NCBI GenBank assembly: GCA_963799845.1
Contig: CAWCYI010000004.1
Coordinates: 1,536,001-1,600,000, forward strand
Length of the DNA stretch: 64,000 nt
Direction: 5' to 3'
Source: an uncultured Nitrososphaerota archaeon
GTDB taxonomy: Archaea > Thermoproteota > Nitrososphaeria > Nitrososphaerales > CADDZS01
Shown here: piece after piece, positions 1-64,000 of the stretch
Numbering within the stretch: the first letter of the stretch is position 1
Layout of the letters: each line of letters begins with the position of its first letter
The notes under the pieces: model-generated
Databases searched by the model: none
Seen by the model: only the letters and a program-made list of their open reading frames with translations
Told to the model about the DNA's origin: nothing
Program-made: the position numbers and the translations under genes

Positions 1-146
1 CTTCAGTTCGGAAGGTGTTCTGGGAACAAAAGGATGGAGGAGCAAGCTGGATGTTATACGACGAAACATCGAAGAAGAAGTACAAGTTCGATTCACGGAA
101 ATCAGACAGTGGAGAATCTAGTGTGCGCACCCGAGAGAAGTGAAGA

Positions 147-719
147 TTGAGTCTCAAGGTTTCATCGAAGGAAGGCGAAGGTGTTGGCGTTCGAGAGACA
201 CCTTGTCCAAGACCAGCAGAAGATCGACAGACCAGATTCGAGTTTACGAGGTTGATAATCGTGATTTTTATGTTCGTATCCGTGCGTGGACCACTCTTCC
301 GAGTGGAGGATCTAACTGCGATGGGGTGGAACAGACTATATGTCTGGAGAGCCTTGAACAGCCTTGTAAAAGCTGGTATCCTAGAAAAGTTTGATCGCAA
401 ATCCTATGGCATAACTGACGATGCACGCAAGTTGTTCAGAACGGCTTTTGGAGGAGGAGTAAATGATGCCTCTTTTGCCTATTCCACAATGGCGGTCGAG
501 ACGTGGAGCGAAATTAGGCTAGATCGCTTCAAGTCAAAGCTTAGTGAGATATGGGAGGAAAGACCGGAAAGAGTCAAGCAAGATCCAGCAAGATTTGGAT
601 TAACTTTGAACCAGGCCGACTATTCCAGCCTGACAAATCTACTCCACGAAAAGATCGAAGAGGCTTCTTATGTTGCGTCAATGCTCAAAAAAAGAACCGA
701 TACAGACGGGGCAAAGTAG
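147..719 (+). CDS. Winged-helix DNA-binding protein
   Basis: LYVWRALNSLVKAGILEKFDRKSYGITDDARKLF resembles a wHTH recognition helix plus wing. Confidence 0.55.
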   Translation: MSLKVSSKEGEGVGVRETPCPRPAEDRQTRFEFTRLIIVIFMFVSVRGPLFRVEDLTAMGWNRLYVWRALNSLVKAGILEKFDRKSYGITDDARKLFRTAFGGGVNDASFAYSTMAVETWSEIRLDRFKSKLSEIWEERPERVKQDPARFGLTLNQADYSSLTNLLHEKIEEASYVASMLKKRTDTDGAK

Positions 720-726
720 CTTAATT

Positions 727-806
727 TGTAACATGAAAATATCATAATTCGTAACTTGAAAAGTAAGTTACTAATTAAGTAACTTTGATGTTACACTTTA
801 CGTTAC
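727..806. promoter_or_regulatory. AT-rich array of six GTAAC/GTTAC motifs (operator/iteron-like)
   Basis: GTAAC at 728, 751, 779 and GTTAC at 767, 790, 802. Inverted repeats AAGTTAC-N7-GTAACTT (765-785) and TGTAACAT/ATGTTACA (727/788). Confidence 0.55.
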
Positions 807-1004
807 ATGGGCTTTTTCGATCCTCGTTATCCAACGTACAGCGCCCGGATATTTGCTTTCACTTGAAGTCTCTCTCAGATTAGTTTAGGACCCTTCATAG
901 TGTCGGAAAGAGGGACTCTCTGTCCGATTCTTCGGCGTTTTAAACGAATTCACATTCCAAGCAGTTTAGGACATAATTGCTTGAGGAGAGAAAAGTGTAC
1001 TAAG

Positions 1005-1226
1005 ATGAAGAATTGCCATCACAGTGGTGGTCAACGCTTCTTCTCGATTTGTACAACAAGCGAATCGACGGCACCTGGCGATGGTAGAGGACGGGATAAA
1101 GATGAGGATGATCCCAGATGCGACTTTTGTGGAACTTATGAAGATCTAAGAGGACACGTTGACTCTGAGAAGAGTTCTGAGATATTCTACCTCTGCGAGA
1201 CTTGCTGCAGGGAGCTTCACGGATGA
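1005..1226 (+). CDS. Small putative zinc-finger protein
   Basis: CDFC...CETC motif; start uncertain (ATG 1005 within ORF 900..1226). Confidence 0.4.
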   Translation: MKNCHHSGGQRFFSICTTSESTAPGDGRGRDKDEDDPRCDFCGTYEDLRGHVDSEKSSEIFYLCETCCRELHG

Positions 1227-1247
1227 AAGAAAGGTGAGATCGAAGGA

Positions 1248-3837
1248 TTGACAACCAGTATCGCGCAAGGCGAACAGGAGTTAGGAGTGTTCCCCGCAGC
1301 ACTTTTCAAACTGGTAATTATAGCAGTGATTCTTGGAGCTTCTTTTCTGATTGTCTTCTTTGCTCCGACTTCTTTCTCCACTTCGACTTCGAGCTCCTAT
1401 ACATTGACAGTAAGCTCGCCTTACGGCACTTCATATGGGTCCGGAAGCTATCCGAACGGCACTACCGCCACCTTCGGCATATCTGCGACAACCGTCTACA
1501 GCCCTGAAGGTACTACAAGGTACATATTCGCGGGATGGTCTTGTTCCGGCAGCGGCTGCTATTCAGGATCCAGCCCCTCGGACTCGGTAGTCATGAACGA
1601 TAATATCGTTGAAAATGCGGATTGGATAACTCAGTACCTACTTTCGATCTCGGTGACAGGAAATGGATCAGTGAATCCAACAGGGCAGAACTGGTATGAT
1701 GCTGGTTCAATAGTCGAGGTTTCCGAAACTCCCCAAGGAGGGACATGGATTTTTGACTATTGGGAACTTGGCGGGGAGAACGTCGGTTCATCGCAGACAT
1801 ACACAGTTGCAATGGACTCGCCCCAGGATCTCATTGCCAATTTCATTGACGCTCAGATACAATCGAAGCTAGTGAATGTGACTGACTCTTACGGGAACAA
1901 CCTGAGAAATCCAGACGGGACCTTTTACAGACTGGACAAGTTCGAGATACAGTATGAAGTGGTCATCGTTGGAGGGAATAGTATTCTCCCTCCGAGCATT
2001 ACATTCGTTGTAAACGTCACTTATCCTCAGAACGTTCTAAGTGAGACCGAGAACGGAAGTGATTTTTCGATCTTCACGGTATTGCCAAATGCCGTATTTG
2101 CGCCCTACAACATTACGCTCACCGCTTCCATACTGAATTCAGTCGACGATTCAAGGAGATCTATTCCGAATTACAACTACGAGCCCTTCGCGGTCGTTAA
2201 TTATTCCCCCTATTTTGCCTACTTTACATACATGGATTACAACGCTCTAAATTCCTCAACTTATGAAAGACCTTTTGTCGTTCTTCTAAGATACGACGGA
2301 AATTCTCCAGGATACAGACTATTCAGGAGACATCAACACCGATCCATTCAGCTCTTCAAACTCAACGGGTGAGAGAGTCATTGTAAACAGCTTCACTTTC
2401 TCGACAAAGGGCTGGAGCATTTTCTCGAACCTCAGCATCGTCAACGATTCATTTGGCGTGACAAATTTCCTCTATCATCCAGACCTCAGCTTGTCTTCTA
2501 CGCTCCTGAACAACAAGACAGGATTTCCTACCGTGATAACTTGGTCAAATAGAGTTCAGAAGTACTACTTCCTCTCTAACATCCAACAGATCGAGAATTA
2601 CGTGAGTGCTGATTCAATAATATACTTCAATGTGACCGCGTGTGCATGGTATGACAATAGTTACGGCTCTTCTAATTATCGAACTAACGATTTCAACACT
2701 TCCTATCTGTACCAGCCTATATTTTTCAACGGCTACCTGGTGTTCAAGCCTTACGGCGGCTCAGATGCGAACTTCTCGGTTACGATTGTCTCGCACAATC
2801 CCGCCCCGCTCGATTCTTATGTCGTCTCCGAGGCTTCTTCGGTTTTTGGGAACGACACAAAGGCAACCAGTTCGTTAGACCAGGATCTCTATCCAGCATA
2901 TTCTACAACGATCTTGAAACCGTTAATTTCGGATTCTCAAGAGTGGGTGTTTTTGATAAACCAGACCAATCTCGCGACCTCGAATTCAGACACGATGCCG
3001 TACTTTACTATTTCAGTTTCTGGAAAGGTTGGATATACCCAATACATTTACGAGGCAAACAATCCGCCTTATTACTTGAGCGCCCCAGTCACTTACTATC
3101 AAGCTGTCGAGAGCACTACTTACAATGTCTCTGACTATTTTGGACTCTTCGCGATGAGTGATTTTCCTACTTCCTTCCCCTTCCAAGATCTCACCGGATA
3201 TTATTTCATGCAGCCGTCCGTGGGAGAGGATCTCGTCATGCAGCCTCTAAATTTCTCGTTTTCCTCTTCCGCATCCATTCCCTACTTGGTAAGAACATAT
3301 TCAGATCCTACCGGACCTTTCTTCGTATCGTACGAACCAGGGAATCTGACCCAATCCTATGCTATGGTCTATGGAGAAAATTCAATGACCGTCGTATCAT
3401 CGAACTTTGTTGGCGGAGGAATAGGCCTCGACGGCAATCCGGTATCTGAGAACGGAGGGACTTCCTATGAAGTGTCACTGCTCATAGGAAACCAGAGTGG
3501 CGGAGCCTCTTATGTTTGGGTAGTGAGCGACAAAGGTCAAGTTCTGTATAACGAGAGCCTACTCGCTTCCTCATCCTCGTCCATTTCAGGATTATTCGGG
3601 CCTGCCGGATACGTTGGAGAATACACACTACAGTTCCCCGTTGGAAACGCTAGCAGCTCTGTTTCGATTTATATCGAAAACGCTTGGGGCGGCATGAGCA
3701 TAATTGAAGGACTGGAGATAACTCCGAGTTCTCCCCCGCCTCTGTATTATTCTTCGGAGTTTCTCGCTGCTATACTCGTAATTGCATTCATGATATGGTT
3801 CTGTTCGGCCTTTGGTCGGCGAATGAAGTTCTCATGA
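1248..3837 (+). CDS. Large membrane-anchored surface protein with InlB B-repeat-like beta domains (one frameshift near 2315)
   Basis: N-terminal TM, repeats such as YLLSISVTGNGSVNP...WIFDYW, many NxS/T sequons, C-terminal TM. ORFs 1248..2372 and 2458..3837 join through an open alternative frame (DYSGDINTDPF...). Confidence 0.75.
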
Positions 3838-5153
3838 ATTCTCTACTTCACTCTTTCCTCTGACCTCAGCTTACTCGAATCGACTCGAAGAATCACCGTC
3901 GGCGTCTGCGGGTTCCCCCTCACTGCTTCACTTTCGAGTCCTTTTACGTTGTGAGACTGTGCGAACCTCACCCAGCCTCTGCGAAAGATGTTCATGACAG
4001 CTACTAGATCTCTGTCAAACCATCTTTTGCATGCGATACACCAGAGCTCTCTTTTATGTTCGGCATCGCTTTTGAGTGGTTGTTGGAGTCTCTCCCCGCA
4101 TATGTAGCACTCAAGCGAAGTTCCTCTGGTTTCTTTTTTAGTTAAGCGAATAACTGGAATCCCCTGCCAATTTGCTATATACTCTATCAACCTCTTTATT
4201 TCAGTGAAAGGCCAGTTGTTATTCATCATTCGTCGATATTTCCTGCCTTGATAGTTACCTTTTCCGTACATTGAGCGAATGTTTGTGATATCTTCAAAGA
4301 CTATGGCTAACCTATTGAGCGAGCAGAATGTAATGATGTCATTTGATACTAAATTCAAAATGCTTTGAGTTCGATTCTTCTTTCTTCTCCCATACTTCGA
4401 AATCATCCTCTTCCTGATTCGGAAATCGTTTCTAACGAAAGATTTTATGATCCCTTTTGTGGTCTCGCCTATCTCGACAATCTTGTTCATGTCGTAGTAT
4501 GCGACTCTTGATGGATTTCCAGTTGCCAGATTTCTCAGGTTCCGATCTATTCCAGCTGCTGAGGTTATGCCAGTTATCTCAGGTATTTCCTTTGCAATGC
4601 ACAGTGATAGGGATCTCTCAGTTAAAGTGAATGATCTTACTTTGATATCTAGGTCTGAAGCGAGAATCTTAACCGTATGTGCGTTCAACGAAATGAACTC
4701 ACACTTTCCTCTCCCGATCAGAATCCTTAGCTCTCCGTTTACAATCTTGAAACTGTAACACGAGACTACGATGGACTTCTTCAGATAAGGGTCTTTGGTT
4801 GGATGGCCTCTCTTGATCGATTTCTTTCTCGAAGCTAGTATTCCAGCAGCTTTGGATATTGCGCATAGCTTGTAGCAGGAAGGGACATTTCTGTACCTCT
4901 TGAGCTCTTTATAGGAGAGCATTGAAAGCTTCTTTAGGGCGGATACATTGTTATTTGCCAGTCCAATCCTGATAGCGTCGTTTGTCATTTGTCGATAATC
5001 ATTCATCAAGCAAAGTATTTCTTTCGATGGACAGTAAGATTGCTTGATAGATTTCCTTGCAAGCACTTGGAATACCCTCATGACAGCAAATCTCTCAATA
5101 TTTGAACATTGTTAGCTTTTTTCAAATATTTGATTGATTTTTCTCCCCGAACC
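3797..5153 (-). mobile_element. TnpB-only element bounded by short inverted termini TGGTTC/GAACCA
   Basis: GGTTCTGTT at 3797 and CCGAACC ending 5153. The homologous fragment at 17066-17201 also ends in GAACCA. No TSD seen. Confidence 0.5.
3843..5081 (-). CDS. tnpB: TnpB RNA-guided endonuclease (archaeal subtype)
   Basis: RuvC-I GIDRN, RuvC-II IVFED, Zn ribbon CYIC...CIAC, RuvC-III DRDLVAVMNI. Confidence 0.92.
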   Translation of the reverse strand: MRVFQVLARKSIKQSYCPSKEILCLMNDYRQMTNDAIRIGLANNNVSALKKLSMLSYKELKRYRNVPSCYKLCAISKAAGILASRKKSIKRGHPTKDPYLKKSIVVSCYSFKIVNGELRILIGRGKCEFISLNAHTVKILASDLDIKVRSFTLTERSLSLCIAKEIPEITGITSAAGIDRNLRNLATGNPSRVAYYDMNKIVEIGETTKGIIKSFVRNDFRIRKRMISKYGRRKKNRTQSILNLVSNDIITFCSLNRLAIVFEDITNIRSMYGKGNYQGRKYRRMMNNNWPFTEIKRLIEYIANWQGIPVIRLTKKETRGTSLECYICGERLQQPLKSDAEHKRELWCIACKRWFDRDLVAVMNIFRRGWVRFAQSHNVKGLESEAVRGNPQTPTVILRVDSSKLRSEERVK

Positions 5154-5363
5154 AAAGTCTGAACACAACCAGCTCCTATCGTCAGCACTTCTTGATATTT
5201 CTTGTTGCGAATTCTTAGAAACACCGGAAATCCTAATGACGGGTTGACAATAATAATTATGGCATGAAATCGCTTATTTTCAGGTACTGTAATAATTGTG
5301 CGATTTCAGAGCACCGTCTCTTAAAACCTCATCCAGTTTACCTGTTTCTGGACAGGATAAGGA

Positions 5364-5738
5364 ATGTGTGCAGAAGTTCTATCTTGGCGCGAGGAGAATT
5401 GGTGGGAGCGAAAATCGATACCGCTGGGGAGCCATGCGCTTTCTCCTAGGCAGGTGTTTCTTCTTGCCACCCTTGGAGGACTCGGGGATCTCATATCGAG
5501 GCCGATTCCTCTTGCAATCTTCGGAATAATCTACATTGGAAAATTAATCCCTGTCTTCGCGATGCTCGCAGTAGGATTCGTTTTGAGTTCTCAGCGGGTA
5601 AGGATGATTCCCTTGGAGTTTGAGCTATTCTTCAAGGCTACTAAGAATAAAGATTTGATGACAGCGGCAAATTTAGGACATTTTCTAAACGCAGACAAAG
5701 CAGACAACGATGAGAAGGCAGGGAGTCAGATACAATGA
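5364..5738 (+). CDS. PrgI/VirB3-like membrane protein
   Basis: LSPRQVFLL followed by TM helices; overlaps the VirB4 start. Confidence 0.55.
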   Translation: MCAEVLSWREENWWERKSIPLGSHALSPRQVFLLATLGGLGDLISRPIPLAIFGIIYIGKLIPVFAMLAVGFVLSSQRVRMIPLEFELFFKATKNKDLMTAANLGHFLNADKADNDEKAGSQIQ

Positions 5739-7768
5739 TGAACGACATTGTAGATGGAATCAGAAGAAAACTGAGACAAGTGGAGGTAAGCCACTCTCAT
5801 TCTGAAACTGCCAAAGAAGATTCTCCGCTCGCTCCTATGTGCTATGAGCTGCGTTCCATCAATCTGTGGGGAATGAAGGAAAGAGAGCAGGAGGAGGTCA
5901 TTGGAAGGTTCGTCCAATTTCTCAATGCGCTTGTGGAGCCCACGACGTTTAGAATAATAGAAGATTCCCGAGACGTGAGGGCAGGCGCCTCGATTTATGA
6001 AAATGCGAGATACAAACGGTATTTCATCGAAACAAGATCTGAGATGGACGCAGCGGTTTCGATGATCGGCGCGAGATACGAAAAGATTCCATATATCCCG
6101 GAGTTGAAAATGGTTCAGGCTTATCCTAAATATTTCATCGATGATTCTTCAAATTTCGTTCAGGTATCAAACATGACAAGACTGGGCGGTAGACTTCCTA
6201 CGGGCTTCTTATCGCAGGTGTACGGAATAGCTCACGAAGTCAGGGTGGAGATAGATCCTGTAAGTGAGATATTCAGGGCAAAGAGGATGGTCAACGAGCG
6301 GCTCTATTCTGTGAGCGAATCCATCGCGTACAGGCAATCCAGGAGCTGGCTGGTTGGAGCGGATTTGGTGACACAGAGAGAAAGACTCGAGCGGATAGCA
6401 AATGAGCTTTCGTCCTCCTCTCAGAGGCTCTTTCGAGTGAGGTTGAAGTTCGTACTTAGAGCCCCCACGATTGATCTTCTCAGGGAGAGGAAAAAGCTTC
6501 TGAAACAGGCGCTGGGCTCATTCGTCGAAGAGATTGATTCTCCTGCTTACCTTCAGATGCCGATGTACACGGGGAAGGGACCGGCCTGGACGACCGGGAG
6601 GTGGTTTTTCGTACCCACTGAAACTCTTGGCGTCTTTTTTCCATTTGCTGGATTGGATCTCATTGATCCTAAAGGTACCCTCGTGGGAGAAAATCTACTT
6701 ACACATAACGTCATCCTCTATGATATTTACGAGAAGGAGAATTACAACATTGCCCTAATAGGCTCGACGGGAGCTGGAAAATCGACTCTCATCAAGTCGT
6801 GGGTGTCGAGAATGGCTTTGGAGAATCCCGAGATGGTTTTGTTTACATTCGACGCTTTGGACAAGAGAGAGTACAGCGCCGGTCCGGACGGAGAATATGA
6901 GTCTTCGTTTGCCTTCAAAACTGGAAGCTCGGTGTACGTTCTGAAACAGAACGAGAAAACGGGACTGGACCCTTTCAAAATGTTCTTGGAAGAGGGAACA
7001 AACGAGCCAGACAGGAAAACTGTATCGGAATTCCTTTCTATGCTTTTGAATGAAGCGCGGGAACCAGAGCTTAGGACCGACCTGAGACTTGCCTGCGAAA
7101 AATCATCTTCTTTCGAAGATCTTCTTGCAAATTCGCCTCGTGATTTGAAAAAGCAGCTCGACGCGGATTTGAAGCCCTACAGGTTCCTTTTCGAGGGTGA
7201 ACCCATGCAGTGAGACTCGAGAACATGCTTTGTTATGAGCTCTCTTCCTGAATGGGCCAAAGATGTGGCACAATTCCTCGCTTTTTCTTACTCCTGGCAG
7301 ATCATTTCCCGACTTCCTATCAGCACGAAGAAGATGATTGTGGTAGACGAGGGATGGAGACTCATTGCCCCGGCGAGCTCCGGAAAATCGATGTCCCCCT
7401 CCAGGATGTCATCGCAGTTCAATGTCGCATCAACATACGTGCCTCGAATCGCAAGGACCGGAAGACATTACAACTGCTCTTTCATTCTTGCAACGCAACT
7501 CGCAAGAGACTTTTTCTCAGATAACTCGATTGGCCGCCCCATGATCGAATCTTGTTCTACCAAGATTGTGTTGAAGCAGGACGAGGCTGCCTCGGACCTC
7601 CTCACGGAACAGCTTTCTATGAGCCACGATGAAGGAAGATTCATCCAGAAGTGTACTCAAGGCCAAGGGCTCCTCCTGACCCCCGAGGGAAGAGTTCAGT
7701 TTTACAATTTGCTAAGTGAAGATGAGAAAAAGTCGTTCACGACAAAGCCGAAAGAGATGAAAATTTGA
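5735..7768 (+). CDS. virB4: VirB4-like conjugation ATPase with in-frame TGA at 7211-7213
   Basis: Walker A GSTGAGKS in the first ORF; Walker B IVVDEGW and RTGRHY..FILATQ in the same-frame ORF 7235..7768. Confidence 0.85.
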
Positions 7769-8029
7769 AGCGCTCTAACTAAATTCGGACTGGTTAGCTA
7801 ATCAACCCTGCCCAAGGATTGAAAGGAAATTTCAGCAGCATATTTGTTTGATTTTGATTTTAATCAGTATTTCGAAATAGGTCCGTTACCATCCTTACTC
7901 TGTTTCTGCGATTCGTTCAGATTATTCCGTCGTCGCTCTTTCCAAAGACAGAGAAGCAGAAATGAGACACAGTTCCGCGTCTTAAGAACTGTCTAGCTCT
8001 CTCTGTCTATTCGAGGTCAAACACGAAAG

Positions 8030-8383
8030 ATGTCATCATCAGTTAACGTGACTAGACACGCCTTCGAAATGATCCTGATACTCCTCCTGCCACTGATAGT
8101 ATCATTCGTCTTCTATCTTGTCGCAGTGGCAGCTGCTGCAGCACAGCTACCAACGGTTGGTTACGGAGTGATCGCAACCCATATCGCAAACGGAGTCTCG
8201 TACATCTGGTGCATCACTGCTGCGTGCGCATCAACCGATCCAGCGCTTCCTACAATACTCTTGAATGCGATAAATGCAATCCTAATCCTTACGGCGATAC
8301 TCGGGACGCTCTTCATTGGATTCCGGCTGGGGCAGGCAATCATAGAGCAGCAGGGAGCGAGGCGTGGCGGGGAACAGCTCTAG
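8030..8383 (+). CDS. Small hydrophobic pilin/VirB2-like protein
   Basis: 117 aa with 2-3 TM segments, between VirB4 and the VirB6-like gene. Confidence 0.45.
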   Translation: MSSSVNVTRHAFEMILILLLPLIVSFVFYLVAVAAAAAQLPTVGYGVIATHIANGVSYIWCITAACASTDPALPTILLNAINAILILTAILGTLFIGFRLGQAIIEQQGARRGGEQL

Positions 8384-8544
8384 AAGAAGTGTGGAAACTT
8401 CTTTCTGGAGATATGACAAGGGGGCGGGCAATTTGAAAGACGCTCTCTTTTCATTCCCTATAAGTTCCTGGGAATTTTGTTTGCAATTTAGAGCTTTGGA
8501 ATGTTTTGAATCTTGAGATCATCGTAGGTTAGGGTTGGAGAAAC

Positions 8545-10389
8545 ATGTTCGGGCGTTACAGGAAATTCAAAGCAAAGTGTGGCTACTACCAAAGGAAAGC
8601 TTCGTATATGTTTGCAATCTCCTTAGTGATCCTTAGCGTTTTCGTTTCTCCGCTGCTCCATAGTTCATCTTCTACTGCGCAGCAAGACCAGCTAAATCCC
8701 TCAACATCAAGACAGATTCTCGGTTCTAGTCAATCTTACGGCTCAATCGTGACTAGCGCACAACAGCAAGCTTCGAACTCTACAACCAGTGACATCTGGT
8801 ACAAAGTTGTTGCCCTCCCTCTTTTCAACGATTCGATGCTCGGAGCTTCAAACATCACCTCGTATGACCCGGTGATCCCTGGTCTGGGCAACGTGTACAA
8901 CTTTGTTCTCATAATTGCCATTATCATCATAATGGTGGGTGGAGCGCTTGCCCTAATCTTGAGGAGGATGGGCAAGCAAGGCACGGACTCGATGATAATG
9001 GACGTCATCATCGGCCTTATAGTTGTGATAGCATTTCCCTCGATTTACGACGGCGTGGCGAGGATGATAAACTACCTGACTCAGACATTGATCGCCTATC
9101 CGAATCCATACTACGACTACGGGACAGTCCTACAAACTCTTTGGAACAACATGGAATTTGCCCACGGCTGGAGTTTGTGGACCCTCCTCACAAATAGCTT
9201 CTTTCAGATAGTATTCTTCATCATATCCGGTGTCATCTACATCATGCTCTTCTTCCTCGGAGTTGCGAGGATATTCATCATAGCAGCAATGATTGTCGCT
9301 TTTCCACTCTCGATGGGCCTTCGCCTGATTCCCTTCACGAGGAAGTTAAGCTCCATGATTGACGACACCCTGTTTGGTCTGATGCTCGCTTCCGTAATGA
9401 GCGCTGTTGTTCTTGGAGTGGGTTCGTACATTCTTTCTCCGAATGTCTGGAACTCCTCCTCAGGAAACATCTTCTTTCAAGCTGTAGGTCAGAACGGCGG
9501 CCAGAACTGGGTCGCAGCTGCTGCTCTTCTGACTGCAATCTTGATGCCCACAGTTCTCGCCCCCCTCACTGCTACCGTCTTCCAGGCTGCGTCACAGGTC
9601 GCGATGACGGGTGTGGGAGTTGCCACAATGATTGCATCTGGAGTTGCAACCGGCGGAGCTGGTGGGTTGAGCGCAGCAGGTTCCGCAGTGGGAACCCTTG
9701 GAAAGACCGCACAGATTGCAGGGCAGCCACCTCCTTCCATCCCACAAAAACTGGTGACCGGTATGAAGGCCTTTGGCTCCACCGGTCTTCCCGCGATTGG
9801 ATACAACGTCGCAACCCTTGGGGCTGCAGGATTTGTGAGTGCCGCGGGCGCGGGAGCTGCTGGCTCAGTAATGAGGAAGGCGGCACCGTTACAAACGCCT
9901 CGAGTAATGATTCCGAAAGTTCAAGCACAGCAGGCCTCCCAGATAGGTCAGGCTCACGTTGCTGCTGCCACGGGCTCAATTCAGAAGATAAATTCGATAA
10001 GTTTGGCAGCTACCCCGACCTCAAATGTTCACGTCGTTAATCCAACAACGGGTTCAGCGATGCCTAATTGGTCGAAGTTAAAACTTCCAGAAGGTCAGCG
10101 GCTGGATTTGATTGATCCGAACAACGAAGAACAGCTGAAGAGGTTTGCAGCGAATTTTCCGTCACATCAGAATCTTTCCGATTCCCTTGTTGATAACAAG
10201 ATAATTACCCCGGAAGCCTCCAAAATCCCTGCGGTGCAGGCAGAGATAAGAAAATTACATTCGATAGTGAGGGGACTGGATCCAAAGGATAAGGTACAGA
10301 GCCAGAAGCTAGCGAACCTTCACAACCATCTGAATGCAAGTGGAAAGCTCGGAAGATCTGTTAAAGAAGAAGACTTCAAGACTCCATAG
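8545..10389 (+). CDS. VirB6/TrbL-like polytopic T4SS membrane protein
   Basis: Multiple TM helices then a Gly/Ala-rich tail typical of TrbL; T4SS context. Confidence 0.7.
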   Translation: MFGRYRKFKAKCGYYQRKASYMFAISLVILSVFVSPLLHSSSSTAQQDQLNPSTSRQILGSSQSYGSIVTSAQQQASNSTTSDIWYKVVALPLFNDSMLGASNITSYDPVIPGLGNVYNFVLIIAIIIIMVGGALALILRRMGKQGTDSMIMDVIIGLIVVIAFPSIYDGVARMINYLTQTLIAYPNPYYDYGTVLQTLWNNMEFAHGWSLWTLLTNSFFQIVFFIISGVIYIMLFFLGVARIFIIAAMIVAFPLSMGLRLIPFTRKLSSMIDDTLFGLMLASVMSAVVLGVGSYILSPNVWNSSSGNIFFQAVGQNGGQNWVAAAALLTAILMPTVLAPLTATVFQAASQVAMTGVGVATMIASGVATGGAGGLSAAGSAVGTLGKTAQIAGQPPPSIPQKLVTGMKAFGSTGLPAIGYNVATLGAAGFVSAAGAGAAGSVMRKAAPLQTPRVMIPKVQAQQASQIGQAHVAAATGSIQKINSISLAATPTSNVHVVNPTTGSAMPNWSKLKLPEGQRLDLIDPNNEEQLKRFAANFPSHQNLSDSLVDNKIITPEASKIPAVQAEIRKLHSIVRGLDPKDKVQSQKLANLHNHLNASGKLGRSVKEEDFKTP

Positions 10390-10455
10390 TCTAAAGAGTC
10401 ATTCGTCGATTCCAGATCGCTTGCTATCTGGGAAAGAGTAAGGATGTATCAACGT

Positions 10456-11022
10456 TCACCGGGATGGGAACTTCTCTTCTGAAATAGACGCTTGGACTAT
10501 TCCCAAAAGAGTTCGCAATGTAGCATCAAAATAGTATCCGTTTTCAACTTTCTCGAGTTTACCCAGAAAGTTCTTCGTGATTCTCAACAGGTCATTGGCG
10601 ATATTGAGAGCTTCACCAAGAGTAAATTTACTAGAAGGATCGCTGGTCCGCTCCTTGCCCAAATGCAAAATTTGGTTGCTCACTTTAATCCAGAATCCGA
10701 GTTCGTTCGTTTCTTTATTTTCATCTTTGATGTTCTCAGTATATGCTGGCCTAGTGAAATCTGTGATGTACATGTTTGCTCTTGGGTAAGAGGTGTCATC
10801 GTATTTTAGTTTTAATCTGTAATAAAATTCGTACAAGACCCGCGAATGAAGCAAAGTATGTTCCAAATTCATGTTGATGAACTGGCGGAATTGCGGAACA
10901 AAATACCTGAAGAGCGTTTTGCAATTCGCAAGCTCAATAACTTCATAGTTGTAGTGATCCGTGATTATCTCTCTTAGTCTTTCTCGTGCATACATATTCT
11001 TTCCCTTTGCATAGAGGGACAT
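10456..11022 (-). CDS. Hypothetical protein, possible HEPN-like domain
   Basis: EHTLLHSRVLYEFY...SNQILHL pattern. Confidence 0.45.
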   Translation of the reverse strand: MSLYAKGKNMYARERLREIITDHYNYEVIELANCKTLFRYFVPQFRQFINMNLEHTLLHSRVLYEFYYRLKLKYDDTSYPRANMYITDFTRPAYTENIKDENKETNELGFWIKVSNQILHLGKERTSDPSSKFTLGEALNIANDLLRITKNFLGKLEKVENGYYFDATLRTLLGIVQASISEEKFPSR

Positions 11023-11082
11023 TTAGGCATTCAGCCCCCAAATGAGGATAGAGGATTCGTGCTGACAATTGCTCTAATATGC

Positions 11083-12372
11083 TCACACAGCGGACCAACT
11101 AACGGTCTCTCGTTTCTTCATGGGTGATAGTCTGTCTGCAAATTGTCTATTGACAATCGTCGGCCTACATAGAATCACAAGTTTACTATTTTTGGAAGCT
11201 CCTCCACCACAAACTCCGGTCTTTTGTCCGATAAAAGTTCGTAGTCGAGACTTTCCATAAACCGACTCAAGCTGAGGTATGTAGACGCTTTCCAAGTCGT
11301 CGCCGGCGGTTTCGGATGATGAAGAAAGCAAAACTTTGGTTACTCCTTCAGAGTCATAGAGTACTTCAAATGTCCTGACGTTGCGGGAGATTATCTGAGA
11401 AAGCCGCTGTGCTTCGTCTTCCTCCAACGGTTCTTCGAGCGTTGGTATCTTCTTCAGAGCTGCGAGCGGTGGCCAACCCGGTGTACTATCATTCTGCTCG
11501 GCATTGCTTCCATTCTCCTTATTCTCGGGTAGTCGCCCTAATCCTTGTATCTTTGGGCCTACTCGAGTTTCAGGTTCAAGTATTGGCAATTGGACACAAT
11601 CTTCTCCGCTGGATCTCTCGAGTGCGCCAATGTCCCCTCTTGGCATAACCTCTTGAGCCTTCAAAGTTCCGCCGACTGGAAAGTGAGCCGCAGGTTTGAT
11701 CGACGATAGTCCCTTAGCGCTTGCCCCGGTAGGCATGTGAATGTAAAACGGGATTTCGTCAGGACTTAGAATTAGGGAAGGCGGTTCCTCCCTCGAATGT
11801 CCATACCTGTAAATTGAGGGAGAGATATCGGTCACCATCCTTCTGTCAACGAGCATCCTCAGGATCCTAGGATCCCTGTACAAATATGCCTTCAATCGGT
11901 CGGTATCGTCCGAGCATAATGAAAATGGTAATTCCTGAAGTTGGTGCGCGATACTCGTCGGACTGTTTTCGTTCCCAACCCACATCCCATTTATCGCGAA
12001 AATGATCGTCGGCTTGGATAGTATCTGTTCTATCTTCTTTATTCGTTGGGCTGCAAACTTATACCACTGGGTGCTAATCTCCCTCCTGGGTATTTTCTGC
12101 CTTGTGCGCTCGTCATATTCCGATGTATTTGCTAACCGAACGTAATTCTCCATTTCAGTCTTTGTGTACATCAGAAGATGGTTGTAGTCTCTTTGCGAGA
12201 ACAAAAATTGTATCCATGCAAACCTTGGAGTGAATCTCTCAAGTGCCTGAATAGTCTCCCCAATCAGGGATTGCTGGGAATTAAAAACTGGCCTTGCCAT
12301 GAAGTGGCCGTCCCTCAAGGCGAAGTTGAAGAAGAGTACGCGTTTGCTGCCTGCTTTTACGTGAGTCTTCAT
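11083..12372 (-). CDS. Hypothetical ICE protein (probable frameshift near 11250; true stop about 11175)
   Basis: Long ORF; an alternative frame gives a plausible end LDYELLSDKRPEFVVEELPKIVNL*. Confidence 0.65.
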   Translation of the reverse strand: MKTHVKAGSKRVLFFNFALRDGHFMARPVFNSQQSLIGETIQALERFTPRFAWIQFLFSQRDYNHLLMYTKTEMENYVRLANTSEYDERTRQKIPRREISTQWYKFAAQRIKKIEQILSKPTIIFAINGMWVGNENSPTSIAHQLQELPFSLCSDDTDRLKAYLYRDPRILRMLVDRRMVTDISPSIYRYGHSREEPPSLILSPDEIPFYIHMPTGASAKGLSSIKPAAHFPVGGTLKAQEVMPRGDIGALERSSGEDCVQLPILEPETRVGPKIQGLGRLPENKENGSNAEQNDSTPGWPPLAALKKIPTLEEPLEEDEAQRLSQIISRNVRTFEVLYDSEGVTKVLLSSSSETAGDDLESVYIPQLESVYGKSRLRTFIGQKTGVCGGGASKNSKLVILCRPTIVNRQFADRLSPMKKRETVSWSAV

Positions 12373-12525
12373 TTCTAAAGCAGAAAAGGAATTGTTGTTC
12401 TTAAGCCTCAGAGAACCGAAGTTGGATCACAGTTTCAAAGTCGATCCATTTTTTCTCCTTAGTTGAATTTAGGCGGCGGCCGTTAAAAGGAAAAGGTCGG
12501 TACAAGCCTTCGAGAGTTTCGACAA

Positions 12526-13113
12526 ATGTCTCTATCAGCAATCGCGTTCTTCATCTATACTCCAATCCCCTATGCAACAATTCTCTGCATAATTCAGTAC
12601 AGACATGACATGTCACAGCTCATACATCCATTAAAAGATAGATGCTCACTCAGAGACTGGAAGTCTGTGTTTGACGATCTTGAGATTGATCACAAGGCAT
12701 CCTCAAGCTCGACTAAAACAGAGGGAATTGTAGGTTTCTCAATTGGACGTCTTCGATTAGATATCTTGGAAAGACATCCAGACATAGGATTTTACGCTTC
12801 TGTGCTTGCAATTGTAACCATCGTTAGTCTGCTTTCTTCCTTGATAGCTGTGCCTGTTTTGACAGGGGGAGACTCTCTTCCTTACTCACGGTTTATTTTG
12901 ATAATCTCAGCTGGGCTTCAGTTTCTCTCTGCGATTCCATCTACCTTCGCCATGCAGCGTTATTTCGGTCCTTTTCCTTCACCCCCTGGGAAATTTCACC
13001 TGAAAAAACGCCGGCCAGGATCACTATTGAGATATGAAAAAACTCTCAATCAACAACAAGTGAAATGTTTTCCAGGAACGATCCTGCGATCAGAAAGGTT
13101 CTGGAGATGCTAA
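12526..13113 (+). CDS. Hypothetical membrane protein
   Basis: Three hydrophobic segments; upstream of the VirD4-like gene. Confidence 0.5.
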   Translation: MSLSAIAFFIYTPIPYATILCIIQYRHDMSQLIHPLKDRCSLRDWKSVFDDLEIDHKASSSSTKTEGIVGFSIGRLRLDILERHPDIGFYASVLAIVTIVSLLSSLIAVPVLTGGDSLPYSRFILIISAGLQFLSAIPSTFAMQRYFGPFPSPPGKFHLKKRRPGSLLRYEKTLNQQQVKCFPGTILRSERFWRC

Positions 13114-13168
13114 CATAGCGGATTTCTGTTCCTCTTAAGAGATTAAATCCTAGTCAATTAGCAGTCAC

Positions 13169-15532
13169 ATGACTTCAAATGAGCTGACACTAGAAGACCT
13201 CAAGAGCCACGCCTATGTCATAGGTGGAACTCGAACAGGCAAGACGAATCTTCAACTGTTTCTCCTAAACTGTCTGTACTGGAATCGAAATCAGAAGAAG
13301 TATCCATGCGCGATGATCTACATTGACCCTCATGGAGACGCGTCCCTGCAATTAGCGATGATGCAAGACAATTGGAAAGAGCTCGTGATACTCGATCCTC
13401 TTTACACCACTTACGCCCTAAATCCTCTTGAACTCCCTCCTCTACCTCAAACTGGTTCTTCAACCTACAGAAGAGAGAGAACAATGGCTGTTCAAAATCA
13501 AGTCGAGCAGATGTCGATCGTAATGAGAGAGATGTTTTCGACAAGCTCGGAACAGGCTCCTAGATTGATGTGGATGCTGAAGGGGGCTCTGTACTACCTT
13601 TACTCCGAAACAGATCCGACAAACATCGTCCAAGAGCCGGACAAAAGTGAAGACGATGGCGCAGCAGAAACAGAGAATAGCAGAGAACTCGCGACGACTC
13701 AAGAAGAAGAAAGGAAAAACAACGAGATCGGAAAAGATGCAGAAAAGTACGCGAAGCGAAGAGAGACACTCTACCATCCGCATTCTGGATCCACGATAAC
13801 CTTCCTCGATCTCTACTATTTACTGAATGATATGATCCGGATGGATAAGGAAGAGCTTGAAGAGTTGCTGAAGAGTCAACCCATACCCGATGAAGTTGTG
13901 AGCAGGACCATGGAAGCAATATCCAAGCTCGAAGATAACGCGTTCGCAGCTGCCATGAACAGGATCTCCAATTTTGTGCTTCCACTTGCTTCGATCACAG
14001 CGAGGACATTCTGCAAGAGAGATTCCAAGCTTGATTTTTCTGAAATGTTGAAGCCGGGCAGGCTGACAATTTTCAGGATTCCAAAATCAAATCTTCCGGA
14101 AGACTTCTGCACGATGCTGACGAGCGCTATCGTACTGAGAATCTACTTCATGGTTCAAGCCAGGGCTAGGGAACTTGAAAGAGGTGGAGGTGTAGAAGAT
14201 GGCTCATCAACGCAGAGAACATCAGTTCACGTTTTCATCGATGAGTTCCAGAGTATTTCTAAGCTAGGAATCCTTTCCACGATTTTAAGCGAATCAGCAA
14301 AATTCGGATTATATCTCAACATAGCTCATCAGAACATTTCACAGATTCCCGACAACCTCTTTGACGCGATCATAGGAAACGCCGGGATGGTATTTGCCTT
14401 CAGGTTGGGACCCGATGACGGCAGAACGGTCTCGAAACTCATGGCCCCAGATGAAGAGAAGTGGGCGAAGGCGATCGTGCGTCTCCCCAACTGGCTTTCG
14501 GTCGTACGGATGAACCCCAAAGGAGATTCTGCCTTGGCAAGGACTCTCACTTTTGCGGTCCCGAAAGTCCGAGAGTCAGTTCACTCCCAGGGCCAGGTCA
14601 TCAACTACATGAAGTCAGAAATGGAGAAGAGATACGGTAGCGGGGACGAACTCTCGACGAAGGACCGGGAGCCCATTTACAGGGCAGCGATGGAGGGAGC
14701 AAGGAAAGCAAAGGGGCTACCACAGCTCAGACCAATAGAAGAGAACGTTCTCTACATCATCGATTCTAGGCGTATCGACAGCAAGGAGAAGGAGATGAAA
14801 TTCAGGACACTTGCAAGGATAATGCAGGAGCAGTTTGGTTGGAATCTTTCGGTGACCCTCGGCGCTGTCAACACCTTGATCGACAAGGGCTACCTCCACG
14901 ATGTGGGAATATTCTACGATCCATCTCTTGTTGGCAAGTCGGAAGGATCTCTTCTCAACGGAGATGAAAAGGATCGGTCCAGGGAAACCTCCTACGCTTT
15001 GACAGACTACACGAAGAACCGGTTTCTGAACAGAGACCTAAAGGGAAGTAGGGTGGGTAAGAACATTCACTGGAATATGATGAAACACTTGATCCACTAC
15101 TACAGGGAAAGTAAGGGCTTTTCCTGCACAGTGGATTATGGGGATTCTAACGATCGGTGGCCAGACATCATAGTGTATCCATTGAAAACGACCTTTGTCA
15201 GGGACAAGACCGACGGGAGCATCAGGGAGTTGCACGACCCGAACCACTGGGACATCAAGAATAGGTTTGCTATAGAGGTCGAAACGACGCCGAGGAAGAA
15301 CCAGAAGCAGCTAGTGAAAAATTACGACAAGTGCTTCTCGCCTCCCGGTCAATACTCACGCGTCGTATTCTATGTCGGAAGCCAAAAGCATAGGAAGGAC
15401 GTACTCGACCTGTTAAAGAGCAAGTCGCCCGGCACATTTGAAGTGAAACAGCTCGACGGTCAAGCTCTTGGCTTGAAGGATGAAGAGCTTGAGAAAGGAC
15501 TAGCTCTCGAAGAACAGGGCCCGGATTCTTGA
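13169..15532 (+). CDS. VirD4/TrwB (HerA/FtsK-fold) ATPase fused to wHTH and PD-(D/E)XK nuclease domain
   Basis: GGTRTGKT, YIDPHGD, VFIDEFQ, ESAKFGLYLNIAHQ. C-terminal AVNTLIDKGYL (wHTH) and WPDIIV...FAIEVETTPRK. Confidence 0.82.
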   Translation: MTSNELTLEDLKSHAYVIGGTRTGKTNLQLFLLNCLYWNRNQKKYPCAMIYIDPHGDASLQLAMMQDNWKELVILDPLYTTYALNPLELPPLPQTGSSTYRRERTMAVQNQVEQMSIVMREMFSTSSEQAPRLMWMLKGALYYLYSETDPTNIVQEPDKSEDDGAAETENSRELATTQEEERKNNEIGKDAEKYAKRRETLYHPHSGSTITFLDLYYLLNDMIRMDKEELEELLKSQPIPDEVVSRTMEAISKLEDNAFAAAMNRISNFVLPLASITARTFCKRDSKLDFSEMLKPGRLTIFRIPKSNLPEDFCTMLTSAIVLRIYFMVQARARELERGGGVEDGSSTQRTSVHVFIDEFQSISKLGILSTILSESAKFGLYLNIAHQNISQIPDNLFDAIIGNAGMVFAFRLGPDDGRTVSKLMAPDEEKWAKAIVRLPNWLSVVRMNPKGDSALARTLTFAVPKVRESVHSQGQVINYMKSEMEKRYGSGDELSTKDREPIYRAAMEGARKAKGLPQLRPIEENVLYIIDSRRIDSKEKEMKFRTLARIMQEQFGWNLSVTLGAVNTLIDKGYLHDVGIFYDPSLVGKSEGSLLNGDEKDRSRETSYALTDYTKNRFLNRDLKGSRVGKNIHWNMMKHLIHYYRESKGFSCTVDYGDSNDRWPDIIVYPLKTTFVRDKTDGSIRELHDPNHWDIKNRFAIEVETTPRKNQKQLVKNYDKCFSPPGQYSRVVFYVGSQKHRKDVLDLLKSKSPGTFEVKQLDGQALGLKDEELEKGLALEEQGPDS

Positions 15533-15582
15533 TGGGCCGGTCAGGAAAGTTCTTGGCGTCGTGACATCCTTCCATGACTAAA

Positions 15583-16754
15583 CAGTAGATGCGAATCAAG
15601 TATGCTTTTCTCGTATGTTAAATGACCCACTCATAATCAGACCGATGAGAGAGAGTTTCATTTGTATTACTTCCACCGATTCGTTCGGATGGAGCAGCTC
15701 TTGGTTGGCATTGTACATGACCCACGAATTGTAGACAAGACATGCAAAGAGATAGTAAAATAACCTTACCACGTAGTTCCTTGATGTTGTTTTATCAGGA
15801 ATTGATTTGACATCCGGTAGCTCGTCTCTATGCCCCAACGATTCTTGAACAATCTCAATACTGTCTCAGCTTTGTAGGGAAGATTGGTTGCAAACAGGTA
15901 CTTGTAATCCTTTGATTTGTCGTAGACCACGACCACATCAAATGACGTTTGTTCGGACTTTCTTCTCCTGTGTCCACTAGTCGTGTATGTGAATCTCCTG
16001 CCATTCCAGAGCCTCATTTTCTTTGTGCTGTAGGTCGGAGCCATTCGGACGATGTACTTGAGTCCAGATTCCTCAAGAAATCTCAGGAAGCCTGTGCTAA
16101 GGAATCCACCGTCAAACACCAAGTATCGAATTCTGATTTCCAGCTCTTCTCGCAGTTTTCGCACAATTTGTTCGGCAGATGAAGCAAGTTCCGCAGCTGA
16201 TTCTAACCCTGTAACAGCTACGATCAGTCTTTCCCCATCTACCAGAACAGAAGCTGTAAGATACTTGAACGCATAATTGCTTCCATCTCGGTGCATGGTT
16301 CCGATGACCATCGGTGTTTCTTCATGATCGCCGTAATACATGACATCGTGCAGATCCACCGCTACGGGGACTGGAAGTCGTAATTTCCGTCGTTTTCGGA
16401 GCTTCTTTACATTCATGTCTACCAAATCATCGAAGATTCGTTTGAGCCTCTCTTCTCTTTGTGATTTGATGTACGAAAGAAGAGTTTCTGCTGTCGGTGA
16501 TTCGTCTAGAGACTTTGAAACACCTTCTGCAAACCCATTCACCAAGCTTGCAGAAATAAGCAGTTTTAGGTGATCGGCTTTTGAGTAAATGGCTCTCTCC
16601 TTGAGGTCGTATGTTAGCAATCCTGAGATACTTTTCTTCACGAATTCATGCAGCTTTCTTGAATTGACCTTCAATGAATGTCGGAAAGAAGCCCTAAGGC
16701 ACGCTGGCCATAATAATTACGGCCGAAAACGCTTGAATTCATTCGCATCTACTG
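15583..16754 (-). mobile_element. ISH3-family insertion sequence (1172 bp)
   Basis: Perfect 14-bp TIR CAGTAGATGCGAAT (15583-15596) / ATTCGCATCTACTG (16741-16754); no clear TSD. Confidence 0.85.
15596..16674 (-). CDS. ISH3-family DDE transposase, frameshifted near 15790
   Basis: AVDLH, VFDGGF, RWGIETSYR; C-terminus KTTSRNYVVRLFYYLFACLVYNSW lies in a second frame. Confidence 0.85.
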
Positions 16755-16869
16755 TGAAGCACGTGGGATTTCCCGCTCCTTGGCGTCTTAAATAGGTTTG
16801 ACAATTAGTATCTTTACATCACAAAAAACAAACAAGAAAACACCGAACTGTCCGAGAGTGGATAGAGTA

Positions 16870-17023
16870 TCTGGGCGGAGGTTGCCTCCCGAAAGGAGCT
16901 CCTACCCGAGCATGTCGCGGCTCTTTCCGCATTTTGGAGGCTGGGGATCTTCGTGGCTAGTCCAATCGGCTCGGTTTTCTTTTCTGGTCTGGGATGGCGT
17001 TGCCGCCCGAAAGGCGCTCCTAC
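16870..17023. repeat. Two 36-nt structured direct repeats, 118-nt period
   Basis: TCTGGG-N5-GTTGCCTCCCGAAAGGAGCTCCTAC and TCTGGG-N5-GTTGCCGCCCGAAAGGCGCTCCTAC. The only differences in the 25-nt core are a compensatory T-A to G-C stem pair. Confidence 0.75.
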
Positions 17024-17065
17024 TCCATCAAGGGCAGAAGGGGAACTTGGCTAAAAATACGAGGA

Positions 17066-17201
17066 GAAAAAGGCATTGGATGTGAAGCGATAGGAACGGA
17101 ACCAGAAAAGACGACTGTAATCCTACGAGTCGATACGATGAAGTTAAGTCAAAGAAAAGCAAGATCAAGTTGATCTCATCAACCGAAGACTACAGGGAAC
17201 C
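17066..17201 (+). ncRNA. Orphan TnpB 3'-end/omegaRNA-like fragment A
   Basis: Aligns by eye to the 3' end of tnpB 3843..5081 (GTGAAGC, GGAACC, GACNGTRATYCTNCGAGTCGAT) and ends in GAACC; no tnpB ORF. Expression not shown. Confidence 0.6.
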
Positions 17202-17236
17202 AAGCCATAACGTACTCCTTTTGTGTAACTCGTGCT

Positions 17237-17345
17237 GTGAACTACCAACGAATAAATCCATTGACTTCCCGCTTCCTTGACTGAAACTTACTGATCTGTC
17301 CGACAGGTAGAGGCAATCTCCCTTTTTGAAGGGGGAGGAGTGAAT
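17237..17345 (-). ncRNA. Orphan IS605-type right end/omegaRNA-like fragment B
   Basis: Minus strand GGAGATTGCCTCTAC...GGAAGTCAATGGATTTATTCGTTGGTAGTTCAC. Same GAAG-hairpin-GTAGTTCAC end and TTGCCTCTAC motif as the element at 19397-20763. Confidence 0.65.
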
Positions 17346-17400
17346 CGGAAATGCTTGAAACTTTCATCCAGAGTACAACGGAATGATTAATATCAGCTAT

Positions 17401-17430
17401 AGGGTGTATAGTATTAGAGGGTGTATAGTA
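17401..17430 (+). promoter_or_regulatory. 13-bp direct repeat AGGGTGTATAGTA x2 before the ATPase start
   Basis: Copies at 17401 and 17418; ATG at 17436. Confidence 0.5.
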
Positions 17431-17435
17431 AGAAA

Positions 17436-18514
17436 ATGCTCTTCGACTTGAAACCAAAAGATGCGCCGAGAGAGTTGTTTGGACGCGAAGAAGAACTCGA
17501 CAGGCTGGTTGAGATGCTCAGGGCCGGGAACTGGGTAGTGGTCATCGGGCCGAGGATGGTTGGCAAGACAAGCCTCATCAAAGCCGCCAACTCGAAGCTA
17601 GGCTTTCAAACAGTGTATGTCAACCTATGGGGAGCAAAAGAGGAATACAGGGTCTTCTCGGCTCTCTGGTAAATGCGATCAACTCTTCAAGCAGCTTGAC
17701 TGGGAAATTCAAGGACTTTGCGGGAAGGATCGAAGGTCTGTCGATCGGCCCTGGTGGCATTTCAGTAACTTCGCAGAAGAGGCCTCTCATGGCTGTATGG
17801 GACTTGCTTGACCTGCTCGGGAGGCAGGGTGGTAAGCTCGTAATTGAACTAGACGAGGTTCAGGAATTGAGCAATGTGAGCGGGCAATTCTTGAAAATAC
17901 TCGCCAACATCTGGAACACTCATAGAAACATAGAGTTCGTCTTCTCAGGCTCTATGTTCGGATTGATCAGGACGCTCCTCAGTCCCAAAAGCAGCAAGAG
18001 CCCAATGTACGGTCGGCCGCCGGCAGAAGTGGTGCTCACAAGATTCGACAAGAAACGAGCCGAAGAGTTCCTGAAGAGGGGTTTCAAGGAGTGCAGAGTG
18101 AAGGTGCCGAACGAAGTATTGAGCCAGAGTGTCGAGGATCATCTTGACGGAATGCCTGGTTGGCTCACGCTTTACGGCAACTGCGTAGCTGTGAGACGAC
18201 AGTCCCTGCAAAAGGCTCTCAAGACGACAGTAGATGAAGGTAGAAACGTGGTCAGAAACGAGCTCCAGCATTTCTTGGAGGGCAGAGACAAGACCCTCTA
18301 TGTTGCGGCACTGAAGGCGACTGCTGGCGGAGCAAGCTGGAGTACTGTAAAACAGTTCATAGAGGCTGCTCGAAAGACCCCTGTCTCAGGCCCTACAGTG
18401 CAGAACGTTCTAAGCAACCTCGTGGACGGATTTCTGGTCGAGCATGCTGACGGAACCTATCGCGTCATAGATCCCATGCTCAAAAACTTGATACTGACTG
18501 GCGAGTCACTCTGA
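17436..18514 (+). CDS. Archaeal ATPase (ATPase_2/STAND-like) with C-terminal wHTH, frameshift near 17635
   Basis: LFDLKPK..LFGREEEL, GPRMVGKTS, IELDEVQ, FSGS, YRVIDPML. Confidence 0.85.
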
Positions 18515-18589
18515 GATCGTTGAACTAGCAAGCCAGCTGGAAAGTTCGTCTGCATGCATACCAAGTGCAGCTGAAAAGGAAAGAAGTGT

Positions 18590-19363
18590 GTTGCAGATGA
18601 CGCAATCTTCGATGAAGCAAAACTCCTCAAAATCAACGGAGACTTCTACGTGTATCTCACAGTCGAAAAGGACATCCAAATCGACAGGAAACCAATCGGG
18701 ATGCTTGCAGTCGATGCTGGCCTACACAACATCGCCACTACAGTGAATTCTCTCGAAAGAAAATCTAGCTTCTATGGAAAAGAGCTTCGAAAGCTGCGAG
18801 CACACTTCTACCTTCTTCGGAAAGCATTGCAGATGAATGGTGCATACGGAGCCCTCAAGAGAGTGGGGGATAAAGAATCTCGAATAACGAACGACATCCT
18901 GCACAAAGTTTCTACAGCCGTAGTAGAGGAAGCGGACAGACTCAACGTGGCGATCACGATTGGCGACTTGAAAGGGATCCGACTGCAACGATGACACTCA
19001 CGCGGTTTCATGCGCAAGCTAAATAGTTTTCCATTCTACAAGCTGTTCCAGATGATTCGATACAAAGCATAATGGCGCGGCATCAAAGTCATAAAAGTTT
19101 CAGAAGCGTGGACTTCCCAGATATGCCATCATTGCCTCTCGAAAGGTTTTCGAGTGGGTGGCAAATTCAAGTGCTTCGCATGCGGACACGAATACAACGC
19201 GGACTATAACGGTGCATACAACATAATGAATCGGGGGATAGGGCAAGCTCTATCTCAGGGGCTGCTTTTGGCACAGCCCATATCGAGAACTCGCTAGGAT
19301 GAAACACCATGACGAGCGTTAACGAAGCGAGAATCTCCCTGCCTTCAGGCGGGAGAATGTCAA
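18590..19363 (+). pseudogene. tnpB: Decayed tnpB (5'-truncated, two in-frame stops) with intact IS605 right end
   Basis: AVDAGL, WTSQICHHC...FKCFACGHEYNADYNGAYNI; right end GAATCTCCCTGCCTTCAGGCGGGAGAATGTCAA ends at 19363. Confidence 0.85.
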
Positions 19364-19396
19364 CTCTGTATTCAATCAAAGGGATAGAATGCAGAA

Positions 19397-20763
19397 GTGA
19401 ACTACCCACGACTGATGATCGTGGGCTTCTCCACGATCAAAGCAGGGCTTCCTGTTTCAACCACCATGCTTGCTCTGACGTCTGGAATCTTTTGAAAGTA
19501 TTCCAAGAGAGTAGAGGCAAGAGTGTCCGCAGGCGTTAATTCCCTATGCACCATAGGTACTCCTCCTTCCTTTTCGATGTTTATCGCGGAGTTGAGGTCT
19601 CTGCCCATTATGAGACCACAGTACGCGCATTCATAGATTCTATCCACAAGAGTGACCTGATTCCTTGCGTTGCAACGCGAGCATTTCTGGGTCGTGGGAA
19701 TGAAGCTATCCACTTTCCTCGGCGTTTGTGCCTTCTTTTCAAGCGCACTGATTATTTCGCCCAGTGAGGTGTTCAAGATTCTTCTTCCCCAAATCCGCTG
19801 CCACGCTTTGATTGCATCATCCTCATAGCAAATCGTTCTGAACTGTTTTGTGAGTCCGTGCACAAGCTTGTTCTGGATATCGTTCTTGATGCTCGTCGTC
19901 CCATGATAGGCTTTATCCAGTCTCGTTTTTGCCTTCCACCAGTTGTGGCTGTGGTATTTCTTTCTGCTTAGCTTCTTGCACAATCTTCTCATTTGCTTCG
20001 AGATAGGGACTTCGTAGCTGATTCTGATCCCGTTTGACAGCGTGAGCTGGTTCTTGATTCCAAGATCAATCCCTACGCTTCGTTCGTCCTCCAATGCCTC
20101 TTTTCTCTTTTCTGCAAACGACTTCGTTTGGTATGTCGTCACGTGCAGATAGTAGTCTCCATGCTTTCGGATCAGAAGCGCGGATGCAAGATCGGCGTTC
20201 GCAGGAATCTGAAAAATCCCTCTTGTTTTGAGTCTCTGCTTGATTCCCTGAATGTGGACGTAGTGCTTATCGATGATCTTGTACGTCATCCCTTGCTGCT
20301 TGAGTGGGATGGAACTCATTTCACTTTTGAATTTGAGCGCACCAACTTTGTGTCCGCTCTTCTTCAACCTGGAAAGTGATCTGATGTTGTCTCTCATCCT
20401 GTCGATGAGTTCCTGTTTCATCTGGGATGAAAGACATCGGATTTCTCTTGTTTCGAAACCATTCTTTGCCTTGACACGGACCGCGCCCAACCTGTAGTCG
20501 GCCTCGAATACGTTTCCGTTTGCAAGCACATGATTGTAGAACCACTTGGCTTCGAGAAATAATCTATCGAGATGTTCGTGTGTCTTGTCGCTGAGATGGG
20601 AAGTATCTATTTTCAGCTCATATTGCTTACAGGTTTGAGTCCTCCGTCTCTCCTTGGTTCTCTTGAGAGTATCGCGTATGGCGTCATTCTTGAGAGACAT
20701 CAGATTCTCCAAGCGCAATTCATCCCATGTTTTAAAACATGGGCTTTCTTGTACAATGCAGAA
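19397..20763 (-). mobile_element. IS1341-type (TnpB-only IS200/IS605) element
   Basis: Minus strand: TTAC, then 16 nt, then AAAG and hairpin CCCATGTTTTAAAACATGGG (left end). Right end GAAGCCCACGATCATCAGTCGTGGGTAGTTCAC. Confidence 0.85.
19402..20718 (-). CDS. tnpB: TnpB RNA-guided endonuclease (likely start ATG at 20700)
   Basis: GIDLGIK, ICYEDD, TTQKCSRC...YECAYCG, RDLNSAINI; catalytic D/E/D intact. Confidence 0.93.
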   Translation of the reverse strand: MRLENLMSLKNDAIRDTLKRTKERRRTQTCKQYELKIDTSHLSDKTHEHLDRLFLEAKWFYNHVLANGNVFEADYRLGAVRVKAKNGFETREIRCLSSQMKQELIDRMRDNIRSLSRLKKSGHKVGALKFKSEMSSIPLKQQGMTYKIIDKHYVHIQGIKQRLKTRGIFQIPANADLASALLIRKHGDYYLHVTTYQTKSFAEKRKEALEDERSVGIDLGIKNQLTLSNGIRISYEVPISKQMRRLCKKLSRKKYHSHNWWKAKTRLDKAYHGTTSIKNDIQNKLVHGLTKQFRTICYEDDAIKAWQRIWGRRILNTSLGEIISALEKKAQTPRKVDSFIPTTQKCSRCNARNQVTLVDRIYECAYCGLIMGRDLNSAINIEKEGGVPMVHRELTPADTLASTLLEYFQKIPDVRASMVVETGSPALIVEKPTIISRG

Positions 20764-21134
20764 GTAATTTTCCTTCTGAGTGCATTAAACGTGCCTTCTT
20801 TCTTCGTCAGCATTATCATTGGGTAGTCCCTGCTGGTGGCAGCTGTGCTAGTCGAGCGACAATACTCGGCATAAACAGTCGTCGTGCAAAGCACGTATCC
20901 CGTTATCCACTTTGCGCGAAGTGAAAACAACTTTTCTTTTTTCGGAAGGGAATGGAGACGAGGAAAGAAGGAAGATTTGACTCTCCGACCCATCCTGCGT
21001 CATGTAAACCGTAGGGTGCATATGCGCAGACTCTCTATCATTTTTTCGTTGAGTAGAGGCTGTCATATTGGTATGGAGAATTAAAAGTCAAATTCTCTCT
21101 TCGAATATTCGCCGTTCATCCCAAGCCTGACTAG

Positions 21135-21312
21135 TTCCGCAGGAGCTTCTTCCCTTCTTTTAGCGGTTATTCCGCCAACGAGAGAGTGGAGACTCTAGCA
21201 AAGTGAGCCTGATTAGCTTTGGATGATTTGCCTCTCTTGGTGAAATTGGAAAAGGTAGCCCGCTTGTACAGTACGAACGATCTGCCAAAGCTAGCGGGCG
21301 AAGGGTGCGGAA
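21135..21312 (+). other. Highly base-paired non-coding leader of the cargo block
   Basis: TTCCGCA/TGCGGAA, CCCTTC/GAAGGG, TAGCTTTGG/CCAAAGCTA and GCCCGCT/AGCGGGC pairs. Confidence 0.45.
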
Positions 21313-21329
21313 AAAGGTGAACACAAATT

Positions 21330-21575
21330 TTGGCAACCACTAACTACATCGGAAACAACTTCCTGAATGAGGCATCTTCAAGCCTGTCCCGTGAAGAGCA
21401 AAACGAACTCGATGCTCTGGACATGGTAATCGGCCTCAGCAGGGAGGAAAAATCGTACCTCCTCTCCGTATGGAGGTCCCCTCCCACTACGCCATCACTG
21501 GTCAGAACGGAGTTTCGTCGTGCAATCAATGTTATGCACGGCAGGATAGCGGATGAAGGAAGGGAGAGCACTTAG
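21330..21575 (+). CDS. Hypothetical protein
   Basis: First ORF of the co-oriented block; GGTGA SD-like motif upstream. Confidence 0.5.
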   Translation: MATTNYIGNNFLNEASSSLSREEQNELDALDMVIGLSREEKSYLLSVWRSPPTTPSLVRTEFRRAINVMHGRIADEGREST

Positions 21576-21599
21576 CTGGCGAGGAGTTGATGGCACAGT

Positions 21600-22121
21600 A
21601 TGATGACGAAGAGTTATCTTTTCGCTGCAGTTACGTCAACGCTCTTACTACTCCTCGTGATCCCAATTCTAAACGATCTATCGTTGGTTCCCACCGAAAT
21701 TGCATCAATTGTAGCACTGTCCGTAATTTCGATCGCGTTTGGCGGTCTGGCAGCTGAAACGTACGTAATCGTAAAACGCAGAAAACCATCGGTAGTGCCA
21801 GGCAGCAACGCAAAGAAATATTTCATGTCTCTCTCATGTTCCCTGTTCTTCCTCGCAATAGTAGCTCCCTCGATCCGATTTGCGGCTGACTCCGCGGGAG
21901 TGGCGGATGCTGCCACCGTCGTAGTCCTTCTCGTTCTTTCTCTAGCACTTGGCGGATTAACAGCCGAGGGTTTCTTCGCCTTTTTCTCGCTAAAGACTCC
22001 AACAAAGCAAAATGTGGTGCGCGACAATGGACCTAACCTTGTAGTAGCTGAGAAGAGAAAGCAATCAAGAGGAACAGAGTGGATCTTCCCAAAACACTTT
22101 GGATTCCCCCTCGGATGGTAA
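21600..22121 (+). CDS. 4-TM membrane protein with internal duplication
   Basis: SIAFGGLAAE and SLALGGLTAE halves. Confidence 0.65.
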   Translation: MMTKSYLFAAVTSTLLLLLVIPILNDLSLVPTEIASIVALSVISIAFGGLAAETYVIVKRRKPSVVPGSNAKKYFMSLSCSLFFLAIVAPSIRFAADSAGVADAATVVVLLVLSLALGGLTAEGFFAFFSLKTPTKQNVVRDNGPNLVVAEKRKQSRGTEWIFPKHFGFPLGW

Positions 22122-22404
22122 GGAGAAATTCGATGTTGCCCGCTACATTGACTCTCGGTTCGAAACCTTGGATGTAACACTGGAGACAAGGATGCAGGAA
22201 TTGAAGCTGTTGCTGGGTGCGATTCCTGAAAGTGAGAGAGAGCGTTCGCCTAACGGAGAGACCAAATCGAAGGTGGAGAGCTCAAGCACATCTGCCTCCA
22301 CTAAGGCAGTGCAAGTGAAGCCTCACCAGACTCAGCAGGCAGCTCCGGAGAAAGATCAGGTCGTGGATGTCCTGCTTGGCCAAGCGAAGGCTGGTGGAAA
22401 ATAA
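22099..22404 (+). CDS. Hypothetical protein
   Basis: Overlaps neighbours in an operon-like chain. Confidence 0.55.
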   Translation: MDSPSDGKEKFDVARYIDSRFETLDVTLETRMQELKLLLGAIPESERERSPNGETKSKVESSSTSASTKAVQVKPHQTQQAAPEKDQVVDVLLGQAKAGGK

Positions 22405-22405
22405 A

Positions 22406-23806
22406 ATGCAAGCCACAACGTCTACGTTCATCCGGAGAAATTCTTCCTCCAACGTCTCGCCCGCCAATCATGTCGGACCAATAAGCGTCCCGCGGCCTCT
22501 TTTTGGAAAACTAGTAGATTTCCTTGAAGACAGGTGGGGGACCAAAGTGATAAGGAGGAAGAATGCGTTCTACTGTGCGGCTCAGCAAGAACAGCCTATT
22601 GCATGGCTCAACTCCCAAGAAACGGTAACTATCTTTCTTATAGATCGTGCAAGCGGCAGGCGTAACGCTACTCGAATCAGGATAGAGGACATCCAGCTTC
22701 CGACGCCAATAAGAGTCGAGTACTCAACCTACCAAAGCCTGATTTGTCATCTCATCAGAATATCGGGTGGCGGTGTGGTTAGGTGGTTCAACAAGTTCTA
22801 CTCGACTGGAACCGGGAGCGTTCTTGCCGAGCTCGTTTCTTCAGAGAGAGTCAAGATCTTCGAGACACAAGGGCTGTTCGGGGTTTCAAAGGATCTCGAA
22901 CTCAATAGGCATGCCGCGATAGAAGTACCTAAAGATCAGTACATCCGTCTCCTCAATTTTCTGGAGCAGGAAAAAGGAGAAGAAGTAGCTAGGATCGGAA
23001 ATATCTTCTATCCAAAAGAGTCAGGCGACTTCTTGAGAACCGTCCTGAAATCTCCTGCGACAGTTGATCGGGACAATGCGCGTCTCTTCGAATCCGAAGT
23101 TCTCGCAGAACTAGTTTCCCAAGAGACTGTCAGACTGCGCGACGGCACGACGAAGAGAATCTCCGACCTAGCCCTAAAGAACAGGGTTTACCGGAAGCAC
23201 GTCTACTTCTGCGCATCCTGCCAGTCTTTCATACGCCAACCCTACAGGGCCACGACTCATGAGACGGAATCTGGAAAGCATGCGCTGGCATACGTCAGCT
23301 CCTATCTCTTCGTTGTAGCCGAGAGAAGGAGACAGACATCGCAGAAAGAAACGCGAAAGTTCCCCGAGATAGTGTACAGATTCTGGGGAATCGAAAGAGG
23401 AAAAGTTGCGGACAAACGAAGAAGGTCAAGGAGGCAGTCGCCGATAATCAGCATTCCGACAGCAGCGACATCCTCAACAGCATTCAAATCAAGACCCGTT
23501 CCTCTTACCATTCTGCTCTTGGCGGCCGACATTTCAGTCGATGGCCATGCCGTCACTACGGAAGAGAAAATTGAGGCGCTCCAAAGACTAGCAGAAGAGA
23601 ATGGAACTCCCGGCGTTGAACAAGAGGAAAACCCAGAGCAACAATTACTCATTGAAACGTCTCAGGAGATACCATCATTCGAAAAGACTGGACAGGCGAT
23701 TCCACTCGAAGTCCGCCACAAGCTAAGGAAAAGCAGAGAGATCCAGGTAGCGTTGCAAAGAGAGGCTGGCGAAGTCTTCGGACTTCCGGAGTTAGAAATG
23801 GTCTGA
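22406..23806 (+). CDS. Hypothetical protein with three ~50-aa repeats and a CxxC..H..H zinc finger
   Basis: Repeats ending NAFY..LNSQETVTI, NKFY..LVSSERVKI, NIFY..LVSQETVRL; CASC...THE...KH. Confidence 0.7.
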   Translation: MQATTSTFIRRNSSSNVSPANHVGPISVPRPLFGKLVDFLEDRWGTKVIRRKNAFYCAAQQEQPIAWLNSQETVTIFLIDRASGRRNATRIRIEDIQLPTPIRVEYSTYQSLICHLIRISGGGVVRWFNKFYSTGTGSVLAELVSSERVKIFETQGLFGVSKDLELNRHAAIEVPKDQYIRLLNFLEQEKGEEVARIGNIFYPKESGDFLRTVLKSPATVDRDNARLFESEVLAELVSQETVRLRDGTTKRISDLALKNRVYRKHVYFCASCQSFIRQPYRATTHETESGKHALAYVSSYLFVVAERRRQTSQKETRKFPEIVYRFWGIERGKVADKRRRSRRQSPIISIPTAATSSTAFKSRPVPLTILLLAADISVDGHAVTTEEKIEALQRLAEENGTPGVEQEENPEQQLLIETSQEIPSFEKTGQAIPLEVRHKLRKSREIQVALQREAGEVFGLPELEMV

Positions 23807-23820
23807 GGAATAGCTCCGCG

Positions 23821-23837
23821 TTCTCTCTTCTTTTTTT
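23821..23837 (+). terminator. Pyrimidine/T-tract terminator
   Basis: TTCTCTCTTCTTTTTTT directly after the stop at 23806. Confidence 0.45.
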
Positions 23838-24087
23838 GAAAAGGCAACACGAGTCCTTACCGGGAGCAACTGCGGATCACCTTCAGGGATCATTAAGGCA
23901 CGAATTTCGCAACACGGGGGCGAAACCGCATATGAGTCAAGAAATACTGAACGCTCTAAAAGAAAAGAAGAAGCAAACAAAGTTCCAGAATAAGAAAATC
24001 GTGAGCGACTAGCGTACAAGCATGGCGCAGCTCACAGAACTATCCGTCGTATTTTGAATTTCCTAACTCGGAGGGAAATCATACTCT

Positions 24088-24699
24088 ATGCTCCAAAGCA
24101 AGTTTTCTCGTGCTGTCGTATCAAAAGACAGACAACGGCTGGAGGGATCTGATGGGGATGAAGGCACTACTTCTGCTTCACTTTTGAAGATCTGGAAATC
24201 GCTGGACAGGAAGCGAAAGATGAAGGCAGGGCAAATCATGACACGCCCAACAATCCTGCCAAGAGGCGATGATGGCGATCTCATCCCAACTTGGGCCTTT
24301 GTAGAACTCCAAAGGCAGAAAGAAAGAGACGCCCAGTGCGCAGTTCTGAACAAGGAGGAGCGTGACGGCAAAGATCAGGCCTCGGATCTGGAAGTCGCTC
24401 TCTACCTAATGTGTGGTTCCTTGGAGGGACCAATTACGGAACAGGCGTGCAGGATCTACTTCCACGCAGTCTCGAAGATAGGCAGCTCATTGAAAGAGGC
24501 GATGAAGTCGTCAGGAATAGGGGTTGGATCGCTCGACGAATACGATTTGTCAGAACTAGGTGCATTCAAGAGGAGGATTAGAAAACAGCAGATAGGAGCG
24601 AAGAACAAGACCAAGATCCTCGCATTCATCAGAATGTTGGATGGAACAATCGTTGAGCTGGAGAACTTCGATCTCCTTTGTGCTGAGAGACAGATCTAG
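24088..24699 (+). CDS. Hypothetical plasmid/ICE-type protein
   Basis: ASDLEVALYLMCGSLEGP..RIYF motif; start may be internal. Confidence 0.6.
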   Translation: MLQSKFSRAVVSKDRQRLEGSDGDEGTTSASLLKIWKSLDRKRKMKAGQIMTRPTILPRGDDGDLIPTWAFVELQRQKERDAQCAVLNKEERDGKDQASDLEVALYLMCGSLEGPITEQACRIYFHAVSKIGSSLKEAMKSSGIGVGSLDEYDLSELGAFKRRIRKQQIGAKNKTKILAFIRMLDGTIVELENFDLLCAERQI

Positions 24700-24705
24700 G
24701 GAAGG

Positions 24706-25059
24706 TTGTTTGCTTTGATCGACCTGGAGAAAATGATCAGCGAAAAAGGGGAGGACTGGATTATAGGAGCTCTCGTTTATGGTTCGATAGGCTACTACAG
24801 CCCGCACTCTGCAAAGATTCACCTGGACAGGTTGAGGAAGCATAAGCTCGCCTCTAACGAGAGGCTAGATGCCTGTTTCGCAGGAGATTCATCGAGGGAG
24901 CTGGAACATGACACGAGAAACTTCTCTTCCTGGGAAGCGATGCACCCTGATAAAGCGTCAGCGCTAATTGATTTCGTGAAGAAAACAAAGCAAGTAACTG
25001 ACTTCGTCTTTAACGCAGGGTTCAGCTCAGCCGCTCCCACAAGCAGTCTTTTGCTCTAA
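24706..25059 (+). CDS. Hypothetical protein
   Basis: Co-oriented ORF 6 nt after the previous stop. Confidence 0.55.
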   Translation: MFALIDLEKMISEKGEDWIIGALVYGSIGYYSPHSAKIHLDRLRKHKLASNERLDACFAGDSSRELEHDTRNFSSWEAMHPDKASALIDFVKKTKQVTDFVFNAGFSSAAPTSSLLL

Positions 25060-25115
25060 AGGGACTTTGCCTTGCTTTCATTCTTTCTTTACTTCTCAGG
25101 AGGTTTTCTCAAACC

Positions 25116-27631
25116 TTGACACCTCAGGAATCAACAAGCGTCGAGCATGAAGACGGAGGCAATGAGGACATCATCAAGGTTCGTCTGAAGGACGAAGCCG
25201 TCATAAAGTATCTTAGCGAAGGGATTTACACGAGCTGGAAGTCTGCCCTAAGGGAGACTCTTTGCAAACGAACTGACAGCCGCATTGACGGCAGTGGAAA
25301 TGGTCAGATCTCAGGAAGAAGAGAATCCGCGGATAGAAATAACCCTCAACCCAGATAGGAGAGAACTGATAATTCAGGGAATACACAGTCTTGGAATCTC
25401 GAAGGATACGTTTGCCGAGAAGGTAATCTACTACGGACGATCAGGAAATGTATCATCCAAGAGGCCTGGGCGATTCGGTTTCGGTCTGAAGTCTTATCCG
25501 GCCTTAGGCAAAAGCATAACGCTGGAAACATATGCGCTCGAAACCGAGGATAGATACGGCGTTACCGGAAGTGAGGGGACGCACTTCAAGAGGATTCCTG
25601 AAGAACAACTCACAGTCTCTGAGCATGGAACGAAAGTATCCATCATCCTGAAGAATGATGTATGTGAAGAAGAAAGTGAGCAAACGTATTGTGGATCCCG
25701 CTCAGGCTACGCCGATAGTACGGTTAGACGCAAAATCATCGAGCTTGATGAGCTGAATCGAAACGATTGAAAATGTCTGTCGGTTTTCGGACATCGACAC
25801 ATACCTCACAATCACTTCAGACTGCAAGATCACGAAGCATTCATCATATTCGAGTTACTCATACGAATCCACAATCAAAAGCCAGACGAGGAAGAAGATC
25901 AACTTCACACCGAGGGAGTACGCGGCGACTAGGATAGCAAAAGGGAACCAGCGTTCTTCGGAACACTTCGAATTCGAGCTCGACGACCCAGATTTCTACT
26001 TCTTCGGTGTGCTCGCAACATCAGGCAGAGATGAAAACGGGGTTGATGTAAACTCGGAGAATGGCGAGGTGCGGCTGCTGAAGATGCCGATTGAAGCAAC
26101 CATTCCAAAGGAGGACTCTAACCGCGTCATAAAGGAAGTGAAGCCGGAATATCCGATGACATTCTGGTTTGTAAATCTCAAGGACGAGGTCAAATTCGCC
26201 CCGACCCCAGATAGAGAGAGGCTGAGGGAAGGAGTCTACTATGAGGTTCACAAGAAGATAGTCGAGTTTCTCAAAGGCAAGTTTGCCGAGATGGAGATCA
26301 AATCATTCTCAGACTACCGGGACTCAAAGTACAAGCCTATTCTAAACTCGCATTCCGACCGCCATCTGCAGGAATTTTTCACGGAGCCGACAAGACAAAT
26401 CTGTTCAGTACTTGATACTGAGGTAATCGTAGCAAGCGAAGAAGGTAGCGATCAATCCTCCCGGCACTGGCGCCGCCACTCTTACAATCCCAGATTGCGC
26501 GAGCTTGTTGCGAAAACTGAGAATATCTTCATGCTGCAAAGAGAGCTCACCAGCACAGGAAAGGGGTTTGTCCTGCCGAAGAAGACCGCCCTTAATCTTC
26601 AGAAAGTGATCCAGGTGAAATATCCCGACGCTGTCGTTTTCCTGTATCCTGGGAGCTACCCGTCTTGGCGACTAAATGAAACGCTGCCCCAAATCCTTGA
26701 ACTTGGAAGAAAACTCAGTGTCCAGTTTTCAGTACGGGAAGCCAAAACAGAAGCTGCCATCCTGAAGCAGGAGCTCGGAGATGACTGGCGCAAAATCGCT
26801 GGCGTGAAAATCAAGGAAAAGACACCGAAAAAAGAAAGAGAGGTCGTCGTATGGAAGTGCGCCCGCGAGTACGGTTCTTCGATCGTAGATCCTATTCGGG
26901 TCAAGCCATCAAAGATTGAGAGCAACACCGTGAGAATCACGGGAAACATGAAGGAATGGATTGACTTGCTCAAGAGGTACTCGGTCAGAGACTACGGAAT
27001 CACTAAGGAGACCAGAGGATTGTCCCACGGAATGAGCGAGGAAGAGTTCAGAGGTCGTCTGTCAAAGAAAAGTGTAGCGACAGAGAATGGGCTAAAGATG
27101 GCTCTTCGAGAAGTCGAAAATTCGATCGACGATGGAGAGATCAAACAAGTCAATGTGCTACGTTTCAATGATCCTGACATATTGAAGTTCTACAAGCACA
27201 AAGACTCGAGGATGATTTGCGCGACAACAGACAAAGAAACATTCGAAGTAGTTGCATATCTGAAACTATCAAACATTGATTTCAAAGCGACAGATGTTGT
27301 GAGAACGAAAGATCTGAAACTTGAGCTAATGAAGTGCTGCGGGGAAATTAAGGAAACAGGGAACAACGAGAAGTCAATTTTCTCTCTCGTGAGCTCTGCT
27401 GAAAATAATGAAGAAGAAGAGGAGAGTTGGAATTCGTGCACGGATGCTGCCAACTACTTGTTCATGGCGGTCTCAATGATAAACAAGAAGAGCGAGGATG
27501 GTCCGATCGGCTCTCTCGACAGTATCGAAATGAAGAAGAAGCTCGTATCGTTGCTCTGGGATTCTCTTTCGAATCTCTACGATATCGAAAAAATGAGACT
27601 AATGGTTCGAACTGCAGTGAAGTATGCGTAG
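25116..27631 (+). CDS. GHKL (HSP90/rIIA-like) ATPase protein 1, ~840 aa, frameshifts near 25257 and 25756
   Basis: LSEGIY..ALRE(L)FANE, GRFGFGLKS, HGTKV, PTPDRERL. Removing single bases restores colinearity with the paralogue at 28040. Confidence 0.78.
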
Positions 27632-27698
27632 TTGGGCAGAAGCTTGTTCTGAAATCGATGTAGGCTCTTATTGAATTTTTTCAGGAGATGATCGATGC

Positions 27699-28043
27699 TT
27701 GAAGCTAGTGGTGACCAGGCAACTCCAGTGGCCCGATGGAAAAAGAGTTGTCGAAGTTTCGATCGGAGGAATCGACTATACGAACCCAGATGCGCTGGTA
27801 CCGAAGTACGAGGGCGAGTTTGTGGAGTACGATGATCCAATAGAAGCTGTGGAAACTGCGATTAGAATCTGCAGGAAGTGGAGGGAGGATGGTCACAAGG
27901 ATGCAAAAGTCGGCTTTGGTTCTACCGGCGGTTTCACTGCTCCATTTGAGGATTGTACTTTCAAAGAGGCTCGTGGTTGGGCACGGAAGTTGCGATCTTC
28001 CAATGAAAGAAGAGTAATCGACGAGGAGCCTGATCAAATTTGA
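27699..28043 (+). CDS. Hypothetical protein
   Basis: 114 aa; overlaps the next start. Confidence 0.65.
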   Translation: MKLVVTRQLQWPDGKRVVEVSIGGIDYTNPDALVPKYEGEFVEYDDPIEAVETAIRICRKWREDGHKDAKVGFGSTGGFTAPFEDCTFKEARGWARKLRSSNERRVIDEEPDQI

Positions 28044-30188
28044 CTACGATCGCAGTCAGTTCAGACAAAATCTCAGGGCTCGAAGATGATCAAGGAATCA
28101 TCAAGGCAAGGCTCGAAGAAGGCGTCGTGAGAGAACGGTTAAGCAGGGGCATTTACAGCAATCCAAACTCGGGATTCAGAGAGCTGTACGCAAACGAGGT
28201 ACGTGCGTGCAGAAGGGCCATTGCTCTTTATCCTCAGATCAACAAACGCAAGCCAAGGATAAGCGTCTTTCTCGACTACTCCAATCGTAACCTAGTCATT
28301 CATGGCGTAAACAGCCTCGGGATACCTCTTCATAGGTTCAAAGAAGTTCTCGCCGTCCTAGGAGAGACGGACAATGATTCGGGAAACGAGGTGGGGCAGT
28401 TTGGAATGGGCCACCTTTCTTTTCGCGCTCTCTCAGACAACATCCTTTTCGAGTCGTATAGCTTGGAGACCGGAGAGAGGTACTCCTATCTCGGCAATGG
28501 AGAGGTGTACGAAAAGCTTCCGGACCCCAAGGGGCTCGCATCAACGGGAACCAGAGTGACTGTCACACTCCGCGATCAAGGGCAGATGGACAAACTCGAA
28601 CAGTACGCGCGGTCAGTGTGTGCCTATTCAGATGTAGATACGTTTCTAACTGTTCTTGACGAGGACGGCAATGCGATCAAGGAAGCAGAACAGGTCAACA
28701 CACTTTCTGATCTCGGCAAGTTATCATCGAATTTCTTTGGAATTCCGATCGAGATTGAAGATGAAAATTTCTACATTTCCGGAACGGTTGCAAGCAAAGA
28801 AACTACTCGTTCGTCTCCAATAATCTTACTTATACGGATCCCAATACAGGCAGTGATCCTCGAAAGGTCTCTAGGACTCTTCAGCAAGTGTGTCCTCAAC
28901 ATCAAAGACGAGAGAAGGTACAAGCCAGCCGCAGACAGAGAGAGGCTGACAGACGAAGCTCAAACTCTGCTATTGCAGAAAATCAAATCGAGACTGAAGG
29001 AAGAACTGGCCCGAAAGCTCGACATAAGGACTCTGGACGATTTCAGGAATTCTCCATGCTCCACATTCTACTACAGGGACATTCACGACGCTCAACTGAG
29101 AGAGTTCTACCAGCCGTCGAACGAGACAAAGGAAATCTCAGAAATAATCAATTTACAGGTCAAGAGAAACGGCGACTCTGAATCTGTCAAGCTCGGAAAT
29201 CTCATCCAGCAGTCAAAGAGCCTCTTCTTTTGCAACAGCGTTGCGAAAGAGTACGAACATGTTTTTCAAAAAGAATACGCGGATGCAATCGTGATCAAGT
29301 TTGCTTCAAGATGGCAGCGACAAAACATCAAAGGCGATCTTCTTCGAAAGTATGGAATAAGGACCGATACAGAAGAAGAATTCCAAAGGATCAAATCAAA
29401 GCTTGGAAAAGAGTGGAGAGTGGGACTTGAACCCGAACCCCACAACGAACCAGACGCTCCGTATTACATAACGACTCATGAATCGTGGACAGTTTCGGTC
29501 GAGCGCCACGGAAGCACTTACCACTACCTTTCTGAAAGAGCAAACTCTGAGTACAGGACTTCTTGGCTTGGCAAAGAGAAAGTAATCTTCATTGAAGATG
29601 AGCTTTCCAAGTATCTTGATGTCCTAGCTGAGGTTGACTGCTCGTACAAGCTCACCAAGGCCAGTCCAAGGGGAATACCAAACGCTCTGACTCTAGAGAA
29701 GTTCATTGCGAAGATAAGTGCAACGCAGGTACAGACAAGCGAGGGTAGGATGACCTTCTCACAGGTCAGTGACAGTGGAAAGTCAGTAGAGATTCTCGTG
29801 TACGACGATCCAAGATTTGCACAAGTGTGCAAGCCAGATGCAGGAATATTCGTACCATTGGAAGCGGATGAAGCCTTTGAACTGGCGGTATTATGTACTT
29901 ACTTCGGAATATGCTGCAGGATACTCTTGGTCGCGCGAGAGGACGAGTTCTATAAAATAGCTGGAAGAAGCAGGTCGAGCTACTTCAACAAATCATGGGA
30001 AGGAAGGGAGAGCTGACGAGCCAGACAAGATGTGCGTCGCAAACTGTGCCTTCCACGTCGCCTCCGCGGTCGGGGACAAAGACCTCGTGGAGATGTATCT
30101 ATCCGCAATGGAAGGAGAATCGAATGCGGCAAAAGCCAGAGATTACAGAGATTTCCTGATCTCAATGTGGGAGAAGAATCCAAGCTAA
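28040..30188 (+). CDS. GHKL (HSP90/rIIA-like) ATPase protein 2, frameshift near 30005
   Basis: LSRGIY..FRELYANE, GQFGMGHLS, TGTRV, PAADRERL. Alternative-frame tail ANCAFHVASAV...WEKNPS* matches the paralogue tail. Confidence 0.8.
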
Positions 30189-30228
30189 ACAACAAGGATT
30201 GGGCGAAAATAAATGAGGGTCGATTGTA

Positions 30229-30567
30229 TTGAAACTTCTTAGAGAATTGAAAGACAAATACGTGATTGTCGCTGAAAATGGATCGCCCACAACCGTAGCA
30301 AAAACGCCCTACAATGTTCTAAAGTACGGATACATGGAAGGGAAGCCGATCCACGCTAAATCAGCAGACAAGTACTCGGTGGATGAAAGCAGCGAAGCGG
30401 AAAGCGACGAAGCGCTCATCATTACGTCGCCCGACGGCGTCGGAGTTCCTTTACTTTTAGGGAAATTCGAACTAGCTCTTAATCTGCTTAATGGCGAACC
30501 AATTGGAGAGATCTGGAAGAAGAACTACGATCTTGTACTCAAGAAACTCGATGTGAAGAACGATTGA
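30229..30567 (+). CDS. Hypothetical protein
   Basis: 112-aa co-oriented ORF. Confidence 0.6.
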   Translation: MKLLRELKDKYVIVAENGSPTTVAKTPYNVLKYGYMEGKPIHAKSADKYSVDESSEAESDEALIITSPDGVGVPLLLGKFELALNLLNGEPIGEIWKKNYDLVLKKLDVKND

Positions 30568-30597
30568 TTTTGCCCGAAAAGTCATGGTGTTAGAATT

Positions 30598-31020
30598 ATG
30601 AAAACAAAAACAAAGCTGGACGACTTCCTGAGCGAATTAGCATTGCATGTTACGACGTGTGGCATCCTAACACTGGCTTCTAATGATGGCGTACAAAGTT
30701 GGGATGTGCAACGCGTCAAAGGAGGACTTGTTTTCGGAATAGATTCCGCACAGAACGTACTATTTCGCGCGAAGCTCTACGGGCTTCTGGCTTCAGAAGG
30801 GGTCGGAGCGATCTTACGGACGTTCACTGACCATAGAGATGAGATAACAGGACTACCGATAAAGGAGGTCAGAAGCTATTTTGTCAGAAGAAATGGCATT
30901 GAAGTCGAGTGGAAGCAGTTTTCGGCTCAAGAAACGGAGGAAGCAAGCGGCACCGATGCTGAAAGCGGGAAAATCATTCCGAGGGAAAGGGCAGTAGTCT
31001 TCTGCGGTCCTGGAGAATGA
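30598..31020 (+). CDS. Hypothetical protein
   Basis: 140-aa co-oriented ORF. Confidence 0.6.
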   Translation: MKTKTKLDDFLSELALHVTTCGILTLASNDGVQSWDVQRVKGGLVFGIDSAQNVLFRAKLYGLLASEGVGAILRTFTDHRDEITGLPIKEVRSYFVRRNGIEVEWKQFSAQETEEASGTDAESGKIIPRERAVVFCGPGE

Positions 31021-31138
31021 GGTCCGAAGGGAAGGAAAGGATGCGACAGCCAGCGAATTGTCGCCCTTGATCAGATGAATGAAGTACTCCGCATCTGGAA
31101 GCTTGCAGTCTAATTTCGGTCGGTAGCAATGGAGTGAT

Positions 31139-32320
31139 TTGATTTTGTCAGCAAAGGCAGTACAGTTAGAGCAGCAGGCAGAAACAGGCGAGCGCATTTC
31201 AGTAAGCAAAATCAAGCAAGTCCTGAATTACGCTTACGAGATAGGACGGCCTGTGTTTCTGCAAGGGAGACCCGGAACTGGAAAGTCCAGTCTGGTCAAG
31301 TCCCTTGCTCAAGAGCTTGGAATAGATTTCATCGACCTGAGGCTTTCGCAAATTCTCCCGGAGGACCTGAGGGGATTTCCGAAAATCAACGGAATACAAG
31401 AAAAGCAAAAACTAATCCCGGAACAGGAGTTCGAAAATTACCTCGGCGAGGGGTGGCGCTACCTTGGAACTCTTCCTTCGGGCAGAGTGGTAGTTGAGAG
31501 CAGTGATAAGAGCAATGAACAGACTACGTGGATTCGGTCGGAGTTCCTCCCGTCCTCCGGCAGGGGGATACTGTTCCTGGATGAGCTCCCGAACGCAGAA
31601 CCTTCGAAACAGAACGCTGCGCTCCAGCTCGTCCTCGACAGGAGGCTAGGAAACTACGTACTTCCCGACGGATGGTTCGTTGTCGCTGCCGGGAACGGTG
31701 CCGAAGATAGGGCACATGTCTTCGAGCTGAGCTCCGCTCTGAATAACAGGTTCATCAACATCGAGTTCCCGGTCCCGACGTTTGAGGAGTGGTTCGAGTG
31801 GGGCGCGGGAAAAATCCACCCTGGTATATTCGGGTTCTTGAAACTGAAGCCGTCGCTGATGTTCAAGTTCGACCCTAGAGCCAAGGACAAGGCGTGGCCC
31901 TCCCTTCGTACGTGGGAAATCGCCTCTGACCTCTTCAAGGTGTCGAACGATCCTTCCGTGGTGAGGTTCGCGGTAGGCGAGGGCGCAGGGATCGAGTTCG
32001 AGGGGTTCTGGGACCTCCGGAGCAAGATACCAAATCCGGATAAAGTGTTTTCAGACCCGGAGGGAGTAAAAATCCCCGACGATCTTTCGCTCCAGCACGT
32101 GATGGCGGCGATGGTTGCAGAGAGGGCGATGCAGAAGAGAGACCCGAAGACGGTTGACGCGGCCTGCGCGATAATCTCGAAGCTTCCTCCAGAGCTTGGC
32201 ATGATGTCGTTGAAGATGATCGTTTCCACGAAAGGCCTCACAGAGCTCGTCTTCAAATCGCGACACTGGAAGCAAAACCTAGCGCCAAAGTGGGGAAAGT
32301 ACCTGCTGAACGCAAATTAA
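31139..32320 (+). CDS. MoxR-like AAA+ ATPase
   Basis: GRPGTGKS, IDLRLSQ..EDLRGFP, ILFLDEL, AAGN, ALNNRF, WPSLRTWE. Confidence 0.9.
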   Translation: MILSAKAVQLEQQAETGERISVSKIKQVLNYAYEIGRPVFLQGRPGTGKSSLVKSLAQELGIDFIDLRLSQILPEDLRGFPKINGIQEKQKLIPEQEFENYLGEGWRYLGTLPSGRVVVESSDKSNEQTTWIRSEFLPSSGRGILFLDELPNAEPSKQNAALQLVLDRRLGNYVLPDGWFVVAAGNGAEDRAHVFELSSALNNRFINIEFPVPTFEEWFEWGAGKIHPGIFGFLKLKPSLMFKFDPRAKDKAWPSLRTWEIASDLFKVSNDPSVVRFAVGEGAGIEFEGFWDLRSKIPNPDKVFSDPEGVKIPDDLSLQHVMAAMVAERAMQKRDPKTVDAACAIISKLPPELGMMSLKMIVSTKGLTELVFKSRHWKQNLAPKWGKYLLNAN

Positions 32321-32385
32321 TTAGCAGCCGTCCGCTATTGTGCCTAACTAACTAGTTTCCGAGCGAAGTAAGAGGGTCATCACGA

Positions 32386-33567
32386 ATGACTGAACTTTCA
32401 CCGGAAGATAAAATGATCAAGGCGCGCGTACAGCTCCTAATCAATCACCCATTCTTTGGATATTTCCTCACCCACCTGCGGTTCAAAAGCACCGACACGG
32501 CGACCGAAACTGCAGCTGTCCAGTACGATCGAAAAAAGAACGAATACCTCGATTTGCTTTACTACAATCCGGAGTTCGTCTTAAAGCTGAACACAAATGA
32601 AGTGATGGGACTGCAAGTCCATGAGATGCTCCACATCCTACTACAGCAAGAACAGCGAAGAGGCGAGAGAGAAGAGCGAAGATGGTACACGGCATCGGAG
32701 ATAGGAGTCAATGACACCGCTCTAAAATCAGGTTTCACTCTTCCAGGAGAAACTGATGAGAGGCTCAGAGGCATACTTCCAGACAATAAAACGGAAGGCA
32801 AATCTGTGGAAGAGATCTACGATCTCCTTCCTCCAACTTTCGAAATCGAGATCCCCGTGCACCTTATCTGTATCAAGGAAGAAGAAAACCGGAGCGAAGT
32901 TGGAACTTCAAACCAAAGTTCGGAAGGCACCGTTCAAGTCATTCCAAACCCCATAAGCCAGAAGGATCTGAAGTCGATAATCTCAGAGTCGGCCGCATAC
33001 GCAAAAATGTACGGGAGGATGCCTGCCGGCCTCGAGCTGCTCGTGGACGATCTACTGACACCGAAACTAAGCTGGCGGGAGCTCCTGTGGCGATACGTGA
33101 CGCAGGAATTCATTTCTGACTATACTTGGGCTTCCCCCAACAGGAGATACGTTCAGCACGGAGTCTATCTGCCGGGAGTCGTTAGGGGAGGGCTCGATCT
33201 TGCAGTTTGCGTGGACACATCAGGAAGCATAGATCTGAACACACTCTCTGAGTTCTTCGCGGAGATCAGAGCAATCGCAGCATCTTATGAAAATGCCAGA
33301 GTTCACCTGATTGAATGCGACGCCGAGGTGACCGGAGTTTATGAAATTGACGAGCGAAACATCAAAGACATCAAATTCAGAGGAGGAGGGGGTACGCTCT
33401 TCACTCCCGCCTTGAAGAAAGCATCAGAATTCAACCCGAGAGTGTGCGTCTACCTGACTGATGGATGCGGTGACTTCCCCACGGACGAACCGCCATTCCC
33501 CGTGATATGGACGCTCACGAACCGGGATACAGAAACGCCATTTGGTATTTGCGTCGTCATTGGATAA
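32386..33567 (+). CDS. DUF2201-type metallopeptidase-vWA protein (MoxR partner)
   Basis: HPFFG, YNPEF, HEMLH, MIDAS VDTSGS, GGGGT, YLTDG. Confidence 0.88.
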   Translation: MTELSPEDKMIKARVQLLINHPFFGYFLTHLRFKSTDTATETAAVQYDRKKNEYLDLLYYNPEFVLKLNTNEVMGLQVHEMLHILLQQEQRRGEREERRWYTASEIGVNDTALKSGFTLPGETDERLRGILPDNKTEGKSVEEIYDLLPPTFEIEIPVHLICIKEEENRSEVGTSNQSSEGTVQVIPNPISQKDLKSIISESAAYAKMYGRMPAGLELLVDDLLTPKLSWRELLWRYVTQEFISDYTWASPNRRYVQHGVYLPGVVRGGLDLAVCVDTSGSIDLNTLSEFFAEIRAIAASYENARVHLIECDAEVTGVYEIDERNIKDIKFRGGGGTLFTPALKKASEFNPRVCVYLTDGCGDFPTDEPPFPVIWTLTNRDTETPFGICVVIG

Positions 33568-33721
33568 ACTGCGAGTGTTTTTTTCCAGAATCCAATATCA
33601 AAATGATGTTGGGAACGTCTTCCTGGGATTGGTGACCCATTCGAAACAATGAGTCACAAAGAGCTTGAATGGCCGGGACTTCCATTGGTTTGCTCTTTTT
33701 GGAAAATCAGGTGAAATACAG

Positions 33722-34093
33722 ATGTCTGTGGTCAGATGCAAATATTGCGACCAACTCCTTGGCGAGAAAGGTCTCAAAAAGCACGAAGAAAAGTGCGGAA
33801 CGCTCTTCTCTTTCTGGGTTAACGTCAGGGATGGCGAGCACGAGTACTCTCACTTCGAGCTTGTCAAAGCAAAGACGCAAAGCGAGGCAGACGCCCGCGC
33901 AAGGATGTACGCAAAGAGCTTTCTTGGCTGCAAGATGAAACCGCGCGAGTGGACGCATGACGAGAAAGGGAGGCAGCTCTTCGCCATCGCCTGGGAGCCA
34001 GCGGGTGGAGGAGAGTACCGCATAGTCGAAATGGAAGGGACGGACCCGACGACCCCTGAGAAGGTGATCTCGACATTTTTGAGACTTGACTAG
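33722..34093 (+). CDS. Hypothetical protein with N-terminal CxxC..H..C zinc finger
   Basis: CKYC...KHEEKC. Confidence 0.6.
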   Translation: MSVVRCKYCDQLLGEKGLKKHEEKCGTLFSFWVNVRDGEHEYSHFELVKAKTQSEADARARMYAKSFLGCKMKPREWTHDEKGRQLFAIAWEPAGGGEYRIVEMEGTDPTTPEKVISTFLRLD

Positions 34094-34128
34094 TTAAGGC
34101 ACAAGGCTCAACAGGCGGTGAAGAGTAA

Positions 34129-34422
34129 ATGCCTGGTGAAACGATTCCCGAACTATATGAGACGGAGAAGGTTCCCATCGAAAAGAAGGTGATTCATCGC
34201 AGGTATCATATCAAGCAAATCGGTTTCTACTGGCTCGTCTCAGAACTCGACAAAGAAGAAAATCTCGCATTCGGTTACGCTAACCTCAACGATGACAGAT
34301 TCGCAGAGTGGGGTTACATTAGCATCCAAGAGCTACTCGAGAATGGAGCAGAGCTTGATAGAGAGTGGAAACCATGTACCTTTGCTGAAGCTATGGAGAG
34401 AATTAGGAAAGAGACATCATAA
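34129..34422 (+). CDS. DUF2958-like protein
   Basis: WLVSELD...AFGYANL...EWGYISIQEL...ELDREW. Confidence 0.75.
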   Translation: MPGETIPELYETEKVPIEKKVIHRRYHIKQIGFYWLVSELDKEENLAFGYANLNDDRFAEWGYISIQELLENGAELDREWKPCTFAEAMERIRKETS

Positions 34423-34538
34423 TCCAAAACAGACCGTCCGAATTTGTGATGGCTGCGGTAACGAGCTTGCGGAGAAGTTGGGATTCTTCACATGGCAGCA
34501 AGTCGAGTTAGGTCGAAGTGAAGAAGGGGGAATAATCC

Positions 34539-34925
34539 ATGACTGGCGAGATGACAAAGCCGAAGAACGCCGAGCGGGGAGAGGAGTACTGGAAGGGAAG
34601 ATCAACCTCTTGGGGCAGCATTATAGGAGACGAAGGAGTACTCATACGCCCTAACTACCCCGATATTTTCGCGCTTTCAGATAAACTCACAGCTCTCGGA
34701 ATCAAGAACGAAGTGCGTCCCTTCGATGTCTATCAGGGGCCGTACATTGAATTCGCCGCTCTCTCGTCATTCCATCATCCACTGCAGATCTGGTATAGCG
34801 AGGACTATCCGCTGACCAAGTGGTCTATAGTGTCTGAACTGAAACCTGTGTACGCTAGAGATGACGAAGAAACGCTCGAGGTGATTTCATCGATCCTCCC
34901 GCTCCTTTGCATCAGACAATCCTGA
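34539..34925 (+). CDS. Hypothetical protein
   Basis: Co-oriented ORF. Confidence 0.5.
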   Translation: MTGEMTKPKNAERGEEYWKGRSTSWGSIIGDEGVLIRPNYPDIFALSDKLTALGIKNEVRPFDVYQGPYIEFAALSSFHHPLQIWYSEDYPLTKWSIVSELKPVYARDDEETLEVISSILPLLCIRQS

Positions 34926-34950
34926 TCGAATTGTAGGGGCTGATCTAAAA

Positions 34951-35202
34951 ATGATTAGCACAGGAAGTTACCCGGCAAGACGTTTCAGCAGAGAACGCAT
35001 ACTGAAAAGCGTGGAATCTGTACTCAAGACTAGAGACATCAGTCGATTGAGTCAGGAAGCGTACGAATTCATAACCTTCTACTGTGGGACTGCATCCCAC
35101 TACAGCATAAGCGGGTGGAAAGATGTGCACAGAGACGTGCGCGACTTTGTCAATCTCTTTCTGAAGAGTAATGAGTATGGGATAAATCTCGAAAGGGAGT
35201 AA
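34951..35202 (+). CDS. Hypothetical protein, possibly truncated
   Basis: AYEFITFYCGTASHY motif. Confidence 0.5.
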   Translation: MISTGSYPARRFSRERILKSVESVLKTRDISRLSQEAYEFITFYCGTASHYSISGWKDVHRDVRDFVNLFLKSNEYGINLERE

Positions 35203-35397
35203 AGGAGAACTCTGGAAAAGATCCACCAAATGAGTTTGGGACGGTCAGTGGAATAGTCGAGCTCTGCAGAACGTACAAGGAAGAGGTTTTCAGAGCTCTC
35301 TGATCTTTCCGAAAGAAGGGAAAGCATCAAGATCGCGAACCGCCTTCTGCAGGGAACCATCTCCCTGAAAGATCTTTTTGGAGCTCGGACCTTCCCA

Positions 35398-35643
35398 ATG
35401 CACTCCTTATCCCATTACAATGCGGGAACGAACAGTGCAAAAAACGTACGCGAGCTAGTCGAGGAGGTGAACAGGCTGATTTACGTTATGGACATAGATG
35501 GAATAAAGGAACTGGCGAGGATGTATCCCAAGGAAGTCATGGTGGCTGGCAACTACGTCAACGCGAAGGTCAGATACGTCGTGCAGTCAATCATCGCTTC
35601 GGAAGTGGGACAACTGAAACAGGAGAAAAATGAGCAGTCGTAA
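35398..35643 (+). CDS. Hypothetical protein
   Basis: 81-aa ORF. Confidence 0.45.
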   Translation: MHSLSHYNAGTNSAKNVRELVEEVNRLIYVMDIDGIKELARMYPKEVMVAGNYVNAKVRYVVQSIIASEVGQLKQEKNEQS

Positions 35644-35721
35644 CAGCATCACTCGGGAAAATGCTCCACCCGGCAGAAATTTGGTGTTAAATTAGCTTCG
35701 AACGAGGTATGATCGATAGAA

Positions 35722-36285
35722 TTGGATCCGCCGTACGCCATGATAAATGAGCTGACAGAGAGGACTTCCGTCGCTGAGGCAAACGAGCTTCTGAATGAAG
35801 GCTGGGTCCTGATCAAATCAGCCGAGCTTCTGCGTGTGGATGACCAGGGCCACCAGATAACGACCATAACTTACATTCTTGGACATATTAAAGAAAAACG
35901 AAGATCCAGCACTATCAAGCCCAGGGTTGTCGCAGCAGCTTCCTCCATCAAACAACAACAGGGTGGTGACGGAAGCATCAAGGCCGTTCCTTCAAGCCAA
36001 GCTTCGACCGAGTCAGTTGATACTCCGCCCACTCCTCCTCCACCAAACATACTTTCCCTACCCATACGGTGGAGGCAGAAGAAAGACCTGAATCCAAACT
36101 TTTTCTATGCGTTCACGTACGGACTCGATGGTGAGCTGGATCCTACAGTGGGATCAGTAGTTGACGCTCTCAAGCTGAGCAGTACCGGATCTATTGAGCA
36201 GGATGGCTGGAAATTCACCGTGAGCAAAGACGGTAAATTTCTCCAAAGAAGCAGGCATGCACAAGTGAAAGTGGTGAACAAATAG
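35722..36285 (+). CDS. Hypothetical two-domain protein with Pro/Ser linker
   Basis: N domain ANELLNEGWVLI, linker, C domain DGWKFTVSKDGKFLQR. Confidence 0.65.
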   Translation: MDPPYAMINELTERTSVAEANELLNEGWVLIKSAELLRVDDQGHQITTITYILGHIKEKRRSSTIKPRVVAAASSIKQQQGGDGSIKAVPSSQASTESVDTPPTPPPPNILSLPIRWRQKKDLNPNFFYAFTYGLDGELDPTVGSVVDALKLSSTGSIEQDGWKFTVSKDGKFLQRSRHAQVKVVNK

Positions 36286-36806
36286 TCTCAGGATGCAGCG
36301 ATTGCTAATTCTAAGAGAAACCATGAGTCGTTTAATTTTCGTGACGGATGCCGAAAACTAAGGGAAGAATAAGAAAATTCCCTCTGCGAAAAGCAAGTTT
36401 GCAGAGGACGTTAATCCCTTCCTACCGGAAGAAGAATACCCCTGACGATCCCGACCTAGGGATGAACGCATGTTTGTCAAACTAGACGACGGGTGCTTTC
36501 AAAAAGTCTCTCTAACAAGAATCACTTTGCGAAGGTTGGCCTTTTCTACACTGTAGAAGGCCGAAACTGATTTCCTGTGAAGCTGCTTGGCTAACCCCGC
36601 CGCGTGAACGAGGATGTCTAGTAGCAGAGGAACAGTTGGGCCGTCGATAAATCAAATCTTTGAACTGTGAGAGCTTTGTAGGGCTTCGCTAGTAAGCAGT
36701 TGAAAGAGGTTTATTTCTTATTGTTCATCTGTTCCTAATTGTTCGTAAACAGACGCGAACAGACGAAAATTCACAGAGGGAGTTCAAATATTCTAAGTTT
36801 TGTAAG

Positions 36807-37070
36807 TTACAAACTTTGTAAGGAATGGGTGGTCCTGAGCCACTCCGCAAACAGGTTATCCGTAAACTGATAGACACCTCGTGAGGGCCTCATGATCATT
36901 CCGCGGTTGTATAGCATGTTGAATGCTCTGTTCACTGTATCATTCTCCATGTATTCCTCTTTTGCAATGTCAACAGGCTTGGCATTAGGTATTCGCGATA
37001 ATGCCGCCAAGGTCTTTATTTCAGAGAGACTTAGATCATTCATGAATTCCATAAAATTGAGATAGCCGGG
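36807..37070 (-). pseudogene. C-terminal wHTH remnant of an archaeal ATPase
   Basis: LYNRGMI..RGVYQFTDNLFAEWL; frame closed by a stop at 37071-37073, so the ATPase domain is missing. Confidence 0.6.
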
Positions 37071-38126
37071 TCAGGAAAGGCATTCACCATTGACCTCCCA
37101 GGCGCGAATCTATACGACATTGCGAGCAGGGGTGCATGGTTGGACAATAATACACTCACTTCCATCATACCCGGCGTGTCGCTTTATGGACCGTATCCAT
37201 TCTTTGCTAGCTATATCGTCGAATTCGGAATGAACACAACGAACCAGCAAACCTGAAGCTATTACACGTTCCAGCTTTTTGCCGACTTGAGGTTCAGGTT
37301 AGCCTTCGCTGATGCCGTCAACATGACCGAAGTGAATATTGACGTGAATAACAAGCTCGGGGTTGTGGGAAATGGTGCCATACCTCCCGGACTACCTCCA
37401 TCAGGATCTTACAATCCCGATACAACAACAAGATACAGCTACAACCTAACAGGCGTCCAAGATAATCTGCTCGCAGCCATGCTCCACCCGATAACGAGTT
37501 TTACATTCAAAAACGGAACCGCGGCTCCCCAGGGAACCTTCAACAATACTTTCGGATGCGCAACTCTTCCGACTTCGGGAACTTGCTCAAATCCTGTAGC
37601 TCGGACAATCAACATGTACTACGGTACGGGTGAAACTTTATCGCAGACTGTTATGGAAGACATAGCCGCGGCAGTAAACAATGTCAGTTCGACGTACAAT
37701 ATGGGTCTGACCGTTGACGTCGTTCCTCTTCCGTCTGGTCAAGAGACATCTCTCTACGAAGCGGGTTATCTGCAGTGCTTCACGACTGCTTGGACATTCG
37801 ATTATCCGTGGGCCACCGACTTTCTAGTCGGATTGTACACGCCAGGCGGCCCATCGAATGCATTCGGCTGGAACTTTACACAGATGGCTACCCTTTCAAA
37901 CCAGATGCTGAAGGCCGATTCGAGTGATAACGTCAGCGGCCTAATAGAACTGACTAACGAGATGAACCAATTCGCAAATAGTGAGGTTCAGTACCTTTGG
38001 ACAGTATACCCGTCGCTTGTCTCAGCTAACTCGGCAATAGGAGTATTTACTTCCAATGTACATGGGTATTACTTCAACCCATCACTGAACGGTCCCTATT
38101 TCGCTGATATGTACGTCACGAGTTAG
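37062..38126 (+). pseudogene. 5'-truncated ABC peptide-binding protein (family 5), in-frame TGA at 37254
   Basis: FADLRFRLAFADAVN, WTFDYP, VHGYYFNPS; no signal peptide or N-terminal half. Confidence 0.7.
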
Positions 38127-38232
38127 CTCTGATTCATCCCGAATATCGCCTGTGAACCTGTGCTTATGATATTCAAGCTTGGGATGAGGATCGCTGAGGG
38201 TTTTAACCACTTACTAACTGGATGGTTTCTTG

Positions 38233-39096
38233 TTACGATGAATCGTACCATAGGGTTGCAAACGACTTTCCGTTCTGCAACGCAGAAGGGACTGCCAGTG
38301 GATAAGTGGGCGAGTTTGATGAATACATAGTCACATCATAAACAGAGTCCCCTTTCACAGACGCGAAGGAAGATATCGATCCCGTTTTGCCAGATATCGT
38401 TGCAGTATCAGTCAGCTTTGACGAAAGCTTGGTGTATACAGGACCCGAGAACACATTCCCAAAATTGGACAAAGAAGCAAGGCTGCATCCAAACAATATA
38501 CTGCAAAGTGTCGGCCTTTCAATGATCCATTCCGCGGTGGATTCCTGCGCTCCGCTGACTGTTCCGCTGGCCTGGAAAACCCAGTTCTGAGCGTGGTCGG
38601 TGATCTTCAATGTGTAAAGTTCGGTTAGTGAGGAAAAGATTACCTGCGCGGAGATTACATCGCCTGATGATACCTTGTCTGATATAGTGACCGAATTTTG
38701 CGGATAGAATTCATACCAGGCATAATAGCTGGCTCCGAGTATGCCGCAATTAGAATCTGTTCCAATTTGTTCAACAGTATTTGTTCCCGCTCCGTCGATC
38801 CCGACCCAAACAGCCGCATAAGTCCCGCTAAGGAAGGAACAGCTCACAGTCGGAACGATCCAAGACATCTGAACATCCGAAATTTTCCCAGCTGGAGCTT
38901 CTATCACATAACCAGCCCAGTTGGTGCTGCCAGACGGTGATATCGAATTTTTCACGGCTGGCTGAGCAGAAGGTATGGTTATCTCCGGCGCTCCAATGCT
39001 CTTTGAGAAACTAGTTATCCCTACACCAAATATTGACGCGAAAGCAAGTATCGCCGCCACTCCGAATGTAAGGACCAAATTCGATCGGGCTCTCAT
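38233..39096 (-). CDS. Secreted G1-family glutamic peptidase
   Basis: STNWAGY, WVGIDG, VEQIGT, AWYEFYP, AEWIIERP; signal peptide. Confidence 0.9.
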   Translation of the reverse strand: MRARSNLVLTFGVAAILAFASIFGVGITSFSKSIGAPEITIPSAQPAVKNSISPSGSTNWAGYVIEAPAGKISDVQMSWIVPTVSCSFLSGTYAAVWVGIDGAGTNTVEQIGTDSNCGILGASYYAWYEFYPQNSVTISDKVSSGDVISAQVIFSSLTELYTLKITDHAQNWVFQASGTVSGAQESTAEWIIERPTLCSILFGCSLASLSNFGNVFSGPVYTKLSSKLTDTATISGKTGSISSFASVKGDSVYDVTMYSSNSPTYPLAVPSALQNGKSFATLWYDSS

Positions 39097-39197
39097 GCAA
39101 AAGTCACTTCGAGCGAGCGAACGTCAATATTTATTCTTTGAAACATTTTTGATTCAATTGATATAGCACAGTCATTTGCTACCGTGAATTCATTCTG

Positions 39198-39650
39198 GTG
39201 AGATTGTTGAGTCTATTCTACGAGGACTTTACCATTGGACAAAAATTTGTTTCTGGAGAGAGGGAACTCCAGAGCGATGACATCTTGAGATTCGCGGAGC
39301 TTACTGGCGATTTTAACAAGCTCCATTTCGACCGCAATTTCTCGACAAGCAGCGGATTCAAAGACGTAATTGTTCACGGGATGCTCACGCTGTCGATAAT
39401 GCTTGGACTGTGGCACTCGCTCGACCTGACCAATGGTACTATTTTTGCCTTTGCAGGATTGAACGAAGTATCATTCAAGAATCCGGTGTATGTTGGAGAC
39501 AAGCTCCACTTAACCTCCGAGATAGCTTCGAAAAGAGAGTTACGATCTCGGAAGAACGCGGGACTCGTTACCGTGAAGCTACAGGGAATTAACCAAAAGA
39601 ATGAAACAGTCCTAGAAGCAGAACTTGTATTGATTATCAAAAGGAAATAG
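39198..39650 (+). CDS. MaoC-family dehydratase
   Basis: FAELTGDFNKLH...VHGML; PVYVGD. Confidence 0.9.
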   Translation: MRLLSLFYEDFTIGQKFVSGERELQSDDILRFAELTGDFNKLHFDRNFSTSSGFKDVIVHGMLTLSIMLGLWHSLDLTNGTIFAFAGLNEVSFKNPVYVGDKLHLTSEIASKRELRSRKNAGLVTVKLQGINQKNETVLEAELVLIIKRK

Positions 39651-39892
39651 TAAACATTCCCTTGTTGATAAGTTCCCTAGCTTTACCTCGGGAAATTATG
39701 GCGCTTACCAAGACGTTTGTATCCAGCAGGACTTTCAGAATCGGGCGGATCGTCATCATCATTTGTTACTGCGTTTCTCCTTTCTGCTTGCTTCAATCTC
39801 TTATAGAACTTCCTTTTCAGAAATTCGCAATTTCTTCTTGTCCATCACCTTGAATATTTCCCTCCATTCTTTTCCAGGTTCTCCCATGGGAT

Positions 39893-40900
39893 TTACATCC
39901 TGACGATTGCCTTGATCGCTTCCCCGCTTTTGCTCAGGGCAAAAGCCCTGCCAATCTCTTCCAGCGGAACCTCGTGGGTTACTATGACATCAGTCGGAAT
40001 AAAACCGGCGTCGAGCATCTCTATTGCAGGCCTGAACGTCGCATTCTGGGTGAAAGTGCCTAAAATCTCCCTTTCATAGCGCATGATCGCGGAGGGTGAA
40101 AATCTTGCCTCGGCGCCTCCCCTGACAGTTCCCATGAGTACCGCCCTGCCACCCCTTCCCAACGACCTGATCGCCGCTTCCACGGTCTCCACCTTGCCTA
40201 TCACCTCCACAGCTACATCGGCCCCGCCGGTTTCTTCCAGCACCCTCTTTATCGGATCTTCCGTAGTGGGATCAATTCCCATGTCAGCTCCAACCTTGAT
40301 CGCCGCCGCTCTTCTTTTCGGTGCGATCTCGACAGACAGTATACGCCGCAGTCCCGCCCGCCGGAAAAGGCTGATCCAAAACAGTCCCATCGGCCCCGCG
40401 CCGTAAACAACCGCGCTCTCGGATGGTTTAACCCCCGCCCGTCGAAAGCCGTTGATTACGCAGGAGAAAGGTTCGGTTAGAGCAGCGGTCTTCCAATCCA
40501 TCCTGTCGGGAACTTTGTATACCGCCTTTTCTGGCGCGACCACATACGTCGCGAATCCTCCATCGATATCCTCGCCAATACTGACGAGGTTTTCACACAG
40601 GTTCGGTTTCTCAGACCGGCATGAAGGGCAGGTACCGCACCGCAAATTCGGATCTACCACGACGTGATCTCCAATTGACACGCTCTTCACACTGGTTCCC
40701 ACCTCTGAAACTTCTCCGGCACATTCGTGTCCAAGGATCACCGGTGCCTTTGCTGGGACGCGCCCTTCCAGGATCCCAAGATCAGTTCCGCAAGTACCGC
40801 AGGCGCGCATCCTCACTAATACATCGCTCGGCTGCGAAATACGCGGTTGCTCGACCTCGACCACGTTGACAGTTCTTCCATCGAAGACCGCGCCCATCAT
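39893..40900 (-). CDS. Zinc-dependent alcohol/sugar dehydrogenase (MDR family)
   Basis: CGTD, GHE, CGTCPSC..NLC, GAGPMG; start taken at MMGAVF (approximate). Confidence 0.9.
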   Translation of the reverse strand: MMGAVFDGRTVNVVEVEQPRISQPSDVLVRMRACGTCGTDLGILEGRVPAKAPVILGHECAGEVSEVGTSVKSVSIGDHVVVDPNLRCGTCPSCRSEKPNLCENLVSIGEDIDGGFATYVVAPEKAVYKVPDRMDWKTAALTEPFSCVINGFRRAGVKPSESAVVYGAGPMGLFWISLFRRAGLRRILSVEIAPKRRAAAIKVGADMGIDPTTEDPIKRVLEETGGADVAVEVIGKVETVEAAIRSLGRGGRAVLMGTVRGGAEARFSPSAIMRYEREILGTFTQNATFRPAIEMLDAGFIPTDVIVTHEVPLEEIGRAFALSKSGEAIKAIVRM

Positions 40901-41070
40901 CTTGTCCAATTCAAAAATCAGTTGAACTTTTGATAACGAAAAATAAGAATTTCGTTCGTTGGTTCGGAATCTTTCAAAAAAGTTTGGCGTCCTCTCTTCC
41001 ACAATATATTCTCAGAAGGCGAATTTGCTTTTGAAACAATAAATAGGAAGTAAGACCTGGTTGCAGCAAG

Positions 41071-41889
41071 TTGAGCAAGCTAGCATGCTCCATTCTGCAC
41101 TACGACATCGTCAGGTACGTGTATGAGGATGCGATAGAGAACATCGCCAAACTCGGGTACGGGGGAGTCGAACTGCACCTGCCGCCTCCACCCCACCAGA
41201 ACGAGAAAGCCCCGGTTCGCAAGTTGTTAAGGCGCCTCGAGTTGGAACCCGCTTCGGTCAGCTGTCAGAGGTGGGAGTGGGCAAGCAAGAATCCTGACAG
41301 GACCAAGGAGACGATAGCAGCTTTCAAACAAACTGTCCTTCTCGCAGAATATCTGGAAGCCGGTAGGGTGTTGACAGAAACTGGGGCGATACCGAAGAGC
41401 ATGGCTTCCAGGCGGGCCTTCAAGATGGCCGCGGAAAATATTGCGCTCGCTTGCGACTATGCTTCTGATCATGGAATCAAAATCGTCCTTCTTGAATCCG
41501 TTCCTCCGCCGTTCAACTACGTCGTCGACAACTCGAAAAAGTTCCTTGATTTCAGAAAACTGTGTGGAGCAAGCAATCTGTTTGCAAACGTCGACGCGAG
41601 CAATTACCTGATGTCGGGAGAGGACCCCTCCAAAGTTCTGGAGTCGCTTGGCTCTCTCGTGAAAGGGATCCACATCAAGGACGGAACACGCATTGGCGGG
41701 CAGTGGACTCCGATCGGCGAAGGCGAGGTGAACTGGCACGATTTCTTGAGTTCGGCGAAAAATATCGGATATGACGACTGGCTCGTGGTCGAGTACGAAG
41801 GTGGCCTCACTGGAAAATACTATGCAGACCCCGAAAAGGCGTCGCGTGATTCGATAAAGTATCTCAGGAAGATTCTGCGAAAAAACTAG
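41071..41889 (+). CDS. Sugar phosphate isomerase/epimerase (TIM barrel)
   Basis: GYGGVEL, LLES, IHIKD, GEGEVNW, VVEYE. Confidence 0.85.
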   Translation: MSKLACSILHYDIVRYVYEDAIENIAKLGYGGVELHLPPPPHQNEKAPVRKLLRRLELEPASVSCQRWEWASKNPDRTKETIAAFKQTVLLAEYLEAGRVLTETGAIPKSMASRRAFKMAAENIALACDYASDHGIKIVLLESVPPPFNYVVDNSKKFLDFRKLCGASNLFANVDASNYLMSGEDPSKVLESLGSLVKGIHIKDGTRIGGQWTPIGEGEVNWHDFLSSAKNIGYDDWLVVEYEGGLTGKYYADPEKASRDSIKYLRKILRKN

Positions 41890-42165
41890 AAACTTTCAGT
41901 GCGTTGTTCAGAGCAGTGCTCTGTTCTTACTAATTTTGAATAAGTAAAGAGAAAGACAATTTCAGATATGGTTCTTAATCGCGTACGCTGTTACATCTAT
42001 AAACCATATTTCTAATTAGCAAATGTTTGTTAGCTTCTATGAAATAGGCTTTATGTTAACACTGCAGAGAACGATCTCATCTACTAAAACGAAAAGTTAG
42101 GCAAGAAGATGTCACCATGGCGATCAAGTGGGCGAGACGAGAATAATTTCCAAAAATTATAGTTT

Positions 42166-42633
42166 TCAGGATGTTGATCTGCGGATCTTTTCGCGGTAAT
42201 CGTCTTCAAGCGCTCGTGTGAATACCTTCATCTCGCTAACAAATACGTGCTTGACAAACGGCTTCACTACCGGCGAGAAAATCTTCGTCAAGAATCCCTT
42301 CGGCTCGATCCGCGTACGATAGGAAAGCAACGTCGTCCCGTCCTTTTCCGATATCAAAGAATATTCCGATCTCGCCCGGGCATCCTTCCCGTCGTATTCC
42401 GAGATCCATCTATCAGGTCTCTCCAGCGTGACTTTCACATCGAACGTCATCCTCTTGAAGTACATCTCCTCCTCGTCTCGAAGCACTATCAAGTTAGGCG
42501 TCCTTGAAATGATCTGCCTGTTCTTCAGCGGTTTCACGAGTCGAGAGTCCTCGGGCGATAAATCCGTCCACCAGTCAAACACAAACTCCCTGTCGGCGCT
42601 GATAGAACGCGTAAGAGAGATCTCGAATGCCAA
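42166..42633 (-). CDS. SRPBCC/START-fold protein
   Basis: RSISADREFVFDWWTD; C-terminal helix. Confidence 0.75.
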   Translation of the reverse strand: MAFEISLTRSISADREFVFDWWTDLSPEDSRLVKPLKNRQIISRTPNLIVLRDEEEMYFKRMTFDVKVTLERPDRWISEYDGKDARARSEYSLISEKDGTTLLSYRTRIEPKGFLTKIFSPVVKPFVKHVFVSEMKVFTRALEDDYREKIRRSTS

Positions 42634-42685
42634 AACCTTCTCTCCCTATTCTGTAAATAAACCCAGAGTGTACTTCAATTGGGCA

Positions 42686-43687
42686 TCATTGAGGAGGAAC
42701 GATTGATGCGTCGACACTCATCGATCCTGTCCCGACCGACAGACTTACTTCAAACGAAGCAATCGAGCTTTCATCCGCCGCTGCTGTGAGCTGGCCGTTG
42801 GATGAATGCGATATAGTAAATCCCTGAAGATTTCTCGATATCGTTCCAAATCCGTTCGAGGCGCTGAGGCCGACCCCTACATTACTCGGTATCATCGCGT
42901 TAAAATCGACGCTGCCAGTCCCTGTCGATACGGTAATTGGAATGTGCACCCCATTGGTTGAAAGATAATTCGAATTGAAATTCACACTGCCCGTGCCTCC
43001 CTGCAGGTTGAGGTAGGAAATGCTCAGCGTGTCGATCCGCGCGTTGATGCTCCCCGTTCCCGTTGAAATCGAAACGGCTCCAAATTTTTGCCCCAAAGAT
43101 GTGGAAACTATACTGACACTTCCAGTGTCGGCAGTCGCATTCAGGTCTACGAGGTAACCGGAACCCAGCGTTATCGTGATATCTGTGACGGAGGAGCTGG
43201 CGTTTAGGAAGAACACCCCACCACGCGTGAAGTTCGAGAACGATGTCGATTGGTTTACCAGCGGGATTGAGAACGGGAATGCGATCGTCCTCCCGAAAAC
43301 CACTTGATAGGCGAGGTCTGCGTTGTTGGAGAATCTCAGCGTGATACTCCCGAAGCTCGTGGTTGCATCGATTGCGATATGCGATGTGACTACCTGCGTC
43401 TTTGTTGCAGAGTAAGTGTGCTCCGCTCCCGTAGCAAAATTGTAACTGCTAGCAACTCCGGCAAGAACTATGAGGCTTATGATAAAGAGCGCGATATCCC
43501 CGGCCCTTGCTCTATGCCCTAACAGTCCGAACAAAACGACTGCGGCACCCGCCGCAATGAATAGCAGAGCGAAGGAGAATCCAAGGTTAACTTGGAAGTA
43601 GAATAGAAGGCCGGCCGCTACGAAGACAAGTCCGGCGAAGAGCCGGAGAATAGGGAAGGACGATCCGGCGGATGAATCAGAGGTCAA
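42686..43687 (-). CDS. Membrane protein with DUF4097-like beta-strand repeats
   Basis: Three TM helices then repeated TGTGS(V/I) units. Confidence 0.7.
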   Translation of the reverse strand: MTSDSSAGSSFPILRLFAGLVFVAAGLLFYFQVNLGFSFALLFIAAGAAVVLFGLLGHRARAGDIALFIISLIVLAGVASSYNFATGAEHTYSATKTQVVTSHIAIDATTSFGSITLRFSNNADLAYQVVFGRTIAFPFSIPLVNQSTSFSNFTRGGVFFLNASSSVTDITITLGSGYLVDLNATADTGSVSIVSTSLGQKFGAVSISTGTGSINARIDTLSISYLNLQGGTGSVNFNSNYLSTNGVHIPITVSTGTGSVDFNAMIPSNVGVGLSASNGFGTISRNLQGFTISHSSNGQLTAAADESSIASFEVSLSVGTGSMSVDASIVPPQ

Positions 43688-43832
43688 AGTCGATCTTCAT
43701 CCCTTCTTTCCAAACGCGTGTCACTTATTGGTTTATTGCGAAATCTTTACCGTCCTATTAATGTGAGGATACAATTCCCACGCATGAAGATCGCTTGCAT
43801 GCTTTAAATCACAGCTCCCGCAAACAATTCCC

Positions 43833-44426
43833 GTGTCGAGCCCCACCAAGTATTGCTATAACTGCGGATCGGAGCTGCCTCCGGGCGCGACTTTCTGCCC
43901 CAAATGCGGCACTTCAGTTTATGTTTCACCGCCTCCTTCTGCCAGCACACCCCCTCCATCTACCGGCGCACCGCCCCCGTCCTACTACGACAGCAGAGAT
44001 TACAGGAGGCAACGCAGAAGGCAGGAAAAGCAAGAGAAGCAGGAGAAAAATGAGAAACATGAGAAGGGAGAAAAGGGAGAGAAGGGCGGCGGCGGGATCA
44101 TCGGGGCGATCATTGGCGGAGCTATTCTAATCTGGATCGGCATCACCTTCTATCTGCAGCAGTTTGGATATTTTATCGGCAACTGGTGGGCGTTTTTGAT
44201 CGTCGGCATCGGTCTCATTCTGATCGTTCAGGGCATCCTCCTCTACTCGCGGCACAAGAGAGTAATTATCGGACCCCTCATCGGCGGTGGCATCCTATTC
44301 CTGGTCGGGTTGAGTTTCCTTTACAATTTTCTGGGATTCATCTGGCCGCTGATTCTCGTTGTTGTTGGTTTGGCCATCTTAGCCTCCGCGCTAACCGCCA
44401 GGAGACGAACGCCAAACCCGGTCTAG
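43833..44426 (+). CDS. Zinc-ribbon membrane protein
   Basis: CYNCG..FCPKCG, Pro-rich and EK-rich linker, 4 TM. Confidence 0.8.
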   Translation: MSSPTKYCYNCGSELPPGATFCPKCGTSVYVSPPPSASTPPPSTGAPPPSYYDSRDYRRQRRRQEKQEKQEKNEKHEKGEKGEKGGGGIIGAIIGGAILIWIGITFYLQQFGYFIGNWWAFLIVGIGLILIVQGILLYSRHKRVIIGPLIGGGILFLVGLSFLYNFLGFIWPLILVVVGLAILASALTARRRTPNPV

Positions 44427-45566
44427 CGCCTTCCCGTGAACGCGTTGTAAAGAGAATGCTCCAGTACGGTTTGAAATTTGTCCCTGCCGAACACGCGAAA
44501 GTAGCCTCTTCCGAGTGATTCGACGAGGTCTCCGATTTCATACCGGGGGAAGAGAACGGACGACACGACGAGCCTCCCCCACTCATTCTTGCGCAATTCG
44601 TGTAGCAGTTTGATCTTGTTTCCCACCCTGACCTCGAACAGGTAGATATCATAATTGGGGCACACGTATGGATTTTCATCCAGCTGCTGCGCAAATACTC
44701 CTTCAGTTGCGGTATACATCTCCACCACCGGGGCGGCTCCGAAAAAATATTTCAACTCGGGGGCATACTTCGTCTGTATCTTCGCAACGCTCGTGCAAAA
44801 CAGCGCATCCATCTTCCACACGTTCTTGGGGAGCACGTGGTATTTTTTCCTGACAAATCGGACAAACTCGAGTAAAACTGGAGTCACTCCCATCACACAA
44901 CCGATGTCCCCGCCGCTTGCCCTCTCGTAGACGAGTTCAAACCTCCTCTCCCAGTCTTTCCTTGTTATCCCCGCGCCCAGCGAGTCGATCTCCTCCTGCC
45001 TCGGGACGAGGTTCGCCGCATCCAGCGACGGATGGAGTCTCGCATACGTGCCGGAACTGTAACCGTACCTTTGCTCACCTGAGGGAGAGGAGATGACGGA
45101 GACGTCTGACGGAAAATTCAGGTTGAGCACGTCCCGCTTGATAATTCGAATGTCGTTTTTGAGGGCAAAATTGACTATCGCCCTAGCTCCAGCGAAAAGT
45201 ATCTGGGAGAGGTGCGTTTCGTTGGTAGGGATGACCTTGGATCGCCCCGTCAGTACCCCGGGTCATCACCCAGGTTGCGACCGGTTCGGGGAACAGGCAT
45301 TCGAATCCTCTCTTCCCGCTCTGGATATCATCAAAGTACGGTTTTAGAGATCCGTAATTTGATACCGGGAACCTTGATTGAAAATCGCTTATCGAGCTGA
45401 CAGATTCCACGCCAAACTTCTTCCCATACTCAGTCTGAGCGTATCTTTCGATCAAGTAGTCAAGTGTATCAGTCTGCGCCTTGCTTGGATCTCGAAGGGA
45501 AGCGTACCACGGGTCAACGAAACTTTTCAGAGCAGATGAAAGCTCCAGAGAGTCCAAATTCAACAC
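44423..45566 (-). CDS. GH3 (auxin-responsive promoter) family acyl-adenylate ligase-like protein, frameshift near 45251
   Basis: TEYGKKFG..FQSRFPVSNY, TRG(TTGRSKVIP), EMYTATEG, PRYEIGDLV. Confidence 0.8.
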
Positions 45567-45706
45567 AGTAGAACTTCGAGTTCTTTCTGGCTATGATATT
45601 TGCTTTCTTTCGGATTGAGAACGAATTTGATCGCCTCAAAAAATCATACATCGAAAACTAGGTAATTATTTGTTGTGGCGATAAATTGTCGTGATGTTCA
45701 GATTTC

Positions 45707-45958
45707 CTAATTACCCCAGCCTCGCCACTTGCCTCTTGGGAGCAACCAGACAATCCACATCAATCCGATCACCAGGCCAGTAATCGCCAGTGAAACTACT
45801 GTTACAATAACATTCTGAAACAGACTGAACCCCTTCGACCAGAAGAGCGCGTAGAGCAGGATGAAGACCAGCCATCCAATTACACCAACGATCGATACGA
45901 TAATTGATGCCACCGGAGGACCTTGCGCAGTTTTATCAGTCAAAGTTTGATCCGTCAA
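45707..45958 (-). CDS. Small 2-TM membrane protein
   Basis: Hydrophobic 83-aa ORF (FSLFQNV). Confidence 0.65.
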   Translation of the reverse strand: MTDQTLTDKTAQGPPVASIIVSIVGVIGWLVFILLYALFWSKGFSLFQNVIVTVVSLAITGLVIGLMWIVWLLPRGKWRGWGN

Positions 45959-46110
45959 ATCAAATCATCCGAAATGTATGGATGCGACCACCCCTCTTTT
46001 AAGATGCGAATACGATTCCCAAGAATGAGAACATCCGTAATCTCCCACTCAGAGAGCAGGATTCATAATCGTCTAGACGAGGTCGGAAGGAAGAACTATC
46101 TGATCGCTTT

Positions 46111-46698
46111 CTACTCTTCCTGAAATTCCTGCTTTTCTTCGAGCTCTAGGTAGAGAGTTTCTTTGTGCATGATATCAATGTGGGCGAGGAGTTCTTTTCT
46201 GGTTCGAAAGTTGGAATTACAGTACGGACACTGGTGTCCCTTCAGCGACTCGACTATCGGAAGCGGGGATGAACGCCTTCTTCTGTTTCCGATGATTTGA
46301 GACTGCGTGAGGGTTCCGACAAAAACACCGTCCTCCATCACCGCTAGTCTCCTCATACCGCGGTTGATCATTATTCGCAACGCGTCTTGGATGTCGGCAT
46401 CAGAGTTGATTTTAACGAGCGGTGAAGACATCACTTCCCTGACCCTAGTTCTTGCGACGTCTCGCCCCGCAGCAAGGACCCTTGCGAGCAGGTCCCACTC
46501 CGTCAAGATGCCGATCGGATCGCCGCCGGTTTCGGCAACAATCACGCTTCCCACCTGCTTGTCACGCATTAATTTTGCCGCATCGCGAACGGCATCGTCC
46601 GCATAAACGATCACCGAAGGCTGGACAAATTTGGAAACCGGAAAACGTTGAGTGGAGACCTTTGTTTTCTTCTTCGGCGATTTGTTTCGGACTACCAA
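46111..46698 (-). CDS. CBS-pair protein with C-terminal C2H2 zinc finger
   Basis: GILTEWDL, VREVMSSP; CPYC...HIDIMH. Confidence 0.85.
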   Translation of the reverse strand: MVVRNKSPKKKTKVSTQRFPVSKFVQPSVIVYADDAVRDAAKLMRDKQVGSVIVAETGGDPIGILTEWDLLARVLAAGRDVARTRVREVMSSPLVKINSDADIQDALRIMINRGMRRLAVMEDGVFVGTLTQSQIIGNRRRRSSPLPIVESLKGHQCPYCNSNFRTRKELLAHIDIMHKETLYLELEEKQEFQEE

Positions 46699-46862
46699 TT
46701 CAGATCTATAACGTCTTGTCCATTGAATTATTTAACAAAGATAGACGTTTATCATAATTGATAAGAGGACTGTAGAGAAGAACTTGTACATCGTGTAGGT
46801 ATAGGCATCCTAACCAGGATTCATAACATTAGAATCCTGTCGCTGTGAAAGTCGAGTGGCTG

Positions 46863-49625
46863 CTACGAGACGGGCAGATTACCGGCTTCGAGGAACTTTG
46901 CAGCCTGCTCTTTGAGCTTCCTGATCGCTGCGTCCTTCTCGGGATGTGAAACCAGTGCAATCTTCGCTACGTCCCAGAAATCTCTGGCCGGCACTATCTT
47001 CAGGCCCTGCTTTTCAAAGAACGCCTTGTCTTCGGTGCTCACTCCTGAAAAGTTCGCCTCCGGTATGATTATCGTGTCGACTCCATCGGTGTTTAACGCT
47101 GCGACGAACTTGCCCATCCCCTTAAAGTCGAGACCTCCGACCTGAACGAGCTCGCCCTTTGGAGTCACTCCCCCCGTAATCACTACGTTCGGAAGTACTT
47201 TCTCCTTCGCGGCCACAGAGTACTGAGCAAGGGTGATTGCGGCTCCGGCGCTGGGTCCCTGGATCACCTGCGTGTCGAGACCCTTGGCAAACGTGATAAA
47301 GTCAAGGAAGAACTCGTGGTTTCGCATCGACCAGTCGCACTCCTCGTTCAAGAATACTCTTGCGTGCTCGGCACTCGCCCGGACAGATTTCGCGATTTCG
47401 CTTCCGATGACAAGAGATCTCCCTCTCTTTCCATACGGGTTGCACACGCATTCGATTACCGCGACGGTTCCCTCCGAGGCCATCCCGCCACTCCCGGTGC
47501 TAGCCAGAGCGGCCAGACCGTAGACCTTTCCCACTGCCGGAACCGGGTTTGGACCCCTTAGGGCGGAAGCGATCTTCTGGATCTCCTCGACCGATTCATC
47601 CCTCATTGAGGCGACCGCCGCCTGAAAGTGCGAAATCGTAAGCTTATACGATTCGGGGGTGATATCTTTCAGATTGTCGAAATTCTGCGGGGCAAGGGGT
47701 GACTGCGGCGCGAACCCGAGGTTTGCCCTGACCCTCGTCAAATCATCTTCGTAGATCTTCCGCAGTTTATTGAGCTGAGTTCCATCATCTGAAGGAACGT
47801 GCGAAATCTTGTAAGCCGCATTGAGCTCCTTGAGCCGAAGCTCAATCGCGTCGCTGATCACCCTTTCGATTTTTGCAGGAGTGAATGTCCGCTTTCCAAA
47901 TAGCTCCAGTATTTTTTCCTCGGTAACGGAGGCATCGATGAACGACCTGCACTTGTTGAGGTGCACCTTAATTATCTCGAGTCTTTCGGTATCATTTCGT
48001 GGAGGCGGTACCTCCACGATTCTGTCAAATCGACCCGCGCGGAGAAACGCCTCATCGACGAGCTGCAGCTTGTTCGTGGTTCCTATTACGACGACGCCTT
48101 CGAGGGGTTTCAATCCACCCATCTCGGAGAGGAGGGTTGTCACCGCGCCCAGGCTTCCGCCCAACTCCCTTTTCAGTGTCAGAGCGTCAAGCTCATCGAT
48201 TATGATGATCGACGGCGCGTTCTTTCGCGCTTCATCGAAGATGTCGATGATGATTTTCTCGGTCTGACCATGATACGGCTTTACTATCTGCGCGCCGCGG
48301 ATCATGTACATCGTAGCTTGCAGCTCGCCGCCGATTGCCTGCACCAGCCACGTCTTGCCGGTTCCCGGATGTCCATGGAGAAGCACTCCCCTGATCGGAG
48401 TTGCACCGGCGCGCCTGGACATTTCCGGATTTAGCGAAACTTCGATATCTTTCAGGAGGTTTTCCTTGATTCCAGAAAGACCGCCGACGTCGTCCAGAGT
48501 AATCTTCGGCTTGATGCGCGTGACGATGTGACGCATTTCGTCGCTCCGCTTGTCCTCGTTGTATTCCTTGAGACGGCTTATCTCCCTGAAATCTTCCAGA
48601 GTAACGCTCAGCTTCGGACTCTCATCCTTGCCGAGGGCGCTCGAGAGTTTTTTCAGGTACGAAGACCTGACGAGCTTTGTCTTGTTCTCCATGACGATCT
48701 GGAACGCGTTCGAAATATCGGCGGGGGTGACAGTGCCGTGCCCCAGCGCGCGTACTTTCGCCTCGATTGTTTGCAGCACGCTGTTTGCGTCGAGGTTCAC
48801 CTGATACTTTTCGAGGTTCTTTCTCGTGATCTCTACCAGCGTCGGTCGATCAATTTCCGAATCGAGATCTATCGTCCCGGAACTGCCGCGACGCCTCACT
48901 GCCTCGATGACCGAACCGAATTCATTTGTTGCGAGTATCAATATGCATCTGCGATCCTGGTAGACCATTTCGTTGATCTTCTCCAGCAAGGTAGTTTGAA
49001 CGCCCCTGAACGCCTGAACGCCGCTGTCGGGAGCGCCGGATGAATCTCCCTGTTCCCTTGCGAGAGTCTGGGCTTCGTCTATGAACAGTATTGTGGGACG
49101 TTTGAAAGCTTCGTCAAAAACCTGCGCGATCTTTTTCTCGGACTCGCCGAGCCATTTGTCAAAAATCTTGTGGGGCGAAACGAGCTGCGCGTAGACCGGA
49201 ACTTCCTTTTCGGCTCCCTTGTTGTACGCCTCGACCATAACCGAGTGCACCAGCGAGGTTTTTCCCGTGCCAGAGGATCCTTTAACGATGAACACCTGCG
49301 GCGGTGCCGTGGGGCAGATTTTCCGAAAGCCCTCGTCCCTTACTACCCAGTACTGGGCGGCTGAAAGAATTTCATCTTTGACTTCGTTGTAACCGACATT
49401 ATTTTCGCACAGCTTGGAGAACGGGGCGACGGTCGAGTGCGCGTCTAGCATCTGCTGCCGGAGCATCTTCCTCGAAAGTTTCTTTTTGGACCTCGTGGAT
49501 TCGAGGTACCATTTTCTGTACTCCGAGTCGGACGCCATCAGAAGCGGATGGTACGCTGTCCTGAGTATCCTGGATTTCTTCCACCAGCTGTCGTCTTCCG
49601 AGTCTCTCGATGGTATTACGCTCAT
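46863..49625 (-). CDS. Tandem AAA-AAA ATPase fused to Lon (S16) protease domain
   Basis: AAA1 GSSGTGKT/KWLGESEK/FIDE; AAA2 GHPGTGKT/IIDE/DEAFLRAGRFDR; Lon GPSAG with Lys 43 residues later. Confidence 0.88.
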   Translation of the reverse strand: MSVIPSRDSEDDSWWKKSRILRTAYHPLLMASDSEYRKWYLESTRSKKKLSRKMLRQQMLDAHSTVAPFSKLCENNVGYNEVKDEILSAAQYWVVRDEGFRKICPTAPPQVFIVKGSSGTGKTSLVHSVMVEAYNKGAEKEVPVYAQLVSPHKIFDKWLGESEKKIAQVFDEAFKRPTILFIDEAQTLAREQGDSSGAPDSGVQAFRGVQTTLLEKINEMVYQDRRCILILATNEFGSVIEAVRRRGSSGTIDLDSEIDRPTLVEITRKNLEKYQVNLDANSVLQTIEAKVRALGHGTVTPADISNAFQIVMENKTKLVRSSYLKKLSSALGKDESPKLSVTLEDFREISRLKEYNEDKRSDEMRHIVTRIKPKITLDDVGGLSGIKENLLKDIEVSLNPEMSRRAGATPIRGVLLHGHPGTGKTWLVQAIGGELQATMYMIRGAQIVKPYHGQTEKIIIDIFDEARKNAPSIIIIDELDALTLKRELGGSLGAVTTLLSEMGGLKPLEGVVVIGTTNKLQLVDEAFLRAGRFDRIVEVPPPRNDTERLEIIKVHLNKCRSFIDASVTEEKILELFGKRTFTPAKIERVISDAIELRLKELNAAYKISHVPSDDGTQLNKLRKIYEDDLTRVRANLGFAPQSPLAPQNFDNLKDITPESYKLTISHFQAAVASMRDESVEEIQKIASALRGPNPVPAVGKVYGLAALASTGSGGMASEGTVAVIECVCNPYGKRGRSLVIGSEIAKSVRASAEHARVFLNEECDWSMRNHEFFLDFITFAKGLDTQVIQGPSAGAAITLAQYSVAAKEKVLPNVVITGGVTPKGELVQVGGLDFKGMGKFVAALNTDGVDTIIIPEANFSGVSTEDKAFFEKQGLKIVPARDFWDVAKIALVSHPEKDAAIRKLKEQAAKFLEAGNLPVS

Positions 49626-49642
49626 TTCAAATTCACCAAATG

Positions 49643-50500
49643 CTACGGCTTTTGCCTTCTTGACCTGAACCCGAAGTAGGACTTGATGACTGCAAATCCC
49701 GCAAAATACGACACGATCACTACACCGACGAACAGGATTCCAACTTCAATCATAGCGATTATCGACAAAAAGAACAGCCCTCCGTAGACCAGTTTCTTGC
49801 TAAATTTCATGCCGGCAATCAGCAGCACGACCGAGAACACCGCAAAAATTGCAAGGAAGTCGGTCGCGTTGATTGTGATGCCTCCGAGGCTTATCCCCGT
49901 GAATCCGAAGAGAGGGTTCCAGCCAGAGGCCTCCGATACTGGTTGCGGGAGAACCGTAACTGCAATATCCAAGATCAGATTTCCCGTGCCCGTGACGTTC
50001 TTCATCCAGGAATCTGCAGGCGAGCTCAAAACGTCCATGTCAGCATAGTTCAGAGTCGAGGAAGAAACGTTCACGACCATCGAGTAATTCGCGGTTTGGA
50101 CCGGAGTGAACAGAAGATCGGCCCTAGTGCCCGATTTGTAGAGCCCGAGATCATACTGGCCACCGGTAAGGGAAAGCACACTAACGTTGGACGTCGCGGG
50201 GACTATAATCCTCAATACCTGCGAGGATGTGAGGTTGACGCTAATTACCGGTGATTCAGGCGGCAGGTAAGTACTCGAACTCCCGAATGCAAAATGAGCG
50301 GGCATTGAGGGAAAAACCAGCACTGCCCCAAAAATTAGTATCAGTGATGCAAAATTCCGGTTGTTTTTTGGAAAAATTGCGTTCACAGATGGAGCAGCAG
50401 TCTCACAACTCGCTATATCGAAATATATAGTTACTTCACTTTGAATCCAGATCTCAGCTCCGAATCGTTTCGCTGCCATCTTAATATAATTCAGATCCAA
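49643..50500 (-). CDS. Membrane-anchored exported protein (start uncertain)
   Basis: Signal-like segment, beta-rich domain, C-terminal TMs; 17 nt upstream of the AAA-Lon gene. Confidence 0.65.
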   Translation of the reverse strand: MDLNYIKMAAKRFGAEIWIQSEVTIYFDIASCETAAPSVNAIFPKNNRNFASLILIFGAVLVFPSMPAHFAFGSSSTYLPPESPVISVNLTSSQVLRIIVPATSNVSVLSLTGGQYDLGLYKSGTRADLLFTPVQTANYSMVVNVSSSTLNYADMDVLSSPADSWMKNVTGTGNLILDIAVTVLPQPVSEASGWNPLFGFTGISLGGITINATDFLAIFAVFSVVLLIAGMKFSKKLVYGGLFFLSIIAMIEVGILFVGVVIVSYFAGFAVIKSYFGFRSRRQKP

Positions 50501-50538
50501 TTTTCGACCAGACCTTTCGCGAAGCTGGTTTCGTCAAC

Positions 50539-51186
50539 TTGGTTGATCTTTTTACAATTCTTGATCTTACCAGCGCGTTTGCAGTAATCATTCCCGGAGT
50601 AGTGCTGCTCACTCTGATCCGGGGAGTAAAAGTCGCATCCCTCCGGAACATGACAATAATGCTCGCGGCGTTCGGAATACTGCACGGATTCTATCATTTA
50701 TCATACCTGACACCATACTACGATTACGCGCCTTACCTCGACCTCGCAACTGCTCTAATTCTCGTAATGCTCGGGATGTACTACAGCAACCGCACGATTG
50801 CATTCTCTCTATTCCTTTTGACGCTTCCCGAGACGGCAACCTACCTCGTCCCGGTGACACTCATCGTCGCTTTCATCCTATTTGCAAGACTCGCGCTAAT
50901 CTCCAAGAGCATGAGGACCCTCCAGGCCCAACTTTCAATCTTCATCATTATCTGGATCGTGGCGGAGCTTTTGAGGTCTCTGCTGCTGTTGAACGTATTT
51001 TCCGCATCTGCATGGCTTCAGACCCTGGGGCTAGAAATCCACACCGCGGCGATGCTCGCGTTCGGTATCTTCATGCTGTCCCGATACTACAAAGCCACCA
51101 CAAGCTCGAGCAACAATTCTCCGGAATGGCTCGCCAAAGAAAACACCATCCCGCCGAAAAAAGATGGGGGCAAGAGCCCGCATTGA
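50539..51186 (+). CDS. Polytopic membrane protein (sensor-like)
   Basis: 6-7 TM helices with His residues (LHGFYH, EIH). Confidence 0.7.
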   Translation: MVDLFTILDLTSAFAVIIPGVVLLTLIRGVKVASLRNMTIMLAAFGILHGFYHLSYLTPYYDYAPYLDLATALILVMLGMYYSNRTIAFSLFLLTLPETATYLVPVTLIVAFILFARLALISKSMRTLQAQLSIFIIIWIVAELLRSLLLLNVFSASAWLQTLGLEIHTAAMLAFGIFMLSRYYKATTSSSNNSPEWLAKENTIPPKKDGGKSPH

Positions 51187-51506
51187 GCCAGGAAAAGTCC
51201 GGAGAAACCTTCAACACCGTTCTGAAAAGATCCGTCCAGGAGGGCATCGCGAGCGTCGTGGGACGCCAGACGGCAATCTCGGTCGAGTTTTACCTCGATC
51301 CATCCATGGCTTCGAAAGATATTGCGCGATACACTCTATCCCTTGAGAAGATGTTCACGCTCGGCGCGAAACTCATCGAGGAGCGGTGCGCTCAGGTTCT
51401 TTACCACAACATGGGACTCAATTTCCAAAAACGCGACGACTATAAGCTCAACGACTATGTCGAAGACGCAAAGAAAAAATGGTTGCTCGGCGAGAGCGCA
51501 AGGTAA
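51183..51506 (+). CDS. DUF3227/NitrOD5-like small protein
   Basis: SLEKMFTLGAKLIEERCAQVLY; TTG start overlapping the upstream stop. Confidence 0.6.
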   Translation: MSQEKSGETFNTVLKRSVQEGIASVVGRQTAISVEFYLDPSMASKDIARYTLSLEKMFTLGAKLIEERCAQVLYHNMGLNFQKRDDYKLNDYVEDAKKKWLLGESAR

Positions 51507-51579
51507 CTTTCTCATCCAAAATTAAGAAATACTCTTTTCAGAACCTTGTCCCTATCCTAGGTTATCAGGTGCTGGACAG

Positions 51580-52188
51580 TTGTCACAACCGTCGAAATCC
51601 AGATTGCGACACCTTCGGGTACTGATCTATTTCATTCCGATATTCGCAATCATTGCGGGTTACGGCGTTATTGTTGTCGCAACTCAGGAGAACTCACCAT
51701 TCACGATAGTGACCGGAACGAGCATGCAACCGACGATCCTGCCCGGCACAATCGCGCTGATCGATAAGGTTCCGTTCGATCAGCTGAAGCTGGGGGACGT
51801 AATCGTTCACACTACGCAGCTTTCCCTGCAGTCTCCGTGCGACAGCTCGCCGGCCTCTACCCTAACCGGGGAGGTATCCAATCCGTGCTATGTGATCCAC
51901 AGGATAGTCAACATAGGTACTGATGCCAGCGGCAACAGAATCGTGACGACGAAGGGCGACGACAATTCCTACTCGATTCCGGAGATTGACACCGGCATCA
52001 ACCAGTCGATGTACCTCGGGAAGGTCATACTCCAATTCCCGCTCTTGGGCTACGTCACCGAGCAGCCATACAACGAGGTTATCGCCCTCATAATATTCAT
52101 CGCATTGATAGCCGAACTTTTCTTCGAGAGAAGACAGATGTCTTCGAAAAAGACAGAGACCGAAATTCGTCCTGACCCTGCGAGTTAA
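51580..52188 (+). CDS. Signal peptidase I (archaeal Sec11-type S26)
   Basis: GTSMQP, GDVIV, IHRIV, TKGDDN. Confidence 0.88.
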   Translation: MSQPSKSRLRHLRVLIYFIPIFAIIAGYGVIVVATQENSPFTIVTGTSMQPTILPGTIALIDKVPFDQLKLGDVIVHTTQLSLQSPCDSSPASTLTGEVSNPCYVIHRIVNIGTDASGNRIVTTKGDDNSYSIPEIDTGINQSMYLGKVILQFPLLGYVTEQPYNEVIALIIFIALIAELFFERRQMSSKKTETEIRPDPAS

Positions 52189-52227
52189 CTTCGATAAATC
52201 GTTTGTTACAGTAACATAAACAGGGCA

Positions 52228-52287
52228 TGAAACGAGCTGTCCTGAGCTTACAGAGCTTGAAACGAGCTGTCCGAATTGAACAGAGCT
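52228..52287. repeat. 30-bp tandem repeat x2
   Basis: TGAAACGAGCTGTCC....ACAGAGCT at 52228 and 52258. Confidence 0.7.
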
Positions 52288-52492
52288 CGAACGTAACTCT
52301 TCGGCCAAAAAGTACGCCCGTGTGTGAAACGCAGAAAATTTTTTTCTTAATGAATCAACGGGAACTAGTATTTGAACGAAAAAGAAGTTCTCCTACAAAT
52401 TCTGGATAGTTTATACAGAAGATACACGTCGCGACAATAGAAACTCGGCTGTCTGCTGGCCGGTAGAAGAGTGCTTGCCACAGCCTCGTAGT

Positions 52493-53932
52493 TCACATCA
52501 CTTTCGATCGCCTACGCATTCTCACGACAAGGCTTCCCGAAATTAGTAGGAGTATCACCATCACCGCCAATATGCTTCCAAGTTGAATCGACGAAGCAGG
52601 AGAGCTTGATAGACCGCTTGTCGTCGACGAGAGAAAAGTTGTGTTGGGTGATTCCCTCGAAGTTGCGGATTGAGTTGTAGCAATCGACGATGAGGCGAGA
52701 ACGATAGAGGACGATCCTGACCTAGAGTACGGAAGATTACTTATCGGTATCTGGAATGGAAGCGGAAAACGGGCGGATTGTGGTACAACGATAGACGCTC
52801 TAATTAGAGATCCACCGGGATAGCTCTGGTCAAAGTCGAACATGTCAAGAGGAATGTTCGAACTTCCGACAAAGCTGTTTAGGGCGGGAAGCCCCCAGTC
52901 ATACTCGATGAAAGCAAGGATCGAATCGTGGTTCAGTAGGGTTGACGAAACATAATCCTCTTTTGCGTACGGCGATATGACAAGGAACGGCACCCGAAAG
53001 CCGAGCTGCGTTCCATCAACGACGGGCGGGGGAACCTGATCGTAGTATCCGCCTCCCTCGTCATAGGTTATGAAAATTGCAGTGCTATTCCAGTAGGGAC
53101 TTTGCATTACCGAATTTACTACGTTTGCAAGCCAGAGCTCGCCGTCAGTAACGTTTTGTGGCGGATGCTGGCTCACGTCCGGCTCCCCGCCACCGACCGG
53201 CATGACCCATGAGACGGAAGGAAGAGTCCCATTTTGAAGACCGGAAAAGAAACTCGTCCAGCTCTGAATGTTCTGGGAGTATTCGTTGATTCCGGAAAAA
53301 TAGTTTAGCGGATACCAGTCTCCAACCGGATTATCGATGTAGTAGCCCCAGCTCACCCCGCTGTTAGAAAGCTGATACATTATCGATTGGTTCACAGGTA
53401 AGTACGGCGGAGGTCCATAGTCGCCGGTAACGGGCGTCTGTCCCGCCATGGACATGAGACGGTTTGGAACGGTATCGCTGAGTACGCTTGAGAAGTACAT
53501 GTCGCCGAGGGAGTACTCCTCCGCCCAGTCCCACTCGATCGCGAGCTGAGCCGAGGTGAAATACGTCATTGCCTGCGCGCCGGAATACTGGGCGAAACCG
53601 TCCATCTTTCCGCTGTCCCAGTCCGCGTGGTAGGTATCGAGGCCCTCGTTCGGGTCCTCGGTCGAATAATTGCCGTTTGGAATCTGAACTAGGCTCGGCT
53701 TGTTTGCGAGATTCAAGAGGTTGACTGGAGTCTCGATCTGAGAATTATTCGCGCCGTTTGCAGCAGGATACGTCTCGAAAAAGTTGTCGAAGCTGTGGTT
53801 TTCCATCATCACAAAGACAACGTGGGATATGGGGGTCCGCGTTCCTGTCATTCCTCTGGACAGAGGAAGGAGACCGGGCGAGACGAGCAAGAGTATTAGA
53901 AACAATATTGCTAAAAGAAATCTCCGGCGCAA
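52493..53932 (-). CDS. Membrane-anchored phosphoesterase (acid phosphatase/PLC family)
   Basis: MMENHSFDN, TVPNR, SQHPP, TYDEGGGYYD, GFRVP. Confidence 0.9.
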   Translation of the reverse strand: MRRRFLLAILFLILLLVSPGLLPLSRGMTGTRTPISHVVFVMMENHSFDNFFETYPAANGANNSQIETPVNLLNLANKPSLVQIPNGNYSTEDPNEGLDTYHADWDSGKMDGFAQYSGAQAMTYFTSAQLAIEWDWAEEYSLGDMYFSSVLSDTVPNRLMSMAGQTPVTGDYGPPPYLPVNQSIMYQLSNSGVSWGYYIDNPVGDWYPLNYFSGINEYSQNIQSWTSFFSGLQNGTLPSVSWVMPVGGGEPDVSQHPPQNVTDGELWLANVVNSVMQSPYWNSTAIFITYDEGGGYYDQVPPPVVDGTQLGFRVPFLVISPYAKEDYVSSTLLNHDSILAFIEYDWGLPALNSFVGSSNIPLDMFDFDQSYPGGSLIRASIVVPQSARFPLPFQIPISNLPYSRSGSSSIVLASSSIATTQSATSRESPNTTFLSSTTSGLSSSPASSIQLGSILAVMVILLLISGSLVVRMRRRSKVM

Positions 53933-53939
53933 GAGATCA

Positions 53940-54953
53940 CTACGGATTTGTTAGAACATCCCTCAGCAGAGTCGGGTTCGCATTTCCGCCGCTTATCACG
54001 GAGACTATCTTGCCCTTTGACGAAACTTTCTTGTTGAGGATGGCAGCGACCGGCGCCGCTCCCGCGGGTTCAACCATTATGTGCAGGTCGTTCAGCATGA
54101 ATCTCATCGATTGTTTGATTTCATCATCGCTCACAAGAACCATCTCGTCGACGAGATCCAGCATCAATTTCAGATTCAGCGGCTCTGTCGTGGATGCAGA
54201 CATGCCGTCCGAGATCGTGTTAGGCGCCTGCGAAACGATTCTCTTCTCCACAAACGAATTGTAGGCTGCCGGCGCGCCCTCGGCGCAAACGCCAATGATT
54301 TTGGTGGGATGAGTATTCCTAGCCTTGATTGCAACCGCGATTCCGCTGATCAACCCGCCTCCTCCGACCGGGACGAGAACGGCATCTGTATCGGGCAGAT
54401 CTTCATTTATTTCCAATCCAATTGTTCCCTGCCCGCAGATCACGTCAGGATCGCCGAAAGGATGAACCAGGATAGCGCCCTCCTTCTCCGCGATCTCATT
54501 AGCATAAGCGGAAAGTTCATGCACGGTCTTCCCTGCTTTGATCAGCTTGACGTTCTTGTACTCCCTTATTGCCCTAACTTTCGCTTCGTTCGCCGTGACC
54601 GGTACGATGATTGTCGCGCTTATCCCGACCATCTCGGAAACGTATGCGACGGCGAGGCCGTGGTTTCCGGCAGAAAATGCGACGATGGATTTCTTGGAAC
54701 CGCTTTCGGCGAGCCGGAGTATCTTATTCAGTGCTCCGCGGATCTTGAAGACGCGAATCGGTTGGTAGCATTCGAGCTTCAGGTACGAATCAGTGGAAGA
54801 AAGCGAGGAGAGAGTCCTCGAATAGTAAAGCGGGGTCCTGTAATAGTATTTGGAAGCTTTGCTCGCTGCTTCTTCAATTGACTTTAGGTTTATTCTTTTC
54901 AGGGCATCTTCCTGGGCCTGTGTCAGATTCAGTTGCGATGACACTTGATTCAC
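53940..54953 (-). CDS. PLP-dependent threonine/serine dehydratase
   Basis: LKLE..FKIRGA, SAGNHG, PVGGGGL, EPAGA, SGGN. Confidence 0.9.
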   Translation of the reverse strand: MNQVSSQLNLTQAQEDALKRINLKSIEEAASKASKYYYRTPLYYSRTLSSLSSTDSYLKLECYQPIRVFKIRGALNKILRLAESGSKKSIVAFSAGNHGLAVAYVSEMVGISATIIVPVTANEAKVRAIREYKNVKLIKAGKTVHELSAYANEIAEKEGAILVHPFGDPDVICGQGTIGLEINEDLPDTDAVLVPVGGGGLISGIAVAIKARNTHPTKIIGVCAEGAPAAYNSFVEKRIVSQAPNTISDGMSASTTEPLNLKLMLDLVDEMVLVSDDEIKQSMRFMLNDLHIMVEPAGAAPVAAILNKKVSSKGKIVSVISGGNANPTLLRDVLTNP

Positions 54954-55955
54954 CTATTCGCGCCTTTCGGCAACAAAATCGATCCACGTTCCCATGCCAC
55001 TTGCACGTGCTTTCAGGTAGACTTGCTGCGCGGCCGCGAGGTCTTCGATTGCCAGACCAAGAGATTTGAAAATCGTGATTTCATCATCACTCGTCCTGCC
55101 CTTTTTGGCACCTATCAGAATCTCCCCGATCTCGCCCCTGATGTGGTTATCATTTATCAGACCTTCGCCTTTCGGGATTCTGAAATCGTCTGCCTCTTCA
55201 ATTGCGGACTCACGGCGGTCTACGAAAAAGCTGCTCTTCGCCACCGCGTTTGAGTCTAGCTCGCGGAACGGAGGAACCGATGCCCCTACGGCGTTAACGT
55301 GCGCACCTCTCGAAATCCAATCTCCCTTCAGGATCGGCGAAGTTGCCGCCGTTGTCGTGCAAATAATGTCCGCGCCTTTTGCAGCATCCTCGGCACTCTC
55401 GAATGCTTTCACTCCCAGTTTGGAAGAGGCGCTTTTCGCAAATTTTAGGGCATGGTCATGGTTTCGAGACCATACCCGCACTTCATCGATGGAGCTCCTT
55501 ACTACGGGCATCGCCTCAAGGTGCATCCTTGCTTGAGTCCCGGATCCAAAAATGGCCAGCCTGCGCGAATCTTTCTTTGCAAGGAGGTCAGTTGCGACCG
55601 CGCTTACCGCAGCCGTGCGGATGGCGGTAATCGATCCCGCATCGATGATCGCCTGCAACTGGCCGTTATCGATTTCGAATAATTGAATCGCGCCCTGGTG
55701 TGAGTCAAATTTCGTGCGGTGATTTCCGGGGAAAACCGTGACCACTTTGATACCTACGACCGGCGGGGTTCCACCGAAATACGCAGGCATCATACCCAGA
55801 ATGCCCTTTTTGTTCGGCAGTCGAACGGCTTGTCTCAGAGGTAAAACCACGTCTCCCTTTGCCAGCGTAATCATGGCATTCCGCATTGCAAGCGCACAAT
55901 CTTCCATGGGGAGGAGCGTTCTTACTTCATCCGAGCCGACAATCAGGGTCTTCAA
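54954..55955 (-). CDS. Ornithine cyclodeaminase/mu-crystallin family protein
   Basis: TAIRTAAVS, GSGTQA, HVNAVG, FKSLGLAIEDL. Confidence 0.9.
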   Translation of the reverse strand: MKTLIVGSDEVRTLLPMEDCALAMRNAMITLAKGDVVLPLRQAVRLPNKKGILGMMPAYFGGTPPVVGIKVVTVFPGNHRTKFDSHQGAIQLFEIDNGQLQAIIDAGSITAIRTAAVSAVATDLLAKKDSRRLAIFGSGTQARMHLEAMPVVRSSIDEVRVWSRNHDHALKFAKSASSKLGVKAFESAEDAAKGADIICTTTAATSPILKGDWISRGAHVNAVGASVPPFRELDSNAVAKSSFFVDRRESAIEEADDFRIPKGEGLINDNHIRGEIGEILIGAKKGRTSDDEITIFKSLGLAIEDLAAAQQVYLKARASGMGTWIDFVAERRE

Positions 55956-56164
55956 TTATTCCACGATCTGATCTGCTAGAGTTTCCCCGGAGTATGAATT
56001 TATTTCGATTGGTGGCAGAATCGGGTATAGTTTTTGATTGCAAGATGATTTGCTCTAATCAGAAAATCCATCGAGAACAACTTTTACTCCATGACTGCAA
56101 TCTTAGCGGCTGAATTGGTTTGAAAAAGATAAATACAATCCGTCAATCCGACACGATCTGAAAT

Positions 56165-57220
56165 ATGAAATTTAGCATTTCACTCATTCCGGAAGTTCCA
56201 CCACAGCGTGCAGCCGCTATCGCCAAGTCTGCTGAAACAAATGGCGTTTACGGTTTATGGGCTGTCGATCAGATATACGACAGGGATGTTTGGATGACGC
56301 TTGCTGCATGTGCGATGGAAACAAAGAAGATTCGCCTCGGCACGGGAGTCACTAACGTTACGCTACGCGATCCGACTTTGGTAGCGCAAGCAATCGGCAC
56401 TCTAGATCAGATGGCTCCGCGCAGAACATTCTGCGGAATAAGCATTGGCGATCCCAGCGTATTGCGCCATTATGGTCAACTACCTCCGCTGAAAGAGCTG
56501 AAACCGTTTGCCAGGCTACGGGAATCGATGGAAGTGATTCGCGCCCTAATTCACGATGGAAAGTGCAATTTCGACGGCCAGTTCCTAAAATATTCAAACA
56601 TTATGACTTCGGCTACCACGAAAAACATAGTACCATTCTACCTGGGGGGAATGGGAGGACCGAAATCATTCCAGCTGGCGGGGGAGATCGGTGATGGAGT
56701 AACTTCGGCATTTGGTTGCTCACGAAAATATCACGAATACGTCGTTCAAAATACGGCTCTCGGGGCAAAGAAAGCAAACCGTGGAAACAAAAAACTTCCA
56801 TATGCAGCCTGGACGGTTTTTTGCTGCGCTCCCAAGTCGGAAGACGCGTTGGAAGCTGCGCGGAACCTCGTGGCCTTGTTCATCCCATCCATGCCATCAC
56901 AAGAGATCAAACTGAACGGAGTTGCTCCAGAAGCCGTTCAGCCAGTCCTCGACGCTATTGCGAAAGGTGACTTCAAAACTGCAATCAAGCTCACTACTGA
57001 TGAATTTGTTGAAAAGTTCTCAGTCTCCGGTTCGCCGGACGAAGTTATCGAAAAGCTAGAGAAAAACTTCGTTGCAGGAGGGGTAGACGAGTTCGCTGCT
57101 TGTATTGTTGACCCGGTAACGATTGCCTCGATGCTCGGGGTAAAAATCAAGAATGTCGCAGGTTATCCGGAGAATTTGAGACTGATCAAGAGAAGGGTCA
57201 TGCCTCATATCTGGTCTTAA
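56165..57220 (+). CDS. LLM-class (Mer-like, F420/flavin) oxidoreductase
   Basis: IRLGTGVTN..RDP, GPKSFQLAGEIGDG. Confidence 0.85.
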   Translation: MKFSISLIPEVPPQRAAAIAKSAETNGVYGLWAVDQIYDRDVWMTLAACAMETKKIRLGTGVTNVTLRDPTLVAQAIGTLDQMAPRRTFCGISIGDPSVLRHYGQLPPLKELKPFARLRESMEVIRALIHDGKCNFDGQFLKYSNIMTSATTKNIVPFYLGGMGGPKSFQLAGEIGDGVTSAFGCSRKYHEYVVQNTALGAKKANRGNKKLPYAAWTVFCCAPKSEDALEAARNLVALFIPSMPSQEIKLNGVAPEAVQPVLDAIAKGDFKTAIKLTTDEFVEKFSVSGSPDEVIEKLEKNFVAGGVDEFAACIVDPVTIASMLGVKIKNVAGYPENLRLIKRRVMPHIWS

Positions 57221-57270
57221 GATCTAATTCAGCTTGCAACCTACCGGTCGTTATCATCCGAAGAGGAAGC

Positions 57271-57747
57271 TCACCTCACGACGAGCACCCCGCAGTGCGC
57301 GTGCGAGACCAGACCGCTCGAGACGCTTCCCAACAGCATTTTCTCGAAACCGCCCAGGCCTCGCGTTCCGGCAACTATCAAATCGACGCCCTCTTCTTCA
57401 GCGTACTCCAGTATCACCTTGACAGGCGAACCACCTTTATCCAAGACTTCGCCTTTCGCATCCACCCCGTCAGTCCTAGCCTGAAGTGCCAAACTGTCGA
57501 CTTTGGTTTTTGCGTCGTCCATCGCGTACTCGCGAGCCGCAGATATGCCTGCAGGGGCAACTCTCGGCACCAAGTACGGGAACGGGAGTTCCACCGCGTT
57601 CAAAACGACCAGTTGCGCATGATACCTCTTCGCCAGTTCTTCCGCCGCTGTGAAAGCGTTCATCGCGTGGTCAGAACCATCAAAAGCGATCAGCACTTTC
57701 TTGAAGCCTGATGCGATGGGTCTATTCGGCCCAGCTGGGTTACTCAT
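57271..57747 (-). CDS. uspA: Universal stress protein
   Basis: LIAFDGS, DLIVAGTRG..LLGSVS. Confidence 0.9.
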   Translation of the reverse strand: MSNPAGPNRPIASGFKKVLIAFDGSDHAMNAFTAAEELAKRYHAQLVVLNAVELPFPYLVPRVAPAGISAAREYAMDDAKTKVDSLALQARTDGVDAKGEVLDKGGSPVKVILEYAEEEGVDLIVAGTRGLGGFEKMLLGSVSSGLVSHAHCGVLVVR

Positions 57748-57773
57748 CGTTCAAACCCTGTCGTAGTTTGTTA

Positions 57774-59111
57774 TCATATGCTGGTGACGATCAGGGCAAT
57801 GTTCAGTGCTATTATGGCAATTCCGACGAACAGCGCCATGATGATCGTTGACCTCCGGTTTACAAACGAGCCCATTATTTTCTTCTTGCTCGTGTACCAG
57901 ATCAACGGAATCATGGGGAGAGGAATCAGTATACTCAGGAAAACCTGGCTATAGAAAAGCAGCGCCAGTGGACTTATCCCTATGAGGATACAGACCGTGG
58001 TAGGAAAAACGTTGACAACCCGAGTGATAACTCGCCTCAGGTACGGGTTCACCTTGACTCCGAGCATGCTGGTCATGAGTTCCTGCCCCGCCAGAGTCCC
58101 GACGACGGATGAGGCGATCCCAGAAGCAAGAAGGGTTATCGCAAAGATAACTGCCGCCATAGCACCGAATAGTGGCTTCAGTATATCGAATGCTTGATTT
58201 ATCTGCTGGATGTTGGTGTATCCGTGGCCATAGAAAGCAGCGGCGGCCATGACGAGAATCGCCACATTCACGCAACCGGCAATCGTCAAGATACCGATGT
58301 TCTCCCGGAGGTGAAGCCTGAGTAGCTTTTTCTTCTGTGCTTGTTCGCCCTCTTTGATTCCCCACCTGCTCAGCTTGGTCGAGGTCAATGAGGAGTGAAG
58401 CCAGAGGACGTGAGGCATGACCGTCGCGCCGACTATCCCCACGACAACAAGGACAGTGGCGCTGGATATCGATGGCGAGATCGAGTGAATGGCGATCTGT
58501 GAAAGATTCGGCCCGACAATAAGAAGCTCGTAGAGGAAACCTATGGCTATTATTGAAACAAAGACCATGAAAAAGTACTCTATGATACGGAAGCGATTGC
58601 TTGTCAGCGCGAGCAGAATGATGACATCCAAAGCTCCGAAGATAGCCGCGTACAGAAGAGGAATGTTGAAGAGGATATTCAGCGCGATGACGGTTCCAAG
58701 ATACTCCGCCAAATCGGTCGCCGCTATGGCAATTTCACCCGCGAGCCAATACGGAATGATGCGCGTTCTGGTCTTCAGCGAACCTTTGAGTAGTTGCGCA
58801 AGGCTATTTCCCGTTGCGATCCCGAGCTTGCCCGACATGTACTGCAGCACCATCGCGAAAGCACTTGCCATCCAGACAGCCCAGATCAAGTCGTAGTTGA
58901 AGACGCTCCCTCCCGCTATATCCGTCCCGAAGTTGCCGGGATCGATGTACGCCAGGCTCACTATGAGAGTCGGGCCCAGATATGTGATAAAGTCCCGCAG
59001 GGAAATGTGAGGGTTGTTCTTTTGATGCTCCGACACTTCCGGTTTCTGTGATGGGTCCGGCTGTTTGAGGCTCCGATCAGGCGATGTGCTTCGTTTCCAA
59101 GGAGCAATCAT
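57774..59111 (-). CDS. mntH: Nramp divalent metal transporter
   Basis: YIDPGN, GATVMPH, GTLAGQ. Confidence 0.93.
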   Translation of the reverse strand: MIAPWKRSTSPDRSLKQPDPSQKPEVSEHQKNNPHISLRDFITYLGPTLIVSLAYIDPGNFGTDIAGGSVFNYDLIWAVWMASAFAMVLQYMSGKLGIATGNSLAQLLKGSLKTRTRIIPYWLAGEIAIAATDLAEYLGTVIALNILFNIPLLYAAIFGALDVIILLALTSNRFRIIEYFFMVFVSIIAIGFLYELLIVGPNLSQIAIHSISPSISSATVLVVVGIVGATVMPHVLWLHSSLTSTKLSRWGIKEGEQAQKKKLLRLHLRENIGILTIAGCVNVAILVMAAAAFYGHGYTNIQQINQAFDILKPLFGAMAAVIFAITLLASGIASSVVGTLAGQELMTSMLGVKVNPYLRRVITRVVNVFPTTVCILIGISPLALLFYSQVFLSILIPLPMIPLIWYTSKKKIMGSFVNRRSTIIMALFVGIAIIALNIALIVTSI

Positions 59112-59145
59112 AGTATAGGTGTGATATTAATCACTGGGTATATAA

Positions 59146-59161
59146 GTTAGGTGTATCTAAC
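59146..59161. promoter_or_regulatory. DtxR/MntR-like operator next to the mntH TATA box
   Basis: Near-palindrome GTTAGGTGTATCTAAC; minus-strand TTATATA at 59139-59145; divergent MntR gene. Confidence 0.7.
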
Positions 59162-59242
59162 ATAATTATAATGTCATAATGTTTTTGGACCGCTCAAATT
59201 CCTTAATAGAGGTCTAATTTCATTAACCGCATTATTTTATAA

Positions 59243-59794
59243 ATGAAGATCCAGCTTGAACGGCCTCTTGATGCAGGTGAACGACTTAATAACAGTCCCA
59301 GAGATAGAGCTACAAACACCTCCGAACTAGTGGTATCAAGAAGCTGGACAGTGAATAACAAAATGACCCAAGAGCAGAAGGTTGTCACTCCAAGGGCCTC
59401 GGCTGAGGCAAGAGAAGACTATCTTGAAATGATAGGCGAGTTGATTAGAACGAAGGGCTTTGCATCTGTCTCGGATATCGCCGAGAAGATGAATGTGTCA
59501 AAGCCGAGTGCTACTTCGATCATAAAAAAACTTGACAAAGAAGGATACGTTGTCCATGTAAGGTACCGCGGTCTCGCCCTAACAGATTCAGGCAAGAATC
59601 TCGCTTCAAAGATGAAGCACTATCACGAGACCCTGACCCGCCTGCTACTAGCTCTTGGAATACCCGAAAAAATCGCGAGGGAGGACGCCGAAAAGATCGA
59701 GCATGGATTGCACAACCGTTCATTACTCAAATTGCAAGAGCTCGCCGTTTATCTGGAAGCAAATCCCGAAACAGTTCAGAAATTGAATACATAA
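59243..59794 (+). CDS. mntR: DtxR/MntR metal-dependent regulator (likely start near 59363)
   Basis: EDYLE, SDIAEKMNVSKPS, EDAEKIEH. Confidence 0.88.
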   Translation: MKIQLERPLDAGERLNNSPRDRATNTSELVVSRSWTVNNKMTQEQKVVTPRASAEAREDYLEMIGELIRTKGFASVSDIAEKMNVSKPSATSIIKKLDKEGYVVHVRYRGLALTDSGKNLASKMKHYHETLTRLLLALGIPEKIAREDAEKIEHGLHNRSLLKLQELAVYLEANPETVQKLNT

Positions 59795-60290
59795 TAGTCT
59801 CTTGACTAATCCAAGAATACGCAAAAAGAATCTTAATCGGTCTTGACCCAATATAACCTAGATCTACGCATCGCTTTCAACTGTCTTAATTTCAGTCCAT
59901 TCGTGCCCGCAATGTTTGCACTTGTAATGGTACCTGTATCTAGAAAATTCCTTCCTAACATAATATGGCTGCCAACCACTGCCAACCACTGCTTCCCCGC
60001 ATAGACACGTCTCCGCCTGGCACCATTGCAAAGTCGTGATTCACAAATTCTTTTTCTTCAAGTTCTTTTGTGAATAACCGATGACATTGTGGACAAATTA
60101 TGTCAAAAGGGCAAAGGTTGGATTTTTTCTTATGAGGGATTAGAATAGCATGGATTTACGCTTTCTCCAAGGTTCGTTCGAATAGTTCTAGTCCTGACCA
60201 GAAATCTCCGATTTTCGATATGATTGATAATTAGGGATGATTTTACCAAAAAGGCCCTCGAAACGACGCGATGTGGAGCAGCTAATAAGG

Positions 60291-61161
60291 TTAGTTGCTA
60301 TTGGTTCCATATTCTCTGGTATTTCTTTGAATGGAATCTCCAACCAGAGGACTCGTATCCCATCCAACGAAGAAAAGCACTCTGAACATCTCAACGATTG
60401 AATGACTTGTAATCAGAATCGCAGTTTCCTCTGACGGGTGAGTCATCGGATTGTCATTCGACTCAGGAATGATCATTACTTCCTTTCTATCGACCACGCA
60501 CACCCCTGCGGAACTAGTACTCGGTAGATGCCTTACCTCCGAGGTCACTTCTTTGAACTGTTCAGTGTTTGACTGAGTAATCGGCGTGAATATTCTGACC
60601 CTCACGCCCGCCTTCATTTTCTTCGATATTTCGCCCATCGCTCGCATGAGCAACACCTTTGCAGACCCCTTGTCTATCGCCGCGACAAGTATCTCACTTT
60701 CCGCATGTGTCAGCAAATGAGTCCATTTCTCATTGATTGACTTTCTGCCGGATATGATCTGAAATCTGTCTCCCCAACGCCCATCTTTTTGCTTGTCGTA
60801 TTGACGTTCTTGAGCTGAGCTTCTCACTGATTCTGCCTAGATCCGAGAGCACATCAGTTCTCGCCCTAATCAACTCACGATCGTTGCCTCTCACGACCTC
60901 CAAAACATCATCTAATAGGACAGCCTTGAATTTCATCGGTTTGCTTATGGTCGCTTCGACCATATCCCTTGATTGCAAACTCTTAAGGTCATGATACACG
61001 TCGAGCCTATGCATCCCCAGCTTGGTCGCGAGCTCCCCCGCCTTGGACTCTCCAATGACTAGGAGAGCGAAATAGATAGACGCCTCTCGCTCGGGTATTC
61101 CGAAAAGCACGAGCTCGTCCCTCGCCTTCTTGTAATCGCTGGGGAGTATGGAATCTTCCAA
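60291..61161 (-). CDS. TrmB-family regulator, frameshifted near 60790
   Basis: N-terminal HTH (EASIYFALL, VYHDLKSL, KPMKF) and PLD-like effector domain (VVDRKEV) in two overlapping frames. Confidence 0.8.
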
Positions 61162-61360
61162 TTTCCATAATCACGCTAGCTCAATGGCATCGTTACAGGG
61201 CACAGAGCATATCTGCAGTTTGATAAGGATTGCACGCTCAGTTCTTCTTGGATAGAGCTGAGGATCTATTCAGATCGATACGGCTTCTCTCGGACTCCTG
61301 TACATCAGAGATATTCGAGGCAATACCTCGAAACGTTAGGCGACGCAAACAGGACTGGAG

Positions 61361-61612
61361 TCATCGATTGGTAAAATTGTTTTTCAGATATATTTTCTGA
61401 CTCATCGCAGACGAGAAATCAATGTCTCGTCCGCACCTCAAACACATGTAAACACTCTCGCCTTTGACATTTTTCGAGAGCACGTGCTCTGTCCATAATT
61501 TGCAATCGTTACAATTTATTTTCAAGACTGGTTCTGCAATCATCTTGAGACTATCATAGTTTAGAGAAGATAAGCCTCCTAAAAGCTCTCGTTTGTTCAA
61601 TTTTACACGCAA
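61361..61612 (-). CDS. Small zinc-ribbon protein
   Basis: CNDC...CLRC. Confidence 0.4.
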   Translation of the reverse strand: MRVKLNKRELLGGLSSLNYDSLKMIAEPVLKINCNDCKLWTEHVLSKNVKGESVYMCLRCGRDIDFSSAMSQKIYLKNNFTNR

Positions 61613-61621
61613 ATCACGAGC

Positions 61622-61927
61622 ATGATAACCGCTGTAACGGAAGGTGTAAATCTCACGAAAAGTTCTGGGAGCTATCTTATGGTAATCAAGAATCCAGACG
61701 ATTCCGAAATTAGATGGTTTAACAGAAAGTTCGCCGAATCAGACAATGATCAACTGAAAACTCAGCTTCAAAATTGCAAAGAACAGCTTGCAGTAATAGA
61801 AGCCAGCATAGCGAAGAGTACCAAGTTAACTCCTCGCGGCCTCGAACTCTTGATAACGCCTAGAAATCAGCTACGACTTCGAATAGGCGAAATCGAAACG
61901 GAATTAGAAATGAGAAGTAGACATTAG
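61622..61927 (+). CDS. Hypothetical coiled-coil protein
   Basis: 101-aa helical ORF. Confidence 0.45.
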   Translation: MITAVTEGVNLTKSSGSYLMVIKNPDDSEIRWFNRKFAESDNDQLKTQLQNCKEQLAVIEASIAKSTKLTPRGLELLITPRNQLRLRIGEIETELEMRSRH

Positions 61928-61982
61928 ATTCAGCTCTATTAAATTTGTGAGTGAGACTAGGAAAACAAGATCGCCGTGCTGC

Positions 61983-63167
61983 TCATTTTGCAATGACTTC
62001 TAGTCGTCTACCAACTCTTGCAAACGCGCTTAAACAAAAATCGAGATCTTCTCTAGTGTGAGCAGAGGATATAATGGTCCGCAATTTCGCTTTGCCTTTA
62101 GGCACTATAGGATACCCAAATGCCTGTGTATACACTCCTTCGTCGATCAATGATTTCCTGAATTGAGCTGTAGTTGATTCACCGCCTATGACAACAGGCA
62201 CGATCGGTGTCTCACTATTTCCGGTATCAAACCCTAGTGCCCCTATCGAATCTCGGAAATATTTTGCATTGCTCCACAGTCTCTCCAGCAAGAATTTTTC
62301 TTTCTGCAATACTTCTAACGCGGCGATCGCAGCAGCTGCGGAAGCTGGTGCTATGTGTCCTGTACTCTGCGAGAACGGCCTAGCTTTTCTGAACAGATAT
62401 TCTCTTAACTCTCGACTCCCAGTGACATATCCTCCGACACTCGCGAGTGCTTTCGATAGCGTACCAACTTGAATTTCCACTTTTCCATGGAGCTGGAAAT
62501 GCTCCACGCTGCCCGCTCCAGTTTCGCCGAGTACTCCTACAGCGTGAGAGTCATCGACGTAAACAATCGCAGAGTACCTTTCAGCAAGTTCAACAATTTC
62601 CGGAATGGGAGCAATATCTCCCTCCAGTGGAAACACGCTGGGAGTGATGACAAAAAGGCGACGTGCATCCTTCAATTTCTGTAAGAGGTTCTCAAGAGCT
62701 TTCATATCTCTATGCGGATAGACTTCCTGTTTAGCAGAGCTCAACTTTAGTCCGTCAAATACGCTGGCATGGTTGAATTCGTCACAGATGCAGACGTCGC
62801 CTTCCCCGGACAGTGCCCAGACAGCAGAAAGATTTGTGTCGTAGCCAGTCTGAAACGCAAGGGTGGATTCGGTTCGCTTGAATTCGGAGATCTTGTCTTC
62901 GAGTTCAAGCTGTATCTTCATTGATGCGAGGGCCCTTCCCGACCCTAGACCAGAACCGTATTTATCGAGCACCTCTTTCGCCTTTGCGATCACATATGGA
63001 TGCGTAGTCAGTCCGTGATAATTGTTTGAGCAAAGCATGATCACGTCTTTTCCGTCGACCATAGATCTACTGGCCGAAGGCCCTCCTAGCACGCCCGGCC
63101 GAGTAAAGAGGGGATTCGATGTCATCTGTTCCAATTCGTTCGCAATAGTCGGACCCAATGAATTCAT
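61983..63167 (-). CDS. Glycine C-acetyltransferase/8-amino-7-oxononanoate synthase family
   Basis: CSNNY, NHAS, VDDSHAVG, GTLSKA. Confidence 0.9.
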   Translation of the reverse strand: MNSLGPTIANELEQMTSNPLFTRPGVLGGPSASRSMVDGKDVIMLCSNNYHGLTTHPYVIAKAKEVLDKYGSGLGSGRALASMKIQLELEDKISEFKRTESTLAFQTGYDTNLSAVWALSGEGDVCICDEFNHASVFDGLKLSSAKQEVYPHRDMKALENLLQKLKDARRLFVITPSVFPLEGDIAPIPEIVELAERYSAIVYVDDSHAVGVLGETGAGSVEHFQLHGKVEIQVGTLSKALASVGGYVTGSRELREYLFRKARPFSQSTGHIAPASAAAAIAALEVLQKEKFLLERLWSNAKYFRDSIGALGFDTGNSETPIVPVVIGGESTTAQFRKSLIDEGVYTQAFGYPIVPKGKAKLRTIISSAHTREDLDFCLSAFARVGRRLEVIAK

Positions 63168-63277
63168 GATTTGGCAATTCGATTTTCACAATAAAAGAAG
63201 TTAGTGCAAAAAACCAGTTGCACAAGATGTGAGCTCGGAACTTAAACTAAAATACACAAACTTCTTCATGGGTACCG

Positions 63278-63922
63278 ATGCCAACCATAGATCTTTCACT
63301 GGATGAATTACTGACCACCACAAGGGCTGTTAGAAAGCGGCTTGATCTTACGAGACCAGTTGAGCGAAAAGTAATCGAAGAGTGCGTAAGAATTGCAACG
63401 CAAGCTCCGAGCGGTTCCAACAGTCAGGGCTGGCACTTTGTCATCGTGACCGATCCAAAATCGCGGGAAGAAATCGGAAAACTGTACAAGAAGGGTGCGG
63501 CCGAATATTTTTCGAGCGGCCCCGGTAAGATGCCAACAGAAAATAATCCAAAGTCGAGTTTATCCCGTCTAAGGGATTCCGCGATTTATCTCGTGGAAAA
63601 CATCGATAAAGTTCCGGTGCTCGTGATTCCCTGTCAGAGGGGGCGACCGGATCGACAACCAGCTTCTGAGCAGGCGGGCTTTTGGTTGTCGATAATCCCA
63701 GCGGCGTGGAGTTTTGCCCTAGCGGCGAGAGCAAGAGGACTGGGGACGGCGATAACAACATTTCACCTCGAATTCGAGGAAGAGGCTGCAAAGATACTCG
63801 GGATACCCTACAAGGAAGTGACGCAAGCTGCGCTAATACCGCTCGCGTACACGAAGGGAACCAAATTTAGACTTGGGCCACGAAAGGAAGTGACTTCCGT
63901 CATACACTGGGATCACTGGTAG
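63278..63922 (+). CDS. Nitroreductase family protein
   Basis: TTRAVRKRL, APSGSNSQGWHF, ARGLG. Confidence 0.9.
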   Translation: MPTIDLSLDELLTTTRAVRKRLDLTRPVERKVIEECVRIATQAPSGSNSQGWHFVIVTDPKSREEIGKLYKKGAAEYFSSGPGKMPTENNPKSSLSRLRDSAIYLVENIDKVPVLVIPCQRGRPDRQPASEQAGFWLSIIPAAWSFALAARARGLGTAITTFHLEFEEEAAKILGIPYKEVTQAALIPLAYTKGTKFRLGPRKEVTSVIHWDHW

Positions 63923-64000
63923 TCACGATGAAGTCAATATAAGGCACGAAAGCAATTTCGATCGTCGGATGCCAATTCCCTGCGCCAGCTGCAAGAAGGA

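Follow-up and report, generated by a model that had tools for sequence, protein, structure and literature searches.

The 64,000-nt window, a stretch of genomic DNA from an uncultured Nitrososphaerota archaeon, encodes a 920-aa protein (46863..49625, minus strand) in which a helical N-domain, two AAA modules (D1 and D2), and a Lon-type (S16) protease domain follow one another in a single chain, as assigned with Pfam, NCBIfam, and an AlphaFold model. Because two motors and a Lon protease are combined in one chain beside a membrane-protein gene, the protein is probably an energy-dependent protease acting at the cell membrane, and probably of a kind so far undescribed. We favor, with fair confidence, a membrane-tethered, self-contained ATP-dependent protease that has an FtsH-like layout but two rings and a Ser–Lys site.

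The order of two AAA modules and then a Lon protease domain, proposed in an earlier sequence-only reading, was recovered both by Pfam, which placed AAA in two stretches (E 1e-54) and Lon_C over residues 698–892 (49.7 bits; cut-off, 21.1), and by fold matches of the AlphaFold model (a monomer; mean pLDDT 78). No NCBIfam family was matched above its cut-off. The motifs named in that reading were located at residues 157 (KWLGESEK), 378 (DDVGGL), 528 (LRAGRFDR), and 790 (GPSAG, containing Ser792), and its claim that the protein lacks a TM segment agreed with a top 19-residue hydropathy of 0.98. The helical N-domain, delimited by alignment and the model (amino acids about 12–72; 49410..49592, minus strand), carries a conserved Trp/Arg/Leu/Tyr pattern (W15, R22, L29, Y36, and W39). 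D1, defined by motifs and alignment (about 73–352; 48570..49409, minus strand), contains Walker A K122, the pore loop W158-L-G160, Walker B D183-E184, N234, and a non-canonical second region of homology, R245-R246. D2, for which a fold match was also available (about 364–675; 47601..48536, minus strand), contains Walker A K424, the pore loop Y451-H-G453, Walker B D477-E478, N518, and the Arg finger R532. The protease domain (about 697–895; 46941..47537, minus strand) was delimited by Pfam, alignment, and fold match. In the model, residues 697–895 superposed on the Escherichia coli Lon P domain (1rr9; Z 22.2, rmsd 2.2, 176 aligned), and the domain also matched the P domain of BrxL (Z 18.4); residues 363–675 matched the FtsH ATPase (Z 25.8, rmsd 1.9), and residues 64–675 matched NVL, VAT, and p97 (Z 23.5–24, with a high rmsd). 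The hhalign probability of the protease domain against LonA was 99.75.

The gene is genuine. Some frameshifted genes are present in the source genome, which would suit an assembly artefact in which a Cdc48 gene was joined to a Lon fragment, but 188 distinct sequences, drawn from many assemblies, share the full-length architecture. Furthermore, an independent genome carries a colinear 2763-nt orthologue with 96% protein identity, from which the gene differs by mostly silent codon changes (320 silent and 33 replacement), so the misassembly allowed for in the earlier reading is refuted and its probability is close to nil. The protease domain alone had 87 silent and 8 replacement changes, and every domain is under purifying selection.

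Residue conservation was scored by alignment in these 188 full-length sequences; an earlier set of 120 had been selected by length and by bit score (at least 60 for proteins or 70 for loci). P0129, P0141, and P0144 fell outside the 120 and were included in the 188, and split or cut-off copies (L026, L075, L007, L028, L029, L032, L034, L068, L070, and L084) were excluded from the motif counts. The predicted catalytic Ser792 (codon 47250..47252, minus strand), located by motif and alignment, was Ser in 188/188 sequences, one of which, P0129, lacked both the GP and the Lys. The preceding residue was Pro (P791) in 177/188 and Gly in 10/188. The sequence-only reading had placed the partner Lys at +43, and a Lys (K835) does occur there, but that column was Lys in 46/188 sequences and Arg in 129/188, whereas K839 (Ser+47; codon 47109..47111, minus strand) was conserved in 187/188. 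Because K839 is almost invariant and aligns with the catalytic Lys of LonA once a four-residue insertion is allowed for, the Lys of the dyad is most likely K839, not K835. Among 46 representatives with <70% identity, S792 was retained in 46 and K839 in 45. The spacing among the 120 members was +47 in 111, +48 in four, +49 in four, +44 in one, and +43 in none, whereas it was +43 in 68/68 LonA hits; it is thus unlike that of characterized Lons, and the active-site geometry here is putative.

The ATPase residues were similarly conserved, in D1 (K122, 188/188; E184, 184/188; R246, 185/188) and in D2 (K424, 187/188; D477, E478, N518, and R532, each 188/188), and among the 46 representatives (K122, 46; E184, 43; K424, 46; E478, 46), although D1 was degenerate in a few family members. 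The intact ATPase and Ser–Lys motifs, the purifying selection, and the lack of a family match above cut-off support the earlier proposal of a distinct architecture for a predicted self-contained ATP-dependent protease. It is improbable that motor and peptidase are instead uncoupled, the protein being mainly a membrane-associated unfoldase or extractor, or a LonC-like ATP-independent peptidase, with D1 purely structural. The non-canonical second region of homology in D1, the loss of its Walker B Glu in 4/188 sequences, the lost dyad motif of P0129, and the precedent of LonC, which degrades without ATP hydrolysis according to the available text of PMC9569914, point in that direction, but the invariant D2 motifs and a dyad kept in 187/188 sequences argue against it.

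Both AAA stretches match models of the classic clade (CDC48, PAN, and FtsH), and their tandem arrangement with aromatic pore loops resembles that of Cdc48, VAT, and p97, which also provided the best NCBIfam and Foldseek matches. The term "Cdc48-like", used in the sequence-only reading, nevertheless holds for the layout only, because the double-psi barrel N-domain of Cdc48/p97 is absent (about 70 residues, helical in the model, precede D1) and neither module nests in the sampled Cdc48 groups. In FastTree phylogenies with 20 sampled Cdc48s, the family D1 (support 1.0) and D2 (0.98) were separate, with unsupported deep branches. The protein scored 214.9 bits against the Cdc48 model TIGR01243 (cut-off, 802.65) and ends in GNLPVS, whereas two of the source genome's own Cdc48s end in YYR; unlike Cdc48, VAT, and p97, it also bears its own protease domain.

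That domain counts as an S16 Lon P domain by its fold and its Ser–Lys dyad residues (Pfam, the 1rr9 match, and alignment). With LonA (MEROPS S16) it shares the P-domain fold, a GPS motif with Pro before the Ser, and a Ser–Lys dyad and ATPase in one chain, whereas LonA has one HCLR-clade module and a LON N-domain, in contrast to the two classic-clade modules and missing LON N-domain here; the LonA model TIGR00763 matched residues 719–890 only. LonA is defined in the available text of PMC9569914 by a Pro before the catalytic Ser, which the family has, and by a Ser-to-Lys interval of exactly 42 residues, which none of the 120 members has. Archaeal LonB (S16.005) is comparable in its archaeal host, Lon protease domain, and predicted membrane site of action, but has a membrane anchor inside its AAA+ module, whereas the present protein has none, and an Asp rather than a Pro before the catalytic Ser; the LonB model TIGR00764 scored 53.7 bits (cut-off, 516.6), in the P domain only. 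An Asgard LonB origin for the P domain is not favored: an unrooted tree set the family apart from the sampled Asgard GDSA-type Lons (88/82). In FtsH and the m-AAA and i-AAA proteases, too, one chain carries a classic-clade AAA and then a protease, in line with the D2 fold match, and the available text of PMC7226402 places the protease after the last AAA ring in FtsH and Lon. However, FtsH has a zinc M41 peptidase (HExxH), one AAA ring, and an anchor in the same chain, whereas here there are a Ser–Lys peptidase, two AAA rings, and a putative anchor that is usually a separate gene; the FtsH model TIGR01241 matched the AAA part only. LonC and LonBA, described in the available text of PMC9569914 as Lon subfamilies with mixed features, have one AAA+ module each rather than two, and the ATPase residues lost in LonC are kept in the present family.

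The upstream membrane-protein ORF noticed in the sequence-only reading was confirmed: it lies on the same strand (49643..50386, minus), separated by a 17-nt gap that contains a GGTGA motif (49633..49637, minus strand), putatively Shine–Dalgarno-like, 7 nt before the ATG of the protease gene. Its open frame extends to TTG 50500, but homologue L028 and hydropathy indicate GTG 50386 as the likely start, which gives a product of about 247 aa. A TATA-box-like TATATATT (50422..50429, minus strand), recognized from its sequence alone, lies 36 nt upstream of this start. The N-terminal hydrophobic stretch of the partner is signal-like, its ectodomain is a beta-sandwich containing six N-x-S/T sequons, and its C-terminal part comprises TM helices, probably three in number, and a basic tail. 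It had no match in Pfam, NCBIfam, PADLOC, or Atlas, and the matches in a fold search, with a best Z of 7.1, were all to generic beta-sandwiches and helices.

Among 66 family loci, 55 had an adjacent partner gene of one of three types, and in five, all Asgard (L068, L069, L070, L072, and L074), the three-helix type was fused to the protease N-terminus, so that the helical N-domain starts right after the third TM helix and the FtsH order of TM, AAA, and protease is reproduced. The remaining six comprised one with another membrane gene, two without upstream DNA, and three from Micrarchaeota without a partner. In a divergent subfamily, a fourth membrane-protein type lay directly upstream in 3/3 loci examined. 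The fused type is the clade-3 partner, to which the partner type in the window links weakly; profile comparisons gave probabilities of 85 for c7 against c1 (E 6e-6, in the ectodomain only), 34 for c1 against c3, and 2 for c7 against c3. The c1 type apparently has two rather than three C-terminal TM helices and was divergently transcribed in six loci. A complex prediction of amino acids 10–355 (N-domain and D1) with the TM part of the partner scored 0.01, which has no bearing either way.

The conserved adjacency and the N-terminal fusions support the membrane recruitment by the partner that the earlier reading had suggested, and point to a predicted anchor. Alternatively, the neighbor might be a membrane sensor that regulates the protease or is its dedicated substrate, turnover of the sensor relaying an envelope signal, with the protease soluble or membrane-bound through its own amphipathic N-helices (residues 18–28 have a hydrophobic moment of 0.73, against a 95th percentile of 0.57 for the whole protein). 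The Ig-like outer domain with sequons, the high divergence of the partner types, and the partnerless Micrarchaeota members would suit this explanation, which we consider rather unlikely: fusion to the N-terminus of the protease is more in keeping with an anchor than with a substrate, and the ectodomain is missing from the fused and 125-aa partner forms.

By analogy with classic-clade AAA and Lon proteins, the favored membrane-tethered protease would form a hexamer of three stacked rings. The partner would anchor it to the membrane, on the cytoplasmic side, via the helical N-domain, and the D1 pore would therefore face the membrane. The aromatic pore loops of D1 and D2 may then grip the substrate, unfold it, and thread it from D1 to D2, as in p97 and VAT, and the unfolded chain would enter the Lon chamber, where the conserved Ser792 is predicted to cut, with Lys839 as the general base. 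The protease would probably act on membrane and membrane-associated proteins that are damaged or have regulatory functions; degrading such proteins is a role of FtsH in bacteria and of LonB in many archaea. The outer beta-sandwich of the partner, dispensable in some lineages, may serve for sensing or as a spacer.

The family has members in Nitrososphaerales, Bathyarchaeia, Brockarchaeota, Micrarchaeota, and a few Asgard genomes, and was present in 43/401 Thermoproteota and 5/251 Asgard genomes; bacterial clusters of 1140-aa proteins that combine AAA with Lon_C were also observed. This patchy distribution of the family and the varied gene neighborhoods of the loci could indicate a two-gene anti-virus defense system in which a membrane sensor switches on an AAA–Lon effector. 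BrxL and IetAS use AAA and protease parts, and the AAA part matched PADLOC IetA models, alongside the BrxL P-domain match. However, the PADLOC matches were limited to the generic AAA module and scored below housekeeping AAA models, the partners matched no PADLOC model, all genomes of two taxonomic families carry the gene (12/12 and 5/5), and the D1, D2, and P-domain trees give much the same subgroups, all of which makes a defense function very improbable. The 920-aa protein is the sole Lon_C match in its own genome (86.7% complete), which also has separate genes for Cdc48, as well as five for proteasome subunits. Strong LonB-model matches were found in 27/401 genomes, none of them among the 43 family-bearing genomes. 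Mutual exclusion of the family and LonB is thus weakly indicated, the overlap expected by chance being about 3 against 0 observed, with related genomes not independent and three candidates scored per genome. A weak Lon-type match was obtained in one family genome (G128), two others (G455 and G456) carry the family gene plus a 686–687-aa Lon, and most of the 401 lack both the family and LonB. Replacement of PAN was unsupported (PAN in 7/43 family genomes and 97/401 overall).

We found no description of the AAA–AAA–Lon architecture in the mostly open literature, including the available text of PMC6393860, PMC1586193, PMC2605481, PMC7973254, PMC9263693, and PMC10936438, although arCOG or Asgard supplementary tables could list it. 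If a double classic-clade motor does feed a Lon chamber, this pairing of motor and peptidase would be new and would show that modules of both kinds are swappable across AAA+ clades; the natural fused forms supply the anchored machine as one chain. In uncultured archaea where no FtsH and no LonB was found, the family is a candidate agent of membrane-protein quality control. More tentatively, it may constitute a separate AAA+ protease class, a third ATP-dependent protease of archaea, whose double motor extracts membrane proteins for immediate degradation by the same chain, which takes the place of FtsH or LonB in several TACK lineages, and which is tuned to envelope stress by the outer domain of the partner. 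If so, the family would offer a one-chain prokaryotic counterpart to the extraction and degradation of membrane proteins driven by p97.

The ORF at 46863–49625 on the minus strand encodes a protein of 920 amino acids, in which Pfam detected two AAA stretches (modules D1 and D2) followed by Lon_C at residues 698–892. The best NCBIfam models all scored far under cut-off: over the ATPase part these were CDC48, PAN, and FtsH, and over the last 200 residues LonB and Lon. All the motifs named in the sequence-only reading were found in this protein, and the absence of a transmembrane segment was borne out. The AlphaFold model, built with 52 sequences, had a mean pLDDT of 78 and a pTM of 0.44, and its top Foldseek matches were p97/Cdc48. 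In a wider structure search, D2 matched FtsH (Z 25.8). Residues 697–895 matched the protease domain of E. coli Lon (Z 22.2, rmsd 2.2), and the tandem AAA modules matched NVL, VAT, and p97 with Z 23.5–24 and an rmsd of 14–19, so that the model does not resolve the ring packing. Among the structure matches listed, no solved chain spanned D1, D2, and the Lon domain.

AAA-AAA-Lon_C proteins are a real family, whose members carry generic public names ("AAA family ATPase", "hypothetical protein"). The C-terminal third, used as a query, recovered 52 close relatives, mostly of 850–1040 amino acids (one of 710), the set ending where scores fall to those of ordinary LonA. A scan of species genomes found the family at 66 of 80 loci, in records titled Nitrososphaerales, Micrarchaeota, Bathyarchaeia, Brockarchaeota, Marsarchaeota, Methanomethylicota, Nezhaarchaeota, Odinarchaeota, Promethearchaeota, Hodarchaeota, and Heimdallarchaeota. 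The closest named record was a Nitrososphaerales genome (96% protein identity), whose orthologue is colinear with the window gene and differs from it by 320 silent and 33 replacement codon changes; that the architecture is an artefact can be given almost no credence. Within the window's phylum, the family profile matched 43 of 401 genomes at 265 bits or more (frames of 902–960 amino acids) and all remaining matches were below 70 bits, a clear split in score. Only 5 of 251 genomes carried the family in the phylum to which an Odinarchaeota record belongs, and the family is therefore rare in Asgard. In the ESM Atlas, two archaeal clusters with automatic names share the AAA and Lon_C Pfam set, and bacterial clusters of approximately 1140 amino acids (AAA 100%, Lon_C 84%; score of 0.98 against the window protein) are candidates by Pfam content, suggesting that archaea may not be alone in having this design. 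Family members also occurred in two bacteria-labelled records (L079 and P0133; Methylomirabilota and Nealsonbacteria), and misbinning of L079 is possible because its gene pair matches that of Bathyarchaeia loci. At two loci (L026, 3535–6285, and L075, 9998–12746), the family gene lies in two frames, through error or a real split, and the family member P0141 contains an intein with a LAGLIDADG domain within D2, at the sensor-1 position.

Over 188 distinct full-length family sequences, conservation in D1 was 188 for K122, 187 for D183, 184 for E184, 186 for the pore-loop G160, and 185 for R246, and in D2 it was 187 for K424 and 188 each for D477, E478, G453, N518, and R532. The second region of homology of D1 is unusual (AVRRRG) and D1 is damaged in a few members, which suggests that D2 is probably the main motor. 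The predicted Ser–Lys dyad is S792 (188/188) and K839 (187/188); the position at +43 pointed out in the sequence-only reading (K835) is Lys in 46 of the 188 and Arg in 129, which makes K839 the likelier catalytic lysine. A profile alignment with nine LonA proteins inserted four columns after GGL and matched the LonA catalytic Lys to K839. The Ser–Lys spacing was +47 in 111 of 120 family members versus +43 in all 68 LonA matches. A published account puts 42 intervening residues between Ser and Lys in LonA and LonB alike (PMC9569914). The family thus combines a GPS motif of the LonA type with a lengthened loop of its own. One full-length protein with both AAA modules (P0129) has lost the GPS motif and the dyad Lys from its Lon domain, and is likely a pseudo-protease. 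For the family, a motor or peptidase that works uncoupled from the other part is improbable.

A FastTree phylogeny of AAA modules (20 Cdc48s, 7 PANs, 5 FtsHs, 5 CdvC-like proteins, and 32 family members per module) placed family D1 and D2 each in its own group (support of 1.0 and 0.98), with similar subgroups. Neither nested in Cdc48, and the deeper branches were without support; "Cdc48-like" is a fair label for the layout, not for membership. The protease domain, compared with LonA, Thermoproteota Lon-type proteins, stand-alone Lon-like proteins of 300 amino acids, and Asgard GDSA-type Lons, formed one group (support of 96/89 and 88/82). The simplest reading would be that one old fusion gave rise to the family.

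In the window's genome, which is 86.7% complete, neither a second Lon_C match nor a PAN over cut-off was found. It has a CdvC-like ATPase, five proteasome subunit genes, and at least five Cdc48-type genes (four plus one frameshifted); on contig C6, one lies in two frames (L106, 946–3127) and one stops at approximately 644 amino acids (L105, 960–2891). Of the 43 genomes with the family, 7 have PAN. A strong LonB-model match (at least 343 bits, still under cut-off) occurred in 27 of the 401 genomes, none with the family, where about three overlaps would be expected by chance and kin genomes are not independent. A weak match alone occurred in 17 more, one with the family, and two genomes outside the 401 contain both the family and a Lon of 686–687 amino acids, so that mutual exclusion is only hinted at. 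The Thermoproteota Lon-type proteins of approximately 750 amino acids (L108, 1303–3501, and L109, 1334–3634), found in 27 of the 401 genomes, match the LonB model at approximately 350 bits, under cut-off, yet their motif is GPSAG and their Ser–Lys spacing is longer. Stand-alone Lon-like proteins of approximately 300 amino acids (L111, 707–1603; L012, L013, and L016–L019) are common in the phylum and form their own group; L111, the sole one read whole, has a hydrophobic N-terminus.

The window's partner gene ends 17 nt upstream of the protease ATG, with GGTGA inside the gap. Its product has a signal-like stretch and a beta-sandwich that carries six sequons, and hydrophobic helices lie at its C-terminus; no library match was found for it. 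This first partner type was upstream at 8 of the 66 loci, a second at 36, of which 30 are tandem and 6 head-to-head arrangements, and a third at 11 (124–277 amino acids, one called at 408 from an early start). The first and second types have a common ectodomain (probability 85, E 6e-6); the third type is linked to them weakly. At five Asgard loci, the protease itself begins with the three helices of the third type, which make up its first 125 residues; the same fusion occurs in two more database proteins. Among the 66 loci, one in Heimdallarchaeota had another membrane gene instead, no partner gene was found at three in Micrarchaeota, and upstream DNA was absent at two. An ATP-dependent protease for which the neighbour is a regulator or substrate appears rather unlikely, and a defence system quite improbable. 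The next gene downstream in the window (46111–46698, minus strand), encoding a CBS pair and a C-terminal C2H2-type zinc finger, was not a conserved neighbour among the family loci examined. A GH3-family gene (44423–45566, minus strand) has an apparent frameshift near 45230, which divides it into frames of 127 and 235 amino acids and may be a sequencing error. A divergent subfamily, from another family of the same order and with an altered D1, had a 420-amino-acid membrane gene upstream at 3 of 3 loci. Downstream is a BSP-family HExxH domain (PF04450), either as the next gene (L114, 5648–9063) or fused to the C-terminus (L112, 1414–4773; L113, 3657–7145; and P0138), the fusion thus putting two peptidase types on one chain.

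LonA, B, C, and BA each have one ATPase domain according to part of one source (PMC9569914), and in part of another archaea are credited with two ATP-dependent proteases (PMC4343526). The AAA-AAA-Lon_C architecture is missing from the portions consulted of an S16 architecture survey and its table (PMC2605481), and a literature search of article portions found no description of it. The individual parts are all known domains, and machines of this kind are known too; their combination appears to be without description in the literature searched. The analysis directly supports the order and folds of the domains, the conservation of the ATPase and dyad residues, selection, the coupling of the genes, and fusion in some relatives. 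We consider it fairly likely that these proteins are membrane-tethered, self-contained ATP-dependent proteases, in which the 920-amino-acid protein would assemble as a hexamer, the partner would keep the N-domain at the membrane, and substrate would pass from D1 through D2 into the Lon chamber. The fused forms run TM, AAA, AAA, protease, the layout of FtsH but with one more ring and a different peptidase.
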